Sequence record: SRR31156797_195
Reading direction: 5' to 3' (one strand)
DNA length: 33,730 bases
Below, one piece after another: positions 1-33,730 of the stretch. A model generated the notes under the pieces. It was not told the origin of the DNA. It worked only from the letters and a program-made list of their open reading frames with translations, and ran no database searches. Positions within the stretch are counted from its first letter, which is position 1. Each line of letters begins with the position of its first letter. The translations under genes were made by a program, and so were the position numbers.

Positions 1-273
1 ATCATCATGGATCAGGGAATAGGTATGGATCAATTCCAAAGCGCAGGCCACGGGCAGCACTCGGCGCCCGTCCCCATCCACGGTTTCGGCACCGGCCATG
101 CAGAGGATGGGTCGCAGCCTTTTTCCGCCGGCGAAAAGGCTGTATCTCATGGCCTCTATCAAATCCGCCGTAAGGCCATCAACATGGGGAAAATATTCAT
201 CAAGAGCCCTGTCCACCTGGGTCCGTTTTTCTTTGAGGTAACCCTTTAGATCAAAGTTCACTTTGTTCACCAT
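1..273 (-). CDS. ispA: Polyprenyl/farnesyl diphosphate synthase, N-terminal part (runs off the window edge)
   Basis: Manual minus-strand translation from ATG at 273: MVNKVNFDLKGYLKEKRTQVDRALDEYFPHVDGLTADLIEAMRYSLFAGGKRLRPILCMAG...ACALELIHTYSLIHDD. Contains GGKRLRP and the start of the first DDxxD motif; usual xseB-ispA synteny. A GTG at 261 is an alternative start. Confidence 0.93.
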   Translation of the reverse strand, partial: MVNKVNFDLKGYLKEKRTQVDRALDEYFPHVDGLTADLIEAMRYSLFAGGKRLRPILCMAGAETVDGDGRRVLPVACALELIHTYSLIHDD

Positions 274-505
274 TATTTTCTCCACCCGGCCTGAAAGGCG
301 TTTCTCTGTATTTTCCACCGCTTTCCTGAACAAGCAAGGAAACCTTTTTCTCCGCTGCCTCAAGTTGGCCGGAACAATAGCCCGCCAATTGCATCCCTTC
401 CTCAAAAACTTCCAAAGATTTCCCCAGGGGCATCTCACCCCCCTCAAGGCTCTGCACGATCTCTTCCAATCGGTGCATGGCCGCTTCAAAGTTCTTTTCC
501 GTCAT
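251..505 (-). CDS. xseB: Exodeoxyribonuclease VII small subunit
   Basis: 84 aa, FEAAMHRLEEIVQSLEGGEMPLGKSLEVFEEGMQL...LEAAEKKV pattern; overlaps the ispA start. Confidence 0.95.
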   Translation of the reverse strand: MTEKNFEAAMHRLEEIVQSLEGGEMPLGKSLEVFEEGMQLAGYCSGQLEAAEKKVSLLVQESGGKYRETPFRPGGENNGEQSEL

Positions 506-542
506 TTTTCCTCCGAAATTTGAACCTGATTAAACCCTTACA

Positions 543-571
543 ACACTATAACGATGGCGCAAGGGTGTCAA
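543..571 (-). promoter_or_regulatory. Putative sigma70 promoter for xseB-ispA
   Basis: Minus strand TTGACA (571-566), 17 nt, TAGTGT (548-543). Confidence 0.55.
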
Positions 572-770
572 ATCAATTTGTGTCGGGACTCTTATTAAGC
601 CCTTGAAATGTATTATCAGAAATGTTAAAAAGACTGGCATTTGATCTCTGATGATCTGTTGCTTTGGGTTGATAATCAGAGCCATTGTGGCCCTTGGATC
701 GCTCAGACGGCAATTTGGATTTTTTTGATTTTTCTGTTTCAAACTACAAATCAGGGGAGGAAAAGAGTGT

Positions 771-1328
771 ATGGAAAAGAAAATCATCACCGGGTTAACG
801 GCAATTCTCTTTATCTGTTCGGTTTTCTTTATGACTTCTTGCGCGAAAAAGCAAGTGGGCGTAGCCGGCGGTGTAAACCCGCCTGTCGGTGAATCCGAAG
901 AAGTTGTCGTCGTTAAAGAAGAGCCGAAAGTCGTGGTGGTAGAAGGTATTGAAGCTGAGAAAGCCGCGGCCAGGCAGGCCGCCTTAATTTCAGATTTCGA
1001 AAACCTTAATATCTACTTCGATTACGACAGAAGCAATCTGAAACCTGATGCGCAGCAGGTTTTGACGGAAAAAGCTGATTTTCTGCGTGCGAATCCCTCT
1101 TACTCGGTCCTTATTGCCGGCAACTGCGATGACAGGGGCACGGAAGAATACAACCTGGCCCTGGGTGAAAGGCGGGCCATGGCCGCAAAGAAATATCTCA
1201 TTGCCTTGGGAATTTCTCCGGACCGTCTGAAAACCATCAGCTACGGTGAACTTAGGCCGGCGGATCCCGCTAATAATCCCGTTGCATGGGCCTTGAACAG
1301 AAGGGATACATTCAAACTGTTTCAATAG
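771..1328 (+). CDS. pal: Peptidoglycan-associated lipoprotein (OmpA-C domain)
   Basis: Lipoprotein signal ending MTSC; IYFDYDRSNL...GNCDDRGTEEYNLALGERRA...ISYGE..P...NRR; followed by cpoB. Confidence 0.95.
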   Translation: MEKKIITGLTAILFICSVFFMTSCAKKQVGVAGGVNPPVGESEEVVVVKEEPKVVVVEGIEAEKAAARQAALISDFENLNIYFDYDRSNLKPDAQQVLTEKADFLRANPSYSVLIAGNCDDRGTEEYNLALGERRAMAAKKYLIALGISPDRLKTISYGELRPADPANNPVAWALNRRDTFKLFQ

Positions 1329-1377
1329 TCCCGGTGTTTTGGCGATATCATCGAAAAAAGCCGTTCATGATAAACTC

Positions 1378-1421
1378 CCGGTGTTGCGCCTTCATGGTCC
1401 GGCGTAGCACCGGTTTTAGTT
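1378..1421 (+). terminator. Putative intrinsic terminator after pal
   Basis: CCGGTGTTGCGCC / GGCGTAGCACCGG 13-bp stem (two G-U pairs), 10-nt loop, followed by TTTTAGTT. Confidence 0.6.
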
Positions 1422-1489
1422 CAAAATCTTTTACATTGTCCCGATTAACCAGGATATTATTCCAACATGTTGGCCAAATGGGGTGAAAT

Positions 1490-2344
1490 ATGGGAATTCA
1501 TGTTTTGTTAAAACCCACCGGTATCAAACTGGTCTTCTTTTTCCCTTGTCTCCTTTTTTTATCTTCCTGCGTCACGGAAGAGAAATTTCTGTATCTCAGC
1601 AAAAGAATCGACGCCATTGAATCAAAAACAGACAAGGAGCTGATTTCAAGCAGCAAGCGCATGGCCACAAACAACGCTGAAATGGATCAGCTGAAAGAAG
1701 AGATGCGGTTTCTAAACGGCCGCCTGGACGAAAACAGCCATCTTCTAAAACGGTCCATCGAAAGGGATACGACCGCGGGAGACACCCTGGGCGAGGGTGT
1801 TTCCGAATTGCGGGAGAGAATGTCCCGGTTGGAATCGCGTGTTGACCGGATTTCTACCTATCTGGGTCTTGAACCCATAACCCCGCCCAAGAAAAAAGAT
1901 GCCTTCACTGTCCCCCGGATCCGGAAACCGGTCACACCGATCGCGCCACCAAAGCCCGAGGTAAAAATACCCCCTGACCAGAAGCTTTATGACATCAACA
2001 TGGATATTTATCGCAAGGAAAAGTACGAGGAAACCATCGTCGGTTTCAAGAACTTTCTCAAAAAGTATCCAAAATCCAAACTGGCCGACAATGCAGCTTT
2101 CTGGATCGGAGAATCATACATGGCCTTAAAGCAGTATGAACAGGCCATTTTGGCTTTTCAGAAGGTAATAAAAAAATATCCCAGAGGAAACAAGGTTCCC
2201 AACGCGCTTCTCAGGCAGGCCTTGGCTTTTCACGAACTCAACGACAAGACCAGTGCCAAATTGCTGCTCAGAAAGCTTATCAAAAAATACCCCAAATCCA
2301 ACGAAGCAAAAATTGCCAGAAGAAAACTGAAGACAATAAAATAA
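1490..2344 (+). CDS. cpoB: Tol-Pal system protein CpoB/YbgF (coiled coil + TPR)
   Basis: Lipobox-like LSSC, coiled-coil N half, Pro-rich linker, TPRs (FLKKYPKSKLADNAAFWIGESY...YPRGNKVPNALL); downstream of pal. Confidence 0.9.
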   Translation: MGIHVLLKPTGIKLVFFFPCLLFLSSCVTEEKFLYLSKRIDAIESKTDKELISSSKRMATNNAEMDQLKEEMRFLNGRLDENSHLLKRSIERDTTAGDTLGEGVSELRERMSRLESRVDRISTYLGLEPITPPKKKDAFTVPRIRKPVTPIAPPKPEVKIPPDQKLYDINMDIYRKEKYEETIVGFKNFLKKYPKSKLADNAAFWIGESYMALKQYEQAILAFQKVIKKYPRGNKVPNALLRQALAFHELNDKTSAKLLLRKLIKKYPKSNEAKIARRKLKTIK

Positions 2345-2387
2345 CAGCGGTTGCCGGTTCACAATAGAAAGCGACATCCAAATTGAG

Positions 2388-2420
2388 AAAACGGTTAACG
2401 ATTTAATCCGTTTTATTTTT
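2388..2420. terminator. Possible bidirectional terminator between convergent cpoB and CLC genes
   Basis: AAAACGGTTAA-cgat-TTAA(T)CCGTTTT hairpin with A/T runs on both sides. Confidence 0.4.
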
Positions 2421-4680
2421 CAGCCATCACATCATTGAATGCCGACATCATATCACTTCGACTGATGACCCCCAGGAGTTTTTCAGGATCATCGCGATCC
2501 ACCACCGGAAGCACGGCGTAATCTCCCGAAGTAATTTTGGTCAAGGCTGACAGGAGGGTCTCGCCCCGGGTGACCGTAACCACGTCACGGGTCGCCATAT
2601 GCCCTGCGGTAATGGACCGTTTGCCTTTTTTCAGCGCCCTTTTGCAGTCGGAAATAGACAGAATACCTTTGAGCCTCCCTTGGTCGTCCACCACTGGAAA
2701 ACTGCTGAAACGGCTTTCATAAATCAGCTTTTTGAGCCCTTCCAGATCCACCGCGCTATTAACCGGTTCCACGGTGGGCGTCATGGCATCACCCACAAGC
2801 ACCCCCCTGAAACGGCTCATTTCACTGTCCGATACAGGCGCAGTACGGCTTCTCGGATCTTCAGCGGTACCCGCCTTCATTTCCTCAACCCGCTTGTTGT
2901 AACACTCTATCAGATCCCTGCGATCAAGCATACCGATAAGAACCGCATGATCCTCGTCTCGCACCACCGGCACCCGTTGCAGGTTACGAATGGTGCATTT
3001 TTTCAATACGGCATTTAAATCTTCATCAGGGGTCGTAAAAATGATATGGGGATTTGCCACATCTTTCATCCGTACCAGGTCCCCGATTTCCTGGTCAAAA
3101 ATAACACCGCGGATATCGTTAATGGAAAAGATCCCGGTAAGCCTGTTTTCCTTGTCCACAACGGGGTAATAGTGCTGGTGGCTTGAGCTGAAAATTTTTC
3201 TGAACCGCTTCAAAGTCATATCCTGAGGAATCAATTGCACTTTCCTGAACTTACCGGTCAACTCCTTCACACGAATGGCTTCAAGGATGTCCACGAAGAA
3301 ATCCCCCCGATGGGCATTGGAATCAATTTTTGACTTTGCCTGTTTATCATAAATGGTCCACTTCTGGGAAATCAGATAGGCCAGTGAACACACAAGAAGG
3401 CCCGGGAGGAGTAGATGATAGGAATTGGTCATCTCGCTGACAAATATGATCGTAGAAATTGGGGTATTGGAAACACCAGCGAAAAAACCCGCCATGCCCA
3501 CCACCACAAAGGCGCCCGGCTGGGTCACCACGTTGGGCATAATGTCATGAAAAATTCTTCCCACGGCCCCACCCAGGGCCCCGCCAATCACCACCGAAGG
3601 GCCGAAGACGCCGCCGCTGCCCCCTGAGCCGATGGAAAAAGAGGTGGTCAATATTTTACCCAATGCCAGGGCCAGAAGAAACAGGGCGGGAAGTTCATTG
3701 TCCAACGCCATTTGTGCAAAGCCGTAACCGAACGACAGGGCTTCCGGCAGAAAGAAGCCGATGGCCCCCGTCAACAGCCCCCCGATGGCCGGCTTGATGT
3801 GATTGGGGAGATTAAACTTTTTGAAAGCCCCCTGAACACCATAGAAGGTTTTTACATACAGGAAACCCGCCGCTGCCAGTACGACGGCCAGAACCGTATA
3901 AGGGCCCAGCTCCAGGGGATTTCGGAATACAAAAGGTTCCGCTTCAAAAAGAGAGCCCCATCCAAAAACCAGACAGAAAACGCAGTAGGCCACCACCGAT
4001 GAGATTCCGGCGGGAATAATCACCTCCGATTCAAATTCCGGGTCCCGATAAAGGACCTCGGCGGCAAATAGGGCCCCTGCCAGCGGCGCCCTGAAAATAC
4101 TTCCCACACCGGCCCCCATACCGGCCGCCAGCATGATCCGGCGTTCCCGGTCTGAAAGTTTCAGCTTTGTGGCGAGAAATGATCCAAATCCGGCGCCGAT
4201 CTGGGCGATAGGCCCCTCACGGCCCCCCGATCCTCCCGATGTCAATGTAATGGCGGACGCAAAGGTTTTGATGATGGGAATCCTTCCGCGGATAAAGCCC
4301 CCCTTGTTGTGGTAGGAATCGATGGCGGCATCGGTACCGTGTCCTTCGGCTTCCGGTGCAAAGGTATATACAAGCCACCCACTGACAAGCCCCCCGAAAA
4401 CCGGCAGAAAAAGGAGGACCCATCGGTTGAAAACGGTCTTTGTGGGCTCAAAGAGATGTCCTTCACCCGGGGGCGCGGGAGGTCTATACCCGGCGATCTG
4501 GTCCAACAGGAAATGAGATCCGATTTGACAGAGAAAATGAAAAAAGATGGATCCCAGGCCGGCAATGAGACCGATCAGGATGAAGTAAAAGCCCCATTTC
4601 CCCACCGTTCTGATGGTGTCGGATTGTTCCTTTAACCTGTTCTTATCGGGCCAGAGTTTGCGTTTGTTTCCGTGGGCCAT
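2413..4680 (-). CDS. CLC-family chloride channel/antiporter with two C-terminal CBS pairs
   Basis: 755 aa; GHGTD, GREGP (gating Glu) and GGVFGP motifs; many TM helices; four CBS-like repeats (YPVVD..GI, VPVV...GML, FPVVD..GIL, LPVVD...GVISRSD). Confidence 0.92.
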   Translation of the reverse strand: MAHGNKRKLWPDKNRLKEQSDTIRTVGKWGFYFILIGLIAGLGSIFFHFLCQIGSHFLLDQIAGYRPPAPPGEGHLFEPTKTVFNRWVLLFLPVFGGLVSGWLVYTFAPEAEGHGTDAAIDSYHNKGGFIRGRIPIIKTFASAITLTSGGSGGREGPIAQIGAGFGSFLATKLKLSDRERRIMLAAGMGAGVGSIFRAPLAGALFAAEVLYRDPEFESEVIIPAGISSVVAYCVFCLVFGWGSLFEAEPFVFRNPLELGPYTVLAVVLAAAGFLYVKTFYGVQGAFKKFNLPNHIKPAIGGLLTGAIGFFLPEALSFGYGFAQMALDNELPALFLLALALGKILTTSFSIGSGGSGGVFGPSVVIGGALGGAVGRIFHDIMPNVVTQPGAFVVVGMAGFFAGVSNTPISTIIFVSEMTNSYHLLLPGLLVCSLAYLISQKWTIYDKQAKSKIDSNAHRGDFFVDILEAIRVKELTGKFRKVQLIPQDMTLKRFRKIFSSSHQHYYPVVDKENRLTGIFSINDIRGVIFDQEIGDLVRMKDVANPHIIFTTPDEDLNAVLKKCTIRNLQRVPVVRDEDHAVLIGMLDRRDLIECYNKRVEEMKAGTAEDPRSRTAPVSDSEMSRFRGVLVGDAMTPTVEPVNSAVDLEGLKKLIYESRFSSFPVVDDQGRLKGILSISDCKRALKKGKRSITAGHMATRDVVTVTRGETLLSALTKITSGDYAVLPVVDRDDPEKLLGVISRSDMMSAFNDVMAEK

Positions 4681-4736
4681 GGGAGCTACTTTCTTCCATT
4701 AGGATTTTTTTAAAATTATTCTTATTTTTCAGGCCT

Positions 4737-4765
4737 TTTATAATGATGCCACGGGGCCTCGTCAA
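4737..4765 (-). promoter_or_regulatory. Putative sigma70 promoter for the CLC gene
   Basis: Minus strand TTGACG-N17-TATAAA. Confidence 0.45.
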
Positions 4766-4922
4766 GGGGTAAGTGCACTTACCTCATTTGGCGGACGGCA
4801 TTTTCGAAAGGGAATATCACCTCGCCAATACCCATGAAAAATGCGTTTGGAAAGCCAAAATACAAATAGAGTGAAAAAATTGGCAAAACTTCATTTAACA
4901 TCGGCTATTAACAGAAATTTTA

Positions 4923-4952
4923 TTGACTTTAAGTCTTCTCGGCATTAAAGTC
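4923..4952 (+). promoter_or_regulatory. Putative sigma70 promoter with overlapping inverted repeat upstream of the HTH gene
   Basis: TTGACT (4923-4928)-N17-TAAAGT (4946-4951); inverted repeat GACTTTAA-N12-TTAAAGTC (4925-4952). Confidence 0.5.
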
Positions 4953-5027
4953 TAATGAAATGGGAAATTGGGCTTTTTCGTCCTACAAAATACCCATTAA
5001 ACCTATTTGAATATTGAGGAGTATGTT

Positions 5028-5198
5028 ATGCCAAAAATAATGACAACCAAGGAAATTGCAAAATATTTAAAGCTGCATGAGATCACCATTTGTAAGTATG
5101 CGGCTGAAGGAAAAATTCCTGCAATCCGGATCGGAAGAGTATGGAGATTCGATAAAGATGCCATCGATCGATGGATCGGAGGCGGTCAGAAAGACTGA
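5028..5198 (+). CDS. Small excisionase-type (HTH_17/MerR-like) DNA-binding protein
   Basis: 56 aa MPKIMTTKEIAKYLKLHEITICKYAAEGKIPAIRIGRVWRFDKDAIDRWI; GAGGAG SD just upstream of ATG 5028. Confidence 0.88.
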   Translation: MPKIMTTKEIAKYLKLHEITICKYAAEGKIPAIRIGRVWRFDKDAIDRWIGGGQKD

Positions 5199-5274
5199 GA
5201 CACCATTTTTCGATTCCCCATAGCCCGTTGACCATGATTGAACCACAAGTGGAGAAAGCACGCCTTCTGGATTT

Positions 5275-6450
5275 TCACGAATAGAGCAGGCTCGGGTTGA
5301 TCCACTGGCGATAGGTTTCGAGATCTGACACCCAGTCTTTCTGTAGGAGAGAGAGAGAGCGGCCGGATTCCAGACCATGCCGAAGGGAAACACTCCCTAA
5401 AATCATGTCGATGGGCTTTTTTTTGTATTCATATTCATAGGGCGGCCGTTTCCACTCAAAATGCTCACCATATAACGAAATCACAGCTTGCAACAGCGCC
5501 AAAGCGGTATGGTAGGGACGATAGGCATTAAGGTCTGACACGTGAATCATGAAGCCGCGACAGAGCTTACCGGACCATTTGTGAAAGGTGGGGCGAAACA
5601 GGTAATCCTGCAAACGGCACCCATTGAGGGCCTCGGGATCCAGGTGTTTTCTGATGGCTGCCGGGTCAAAGTAAGGCGCACCGAAAATTTCAAAAGGTCT
5701 GCAGGTGCCTCTCCCTTCGGAAATATGGGTCCCTTCCCATAAAACTTGACCGGGATAGACGAATGCCGTTTCGGGAAAGGGCATGTTGGGGGAAGGCATC
5801 ATCCATGTGAGGCCGTTATCGTACCAGGTCATGTGCCTGTGCCATCCGACCATGGGTAAGATTTCAAGATCGCATCCAAGTGCGAAAACCCGGTTGAAAA
5901 GTCGGGCCATTTCTCCCATGGTGAGGCCGTGTCGCATGGGCAGGGGTGCGGGACCCACAAATGAGAAAAGCTCGGGAGAAAGGCGATTTCCTTCCAGGAG
6001 ATCCCCGCCAAGGGGATTGGGTCGGTCCAGCACTACGATTTTTTTTCCAAAACGGGCTGCACCCCTCATGCAACGAAGCATGGTGGATGAGAACGTATAG
6101 ACCCGTGTTCCAACATCCTGAAGGTCCACGATCAGTGTATCGATAAGATCAAACATCCGAGGACCCGGATCCCTTGAATCGGCGTACAGGCTGAAAACGG
6201 GAATATTCAGGGTTTGATCCCGCGCGTGGGGGGTTTCCACCATATTGTCCTGGTCTTCTCCCCCGTAGCCGTGTTGTGGCCCGAAAAGTGCTCGGAGTTG
6301 ACCGGGAAGTCGTTTTGCAACCACATCCCGTGCGGTTTCAAGGTTCCGGTTGAGCGACGCCTGGTTTGAAAGTAGGCCGAGCCGCTGTCCCTTAAAGCGG
6401 GTCCATTCCCCTTCGGTTAGGCAATCAAGGCCTGTAAGGACATTTTTCAT
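5275..6450 (-). CDS. DUF1343 / NamZ-family exo-beta-N-acetylmuramidase-like protein
   Basis: GLLSNQAS, LFGPQHG, DLQDVGTRVYTF, LDRPNPLGG, RHGLTMGE, PSPNMP and SEGRGT.RPFE motifs. Start placed at ATG 6450; the ORF extends to 6489. Confidence 0.88.
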   Translation of the reverse strand: MKNVLTGLDCLTEGEWTRFKGQRLGLLSNQASLNRNLETARDVVAKRLPGQLRALFGPQHGYGGEDQDNMVETPHARDQTLNIPVFSLYADSRDPGPRMFDLIDTLIVDLQDVGTRVYTFSSTMLRCMRGAARFGKKIVVLDRPNPLGGDLLEGNRLSPELFSFVGPAPLPMRHGLTMGEMARLFNRVFALGCDLEILPMVGWHRHMTWYDNGLTWMMPSPNMPFPETAFVYPGQVLWEGTHISEGRGTCRPFEIFGAPYFDPAAIRKHLDPEALNGCRLQDYLFRPTFHKWSGKLCRGFMIHVSDLNAYRPYHTALALLQAVISLYGEHFEWKRPPYEYEYKKKPIDMILGSVSLRHGLESGRSLSLLQKDWVSDLETYRQWINPSLLYS

Positions 6451-6546
6451 ATGCAAACCATTTTCCCGTTCTCCGGTATTTGGAACCATAGTAGGCCATA
6501 TCTATTTTATTTTCAAGGCCCACCCCCCTCATCCTTCCGAGACCAC

Positions 6547-7482
6547 ATGAAAGGCTCTATCTTTAGACTCCCTCAATCCCATAAATGGGCCCGGCTTATA
6601 AAAACGGGAATCCTTCTCTTTTTCTGTATATTTTTTTCGTTTACGGCGCCCAGTCCCCATGCCGCCCAATTCGACACTCTTGAAGACGACGGGGTGGTCG
6701 TGCTTTTTCCGCCGGCACTCGGGACGGCCGCCAAAGAGGCTGTCCAAATAACACCCGGCATCAAAAAAGATCTTCAGGAAACATTCGGCTGGTCCTTCTA
6801 TTTTAAAACCACCATCATTCTCATGAAAGATTCCCGGCGTTTCCGGCAAATGACCCACAGCCCCCTTATTGTGGGTTTTGCCATACCCAAAAAGGATCTT
6901 GTGGTCATAGATTACCCCAGAACCGGGAACCCTGTAAATTTTCAAAATATCCTGAAGCATGAACTGTGTCATCTGCTCCTTCATAAACACATTCGGAATG
7001 TCCCCATTCCACGATGGTTCGACGAAGGCATTGCCCAGTGGGCCGGCAACGGGGTTATGGACATTCTCCACGACCAAAGGGATGCCCTGTTGCCGAAAGC
7101 CGCCTTCTCCGATCGGCTCATCCCATTGGGCGCCCTGAACAAGAGATTTCCCGGAAACGCAAATGCCTTGCGTCTGGCCTATGAAGAAAGCAGAAGCATG
7201 ATCGATTATATCATCAGTACCCATGGAAAGTCGGGGTTGCTCGAAATTTCGGCATTGATGAAAGAGAACGTCCCGCTGCGAGAAGCCTTTTTCATGGCCT
7301 TCGGCACACCCCTTTACAAAATTGAAAAAGAATGGCATGCCTCCCTTAGGCGGAACATTGCTTGGTTTGCGCACCTGAGCTATTACCTGTATGAAATTCT
7401 CTTTGCCCTGGGGGGGTTGATTGTTGTTTACGGCTTCATTAAAGTGTTGAGAAAAAAAAGGGCCTATATGGAAGAAGAGTAA
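6547..7482 (+). CDS. Membrane-anchored peptidase MA-like (gluzincin) zinc metalloprotease
   Basis: HELCH zinc motif followed by PRWFDEGIAQW; N-terminal hydrophobic signal and C-terminal TM helix. Start uncertain. Confidence 0.78.
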   Translation: MKGSIFRLPQSHKWARLIKTGILLFFCIFFSFTAPSPHAAQFDTLEDDGVVVLFPPALGTAAKEAVQITPGIKKDLQETFGWSFYFKTTIILMKDSRRFRQMTHSPLIVGFAIPKKDLVVIDYPRTGNPVNFQNILKHELCHLLLHKHIRNVPIPRWFDEGIAQWAGNGVMDILHDQRDALLPKAAFSDRLIPLGALNKRFPGNANALRLAYEESRSMIDYIISTHGKSGLLEISALMKENVPLREAFFMAFGTPLYKIEKEWHASLRRNIAWFAHLSYYLYEILFALGGLIVVYGFIKVLRKKRAYMEEE

Positions 7483-7583
7483 GCCGCCCATCAAAAGGTT
7501 TGGTTGATATTTTCTCTCAGGTATGCCAAAGTTCCCCCATTGTGTACGTGCAGACAGTTCGTCAATGAAAGGAGTCAATAAAA

Positions 7584-9587
7584 ATGGAATTTCCTCTCTT
7601 ATTTTCCCCCATCACCATCCAGAACATGGAATTGAAGAACCGGATCGTCATGACCGCCATGCATCTGGGTTATACCCCACAGGGAGAAGTCACGGACCAA
7701 CTCGTTAATTTCTACGCCGAAAGAGCCCGAGGGGGGGTTGGCCTTGCCGTTGTTGGGGGATGTCCCATTGATGAATTCGGCGGGATGGTCGGCATGATCG
7801 CCCTCCACGATGACCGGTTTATTCCCGGATTGACGCGGCTTACCGATGCGGTTAAAGACCATGGCGCCAAAATCGCTGCTCAACTCTATCAGGCGGGGCG
7901 GTATACCCATTCCGCCATGATCGGGGGTCGGAAACCCATATCAGCCTCCGCCGTTCGTTCCAGACTGACGGGTGAAACCCCCAGGGCGCTTAAACTTGAG
8001 GAAATTTGCGGCGTACAGGAGAAGTTTGCGGAAGCAGCCGTGCGGGCGCGGGAAGCGGGATTTGATGCGGTTGAAATCCTCGGAAGCGCAGGATACCTCA
8101 TCAGCCAGTTCCTGTCTCCCATTACCAATCTTCGTGAGGACGAATACGGGGGCTCTTTCGAAAACCGCATGCGCTTCGGTATCGAAACCATTTTGAAAGT
8201 TCGAAAGGCCTTAGGCCCGGATTATCCGATACTGCTGCGCATTGCCGGCAACGATTTCATGAAAGGGAGCAACACCAACCGTGAGGCAAAGCTATTTGCC
8301 GCGGAAGCTGAAAAAGCGGGCGTCGACCTCTTTAATGTAACCGGCGGATGGCATGAAACACGTGTACCGCAACTCACCATGGGCGTTCCCAGAAAGGCCT
8401 ATGTATACCTGGCCAGAGGAATCCGTTCCGTCGTGTCGGCGCCGGTTATTTCCAGTAACCGCATCAATGATCCCGGGGTAGCCGAGGAGGTCCTTCGAAG
8501 CGGTGGTGCGGACCTGGTGACCATGGCCAGGGGACTGCTGGCTGACCCCGAATTGCCCAACAAGGCCCGTACCGGTAAATCTCGTTTTATTTATCATTGC
8601 GTGGCGTGCAACCAGGGTTGTTTTGACTCCATTTTTCAGGGACGTCCCGCCACCTGTATGGTGAACCCACGGGCCGGTCGAGAAGCTGAACTAAAGATAA
8701 AACCCGCTCCAAAATCCCGCAAAATACTTGTTGTGGGCGGGGGGGCCGCCGGTATGACGGTGGCATGTACCGCCAAAGACCGGGGCCACCATTTGGTTCT
8801 CATGGAGAAAAGTGATAAACTGGGGGGGCAGATTCTATTAAACCATTCAATCCCCGGGCGGGAAGAGCTTGAGACAGCAGCCATCGACCTGATCCATAAC
8901 CTTCGGGACAAGGGCGTGGAGACGGTTTTGGAAAAGACGGCAACACCTGCCCTCATCCGCCAAATGGCACCGGATGTGGTGGTGTTGGCCACCGGCGCCC
9001 AACCCACAACACCGAAAATCAAGGGCATCAATGGTGACAATGTAATTCAGGCATGGGAACTGCTGGAGAAAAAGACGGAAACAGGAGAAAACGTGGTGGT
9101 TCTGGGCGGCAATGCCGTGGGCCTGGAAACCGCGCTCTTTCTGGCCAACCAGGGAACCCTGTCACCCGAAGTGCTTCATTTTCTCATGGTGAACCGCGCT
9201 GAAACGCCCGAAACATTGACGGAATTGCTCAACCGGGGAACCAAGCAGGTCACCGTAGTTGAAATGACCAAAAAAGCAGGCGCCGATGTGGGATTAACCA
9301 CCAAATGGACCCTTGTGGGGGAACTGAAACGGCTCGGCGTGAAAATTCTAACCCAAACCGAAGCTGTTGAAATAACACCTGAAGGAATCCAGATGGAAGA
9401 TGAACAGGGACCTGGATTTATCCCTGCCGATACCATCGTGCTCGCTACGGGTTCAAAGGCGGAAAATGGCCTGGTGGATAAAATAGAAGGCCAGGTGCCT
9501 GAAATCCATGTGATCGGAGACGCCAAAAAACCGCGAAACGTGCTGACCGCCATTCGAGAAGGGTTCCAACTGGGGTTAACCCTGTAA
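7584..9587 (+). CDS. fadH: Old yellow enzyme family NADH:flavin oxidoreductase, 2,4-dienoyl-CoA reductase (FadH)-like
   Basis: 667 aa; GSAGYLISQFLSP..N.R.DEYGGS and GWHE (FadH-type Tyr and His); Fe-S motif CVACNQGC...C; two Rossmann motifs (VVGGGAAG, VLGGNAVG); SD AGGAG. Confidence 0.8.
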   Translation: MEFPLLFSPITIQNMELKNRIVMTAMHLGYTPQGEVTDQLVNFYAERARGGVGLAVVGGCPIDEFGGMVGMIALHDDRFIPGLTRLTDAVKDHGAKIAAQLYQAGRYTHSAMIGGRKPISASAVRSRLTGETPRALKLEEICGVQEKFAEAAVRAREAGFDAVEILGSAGYLISQFLSPITNLREDEYGGSFENRMRFGIETILKVRKALGPDYPILLRIAGNDFMKGSNTNREAKLFAAEAEKAGVDLFNVTGGWHETRVPQLTMGVPRKAYVYLARGIRSVVSAPVISSNRINDPGVAEEVLRSGGADLVTMARGLLADPELPNKARTGKSRFIYHCVACNQGCFDSIFQGRPATCMVNPRAGREAELKIKPAPKSRKILVVGGGAAGMTVACTAKDRGHHLVLMEKSDKLGGQILLNHSIPGREELETAAIDLIHNLRDKGVETVLEKTATPALIRQMAPDVVVLATGAQPTTPKIKGINGDNVIQAWELLEKKTETGENVVVLGGNAVGLETALFLANQGTLSPEVLHFLMVNRAETPETLTELLNRGTKQVTVVEMTKKAGADVGLTTKWTLVGELKRLGVKILTQTEAVEITPEGIQMEDEQGPGFIPADTIVLATGSKAENGLVDKIEGQVPEIHVIGDAKKPRNVLTAIREGFQLGLTL

Positions 9588-9723
9588 ATCAAACGAGCCG
9601 GTTTTTAGCCTTTCGCTTTTAACCTCTCCAATGTATACTCGGAACGGTCACATTTTCCGATTTGCCACTGGTGCGGTTTAACCCGCATTTAAAAAAAGAA
9701 AAGTTTATCTCGTAAAAATCAAT

Positions 9724-10494
9724 ATGGCCCAGGTCATTTCCGTTTCCAATCAAAAAGGAGGGGTTGGTAAAACAACCACCGCCGTTAATCTTTCCGCCGC
9801 CATTGCCGCCGGTGAAAAAACATGCCTCTTGGTTGATTGCGATCCTCAAGGGAATGCCACAACCGGTTTGGGGCTGGACATCGAGGGCCTTTCCCACGGG
9901 CTATATGATCTTTTGATGGGAACCGCTTCACTGGAAGATGCCATCACCGAAACCGAACTCCCCCACCTTCATCTTCTGGGTGCCACAAGAGAACTCATCG
10001 GCGCCGAAGTGGAAATGGTTTCCATGACCTCCAAAGAGTTTCTTCTGAGAAAAATCATATCACTACTTCGAAAACGTTATGATTATATCTTCCTCGATTG
10101 TCCGCCGTCTCTTGGCTTTCTCACCGTCAATGCGCTCACGGCGTCAGCATCCGTTCTGGTGCCCCTTCAATGCGAATATTATGCCCTGGAAGGACTATCA
10201 AAACTACTCACCACGGTGAAAGCCGTAAAGAAGCGACTCAACCCCGTACTCAGGCACGTCAATATTCTACTGACCATGTATGACAAGCGGAACAATCTCT
10301 CCCGTCAGGTGGAGGAGGAAGCCCGAGCGCTTTTTAATGAGCGGGTACTGAAAACGGTGATCCCGCGAAATGTCCGCCTGAGTGAGGCGCCCAGTTATGG
10401 AAAACCCATTATCCTTTATGACATACGCTCCCGGGGCGCGCAAAGTTATCTGTCGCTGGCGCGTGAAATGATTAAGAGAGAGAAGGCACCATGA
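9724..10494 (+). CDS. parA: Chromosome partitioning ATPase ParA/Soj
   Basis: NQKGGVGKTTT deviant Walker A, DCDPQGNAT, DCPPSLG, IPRNVRLSEAPSYG. Confidence 0.97.
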   Translation: MAQVISVSNQKGGVGKTTTAVNLSAAIAAGEKTCLLVDCDPQGNATTGLGLDIEGLSHGLYDLLMGTASLEDAITETELPHLHLLGATRELIGAEVEMVSMTSKEFLLRKIISLLRKRYDYIFLDCPPSLGFLTVNALTASASVLVPLQCEYYALEGLSKLLTTVKAVKKRLNPVLRHVNILLTMYDKRNNLSRQVEEEARALFNERVLKTVIPRNVRLSEAPSYGKPIILYDIRSRGAQSYLSLAREMIKREKAP

Positions 10495-11336
10495 CAAAAC
10501 GAAATGCTCTGGGAAAGGGGTTATCGGCCCTCATTCCCGATGGTCACGATTTGGATGAAAATGAAGAACAGTTTTTCCTCTGCCCTGTCGCGGCCATTGA
10601 ACCCAACCCGAACCAGCCTCGACAACGATTTCCGGCCCATGAACTGGATGAAATGGTTGTCTCCGTGCGTGAAAAGGGCATCCTCACCCCGCTGCTGGTG
10701 AACCAAACAGAAGCCGGCTACCAGCTCATTGCCGGCGAAAGGCGATGGCGGGCCGCCCAGATGGCAGGGCTTGAACGGGTTCCCGTCGTGGTTCGGGACG
10801 TGACGCCTTCGGAATCACTGGAACTGGCGCTCATTGAAAACATTCAGAGGAAAGACCTCAACCCCATTGAAGAGGCCATGGCCTACCAAAAATTAATGGA
10901 AAATACGGCATCCACCCAGGAAATGTTGTCCCGGCGTCTGGGTAAAGATCGCTCCACCATTGCCAACCTGTTGCGGTTGCTGAAACTACCCATCGCCTTT
11001 CAGCAGGACGTGATTGACGAACGGATCACCATGGGACACGCACGAATACTGGCCGGCATGGGAGAAAAAGACCAGCAAAAAATCTTGCGAGATGCCATTA
11101 TCAAAAAAGGGTTGTCCGTGCGGCAGGCTGAGGCCCTGGCCAGAAAACTGAAAAACCCGCCCAGACCCAAAAAGGTCCTATCCAAGGATGATCCCTATAT
11201 CCGGTCTCTATCGGATAATCTGAAGCGAAGCCTGGGGACAAAGGTTGAGATCAAAAAGGACGGCAAACAGGGCAGGATTCTCCTCTATTTCTATTCCGAC
11301 GATGAATTGGACCGATTGGTGGAATTCTTAACCTGA
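10491..11336 (+). CDS. parB: Chromosome partitioning protein ParB/Spo0J
   Basis: LGKGLSALI, NPNQPR, IAGERRWRAA, LIENIQRKDLNPIEEA, HTH GKDRSTIANLLRLL; ATGA overlap with parA. Confidence 0.97.
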   Translation: MTKRNALGKGLSALIPDGHDLDENEEQFFLCPVAAIEPNPNQPRQRFPAHELDEMVVSVREKGILTPLLVNQTEAGYQLIAGERRWRAAQMAGLERVPVVVRDVTPSESLELALIENIQRKDLNPIEEAMAYQKLMENTASTQEMLSRRLGKDRSTIANLLRLLKLPIAFQQDVIDERITMGHARILAGMGEKDQQKILRDAIIKKGLSVRQAEALARKLKNPPRPKKVLSKDDPYIRSLSDNLKRSLGTKVEIKKDGKQGRILLYFYSDDELDRLVEFLT

Positions 11337-11947
11337 TCACTTCTCCGCTTCCATTTTCTCTCCTCGCCCCTGACCAGTCTTACCACATTTTCACCGTGCC
11401 TGAAATAGATGAGCGCCGCCATGACAATCGATGCCAAAACCGCGGGTTTCGGTTGATGGAAGAGCGTTAGAAATATTGGGATTGAACCGGCTGAAACCAT
11501 GGATCCCAGGGATATGAAATCCCACTTCAGGACCACCAGAAGGAAAACCAAAAGCCCCAGGAGACAGGATACAGGAGAAAGGGCCAGATAAATACCCAGG
11601 GCCGTGGCAACGCCTTTGCCGCCTCGAAAGCCCATAAAGACGGAAAACTGGTGTCCCAGCAAAGGACAGAGGCTGACAGCCGCCAGCGCCATCTCGCCCG
11701 TAATATCCCCTTTTAAGGAATAGGCTGAAAAAACAAGGACCGGGGCCAGACCTTTCAACACGTCAAGGACCAATGTTAAAAGCCCCCATTTCATTCCCAG
11801 TTCTCTGGCCACATTGGTGGCACCGATATTTTTGCTTCCCCTTTCCGTAATATCGATTTGTGCCGCCAGCCTGGCGATGATTTTTCCAAACGGTATGGCG
11901 CCCAGGAGATAGGCACCCAGGGCGAAACAGAGCGTTTGAATGAGCAT
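11291..11947 (-). CDS. plsY: Glycerol-3-phosphate acyltransferase PlsY
   Basis: YLLGAIPFG, GSKNIGATNVAR, GHQFSVFMGFRGGKGVAT, RHGENVVRL motifs. Confidence 0.95.
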   Translation of the reverse strand: MLIQTLCFALGAYLLGAIPFGKIIARLAAQIDITERGSKNIGATNVARELGMKWGLLTLVLDVLKGLAPVLVFSAYSLKGDITGEMALAAVSLCPLLGHQFSVFMGFRGGKGVATALGIYLALSPVSCLLGLLVFLLVVLKWDFISLGSMVSAGSIPIFLTLFHQPKPAVLASIVMAALIYFRHGENVVRLVRGEERKWKRRSDQVKNSTNRSNSSSE

Positions 11948-12090
11948 AATGGCCCTCCGTGTTGTTGTTTTTAGGATTTCAGATCTTTACAATACTTACC
12001 AGCTCTGATAGGTTTTCGCACATAAAATATCGACGTTTGGAAAGGGATGCAACGGTTTTTTCGTTCAAGATGATGGCGGGGGGGTATACT

Positions 12091-12519
12091 GTGAAACTGA
12101 TGGTTTTGGATGGACAGGGGGGCGGCATCGGCGCAACCCTTATAAAAGGACTCAGGGCATCCCTGGGTCTTGATCTGGAAATCCTGGCCCTGGGAACCAA
12201 TTCCATCGCCACTTCCAGAATGATGAAAGCTGGCGCTAACCGAGGCGGCTCAGGTGAAAATGCCATTGTTCATACCTGTCAGAGGGTCCATGTGATTATC
12301 GGGCCCATCTCCATTTTAATGGCCAATGCCATGATGGGCGAATTGACCCCGAAAATGGCAACCGCTGTCGGCTCCAGCCCCGCTAGAAAAATTCTGATTC
12401 CCCTTACCCAGGAAAAAGTTAAAATCGTTGGCGTTTCCAGAGAACCATTACCTCACCTGGTAAACCAGGCGGTTAATATGGTAGGAGAAATCTTACAGGA
12501 GATGGATCAACATGTGTGA
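12091..12519 (+). CDS. DUF3842 family protein
   Basis: VLDGQGGGIG...ALGTNSIATSRMMKAGANRGGSGENAI...GELTPKMA.A...A.KILIP; GTG start after a G-rich SD. Confidence 0.8.
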   Translation: MKLMVLDGQGGGIGATLIKGLRASLGLDLEILALGTNSIATSRMMKAGANRGGSGENAIVHTCQRVHVIIGPISILMANAMMGELTPKMATAVGSSPARKILIPLTQEKVKIVGVSREPLPHLVNQAVNMVGEILQEMDQHV

Positions 12520-12700
12520 ATCAACGGCATTTATTTTGAAAGATGGAAAGGAAGAGGTGTTTTTCGAGGACGTTGATGCTTTGGAAAACAAAGACAATGA
12601 GATAAAATTGGTGAATATCTTTGGTGAAAAAAAACAAATTTACGCAAAAATAAGACAGTTTTCATTGATAGATCATAAAATTATTCTTGAACCTTATTAA
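12512..12700 (+). CDS. cooT: CooT family nickel-binding protein
   Basis: 62 aa beginning MCES (Cys2), with IFGEKK and C-terminal DHKI; SD GGAG; overlaps the DUF3842 stop. Confidence 0.85.
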   Translation: MCESTAFILKDGKEEVFFEDVDALENKDNEIKLVNIFGEKKQIYAKIRQFSLIDHKIILEPY

Positions 12701-12748
12701 TGTCAAAACGCCACAACGTCAGCAATAGGATCAACGGGAGTCCAAAAC

Positions 12749-13375
12749 ATGACAAAGGTCTATGCGAAAAATTTTCACTGGCTGGGACATGCCGGATTTC
12801 GAATCGACGGCCATAAAATCATCTATTTTGACCCCTATCAGATCGAGGCGGGTCCCCAAGCCGACCTGATCTTGATATCCCATGACCATTTTGACCATTG
12901 TTCTCCCGAGGATGTGGCCAAAATTCAGGGGCCGGGAACCGTCATCGTCACCGAAAAGGATTCGGCCGACAAACTCTCTGGGGATGTGCGGGTGATTAAA
13001 CCAGGGGAAACCCTGGACCTGAACGGGGTTAAAATACTCGGCGTGCCTTCCTACAACACGGATAAGGATTTTCACCCGAGAAGGAACGGATGGCTCGGTT
13101 TTTTGGTTGAGATGTCCGGCATGAGGATATACCATGCGGGAGATACGGATTTTATCCCTGAGATGAAAGACCTAAATGTTGATATTGCCCTCCTGCCGGT
13201 TTCGGGCACCTACGTTATGACGGCCGACCAAGCCGTTAAAGCCGCCCTCGCCATTGCGCCTGGTCTCGCCATTCCCATGCACTATGGCACCATAGTGGGC
13301 AACAACCAGGATGCCTCCGCCTTCAAGAAGGGTCTTGACGGCAAGGTGGACGTGCTAATCCTGGAAAAAACATAA
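12749..13375 (+). CDS. Metallo-beta-lactamase-fold hydrolase
   Basis: WLGHAGF, DPY, SHDHFDH, YHAGDT, IPMHYG motifs. Confidence 0.9.
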   Translation: MTKVYAKNFHWLGHAGFRIDGHKIIYFDPYQIEAGPQADLILISHDHFDHCSPEDVAKIQGPGTVIVTEKDSADKLSGDVRVIKPGETLDLNGVKILGVPSYNTDKDFHPRRNGWLGFLVEMSGMRIYHAGDTDFIPEMKDLNVDIALLPVSGTYVMTADQAVKAALAIAPGLAIPMHYGTIVGNNQDASAFKKGLDGKVDVLILEKT

Positions 13376-13977
13376 TGGATATAGAAACACCAGAAATCCC
13401 TAAAGAAATACTCGAATCCTATCCCAAGGATGAACGCTCTATCGTCAAAATTCTGTTGAACATGACATCCACGGCCATGAAACTGGTTTCCAAGGGCGCC
13501 ATGGTTTCCGGAATGGTTGGAAAGGCCGCTCTCAGTTCTCCTGAACATGTTAAGATGATTTCAGATGCGGGAGCGTACCTGAGAGATCTGCGGGAAGTGG
13601 CGGGACTAACTCGAAAAGATGTCAGTCGAACCATCCAACTCGCTGATGAATCCTTACTGGCCGCTGTCGAAAATGGCGCAGCGACCCTCTCCTTTGAATT
13701 GATTCTGCGAATGGCCGCATTGCTCGCCCGCCATGATCCCATTCCGTTTATCATCAAACTGACCCGAACCTATAATCCTGAAATTTGGGAACTACTCGAA
13801 AAGTGGGGTATGGAGCGGCTTCCGGTGCAGATTGAAAGGGAGCGGCAGTTTATCAATATTTATCGGGGTCATGATCGGGCCAGAAAATTGACCGATGAGG
13901 ATTTTCATCGCGTTCTGGCCTTTACCCGGTCCGCTTTCGAAATGGCCCTCGATTTCACCGCTCCTGAGGACAACTGA
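13375..13977 (+). CDS. XRE/Cro-type HTH domain protein
   Basis: GAYLRDLREVAGLTRKDVS...LAAVENG...LSFE pattern in the middle of a 200-aa ORF; TAATG coupling to the upstream gene. Confidence 0.7.
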   Translation: MDIETPEIPKEILESYPKDERSIVKILLNMTSTAMKLVSKGAMVSGMVGKAALSSPEHVKMISDAGAYLRDLREVAGLTRKDVSRTIQLADESLLAAVENGAATLSFELILRMAALLARHDPIPFIIKLTRTYNPEIWELLEKWGMERLPVQIERERQFINIYRGHDRARKLTDEDFHRVLAFTRSAFEMALDFTAPEDN

Positions 13978-14043
13978 TCCAGAAGCTAAATTTCATATAC
14001 CGGTTCCTAAAGCTTTAAGATACCCTATGAAGAGGAACAATCA

Positions 14044-16074
14044 ATGACAACGAATACCTTTAACGGACAGAGTGTCATCACCCATAAGCTTGAAAATGAA
14101 TGTATCAACACCATCCGGTTTCTAGCGGTGGACGGAGTTCAGAAAGCCAACTCCGGTCACCCGGGAATGCCCATGGAAGCATCTGAACTGGCCTATGTGC
14201 TCTGGACCCGCACCATGCAATATAACCCCGAAAATCCTGATTGGCCCAACCGCGATCGCTTCGTCCTGTCCGCCGGTCACGGATCCATGCTGCTGTATGC
14301 CATGCTTCATCTTACCGGCTATGCCATTTCCCTGGATGCCCTGAAAAATTTTCGCCAATTGGAAAGCCCCACCCCCGGCCATCCGGAATACGGCTGTGCA
14401 CCCGGAGTTGAAACCACCACAGGGCCCCTTGGACAGGGTTTTGCCACCGGTGTTGGAATGGCCATGGCTGAACGTTTCCTCGCCGGCCGGTTTAACAAAC
14501 CCGGTTATCCCTTGGTGGACCATTTTATTTATGCTCTTGTGAGCGATGGCGATATGATGGAGGGTCTTTCATCAGAAACTGCTTCCATGGCCGGGGATCT
14601 GGGCCTTGGAAAGCTCATTTATATTTATCTGAACAACAAAATTACCATTGAAGGAAACACCGGTATTACCTTTACCGAAGATGTGGCACGTCGTTTTGAG
14701 GCCTACAACTGGCATGTACAACGGGTGGATGGCTATGATCTGCCCAACATTAATGAAGCATTGAAAACCGCCAAACAAGAAACATCACGGCCTTCCTTGA
14801 TTATCGCACGAACCCATATTGCCTGGGGTAGCCCCAACAAACAGGATACACCGGATGCTCATGGGGCCCCACTGGGTGAAGAAGAAGTTATTTTGACCAA
14901 AAAAAATTGTGGCTGGCCCGAAAAACCTACATTTCTGATACCTGATGAAGTCCTTTCTGTTTTTCGCCAGTCTTTGGATCGGGGTGATTTACTGGAAAAA
15001 AAATGGCTGGCTCTTTACGCCGACTACCAGAAGAAATATCCAGATCTCTCACAACAATGGCAGGCCTTGCATGCAGAACCGGATATTTCAAAATTGGACC
15101 ATATATTACCTCATTTTAATGTGGACCATGGAAACATCGCCACACGAAAAGCATCCGGTAAGGTGCTGGCGGCCATTAAACCCCACCTGCCTGGACTTGT
15201 TGGCGGGTCTGCCGACCTAGCCCCTTCCAACAATACCTACCTGAATGGATTTGGGGAATTTAAAAATGACGGCGGCCCCAACATTCGGTTCGGCATCCGG
15301 GAACATGCCATGGGCGCCATATTAAACGGTATGGCCCTTAGCAAAGCGTTGATTCCCTACGGCGGCACTTTTCTGGTCTTTTCCGACTACATGCGACCTG
15401 CCATCCGCTTGGCCGCCCTAATGGAATTGCCGGTTATCTATGTATTTACTCATGATTCCATCGGGTTGGGAGAGGATGGTCCCACCCACCAGCCCATTGA
15501 ACATCTGGCAAGTCTTCGGGCCATACCCAATATGATGGTGATCCGTCCAGCTGACGCAGAAGAAACCGTTGAAGCCTGGAAGCTGGCCCTGGCCCATCGA
15601 AATGGTCCTTGCGCCCTCATTTTGAGTCGCCAGGGCTTGCCGATCATCAACCGTTCCATATACGCACCCGCCAACGGTCTGGATAAAGGTGCTTACATTC
15701 TAGCAGATCCGAAGGATGGTAGACCCGATTTGATTCTGATGGCCACCGGGGCTGAAGTACAACTCATCATCGCTGCCCATGAACAACTAACCACCCGCGG
15801 ATTCAATGTCCGTATCGTGAATATACCGTCCTGGGAACGTTTTGAAGCCCAGCCGAAAGCGTATCGACATAAGATTTTTCCTCCGGATGTATCGGCACGC
15901 ATTGCCGTGGAAGCCGGGAGTCCCCTTGGCTGGGAGCGTTTTACCGGATATGCGGGTATCATTATGGGGATAAACCGATTCGGTGCATCCGCTCCTGCCA
16001 AAGATCTTTTTAGGGTATTTGATTTTACCGTGGAAGCGGTTGTGGAAAAGGCGGAAAAACTCCTGGGAGTGTAA
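14044..16074 (+). CDS. tkt: Transketolase
   Basis: [56 protein letters not shown]. Confidence 0.98.
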
Positions 16075-16266
16075 TTTTTTCACGTTTACTGTTTACAGTT
16101 ATAACTATTGAATAAAGGTTAACTCTAATTAGACCTCGGACAGATACGATAATTCATTGCCAGAATTGAACTTTTAGAGTAGACTCGCCGATGGGCGAAT
16201 ATAATATACGGCATTATGCATTATTAATTCAAATGCCTTTCAATATAAGTTGGAGATTTTTTTGTT

Positions 16267-17400
16267 ATGCCTTTAGCGACCATAGATGAAGTCCTTGAAG
16301 ACTTGAAACAAGGAAAAATGATCATTCTGGTGGATGATGAAGACCGGGAAAACGAAGGCGACCTGACCATGGCTGCAGAAAAAGCCACACCCGAAGCCAT
16401 CAACTTCATGGCCACCCACGGACGCGGCCTTATCTGCCTGCCCATGGCCCCTCACCTTCTTGAAAAGCTGAAACTTCCTCAGATGGTAACGGACAATCGC
16501 TCCCCTTTTGAAACCGCTTTTACTGTTTCCATTGAGGCGCGTACCGGTGTTACCACCGGCATATCAGCAGCCGACCGGGCCCGTACCATCACTGTTGCGG
16601 TAGCAGATGATGCCAAACCTGAGGACCTGGTTCAACCGGGTCACGTCTTTCCTTTGAGAGCGCGCCGAGGTGGTGTTCTTTTCAGGACCGGACAGACTGA
16701 AGGATCCGTCGATCTAGCACGCCTTGCCGGGCTAAAACCTGCGGGGGTTATCTGCGAAATCATGAAAGATGACGGGACCATGGCGCGTATGCCGGATCTA
16801 GAAATTTTTGCTAAAAATCATGATCTTAAAATTGCCAGTGTGGCCGACATTATTGAATATCGAATGCGAACGGAATCATTTGTTCATCTTGCAGCTGAAA
16901 CCCTTCTTCCCACACCATTCGGCGAATTTAGGGCCATGGCCTTTGTAAATGATATTGACGCCCACGAACATCTGGTTTTGGTCAAAGGGGATATCGATCC
17001 AGAAAAGGAAATTTTGGTTCGAGTTCACTCCCAGTGTACTCCCGGCGACATATTCAGCTCCCTCAAATGCGACTGTAGGGCCAAACTGGATAAGGCCATG
17101 GAACTGGTGCAGCAAGAAGAACAGGGTGTTATTATCTATATCCAGCAGGAAGGAAGAGGTTTAAGGCTGGCCCGGTACAAAATACTTGAGGACGACGGGC
17201 AAACCCTGACTGAGGCCCACAAGGAAGGGTGTCTGGAAGCGGATTTGAGAAATTACGGCGTGGGTGCCCAAATACTGGTGGCGTTGGGTGTAAAAAAAAT
17301 GCGTCTTTTGACCAATAACCCAAGAAAAATAAAGGGGCTGGAAGGTTATGATCTAAAAATGGTAGGCCGGGTTCCCATGGAAGCCGAAAAAACCCCGTAA
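16267..17400 (+). CDS. ribBA: 3,4-dihydroxy-2-butanone-4-phosphate synthase fused to a shortened GTP cyclohydrolase II-like domain
   Basis: [46 protein letters not shown]-terminal RVHSQC..GD...[16 protein letters not shown]. Confidence 0.92.
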
Positions 17401-17505
17401 CCATAGAGCCTAGTTAGGAAACCATGAAATCCAGACTCTATTTTTATTTTTTCTAATATCTGAAATTTTTAGATAATTGCTTTCTTCACGAAAATCATGC
17501 GCCAA

Positions 17506-17521
17506 TGTTTCACGTGAAACA
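17506..17521. promoter_or_regulatory. parS: parS centromere-like site
   Basis: Exact TGTTTCACGTGAAACA, intergenic, about 6 kb from parB and about 11 kb from dnaA; core of a 30-bp perfect palindrome at 17499-17528. Confidence 0.93.
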
Positions 17522-17570
17522 TTGGCGCTTTCCCCTGCCTATTTATTCCTTATATTTCAAAACAGTTCCT

Positions 17571-17599
17571 TTGACACGTCCCCATAAAAAGCGTATAAT
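17571..17599 (+). promoter_or_regulatory. Consensus sigma70 promoter for the Fe-ADH gene
   Basis: TTGACA (17571-17576)-N17-TATAAT (17594-17599), a perfect match. Confidence 0.85.
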
Positions 17600-17641
17600 C
17601 GTTTCAAAATAACCATTGTCACTTACAATGAAAACCTGCAA

Positions 17642-18805
17642 ATGATATTTGAATTCACCACGCCTTCCCGAATTATTTTTGGTTCCCGAGCCGTCAATCA
17701 GATCCCATCCATCGTGCAAAATTGGGGCGGCAGGGCCTTTGTGCTGGTGGGCAATACCCCTCAAAGGGCTGCCCCTCTCCTAAAACAGCTTCGGATCACC
17801 AACACCCAATTTTCCATTTTTGAAGTACCTGGGGAGCCCACCACCACACTTGTGCGCAACGCAGTTCGCATGGCCAGGGAAACCGATAGTGATTTCGTTA
17901 TCAGCCATGGCGGCGGCAGCGTTATTGATACGGGTAAAGCCGTCGCAGCCCTCCTGACAAACTCGGGAGACCTCTTCGATTATCTTGAAGTTATCGGCTA
18001 CGGCAAGGAAATCAGCCACCCTGCAGCAGCCCATCTGGCCATTCCCACAACGGCCGGGACCGGAACAGAAGTAACCCGTAATTCCGTCATTTTATCTCCT
18101 GACCACCATGTTAAAGTCAGCATGCGAAGCCGCTCCATGTTACCCACCGCAGCCATCATTGACCCTGAACTTACCCATTCCATGCCCCCCCATTTAACTG
18201 CCTATACCGGACTGGATGCGCTCACCCAACTAATTGAGGCTTTTGTCTCCAACGCATCGAATCCAATAACGGACGCACTCTGCCGTGAAGGTATCCAGCG
18301 TACAGCGCGATCCCTGTTGAGGGCTTATCAAGATGGTGATGATCGGGAAGCTCGAGAAAATATGGCTTTGGCAAGCCTGTTTGGAGGCCTTGTTCTCGCC
18401 AATGCCAAATTGGGCGCCGTACACGGCCTGGCCGCCCCTTTGGGAGGAATGTTTTTAGTACCCCACGGAGCTGTCTGCGGTTGTCTTCTTCCCCATGTGA
18501 TGCAGATCAATATCCAAGCCCTGCTTTCACGGGCACCAAACGCCTCGGCGCTTTCACGCTACCGCCAGGTGGCAGAAATTTTTACTCGGAACACTTCCAC
18601 AGATCCGATGGATGGCGTGGAATTCTTGAAAGATCTTTCCGGCAAGCTTCAAATCCCCAGCCTCCCTGAATTTGGCGTTCCTCCTGAATCCTTTTCTATG
18701 CTTATAGAAAAAGCACAATCAGCCAGCAGCACCAGGGGCAACCCCATAGAGCTTACAACTAACGAGTTCATATCAATTCTCAAATCTGCTTCAGCCAAAC
18801 CATGA
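17642..18805 (+). CDS. Iron-containing alcohol dehydrogenase
   Basis: GEP, GGGSVIDTGKA, IPTTAGTGTEVT, DPEL, DALTQLIE, GAVHGLA, PHG..C. Confidence 0.93.
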   Translation: MIFEFTTPSRIIFGSRAVNQIPSIVQNWGGRAFVLVGNTPQRAAPLLKQLRITNTQFSIFEVPGEPTTTLVRNAVRMARETDSDFVISHGGGSVIDTGKAVAALLTNSGDLFDYLEVIGYGKEISHPAAAHLAIPTTAGTGTEVTRNSVILSPDHHVKVSMRSRSMLPTAAIIDPELTHSMPPHLTAYTGLDALTQLIEAFVSNASNPITDALCREGIQRTARSLLRAYQDGDDREARENMALASLFGGLVLANAKLGAVHGLAAPLGGMFLVPHGAVCGCLLPHVMQINIQALLSRAPNASALSRYRQVAEIFTRNTSTDPMDGVEFLKDLSGKLQIPSLPEFGVPPESFSMLIEKAQSASSTRGNPIELTTNEFISILKSASAKP

Positions 18806-18837
18806 AAATTGCAAACGGAATAGTAGAACACGTTGCT

Positions 18838-19779
18838 TCAATAATCATTTTCCGCCATACACGTGGAAATCATTCTATCCAACAGATTGCTTAGATTCCA
18901 TCCGTTACCCTTTGCGGCCAGCGGAACCAGGCTGGTTTCGGTCATACCTGGAATGGTGTTCGTTTCAAGCAGGTAGATCTCGTCATTATTTATAATCATG
19001 TCCGTTCTGCTCCAATCTCTACAACCTAGTGCACGGTGGGCATTTTCTGCCATTTCAAAGGCCTTATTTCGAAGTTGCGTTTCAATTTGTGCGGGGCAAA
19101 TTTCATTGGTCTCACCGGCGGTATATTTTGCGTCAAAGTCAAAAAATTGATGCGTATCCTTTGGCACAATTTCCACCAGAGGTAATGTCTGAAGATGATT
19201 TCGTCCTAATACCGCACATGTTATTTCCCGCCCGGACACATATTCCTCCAGTAAGACCTCCTTATCGAATTGGAAAGCCTTTTTAATACCCGCCTGTATA
19301 TCGTTATCATTCTTCATGATGGAAATACCAATGCTGGAACCTTCACTCACCGGTTTAATCACCACAGGCGTTCCCAGAATATCATTAATTTTGTCCACGG
19401 AAACGGTTTCCCCTTTTTTCATAATTATATCTTTGGGGACACGCAACCCAACACTGCGATATACATCCTTGGTCATCCGTTTATTCATGGTAATTGCGCT
19501 GGCTAAAACACCTGATCCCATAAACGGAATCCCGAACACCTCCAAAAGTCCTTGAATACGACCATCTTCTCCATATTTTCCATGCAAAAGGTTAAAGACC
19601 AAATCTAGCGAGTTTCTCTTCTGCCACAAGACATTCAGATCATCTTTCGGATCAAATGACACAATGTCATATTTTCTTTTATCCAGAGCACCCAGAACCG
19701 CTTTACCACTTTTAATGGAAACACTTCTTTCTTTGGACCACCCGCCCGAAAGAACGGCAATCCGTATCTTATTAGCCAA
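18838..19779 (-). CDS. ddl: D-alanine--D-alanine ligase
   Basis: GGWSKERSVS, LHGKYGEDG.IQG, KPVSEGSSIG, DFDAKY, ETNTIPGMT; TTG start with GGAGG SD. Confidence 0.95.
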   Translation of the reverse strand: MANKIRIAVLSGGWSKERSVSIKSGKAVLGALDKRKYDIVSFDPKDDLNVLWQKRNSLDLVFNLLHGKYGEDGRIQGLLEVFGIPFMGSGVLASAITMNKRMTKDVYRSVGLRVPKDIIMKKGETVSVDKINDILGTPVVIKPVSEGSSIGISIMKNDNDIQAGIKKAFQFDKEVLLEEYVSGREITCAVLGRNHLQTLPLVEIVPKDTHQFFDFDAKYTAGETNEICPAQIETQLRNKAFEMAENAHRALGCRDWSRTDMIINNDEIYLLETNTIPGMTETSLVPLAAKGNGWNLSNLLDRMISTCMAENDY

Positions 19780-19971
19780 TGTACGTACCCTCCTAGACTT
19801 ATGTTGAATTTAATTGTTGATGAATTCCGGAAACGCTTATTGAACAAGCCTTAAGTGTACCGATATTTTCTGGAGCGTAAAAAAAGTGATTTGTTTTAAT
19901 TAGGAAAGATTCTTATATTAACAAAATGTTAATCTTAATAAGTAATACTATGTATATTATAATTTATCACA

Positions 19972-20142
19972 CTATTTATAGAAAGACCTTAAAAATTCTT
20001 CATCCTTTGGGGACAGGTTAAAACGTGCACCGGCCTCTTCAATTAGCTTGTTGGGCTCTACAGTTTGATCTTCCTTCAAATTCTCCGATATCCACTTGAT
20101 GGCCTGCCTGACATTTTTCCCTTCCGGTTGAATGGTTCCCAT
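19972..20142 (-). CDS. Small hypothetical protein (56 aa), below the ORF-track cutoff
   Basis: MGTIQPEGKNVRQAIKWISENLKEDQTVEPNKLIEEAGARFNLSPKDEEFLRSFYK; GGAG SD upstream; 33 nt downstream of birA on the same strand; amphipathic helical pattern. Confidence 0.75.
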   Translation of the reverse strand: MGTIQPEGKNVRQAIKWISENLKEDQTVEPNKLIEEAGARFNLSPKDEEFLRSFYK

Positions 20143-20175
20143 ATTAAAGATTCTCCATTGTTAAAACTTTCCTTA

Positions 20176-21054
20176 TCAGAAATTGGAAGGTTCAAAAAAA
20201 TTCATTTTAACGGAAACATCGCCGCACACAAATTTTCTTTCATGTCCTTCCACGGTAATGAGCGTTAAAGCACCATTTTGATCAATACATGCCGCTTTTC
20301 CTTCAACATGTTCTTTTCCCGTTTCAATCACCACAGATTTCCCGATTATGGCGGATTTCTCGTTCCATCTTTTGTAGAAACGCTCAGAGGGGTTCTTGTC
20401 CCCCACTACTTCATGATAAAAACCCTCGAACCTTTTCAAGAGATTACCGAGGAGAGATTCTCTAGATACCTTTTCTTGTGTTTCAGCAAAAATACTTGAT
20501 GTTGGATACAGTAGCTTTTCGTCTATCGAAGGATTCCAATTGACGTTCAACCCCATTCCTAGAACGACGTATTGAACAATCCCTTGTTTAACAGCGAATT
20601 CAGTCAGAATTCCCCCAAGTTTTTTATCACCCATATAGATGTCATTGGGCCATTTGATGGTGGCATTTAACCCGCTCATTTGTTGTATCGCATCAATTAC
20701 CGCCAAAGCAATGATCATGGTCAAAACAAACACCCGCTTCGGCGGAAATGCGGGCCGCAATAAAACGGAAAAGAGAAGATTTTCACCTTTTTTTGAAAAC
20801 CATTGTCTTCCCAATCTGCCAATTCCGGCACTTTGTACATCAGCGATCACGACGGTTCCCTCGGGAAACCCTTGTTGTGCAAGCTTTTTCAAAAAAACAT
20901 TTGTGGACCCGATGGTATCTCTGAAAATAACATTTTTTCCGAAAATGCAATTTCCCAATACGCTGGAAAGCACATCAAGGTTGAAAGTTTCTGAAGGATC
21001 AAATGGATCCATTCTCAAGGTGTCTTTTTTCATATAAGGCTCCACTAAAGCCAA
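20176..21054 (-). CDS. birA: Biotin--protein ligase without an N-terminal HTH (group I type)
   Basis: GSTN, QSAGIGRLGRQW, KWPND, KLGGILTE, GMGLNVN, C-terminal GDV. The start could be a downstream ATG (e.g. 21033). Confidence 0.92.
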   Translation of the reverse strand: MALVEPYMKKDTLRMDPFDPSETFNLDVLSSVLGNCIFGKNVIFRDTIGSTNVFLKKLAQQGFPEGTVVIADVQSAGIGRLGRQWFSKKGENLLFSVLLRPAFPPKRVFVLTMIIALAVIDAIQQMSGLNATIKWPNDIYMGDKKLGGILTEFAVKQGIVQYVVLGMGLNVNWNPSIDEKLLYPTSSIFAETQEKVSRESLLGNLLKRFEGFYHEVVGDKNPSERFYKRWNEKSAIIGKSVVIETGKEHVEGKAACIDQNGALTLITVEGHERKFVCGDVSVKMNFFEPSNF

Positions 21055-21059
21055 AAACT

Positions 21060-22085
21060 TTAATGTTCCAACTCTGCCTTTAAATCTCGTGTCATGAGCT
21101 CTTTAACAGCTTGCCGTGGATTTTTTTCCTGATACAAAATTTCATATACCTGTTGGACAATGGGCATACTCACATTCATTTTTTTGGACAGTTGATAAGC
21201 GGATTTGGCGGTCTTTATTCCCTCGGCAACCATATTCATGCGGGAGGTAATTTCATGAATGGTTTTTCCTTTTCCCACCTGAAGTCCCACAGTCCTATTT
21301 CGGCTCATATCTCCTGTGCAAGTAAGAACAAGGTCACCCATACCTGCAAGTCCCGCAAAAGTATGGGGGTTGGCTCCCATTTGAACGCCCAGGCGCGTAA
21401 TCTCAGCCAGTCCCCGTGTAATCAGTGCGGCCCGCGCGTTATGCCCAAAATTCAGTCCGTCCGCCACACCCGCTGCAATGGCAATGACGTTTTTGAGCGC
21501 ACCACCCAACTGTGTTCCCACCACATCTTTACCAAGGTAGACACGAAAAAAATCGGTTGAAAAAAGTCTCTGGACCTTCTCCCCATGGAGGGAATTCTCA
21601 CAGGCGATGCTTACCGCCGTTGGGAACTTCCGACTCACCTCTGTTGCGAAACTAGGTCCCGCAAGACAGGCAAATTGGTTCAAGAACCGAGAACCTAAAA
21701 CCGCTTCAACCACTTGGCTCATTATCATCAAGGAATCATTTTCAATCCCTTTGGTAGCCATCATAACATACATGCCGGAGTGCAAATATGGCTTTATCCC
21801 TTGCAGCACTTCTCTAAATACGTGAGACGGCACCGCAAGGAGAACCAGTTGTTTCCCTTCCAATGCCGATTCAAAATGGGATACAGCTTTCAGGGTGGGC
21901 GCTAATTGCACATCCGGTAAAAACAGATGATTGGTATGGGTGTCATTTATTTCCTTATAAACCTCTTTTTCCCGGGCCCATAGATCCACATGAACACCTT
22001 CCTTTCCCGCCAGAAGGTTGGCCAATGCGGTCCCCCAGCTACCCGCACCGATTACGGCGATTCTTTTCAACTCAGGTACCGCCAC
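21060..22085 (-). CDS. gpsA: NAD(P)H-dependent glycerol-3-phosphate dehydrogenase
   Basis: IGAGSWGTALA, TKGIE, GPSFA.EV, GGALKNVIAIAAG, GDLVLTCTG..SRNR. Confidence 0.97.
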   Translation of the reverse strand: MAVPELKRIAVIGAGSWGTALANLLAGKEGVHVDLWAREKEVYKEINDTHTNHLFLPDVQLAPTLKAVSHFESALEGKQLVLLAVPSHVFREVLQGIKPYLHSGMYVMMATKGIENDSLMIMSQVVEAVLGSRFLNQFACLAGPSFATEVSRKFPTAVSIACENSLHGEKVQRLFSTDFFRVYLGKDVVGTQLGGALKNVIAIAAGVADGLNFGHNARAALITRGLAEITRLGVQMGANPHTFAGLAGMGDLVLTCTGDMSRNRTVGLQVGKGKTIHEITSRMNMVAEGIKTAKSAYQLSKKMNVSMPIVQQVYEILYQEKNPRQAVKELMTRDLKAELEH

Positions 22086-22142
22086 AGATTACGTTCCTTT
22101 CAAAAAATTCTTTGATCCCGGTTCAATCCCATGAATTCCTGT

Positions 22143-24566
22143 TTATTCTTCTTCCATAATCTTGGCGACACCCACAACCTTTTCCCCTTCCCCAAGATTG
22201 ATCAGTTTTACCCCTTGTGTGTTTCTACCGATAACTGAAATATCCGCAACCCTTAATCGAATAATTTTACCGTGCCCCGTGATAATCATCAGTTCATCCT
22301 GATCGGTCACCTCATAAGCATAAACAACCGTTCCGTTTCTTTCACTTGTTTTGATGGTAATAACGCCTTTTCCGGCTCTTGATTGGGTCCGATATTCATC
22401 GGTTTTGGTTCTTTTACCAAACCCGTTTTCCGTAACCGTCAGAATCGTAGCCCCTTCACCGAGGGTCGCCATTCCGACCACTTCATTACCCGGCGCCATC
22501 TTAATGCCGATATTTCCAGAAGCAACTCTCCCCATACTTCTCAATTCAGATTCTTTGAATCGGATGGATTTTCCTTCTTTGGTGGTCAGAAAAATATCCT
22601 GTTCGCCACTGGAAATCCTTACGGCAATTAATTCATCATTCTCTTTAATCTTCAACCCGATAGTGCCAACGGACCTGGGATGACTGTATGCTTTAAGCTC
22701 CGTCTTTTTAACCAAACCCATTTTTGTGGCCATGACCACATATTTTCCTTCTTCGTAATCTCGAACAGGGAGTATGGTGGCCAACCGTTCTCCCTTCTTC
22801 AGATCCAGGAGATTCACAATGGCCTTTCCCCGGGAGGTTCTTCCACCTTCCGGAATTTCATGAACTTTTTTCCAGTACACCCGCCCCTTGTTACTGAAAA
22901 ATAGAAAAGAATCGTGGGAAGACGCCACAAAGAGATGCTCCACAAAATCCTCTTCTTTAGGTTTGGCACCGGTGAGACCCTTCCCTCCCCGTCTCTGAGC
23001 CCGATAGAGGCTTATGGGATTTCTTTTGATATACCCTTTGTGACTGATGGTCACCACCATGTCTTCTTCAGCGATAAGATCTTCCATATCGATCTCTTCG
23101 GCATCCTCAATAATCTCCGTCCGCCTTTCATCGCCGTAAGCGTCTTTAATCTGGGTGAGTTCTTCTTTGATAATATCTAAAACCATTTTAGGCGTAGCCA
23201 AAATTGCTTTATAATGGGCGATGTCTTTTAAGAGCGCTTCATATTCCGAATGAATTTTTTCTCTTTCCAGCCCAGTAAGCCGCTGCAGTCTCATGTCCAG
23301 GATTGCCTGTGCCTGTATATCCGAGAATTGGAACTCTGAAATCAGTCTGCCCTTGGCTTCTTTGGCATCAGCGGAAGATCGGATCAACTCAATGACTTCA
23401 TCCAGAAAATCAAGAGCTTTCTTAAGCCCTTCCAAAATATGGGCCCGCGCTTCCGCCTTCTTCAGCTCAAAGATTGTTCTCCTGACGATCACTTCACGGC
23501 GGTGCTTTATGAAATGATCGATCATTCCCTTAAGGGTCAGGATTTCCGGACGTCCATTAACAATGGCCAACAAAATAATGCCGAAGGAAACCTCCATTTG
23601 TGTGTATTTATAGAGCTGATTTAGAATGACCAGGGCATGAGCGTCCCGCTTTGTTTCAATAACGATGCGCATGCCGTCTCTGTCCGACTCATCGCGAATT
23701 TCGGATATCCCCTCTATTTTCTTTTCCCTCACTTGAGCCGCCATCTTTTCAAGCAGTTTTCCCTTGTTCACCTGGTAAGGAATTTCGGAGACAATAATCC
23801 TCTCTTTTTTGTGAGCGTATTTTTCCACAAACCCCCTGGCCCTGACCTTGATAATACCCCGTCCCGTACTGTAAGCATCAACAATTCCTTTTTTCCCGAT
23901 AATAAACCCTGAAGTCGGAAAATCCGGTCCCGGTATGACACGCATTAATTCCTCAATGTTAACATGGGGGTTGTCAACAACCTTTTCAATTCCATCACAG
24001 ATTTCCGAAAGATTGTGGGGCGGGATATTGGTTGCCATTCCAACAGCGATCCCTGAAGATCCATTGACCAGTAAATTCGGCACCTTTGTGGGAAGAACCA
24101 GGGGCTCGAGAAGAGTACCGTCATAAGTAGGTGCGAAATCAACCGTTTCTTTTTCAAGGTCATCCAGAAAATCCTGTGCCGTTCTCGTCATCCGCACTTC
24201 GGTGTATCGCATTGCAGCGGGGGGATCCCCGTCCACGGACCCGAAATTTCCCTGGCCATCCACAAGACAATATCTCAGGGAAAAATCCTGCGCCATCCGA
24301 ACAATGGTATCGTATACGGCGCTGTCCCCGTGGGGATGATATTTACCGATAACATCACCCACAACCCTTGCAGATTTCTTAAAAGGCCTGTTAAAAAAGT
24401 TCTTAAGGTCATTCATGGCGAACAGCACACGCCTGTGAACCGGTTTCAACCCGTCCCGAATGTCCGGCAGTGCGCGGCCCACGATAACGCTCATGGAATA
24501 TTCGAGATAAGATTTTTTCATCTCATCTTCAATGTTTACAAATTCAGGTTCTAAATCCTGCAGCAT
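22143..24566 (-). CDS. gyrA: DNA gyrase subunit A
   Basis: [28 protein letters not shown], GyrA-box QRRGGKG. Confidence 0.98.
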
Positions 24567-24688
24567 AATATTTTGGTTTCTCCAATCTCTCTCATTTTAC
24601 ATAAACACAAGGACAAACACACAGACCAGCCTCTACAATTTTATTCCCGTTTCCGCCCCGGAATAAGGGAACCAACCGAGATCGGTCA

Positions 24689-28193
<3,505 letters not shown>

Positions 28194-28423
28194 TGTTTCC
28201 TCCGTTGGTGATGTAGTTGTTATTCTTTTATGTCTTTAGAAATAACTCTAATAATAAAATGCTGTAGATTTGTTTAAAAATTGAGTAACCCTCTGGTTTT
28301 TCGTATATTATTTTCATAAACCATTTATAAAGAAATGATCTGCAACTTTCAGAAAAAAAACGGGTTGTCAATTTTTATACTTTTTGAACAAAGGTTGACA
28401 AAAATTTGGACAGATCTGAAATC
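28194..28423. other. Candidate replication origin (oriC-like dnaA-dnaN spacer)
   Basis: 230-bp AT-rich spacer; minus strand reads TTTTAAACA-AATCTACA-GC-ATTT-TAT-TAT-TAG, resembling a tandem DnaA box + GC + DnaA-trio unwinding module; the boxes are degenerate. Confidence 0.55.
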
Positions 28424-29746
28424 CTACCCAACCGAATCATTTGAAAGAAACCCCCTTAACTTATTTATATCATTAACAACAGATATTTTTGACTTAATAT
28501 TTTCTTCAATATTATTGATTGAGTAAATTATCGACGAATGATGCTTGTTCCCGAATGCTCTTCCAATTTCTTTTAAAGACAAATCCGTGTATTTTCTTGT
28601 CAGGAAAATGGCCACTTGTCTGGGATAAGAGATTTTCCGCTCTTTTTTTCGGCTCAAAAGATCGGATGGCGAAATCTTAAAATATTTCGCTGTGATTTTT
28701 TGAATATGCTCAGGACCAATCTGAACATGAAGTTTATTTTCAAGAATGGACTGCACAATGGAAATATCCATTTTGTTTCCGTAAATAGGTGCGTGGTCTT
28801 TGATTTTCTGAATTTGACGGGCAAGATTTTTCAGGTCATTGGTTGAGCTTGCCAGAAAGAACTGTGCGTCCTCTCGAAACTGAATACCCTGTTGTTTTGC
28901 TTTTTGGTGGACCACCTTCATTTTCGTTTCTTGATCAGGGACCTTTATTTCAGTAATCAAACCCCATTCAAGGCGGGAACGCAATTGGGGTAAAAGGTTT
29001 TTTATCTGGCTCGGAGGTGCGGAGGCGGCAACCACCAACTGGCGTTTTGATTCTAGAAACAGACTACACAGAGAAAGCAGTTCTTTTTGTATCTTATCCT
29101 GAGAGGCGATAGCCTGAATATCGTCGAGCAACAAAAAGCAAGGTGGCCTTTCTTCTCCCCAGAAAGTGTTAATTCTTTCAGGAGTCGTTTTTTCGAATTG
29201 GGAAATAATGTTTTCAGCTGACAGGTAAATGGCTTTTTTATCAGGGTCTTTTTTCATGGCCTCATTGCCGATTGCGTGCAATAGATGGGTTTTCCCCAGG
29301 CTCCATTTGCTAAAGATATAAAGAGGATTATACTTGTGGGACGGATTGTTTGCAACATCCAGTGCTGAGGAGCAGGCCAGCCCGTTGGAACGGGCTTTAA
29401 TGAAATCGGAAAAGGTACGGGACGGATCCAATCCAAGGGGAAAGGATGTTTTTGAACTTTTAGGGATACGTTTCTTTTTTTCTTTTGTTCTGCTTCGAAG
29501 GGTTCGGTAAGAAAATCGGATGGCCGGCCGGGTACCCGAAATCTCTTGCAACAGCAGTCGTATGGGCTCACTGTAATTTTCAGAAAGCCATGCTGCGACA
29601 AATTTGTTTGGAACCTCAATAACAACCAATTCCGGGCTGATCTCCTGTAGAGATGTTTGTGACAGCCAGGTTTTGAACTCGGATTTAGGAATGTCGTCCT
29701 TGATGTTCCGTTTTATTTGATCCCATATTTCATTTTTGGTTGTCAT
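28424..29746 (-). CDS. dnaA: Chromosomal replication initiator DnaA homologue (divergent)
   Basis: All four domains recognisable (TWL, VPNKF; NPLYI...LGKTHLL, LLLDDIQ, LRSRLEWGL; PRQVAIFL, SLKEIGRAFG); directly upstream of dnaN. Confidence 0.93.
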   Translation of the reverse strand: MTTKNEIWDQIKRNIKDDIPKSEFKTWLSQTSLQEISPELVVIEVPNKFVAAWLSENYSEPIRLLLQEISGTRPAIRFSYRTLRSRTKEKKKRIPKSSKTSFPLGLDPSRTFSDFIKARSNGLACSSALDVANNPSHKYNPLYIFSKWSLGKTHLLHAIGNEAMKKDPDKKAIYLSAENIISQFEKTTPERINTFWGEERPPCFLLLDDIQAIASQDKIQKELLSLCSLFLESKRQLVVAASAPPSQIKNLLPQLRSRLEWGLITEIKVPDQETKMKVVHQKAKQQGIQFREDAQFFLASSTNDLKNLARQIQKIKDHAPIYGNKMDISIVQSILENKLHVQIGPEHIQKITAKYFKISPSDLLSRKKERKISYPRQVAIFLTRKYTDLSLKEIGRAFGNKHHSSIIYSINNIEENIKSKISVVNDINKLRGFLSNDSVG

Positions 29747-29855
29747 GGAGAACAGTTGTAGGTTAGTAAAAAGGATTTTTTAAAAAACAGTGTATTTTAG
29801 ATATTTTTTGAAAAGATAGCAATTAAAATTTATCTTTCACCATGGGGAGGAAAAC

Positions 29856-30602
29856 ATGACGTATTCAATTGCTTTAGCTGGAAAAGGGGGTACCGGTAAA
29901 ACGACAACAGCGGGTATGCTTGTCAAATATCTGGTGGAGAAAGGCGAAACGCCCGTATTGGCCGTAGATGCCGATGCCAATGCGAATCTTAATGAGGTGT
30001 TGGGCTTGACGGCGGGGGAAACGCTAGGGGATGCCAGGGAAGACATGAAAACAGGTGTGTCGCCGGGCATGACAAAAGATATTTATATGGAAATGAAACT
30101 TCAGGAAGCGATCGTTGAGTCAAAGGGATTTGATCTGATTGTCATGGGACGTCCTGAAGGCTCCGGATGCTATTGTGCGGCCAATACGCTTTTGACACAA
30201 TATCTGGAAAAGTTGATGGATAACTACAGGTATCTTGTGGTGGACAATGAGGCGGGCATGGAACATATCAGCCGGCTCACCACCAACAACATCGACGTAC
30301 TCCTTGTGGTATCCGATGCCACAAGGAGAGGATTGCAGGCGGCCCATCGCATTGTGGAATTAACGGATGCCCTCAAATTGAATATCAGCCGAAAAGTTGT
30401 CATGGTTAACCGGGCAAAGCCTGGTCAATCGGAGGCTTTGGACGAGGCGCTCAACCAGTATGAAATGGATTTCATCGGTACCGTCCCCGAAGATCCAGAA
30501 GTCCAACTCTTTGACCTGGAAGGAAGGCCGACAGTGGAATTGCCGAGCGAGAATGAAGCAATGAAAGCCGCATACCGCATTTTTGACGATATAATTCCAT
30601 AA
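29856..30602 (+). CDS. cooC: CooC/AcsF-type CODH/ACS nickel-insertion ATPase
   Basis: GKGGTGKTT, VDADAN.NL, GSGCYC, DNEAGMEHISR; upstream of acsD-cooS. Confidence 0.92.
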   Translation: MTYSIALAGKGGTGKTTTAGMLVKYLVEKGETPVLAVDADANANLNEVLGLTAGETLGDAREDMKTGVSPGMTKDIYMEMKLQEAIVESKGFDLIVMGRPEGSGCYCAANTLLTQYLEKLMDNYRYLVVDNEAGMEHISRLTTNNIDVLLVVSDATRRGLQAAHRIVELTDALKLNISRKVVMVNRAKPGQSEALDEALNQYEMDFIGTVPEDPEVQLFDLEGRPTVELPSENEAMKAAYRIFDDIIP

Positions 30603-30606
30603 GTAT

Positions 30607-30650
30607 CCCCATATATTGTATATTGGTCATGTCTTATACAATATATAGGG
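30607..30650. repeat. 16-bp inverted repeat (1 mismatch, 12-nt spacer); each arm NrdR-box-like
   Basis: CCCCATATATTGTATA-ttggtcatgtct-TATACAATATATAGGG. Confidence 0.7.
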
Positions 30651-30696
30651 TTAGCAATTCGTCAGGAAACCCGTTTAAATTACAGGCAAAAACCCC

Positions 30697-30725
30697 TTGA
30701 CAACTTTTTAATAATCTTCTAACTT
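30697..30725 (+). promoter_or_regulatory. Putative sigma70 promoter for acsD-cooS
   Basis: TTGACA (30697-30702)-N17-TAACTT (30720-30725). Confidence 0.65.
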
Positions 30726-30769
30726 ACAGCCGATGACCTCGGAAGCAGAGGTATTTTTTTGCACCGGCT

Positions 30770-30787
30770 ATGTAAAATTTTTCACAA
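30770..30787. promoter_or_regulatory. Rex-like operator
   Basis: ATGTAAAATTTTTCACAA versus Rex consensus TTGTGAA-N4-TTCACAA: 2 mismatches, AT-only centre. Confidence 0.55.
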
Positions 30788-30943
30788 GTGAGTTCCGTTA
30801 CGCTTTCTATAGAGGAATTATTCCTTTATCGCTATCGTCTAATGGATGGTTTTTTTCGGAAAGAAAGATGGTTTTTTATATGAGGCCGTGGCGATAAACC
30901 ACGATTGTGAACAAACAAAGAATCCAAGAAGGAGGTACACAAA

Positions 30944-32485
30944 TTGGCCTTTGAGATTCCCGAACAACCCTATTCCGGAAAAATAGGGGAAACGACACTC
31001 GGCGTCGGTGACGGCGCCGTAAAACTGGGTGGAGGAGACTCATACCCGTTCCATCTCTTTGAAGGCAATATGCCCAATGCCCCCAAGGTAGCCATGGAAG
31101 TCTGGGATTATGACCCTTCAGAAGAATGGCCCAAGGCGGCGGTTGCACCGTTTAAGGATGTGATTGCTTCACCTGAGGCATGGGCAAAAAAATGTGTGGA
31201 CGAATACGGCGCCGATCTAATTGTGTTGCAGTTAAAAGGCACTGATCCGAACGGAATGGACCGCGCTGCTGATGAGACTGCGGAAATCGTCAAAACGGTT
31301 GTCGATGCGGTGGATGTACCTCTGGTTCTGTGGGGAACCGCCAACAACGCAAAGGATGAAGATGTGCTGAAAAAGATCTCGGAAACCTGCGAGGGCAAGA
31401 ATGTGGCGCTCGGACCGGTGGAAGAGGCAAATCACAAGGGTGTGGGTGCCAGCGCTCTCGGCTATGGCCAAGCCATTGTTTCCTCTTCTCCCATCGATGT
31501 GAACCTGGCCAAACAGCTCAATATTCTACTCAGTAATCTGGGCGTTAACAGCGACAAGATTATCATCGATCCCACCACCGGCGGTCTGGGATACGGTATG
31601 GAATATTCATACTCCGTCATGGAACGGATTATGATGGCGGCCTTGACCCAGGAAGACGATAAACTTCAGATCCCCATGATCTGCAATCTGGGGAATGAAA
31701 TCTGGAAATGCAAGGAAGCCAAAGAGGCCATTGAAGACGCCCCAACCCTGGGTGATCCTGAAAAGCGGGGGATTATGATGGAGTCCGTGGCGGCCGTCTG
31801 TTACCTGTTGGCCGGCGCATCCGTGGTTGTTCTTCGTCATCCGGAAAGTGTTCGGTTGACCAAATCATTTATCCAATTGCTCTCAAACGGCGGGACCGCT
31901 TCAAATGTGGCTGACGTATCCAAAGTTCTTGACCTTGAAAAGGCGGATCTTCTGGCTGTTTCTCCCGAACCCAACCTGGATTTTGGGGAGACGGAAGCTG
32001 TAAAGAAGCCGGCTGCCAAGGCGGCTCCCGCACCCAAAGCAGAAACCAAACCGGAAGCAAAGCCAGAAGTGAAGGAAGCACCCAAGGCGGCTCCCGCACC
32101 GAAGGCGGAAGCCAAACCCGAAGTGAAGGAAGAGCCAAAAGAGGATCCGGAAGCGAAGGCCAAGGCAGAAGCCAAAGCCAAAGCGGAAGCGGAAGCCAAG
32201 GCCAAAGCGGAGGCGGAAGCCAAAGCCAAGGCAGAGGCGGAAGCCAAAGCGGAAGCGGAAGCCAGGGCCGAGGCGGAAGCCAAAGCCAAAGCGGATGCGG
32301 AAGCTGCGGAAGTGGCCAAACGGGAGGCCGAGGAAGATGCATTGAGGGAAGCCCGTGCGGAAGAGAACCGAAAGCGCATGGAAGCCAGGGCGGGCGCTGG
32401 AAAGAAAAAGATTACCTTGACGGCTGCAAAAACAAAGACAACCAATATCGACAGGATTCTGAATAATCTCAAAAGAATGAGATAA
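30944..32485 (+). CDS. acsD: Corrinoid iron-sulfur protein small subunit (ACS delta) with long Ala/Glu/Lys/Pro-rich C-terminal extension
   Basis: SSPIDVNLAKQLN, IIDPTTGGLGYGMEYSYSVMERI..AAL.Q.D..LQ.P, LRHPES; TTG start with AGGAGG SD. Confidence 0.93.
   Translation: MAFEIPEQPYSGKIGETTLGVGDGAVKLGGGDSYPFHLFEGNMPNAPKVAMEVWDYDPSEEWPKAAVAPFKDVIASPEAWAKKCVDEYGADLIVLQLKGTDPNGMDRAADETAEIVKTVVDAVDVPLVLWGTANNAKDEDVLKKISETCEGKNVALGPVEEANHKGVGASALGYGQAIVSSSPIDVNLAKQLNILLSNLGVNSDKIIIDPTTGGLGYGMEYSYSVMERIMMAALTQEDDKLQIPMICNLGNEIWKCKEAKEAIEDAPTLGDPEKRGIMMESVAAVCYLLAGASVVVLRHPESVRLTKSFIQLLSNGGTASNVADVSKVLDLEKADLLAVSPEPNLDFGETEAVKKPAAKAAPAPKAETKPEAKPEVKEAPKAAPAPKAEAKPEVKEEPKEDPEAKAKAEAKAKAEAEAKAKAEAEAKAKAEAEAKAEAEARAEAEAKAKADAEAAEVAKREAEEDALREARAEENRKRMEARAGAGKKKITLTAAKTKTTNIDRILNNLKRMR
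32016..32305 (+). repeat. Coding repeats in the acsD tail
   Basis: Exact 19-nt direct repeat CCAAGGCGGCTCCCGCACC at 32016 and 32082 (KAAPAPK), then degenerate 18-24-nt units encoding (AE)AEAKAK from about 32150 to 32305. Confidence 0.9.
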
Positions 32486-32566
32486 ACGAGTCTTTATTTT
32501 TGGAAATCAGGTCGTTTAATTTATGAAAGCATCACATTTTATACTAATATGAGGAGGAACCTCAAA

Positions 32567-33730
32567 ATGGCAGTAGAAAAAGTAAAGGTTGCCAAGACTG
32601 AAAAGAAAAAAAAGCTGGCCGATCCGGTCAAGGCCTCCGTTGATGTTGCAACACAGGAGTTGATCGTCCGCTCACATGAACTGGGCGTGGAGACGATTTT
32701 TGACAGGGCCGAAACCATGAAGCCGTGTAACATCGGAATTCAGGGAACATGTTGTAAGAATTGTTCCATGGGCCCATGTCGTCTCCCCCTTCCCAAAGGC
32801 GGAATTGAAGGTGAAGACGAAAGAAAAGGTCTTTGCGGCGCCACGGCCAACACCATTGCGGCCCGTAACTTCATCCGCATGATCGCCGGCGGTGCGGCGG
32901 CCCATTCCGACCACGGCAGATGCGTAGCGGAAGTATTTCTTTCCGCTGCCCGAAAAGATACGGACGCCTACCGGATCAAGGATACGGTTAAACTGATTGC
33001 CGTGGCCGAGAATCTGGGCGTGGCCACCACCGTTGAAGTGGACGGCGAGGAAATGGACCGGGATCTGGACGAAATTGCCGTGGAAGTTGGCGAAGTGGCC
33101 CTCAATGAATGGGGCAAGGCCGACGGGGAGCTCATATATCTTAAAAGAGCGCCGGAGCCTCGCTACGAGATCTGGAAAAAACAGGGCGTACTTCCCAGGA
33201 ACATCGACCGGGAAATCGTGGAAATCATGCACCGCACCCATATGGGCGTGGATCAGGATTACAAAAACCTCATCAAACAGGGTACCCGGGCGGCCCTTGC
33301 GGACGGATGGGGCGGTTCCATGCTGGCTACAGATCTGCAGGACATTCTGTTCGGCACGCCTTTTCCCATTCAGTCCGAAGCCAACCTTGGCATCATGAAG
33401 GAAGATCATGTGAACATTATTGTCCATGGTCACGAACCGGTTCTCTCCGAGCTCATCATTGCCGTGGCCGAAAGCCAGGAAATGATTGATTACGCCAAGG
33501 AAAAAGGCGCCAAAGGCATTCAGCTGGGCGGCATTTGCTGTACGGCCAACGAGATGCTCCAGCGTCACGGCGTGCCCCTGGCAGGGACCTTTCTGCAGCA
33601 GGAACTGGCTATCATAACCGGGGCCTGTGACGCCATGGTGGTGGATATTCAGTGCGTCATGCAGAATCTGGCCAACGTGGCCGCCTGTTTTCACACCAAA
33701 CTGATCACCACCCACCCCATTGCCAAGATG
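32567..33730 (+). CDS. cooS: Anaerobic carbon monoxide dehydrogenase catalytic subunit (partial, runs off the window)
   Basis: Manual translation from ATG 32567 (GAGGAGG SD): ...KPCNIGIQGTCCKNCSMGPCR...GLCGA...AAAHSDHGR...MHRTHMG...IVHGHEP...GICCTANE...VDIQC; the frame appears open to the window end. Confidence 0.96.
   Translation, partial: MAVEKVKVAKTEKKKKLADPVKASVDVATQELIVRSHELGVETIFDRAETMKPCNIGIQGTCCKNCSMGPCRLPLPKGGIEGEDERKGLCGATANTIAARNFIRMIAGGAAAHSDHGRCVAEVFLSAARKDTDAYRIKDTVKLIAVAENLGVATTVEVDGEEMDRDLDEIAVEVGEVALNEWGKADGELIYLKRAPEPRYEIWKKQGVLPRNIDREIVEIMHRTHMGVDQDYKNLIKQGTRAALADGWGGSMLATDLQDILFGTPFPIQSEANLGIMKEDHVNIIVHGHEPVLSELIIAVAESQEMIDYAKEKGAKGIQLGGICCTANEMLQRHGVPLAGTFLQQELAIITGACDAMVVDIQCVMQNLANVAACFHTKLITTHPIAKM

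Follow-up and report, generated by a model that had tools for sequence, protein, structure and literature searches.

The window analysed here, a 33,730-nucleotide stretch of DNA (record SRR31156797_195), carries on its minus strand a dnaA coding sequence (P0001; 28424..29746) that is open throughout its 440 codons and was identified from its open reading frame (ORF), Pfam, the TIGR00362 model and a family hidden Markov model (HMM) described below. All three DnaA domains of Pfam were found in the product, namely DnaA_N at residues 5-68 (E-value of 6e-16), Bac_DnaA at 106-265 (4e-40) and Bac_DnaA_C at 345-413 (5e-26), in agreement with an earlier note on this DNA, which had described a full-length protein with an intact frame at the dnaA-dnaN locus. 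The gene for the beta clamp, dnaN (27078..28193, ORF), indeed lies directly downstream on the strand of dnaA and is followed by gyrB (24689..27076, minus strand; ORF and translation, with orthologues in relatives) and gyrA (22143..24566, minus strand; Pfam DNA_topoisoIV and DNA_gyraseA_C). The dnaA-dnaN spacer (28194..28423) is AT-rich (28% GC) and shows conserved blocks when seven orthologous spacers (24-31% GC) are aligned, and consensus scans revealed a terminator-like hairpin 3' of dnaA and a promoter-like site 5' of dnaN. On its other side, dnaA is separated from a divergent cooC-like gene by 109 bp (29747..29855), within which a promoter-like site (29822-29794, minus strand) was recognised by consensus match only. 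Contigs from a single RNA library with related sequence cover the ORF at 85-90% identity, which is a weak hint of expression, given that DNA carry-over is possible and that the contigs give neither strand nor level.

The plus strand of the window contains parA (9724-10494; Pfam AAA_31/CbiA), parB (10491-11336; Pfam ParB_N, HTH_ParB and ParB_C) and a perfect parS palindrome, TGTTTCACGTGAAACA (17506..17521), an origin-proximal marker detected with what we take to be the parS consensus. This was the single match of the scan, and any match at up to two mismatches occurred in 0/100 shuffled sequences. The GC skew of the window changes sign at 28-30 kb. Together, the perfect parS, parAB and the skew suggest that the region of the dnaA gene is origin-proximal.

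The window protein shares only 31% identity with E. coli DnaA (MAFFT), and its score against the TIGR00362 equivalog model, 365.3 bits for a cut-off of 343.9, is a marginal pass. With this model, the phylum's canonical DnaAs reach 475-591 bits, and some orthologues of the window protein fall below the cut-off (257-335 bits in five genomes). We designate the family of the window protein A-type and a second DnaA, described below, B-type; both terms were coined in the present analysis. The window protein scored 664.5 bits with an A-type HMM versus 316.9 bits with a B-type HMM. The database name of the B-type is plain DnaA, and in annotation pipelines both proteins appear as DnaA, apart from some A-type copies that are labelled only "ATP-binding protein."

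Motifs were compared by alignment with DnaA of E. coli K-12 (MAFFT) and of B. subtilis (8btg, phmmer), with motif coordinates verified by translation and residues numbered as in E. coli. Tallies for the A-type refer to 117 full-length homologues. All substitutions named in the earlier note were confirmed by proper alignment with E. coli DnaA, and the altered motifs are not due to chance, given that the altered states recur across the 117 homologues. All the elements that follow lie on the minus strand and, unless a Pfam model is given, were located by alignment. Domain I (residues 5-68; 29543..29734, Pfam DnaA_N) retains the equivalents of W6 and F46, which are present in 112/117 and 114/117 A-type proteins, respectively; F46 contacts the helicase in E. 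coli DnaA. The Walker A motif SKWSLGKT (29288..29311; canonical GGTGLGKT) carries G172S and G175S and contains G177, K178 and T179, so that the general P-loop pattern is nearly matched and the DnaA-specific pattern GxxGxGKT is departed from at G172 and G175. Serine occupies position 172 in 111/117 and position 175 in 108/117 A-type proteins, with K178 and T179 each present in 117/117. The Walker B motif LLLDDIQ (29114..29134) keeps both D235, invariant in the A-type (117/117), and D236, where the A-type has D in 108 and N in 9 proteins.

In the box VI helix adjacent to the initiator-specific motif, QKELLSLCS (29063..29089; canonical QEEFFHTFN), residues F251, H252 and T253 are replaced throughout the A clade. 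The sensor I strand VVAASAPP (29012..29035) carries T267A, S268A, D269S and R270A, the core TSDR thus reading AASA; 85 of the 117 A-type proteins have S, T or N at position 269 and 2 have D, whereas D269 is present in 30/30 canonical DnaAs. Box VII, QLRSRLEWGL (28958..28987), shows R281Q (Q in 97/117) and keeps the arginine finger R285 (R258 of the window protein; 116/117). The sensor II helix DLKNLAR (28817..28837; canonical NVRELEG) is remodelled through R334K and changes at E337 and G338. Among A-type proteins, K occupies position 334 in 105, N in 8, R in 1 and another residue in 3, compared with R in all 30 canonical DnaAs and in 69/69 B-type DnaAs.

Domain IV, the helix-turn-helix region (28508..28714, Pfam Bac_DnaA_C), includes the basic loop RKKERKISYPRQ (28616-28651) and the signature GNKHHSSIIYS (28520-28552). 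The window protein here shows R399K, GNKHHSS in place of GGRDHTT (R432K, D433H, T435S and T436S) and H439Y; among A-type proteins R407 and H434 are each conserved in 116/117, and 81 have H at position 433 and 35 have D. Given that the canonical, dnaN-linked DnaAs of the phylum commonly have K399 (13/30), K432 (21/30) and S435 (26/30), only D433H stands out among the domain IV residues compared, T436 having been left out of the canonical tally. The H at position 433 is found in 0/30 canonical DnaAs, and the subclade of the window may for this reason, and given that no cluster of canonical DnaA boxes was seen close to the gene, read an altered box, as the earlier note had suggested.

As to descent, dnaN follows the gene for canonical DnaA in 29 of 30 cases in the phylum, that for the A-type in each of the 15 loci whose sequence extends far enough downstream (14 sources: the window plus the genomes of 13 relatives) and that for the B-type in 0/54 loci. 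Canonical DnaAs scored 338-465 bits with the A-type HMM, B-types 350 bits or less. The A clade is recovered in the tree with an SH-aLRT value of 100 on a stem of 1.1 changes per site. Judged from these sequence comparisons, the A-type derives from canonical DnaA and has retained the linkage to dnaN. It has in common with the canonical protein (E. coli, B. subtilis; TIGR00362) the four domains, the Walker A lysine and threonine, the Walker B DD, R285, the domain IV helix-turn-helix with R407 and H434, and a gene located directly upstream of dnaN-gyrB. It differs in G172S, G175S, D269S, R281Q, R334K, D433H and the remodelled box VI and sensor II, as well as in coexisting with a second DnaA in relatives of the window. 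The A-type was found in one order of sulfate reducers only, which by the labels of these relatives is Desulfatiglandales (Desulfobacterota).

A second full-length DnaA was detected elsewhere in the genome in 8/8 genomes with close orthologues of the window gene (G001-G005 and G212-G214) and in 22 of the 28 genomes with an A-type gene among 61 sampled from the order, as expected for the two-DnaA arrangement that the earlier note had proposed. From these relatives, the genome to which the window belongs probably has a B-type copy as well. The topologies of the A and B trees agree for G016, G041, G062, G035, G047 and G029, and the A-type is co-inherited with the B-type. In seven genomes (G062, G029, G048, G035, G047, G038 and G063, the A-like copy of the last being unclassified) the two copies share a contig, at a distance of only 10-35 kb. 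The note's other suggestion, that the window protein is an unusual sole initiator, is unlikely for the clade, yet no B-type was found at E<=1e-5 in four of the 28 A-bearing metagenome-assembled genomes (MAGs; G039, G013, G007 and G033); if these four are complete, the A-type can be a sole initiator. The B-type itself occurs widely among the sampled genomes of the phylum, in many of them as the only DnaA. In five single-contig genomes, no other Bac_DnaA-family ORF has the length of a DnaA, and a full-length A-type match was absent from the other 31 genomes of the order with a DnaA match.

The B-type does not correspond to the canonical paralogue that the earlier note had postulated: its Walker B motif is typically EE, and D269 and, in most cases, R281 are missing, with R285 kept. 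Among 69 B-types, position 235 is E in 59 and D in 10, and position 236 is E in 42, D in 11, G in 7, N in 6, R in 2 and K in 1, so that the second Walker B acidic residue is missing in 16/69. The B-type resembles the window protein in being a full-length DnaA with Ser or Ala at 172, in having lost D269 and R281 and kept R285, and in being found in genomes that carry the A-type, with congruent trees. Unlike the A-type, it has R334 (69/69), G175 (69/69) and R399 (68/69), a Walker B of E-E, or of E followed by N, G, R or K, instead of DD, an N, S or D at position 433, and a one-residue deletion at G430. The window protein is placed outside the B-type by its lower B-type HMM score, DD, K334 and linkage to dnaN. 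A search for a conserved partner gene beside the B-type at 54 loci showed that only ddl (14/54) and parA (5/54) recur.

We also searched for the sites on which these proteins might act. Canonical boxes (TTATCCACA) with at most one mismatch numbered 10 in the window versus 8.1 expected, with none in the dnaA flanks or the dnaN spacer. The windowed density of boxes with one or two mismatches tracked only AT-richness at both the A and B loci, the only repeated 7-mers to recur de novo in the flanks of 12 A-type loci were A/T-rich words, and the repeats within 28100-30000, whether direct or inverted, were without exception short and present in two copies. Given that no box cluster, shared motif or repeat array was found in these searches, oriC was not located. 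G001 is the sole complete chromosome with both copies, the B locus being at 4.83 Mb and the A locus at 5.77 Mb. Its GC skew, sampled in 42 stretches of 20 kb that are sparse, noisy and confounded by gene orientation, was negative across the B locus, with no switch there, and positive from somewhere within 5.3-5.8 Mb; this sampling does not pin the origin, and a position near the A-type fits better than one near the B-type. In the B-only genome G049, the skew (20 stretches) showed several sign changes compatible with an origin near the B-type, and dnaN was not found there with the DnaN of the window as query. A dual-origin arrangement was considered and is unlikely, given the distance of 10-35 kb between A and B in seven genomes and the lack of a second skew switch at the B locus of G001.

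On the sequence evidence, we consider it probable that the dnaA gene of the window encodes an auxiliary DnaA that is functional, binds ATP and belongs to a two-DnaA system. The A-type is intact and under purifying selection; it keeps the residues for ATP-Mg binding (K178, T179, D235 and D236) as well as R285, R407, H434 and F46, and D269, R281 and sensor II R334 are replaced throughout the A clade. Such a protein would still bind ATP and DNA and oligomerise, and would have lost the canonical ATP-hydrolysis switch. Given that the B-type is the sole DnaA in related genomes and so can initiate alone, the A-type is most likely auxiliary, a co-initiator or regulator that would act in the origin region (parS, parAB and dnaN-gyrBA) either alone or in mixed filaments with the B-type. 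Points against an auxiliary role are the four B-less MAGs among the 28 that bear the A-type, the skew of G001, the faster evolution of the A-type, the presence of the B-type in the window's genome being deduced from relatives, and the lack of a binding motif or DnaA-box cluster in our searches. In addition, the occurrence of D236N in 9/117 proteins and of no basic residue at 334 in 11/117 indicates that the constraint on the active site is not absolute.

It seems unlikely to us that the roles are reversed, with the A-type being the principal chromosomal initiator at a dnaN-adjacent oriC and the B-type having a different function, such as that of a regulator or of a transcription factor. The canonical gene order dnaA-dnaN-gyrB and the proximity of parS and parAB would be explained in this way, as would the retention of the core ATP-site residues and arginine finger, the G001 skew, which shows no sign change at the B locus and would fit one near the A locus, the A-bearing MAGs in which no B-type was detected, and the B-types that lack the second Walker B acidic residue. 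However, the five genomes in which the B-type is the only DnaA, together with the 31 genomes of the order that have no full-length A-type, indicate that the B-type is a competent initiator. A whole B-only subclade has moreover lost the A-type, no DnaA-box cluster lies beside the A-type gene, and purifying selection is stronger on the B-type (dN/dS of 0.072 versus 0.147 for the A-type).

The earlier note had termed the window protein catalytically degenerate and a possible pseudo-ATPase. An A-type that neither binds nor hydrolyses ATP and whose only function is that of a scaffold or of a DNA-binding regulator is improbable, even though two extra P-loop glycines (172 and 175) and D269 are gone, R281 is mostly gone, R334 persists in only 1/117 and the sensor II helix is remodelled. 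In E. coli DnaA, D269 underlies very tight nucleotide binding, R281 stabilises the oligomer, sensor II R334 drives regulatory ATP hydrolysis, and the arginine finger R285 contacts the ATP of the neighbouring subunit. The A-type changes (G172S, G175S, D269S, R281Q, R334K and D433H) fall, as far as sequence can indicate, on secondary or regulatory residues. A pseudo-ATPase is recognised by the absence of the Walker A lysine, of the Walker B acidic residues or of both, and this does not characterise the A-type: K178, T179 and D235 are invariant, D236 persists in 108/117 and R285 in 116/117, a degree of conservation not expected for an unused nucleotide site. "Catalytically degenerate" is therefore an overstatement, with the ATP/Mg-binding residues and the arginine finger all present. 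In addition, 4/30 DnaAs that are otherwise canonical likewise have Ser or Ala at 172, the S, T or N at position 269 in 85/117 A-type proteins are the usual sensor I residues among AAA+ proteins, and Lys at 334 retains the positive charge.

The dN/dS of the A-type was 0.147 (28 pairs), the range of 0.10-0.22 being that of the 27 pairs with dS<2 (dS up to about 1.6), compared with 0.072 for the B-type, 0.064 for dnaN and 0.053 for gyrB, so that by this measure the A-type evolves about twice as fast as the other three. The ratio is far from 1, the value that the earlier note had linked to simple decay of dnaA, and simple decay was ruled out on this basis. That the A-type is a decaying, not-yet-interrupted relic of an ancestral dnaA is a reading close to refuted and highly improbable: the doubled dN/dS relative to its neighbours, the marginal or sub-threshold TIGR00362 scores in several genomes and an A-type copy split across two frames in G003 might suggest it, but the dN/dS range, the full-length ORFs in 28 genomes of the order and the 35 columns that are invariant in an alignment of 21 sequences spanning down to 33% identity speak against it, and the dnaN of G003 is truncated too, so that indels from assembly are a likelier cause than gene decay.

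The auxiliary role favoured here has partial parallels. Archaeal Orc1/Cdc6 proteins occur as several paralogues per genome with diverged nucleotide-handling and DNA-reading residues, usually at separate origins; A and B, by contrast, lie close together on one contig in seven genomes, and the B locus of G001 shows no second skew switch. The A-type may also resemble Hda/HdaA, as a second DnaA-family AAA+ protein that would act on the initiator via an arginine finger. Hda, however, consists of an AAA+ domain only plus a clamp-binding motif, whereas the window protein has domains I and IV; its score with the Hda model TIGR03420 was 115.6 bits, below the cut-off of 194.8, and no clamp-binding motif was recognised in it by eye. 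Two complete dnaA genes have been described in genomes of Chlamydiales and Desulfovibrionia (bioRxiv 10.1101/2025.08.05.668638), in a single sentence that concerns, within this phylum, another class and that offers no motif analysis, phylogeny or function.

It is possible, and we suggest it tentatively from the comparisons above, that the B-type took over initiation in many Desulfobacterota and that the dnaN-linked A-type was repurposed as a switch-less, ATP-binding partner. Such a partner might form mixed A/B filaments or occupy sites of its own that control initiation or the expression of dnaN-gyrBA. If this is true, these bacteria would possess a two-initiator orisome in the regulatory niche filled by Hda and RIDA in proteobacteria. 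In the usual view, DnaA is a lone master initiator that scarcely varies, and current models of replication control centre on its ATP/ADP switch, with sensor II R334 and D269. Here a whole order keeps two co-inherited DnaAs, each of which is missing a different portion of the canonical ATP apparatus. Of the two, it is the copy linked to dnaN that is more derived and probably dispensable; many relatives have no DnaA other than the unlinked paralogue with its non-canonical Walker B. The pair thus constitutes a natural experiment on which DnaA residues are needed for initiation and which for regulation, and in such genomes a dnaA gene adjoining dnaN is an unsafe marker of the initiator or of oriC.

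The gene at 28424..29746 (minus strand) is an open reading frame for 440 amino acids, as the earlier note had described, and its product contains the full set of DnaA domains assigned by Pfam: DnaA_N (residues 5–68), Bac_DnaA (106–265) and Bac_DnaA_C (345–413). It narrowly passes the NCBIfam DnaA equivalog profile TIGR00362 (365.3 bits, cut-off of 343.9). Downstream on the same strand lie dnaN (27078..28193), gyrB (24689..27076) and gyrA (22143..24566). Motifs were called by alignment with DnaA of E. coli K-12, whose residue numbers are used here, and their coordinates in the window were verified by translation. Walker A has the replacements G172S and G175S and retains G177, K178 and T179, and Walker B retains D235 and D236. 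The protein reads QKELLSLCS where E. coli has QEEFFHTFN; sensor I has T267A, S268A, D269S and R270A; R281 is replaced by Q, with R285 retained; the sensor II helix is remodelled (R334K); and domain IV has R399K, GNKHHSS in place of GGRDHTT, and H439Y. All substitutions listed in the earlier note were present, and the E. coli-based calls were borne out when phmmer was used to align the protein with DnaA of B. subtilis (8btg, E 9e-67). The GC content of dnaA plus dnaN (27078–29746) is 41%, compared with 47.8% for the whole window.

The survey for a second DnaA was performed in genomes of relatives, not in the window's own genome. The close relatives comprised nine related loci from MAGs titled Desulfatiglandales, Desulfobacterales or Deltaproteobacteria bacterium, and among these relatives G001 is a complete chromosome of 8.16 Mb. 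A search of five relatives' genomes with PF00308 yielded two full-length DnaA frames in four; the fifth, G003, contains a full-length frame of the second kind (B-type) together with the window's kind (A-type) in two split frames, and the other matches in the five genomes were short, repeated IstB-like frames. Both copies are present in each of three further genomes (G212–G214), so that a second DnaA was found in all eight of the close relatives' genomes. In G003 (loci L019 and L009) the dnaN frame is also short (251 amino acids), and the split A-type gene likely reflects assembly indels rather than a pseudogene. In the G212 MAG, two contigs (L001 and L002) each carry an A-type dnaA-dnaN locus, with 89% and 88% identity to the window protein, which suggests a strain mixture in this bin.

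The earlier note had proposed a two-DnaA system with a canonical paralogue; the second copy is thus there in relatives, but it is not canonical. Among 69 sequences of the B-type (the kind of protein P0122), position 172 is S in 34 and A in 33, and the Walker B positions are E (59) or D (10) at 235 and E (42), D (11), G (7), N (6), R (2) or K (1) at 236; the patterns of the family are [SA]xxGxGK[ST] for Walker A and hhh[ED][EDNGRK] for Walker B. D269 is absent, R281 is present in only two sequences, and there is a one-residue deletion at G430; R285, R334 and R399 are retained in 68, 69 and 68 sequences, respectively. The B-type forms a distinct DnaA family (L030:9609-10955 of G001, L075–L094 and L125–L164) that occurs widely in the Desulfobacterota sample, and dnaN never adjoins it at the loci examined. 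Of 54 B-type loci, 14 have a divergent ddl gene upstream and 5 have parA; the window's ddl (18838–19779) is 9 kb away from the A-type gene. The GC contents of the A-type and B-type genes are 35% and 49% in G001 and 26.5% and 40% in L092. In G033, five frames of about 330 amino acids and one of 79, on several contigs, match only the COOH-terminal part of the B-type profile, a region like the helix-turn-helix of DnaA domain IV; these could be products of mobile elements that carry a domain resembling DnaA_C.

In the order of G001 (61 genomes), TIGR00362 matched in 59. A profile (A2) constructed from 21 A-type sequences separated these matches cleanly, with A-type proteins at 429–678 bits in 28 genomes and other full-length proteins at no more than 350 bits. 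A full-length non-A copy accompanies the A-type in 22 of the 28; G057 has two NH2-terminal fragments at contig ends, and in G054 a B-like COOH-terminal fragment lies at a distance of 8 kb from the A-type gene. No B-type was detected even at E ≤ 1e-5 in G039, G013, G007 and G033, which are MAGs of unstated completeness. The other 31 order genomes with DnaA matches had no full-length A-type match; two of them (G063 and G022) contain a weak second copy left unclassified, G050 has an NH2-terminal fragment that is possibly A-type, and G065 a fragment only. B-type identity was established by sequence in G001, G016, G041, G035, G062, G047, G029, G048, G030 and six single-copy genomes, and by score in the remainder.

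Across the phylum sample (151 genomes), TIGR00362 scores were bimodal. The top 30 matches (559–591 bits) have fully canonical motifs (G172 in 26, D433 in 29, and D235, D236, D269, R281, R285 and R334 in all 30), and dnaN follows dnaA in 29, the thirtieth gene being at a contig start. Of about 60 low-scoring matches, 40 were fetched; 38 were B-type and two were canonical-like second copies, and dnaN was absent from the fetched flanks of all 40. Second canonical-motif DnaAs without adjacent dnaN occur at L128 (G204) and L151 (G102), in genomes that also have a higher-scoring match; in the tree they sit on a long branch, as sister to the B clade. With the A-type profile, on which canonical DnaAs scored 338–465 bits, A-type proteins were found solely in G001 and G007, both of the order. 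The B-type is the sole DnaA-length Bac_DnaA frame in five single-contig assemblies of 1.7–2.5 Mb (G049, G103, G169, G174 and G133), where dnaN, when detected, lies from 47 kb to >700 kb away.

A quick IQ-TREE analysis (LG+C20+F+G4 PMSF, SH-aLRT only) was run on 77 rows from 140 sequences: every third canonical and every second low-scoring phylum sequence, all order rows and thinned database matches. The A-type formed a single clade (support 100, stem of 1.1 changes per site) and the B-type a separate clade (support 99), both emerging from among canonical DnaAs of Desulfobacterota whose order of branching was not resolved. The tree gives no nearest canonical lineage for either clade, and its long branches are a reason for caution. 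The link to dnaN that the A-type and canonical genes share and the B-type lacks, together with the profile scores, indicates that, in terms of position, the A-type descends from the canonical gene. The groupings (G016,(G041,G062)) and (G035,(G047,G029)) were recovered in both clades, which points to long co-inheritance of A and B within the order. The small B-only genomes form their own B subclade, so the A-type was either lost from them or never retained.

The region is origin-proximal, given parA (9724–10494), parB (10491–11336), a parS site and a change in sign of the GC skew at 28–30 kb, the last being confounded with a flip of gene orientation at the same spot. The parS site, a perfect 16-bp palindrome (17506–17521; no match in any of 100 shuffles), lies in a 241-bp gap between ribBA (16267–17400) and an Fe-alcohol dehydrogenase gene (17642–18805); parAB is 6 kb away and dnaA 11 kb. 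The dnaA-dnaN spacer (230 bp, 28% GC) contains blocks conserved across seven relatives. A terminator-like hairpin lies 3' of dnaA, and promoter-like sites precede dnaA and dnaN, all of these as consensus matches only (8 promoter-like sites seen, 4.3 ± 1.9 expected). Neither a canonical DnaA-box cluster nor a repeated motif was found near the A-type gene, and oriC was not located; the window contains no B-type gene. In a seawater metatranscriptome (X14), contigs 85–90% identical to positions 27000–30000 span dnaN and the whole A-type frame, with possible DNA carry-over, and their depth drops in the spacer. At 30944–32485 (plus strand) is a gene for a CdhD-like protein (acetyl-CoA synthase delta subunit) with a low-complexity COOH-terminal tail of about 150 residues enriched in A, E, K and P (KAEAEAKA-type repeats); the long opposite-strand frames 31837–32472 and 31869–32342 are mirror artefacts of this repeat.

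The reading that we favour, with some confidence, is that the A-type is functional and serves as an auxiliary partner to the B-type; the two genes are 10–35 kb apart on one contig in seven order genomes and 940 kb apart in G001. That the A-type is instead the main initiator wherever present seems unlikely to us: it occupies the canonical position with an intact Walker B, four MAGs have no detectable B, and the sampled GC skew of G001 is still negative over the B locus and becomes positive somewhere in the range of about 5.3–5.8 Mb, the A locus being at 5.77 Mb, but the B-type suffices alone in many relatives and is the more strongly constrained.

The earlier note's suggestion of a pseudo-ATPase scaffold we regard as improbable. 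Homologues of the A-type, found by searching 5.8 billion proteins, form a graded series of 43–88% identity, and residues were counted in 117 of 121 aligned sequences (each at least 400 amino acids, window protein included; four shorter ones dropped). Invariant were K178, T179 and D235; position 236 is D in 108 and N in 9, R285, R407 and H434 are each present in 116, F46 is present in 114, and position 269 is occupied by S, T or N in 85, these being the usual sensor I residues of AAA+ proteins. The protein does not look like a dead ATPase. The altered residues recur in the same sequences, which speaks against decay: S172 (111), S175 (108), Q281 (97), position 334 (K 105, N 8, R 1, other 3) and position 433 (H 81, D 35). 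In E. coli, D269 is the source of the unusually tight nucleotide affinity of DnaA, R281 stabilises the oligomer, R285 is the arginine finger, and R334 is required in regulatory ATP hydrolysis, not in initiation in vitro. By analogy, the A-type resembles a DnaA that binds ATP and oligomerises but has lost the canonical hydrolysis switch. Several features taken as degenerate are ordinary among canonical DnaAs of this phylum (K399 in 13, K432 in 21, S435 in 26, Y439 in 10, and S or A at 172 in 4 of the 30). Comparison of 31 canonical, 38 A-type and 69 B-type rows placed the A-type-specific replacements of conserved canonical residues in four clusters: box VI and the ISM-adjacent helix (K243, F251, H252, T253), the sensor I strand (S268, K273), the sensor II helix (S331, R334, E337, G338), and A152 and A153.

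Nei-Gojobori dN/dS was estimated pairwise from the window's gene and its orthologues at seven loci; over the 28 pairs (dS < 2 in 27) the median was 0.147 (range 0.10–0.22), far from the value near 1 expected of decay; loci from the same relatives gave 0.072 for the B-type, 0.064 for dnaN and 0.053 for gyrB. Selection on the A-type is clearly purifying, with a relaxation of about two-fold relative to its neighbours, and that it is a relic is scarcely credible.

Both types carry the database name "chromosomal replication initiator protein DnaA", and for one A-type homologue the name given is "ATP-binding protein, partial". Passages of a preprint note that two complete dnaA genes occasionally occur in one genome, as in Desulfovibrionia and Chlamydiales (bioRxiv 10.1101/2025.08.05.668638). 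Full-text searches on dnaA paralogues, also with Desulfobacterota and oriC, turned up no paper on the A-type/B-type split; supplements of bioRxiv papers might list two-dnaA genomes. The pair of genes therefore belongs to an already known kind, DnaA paralogy, of which the A-type and B-type constitute a new variant, specialised at the level of motifs.
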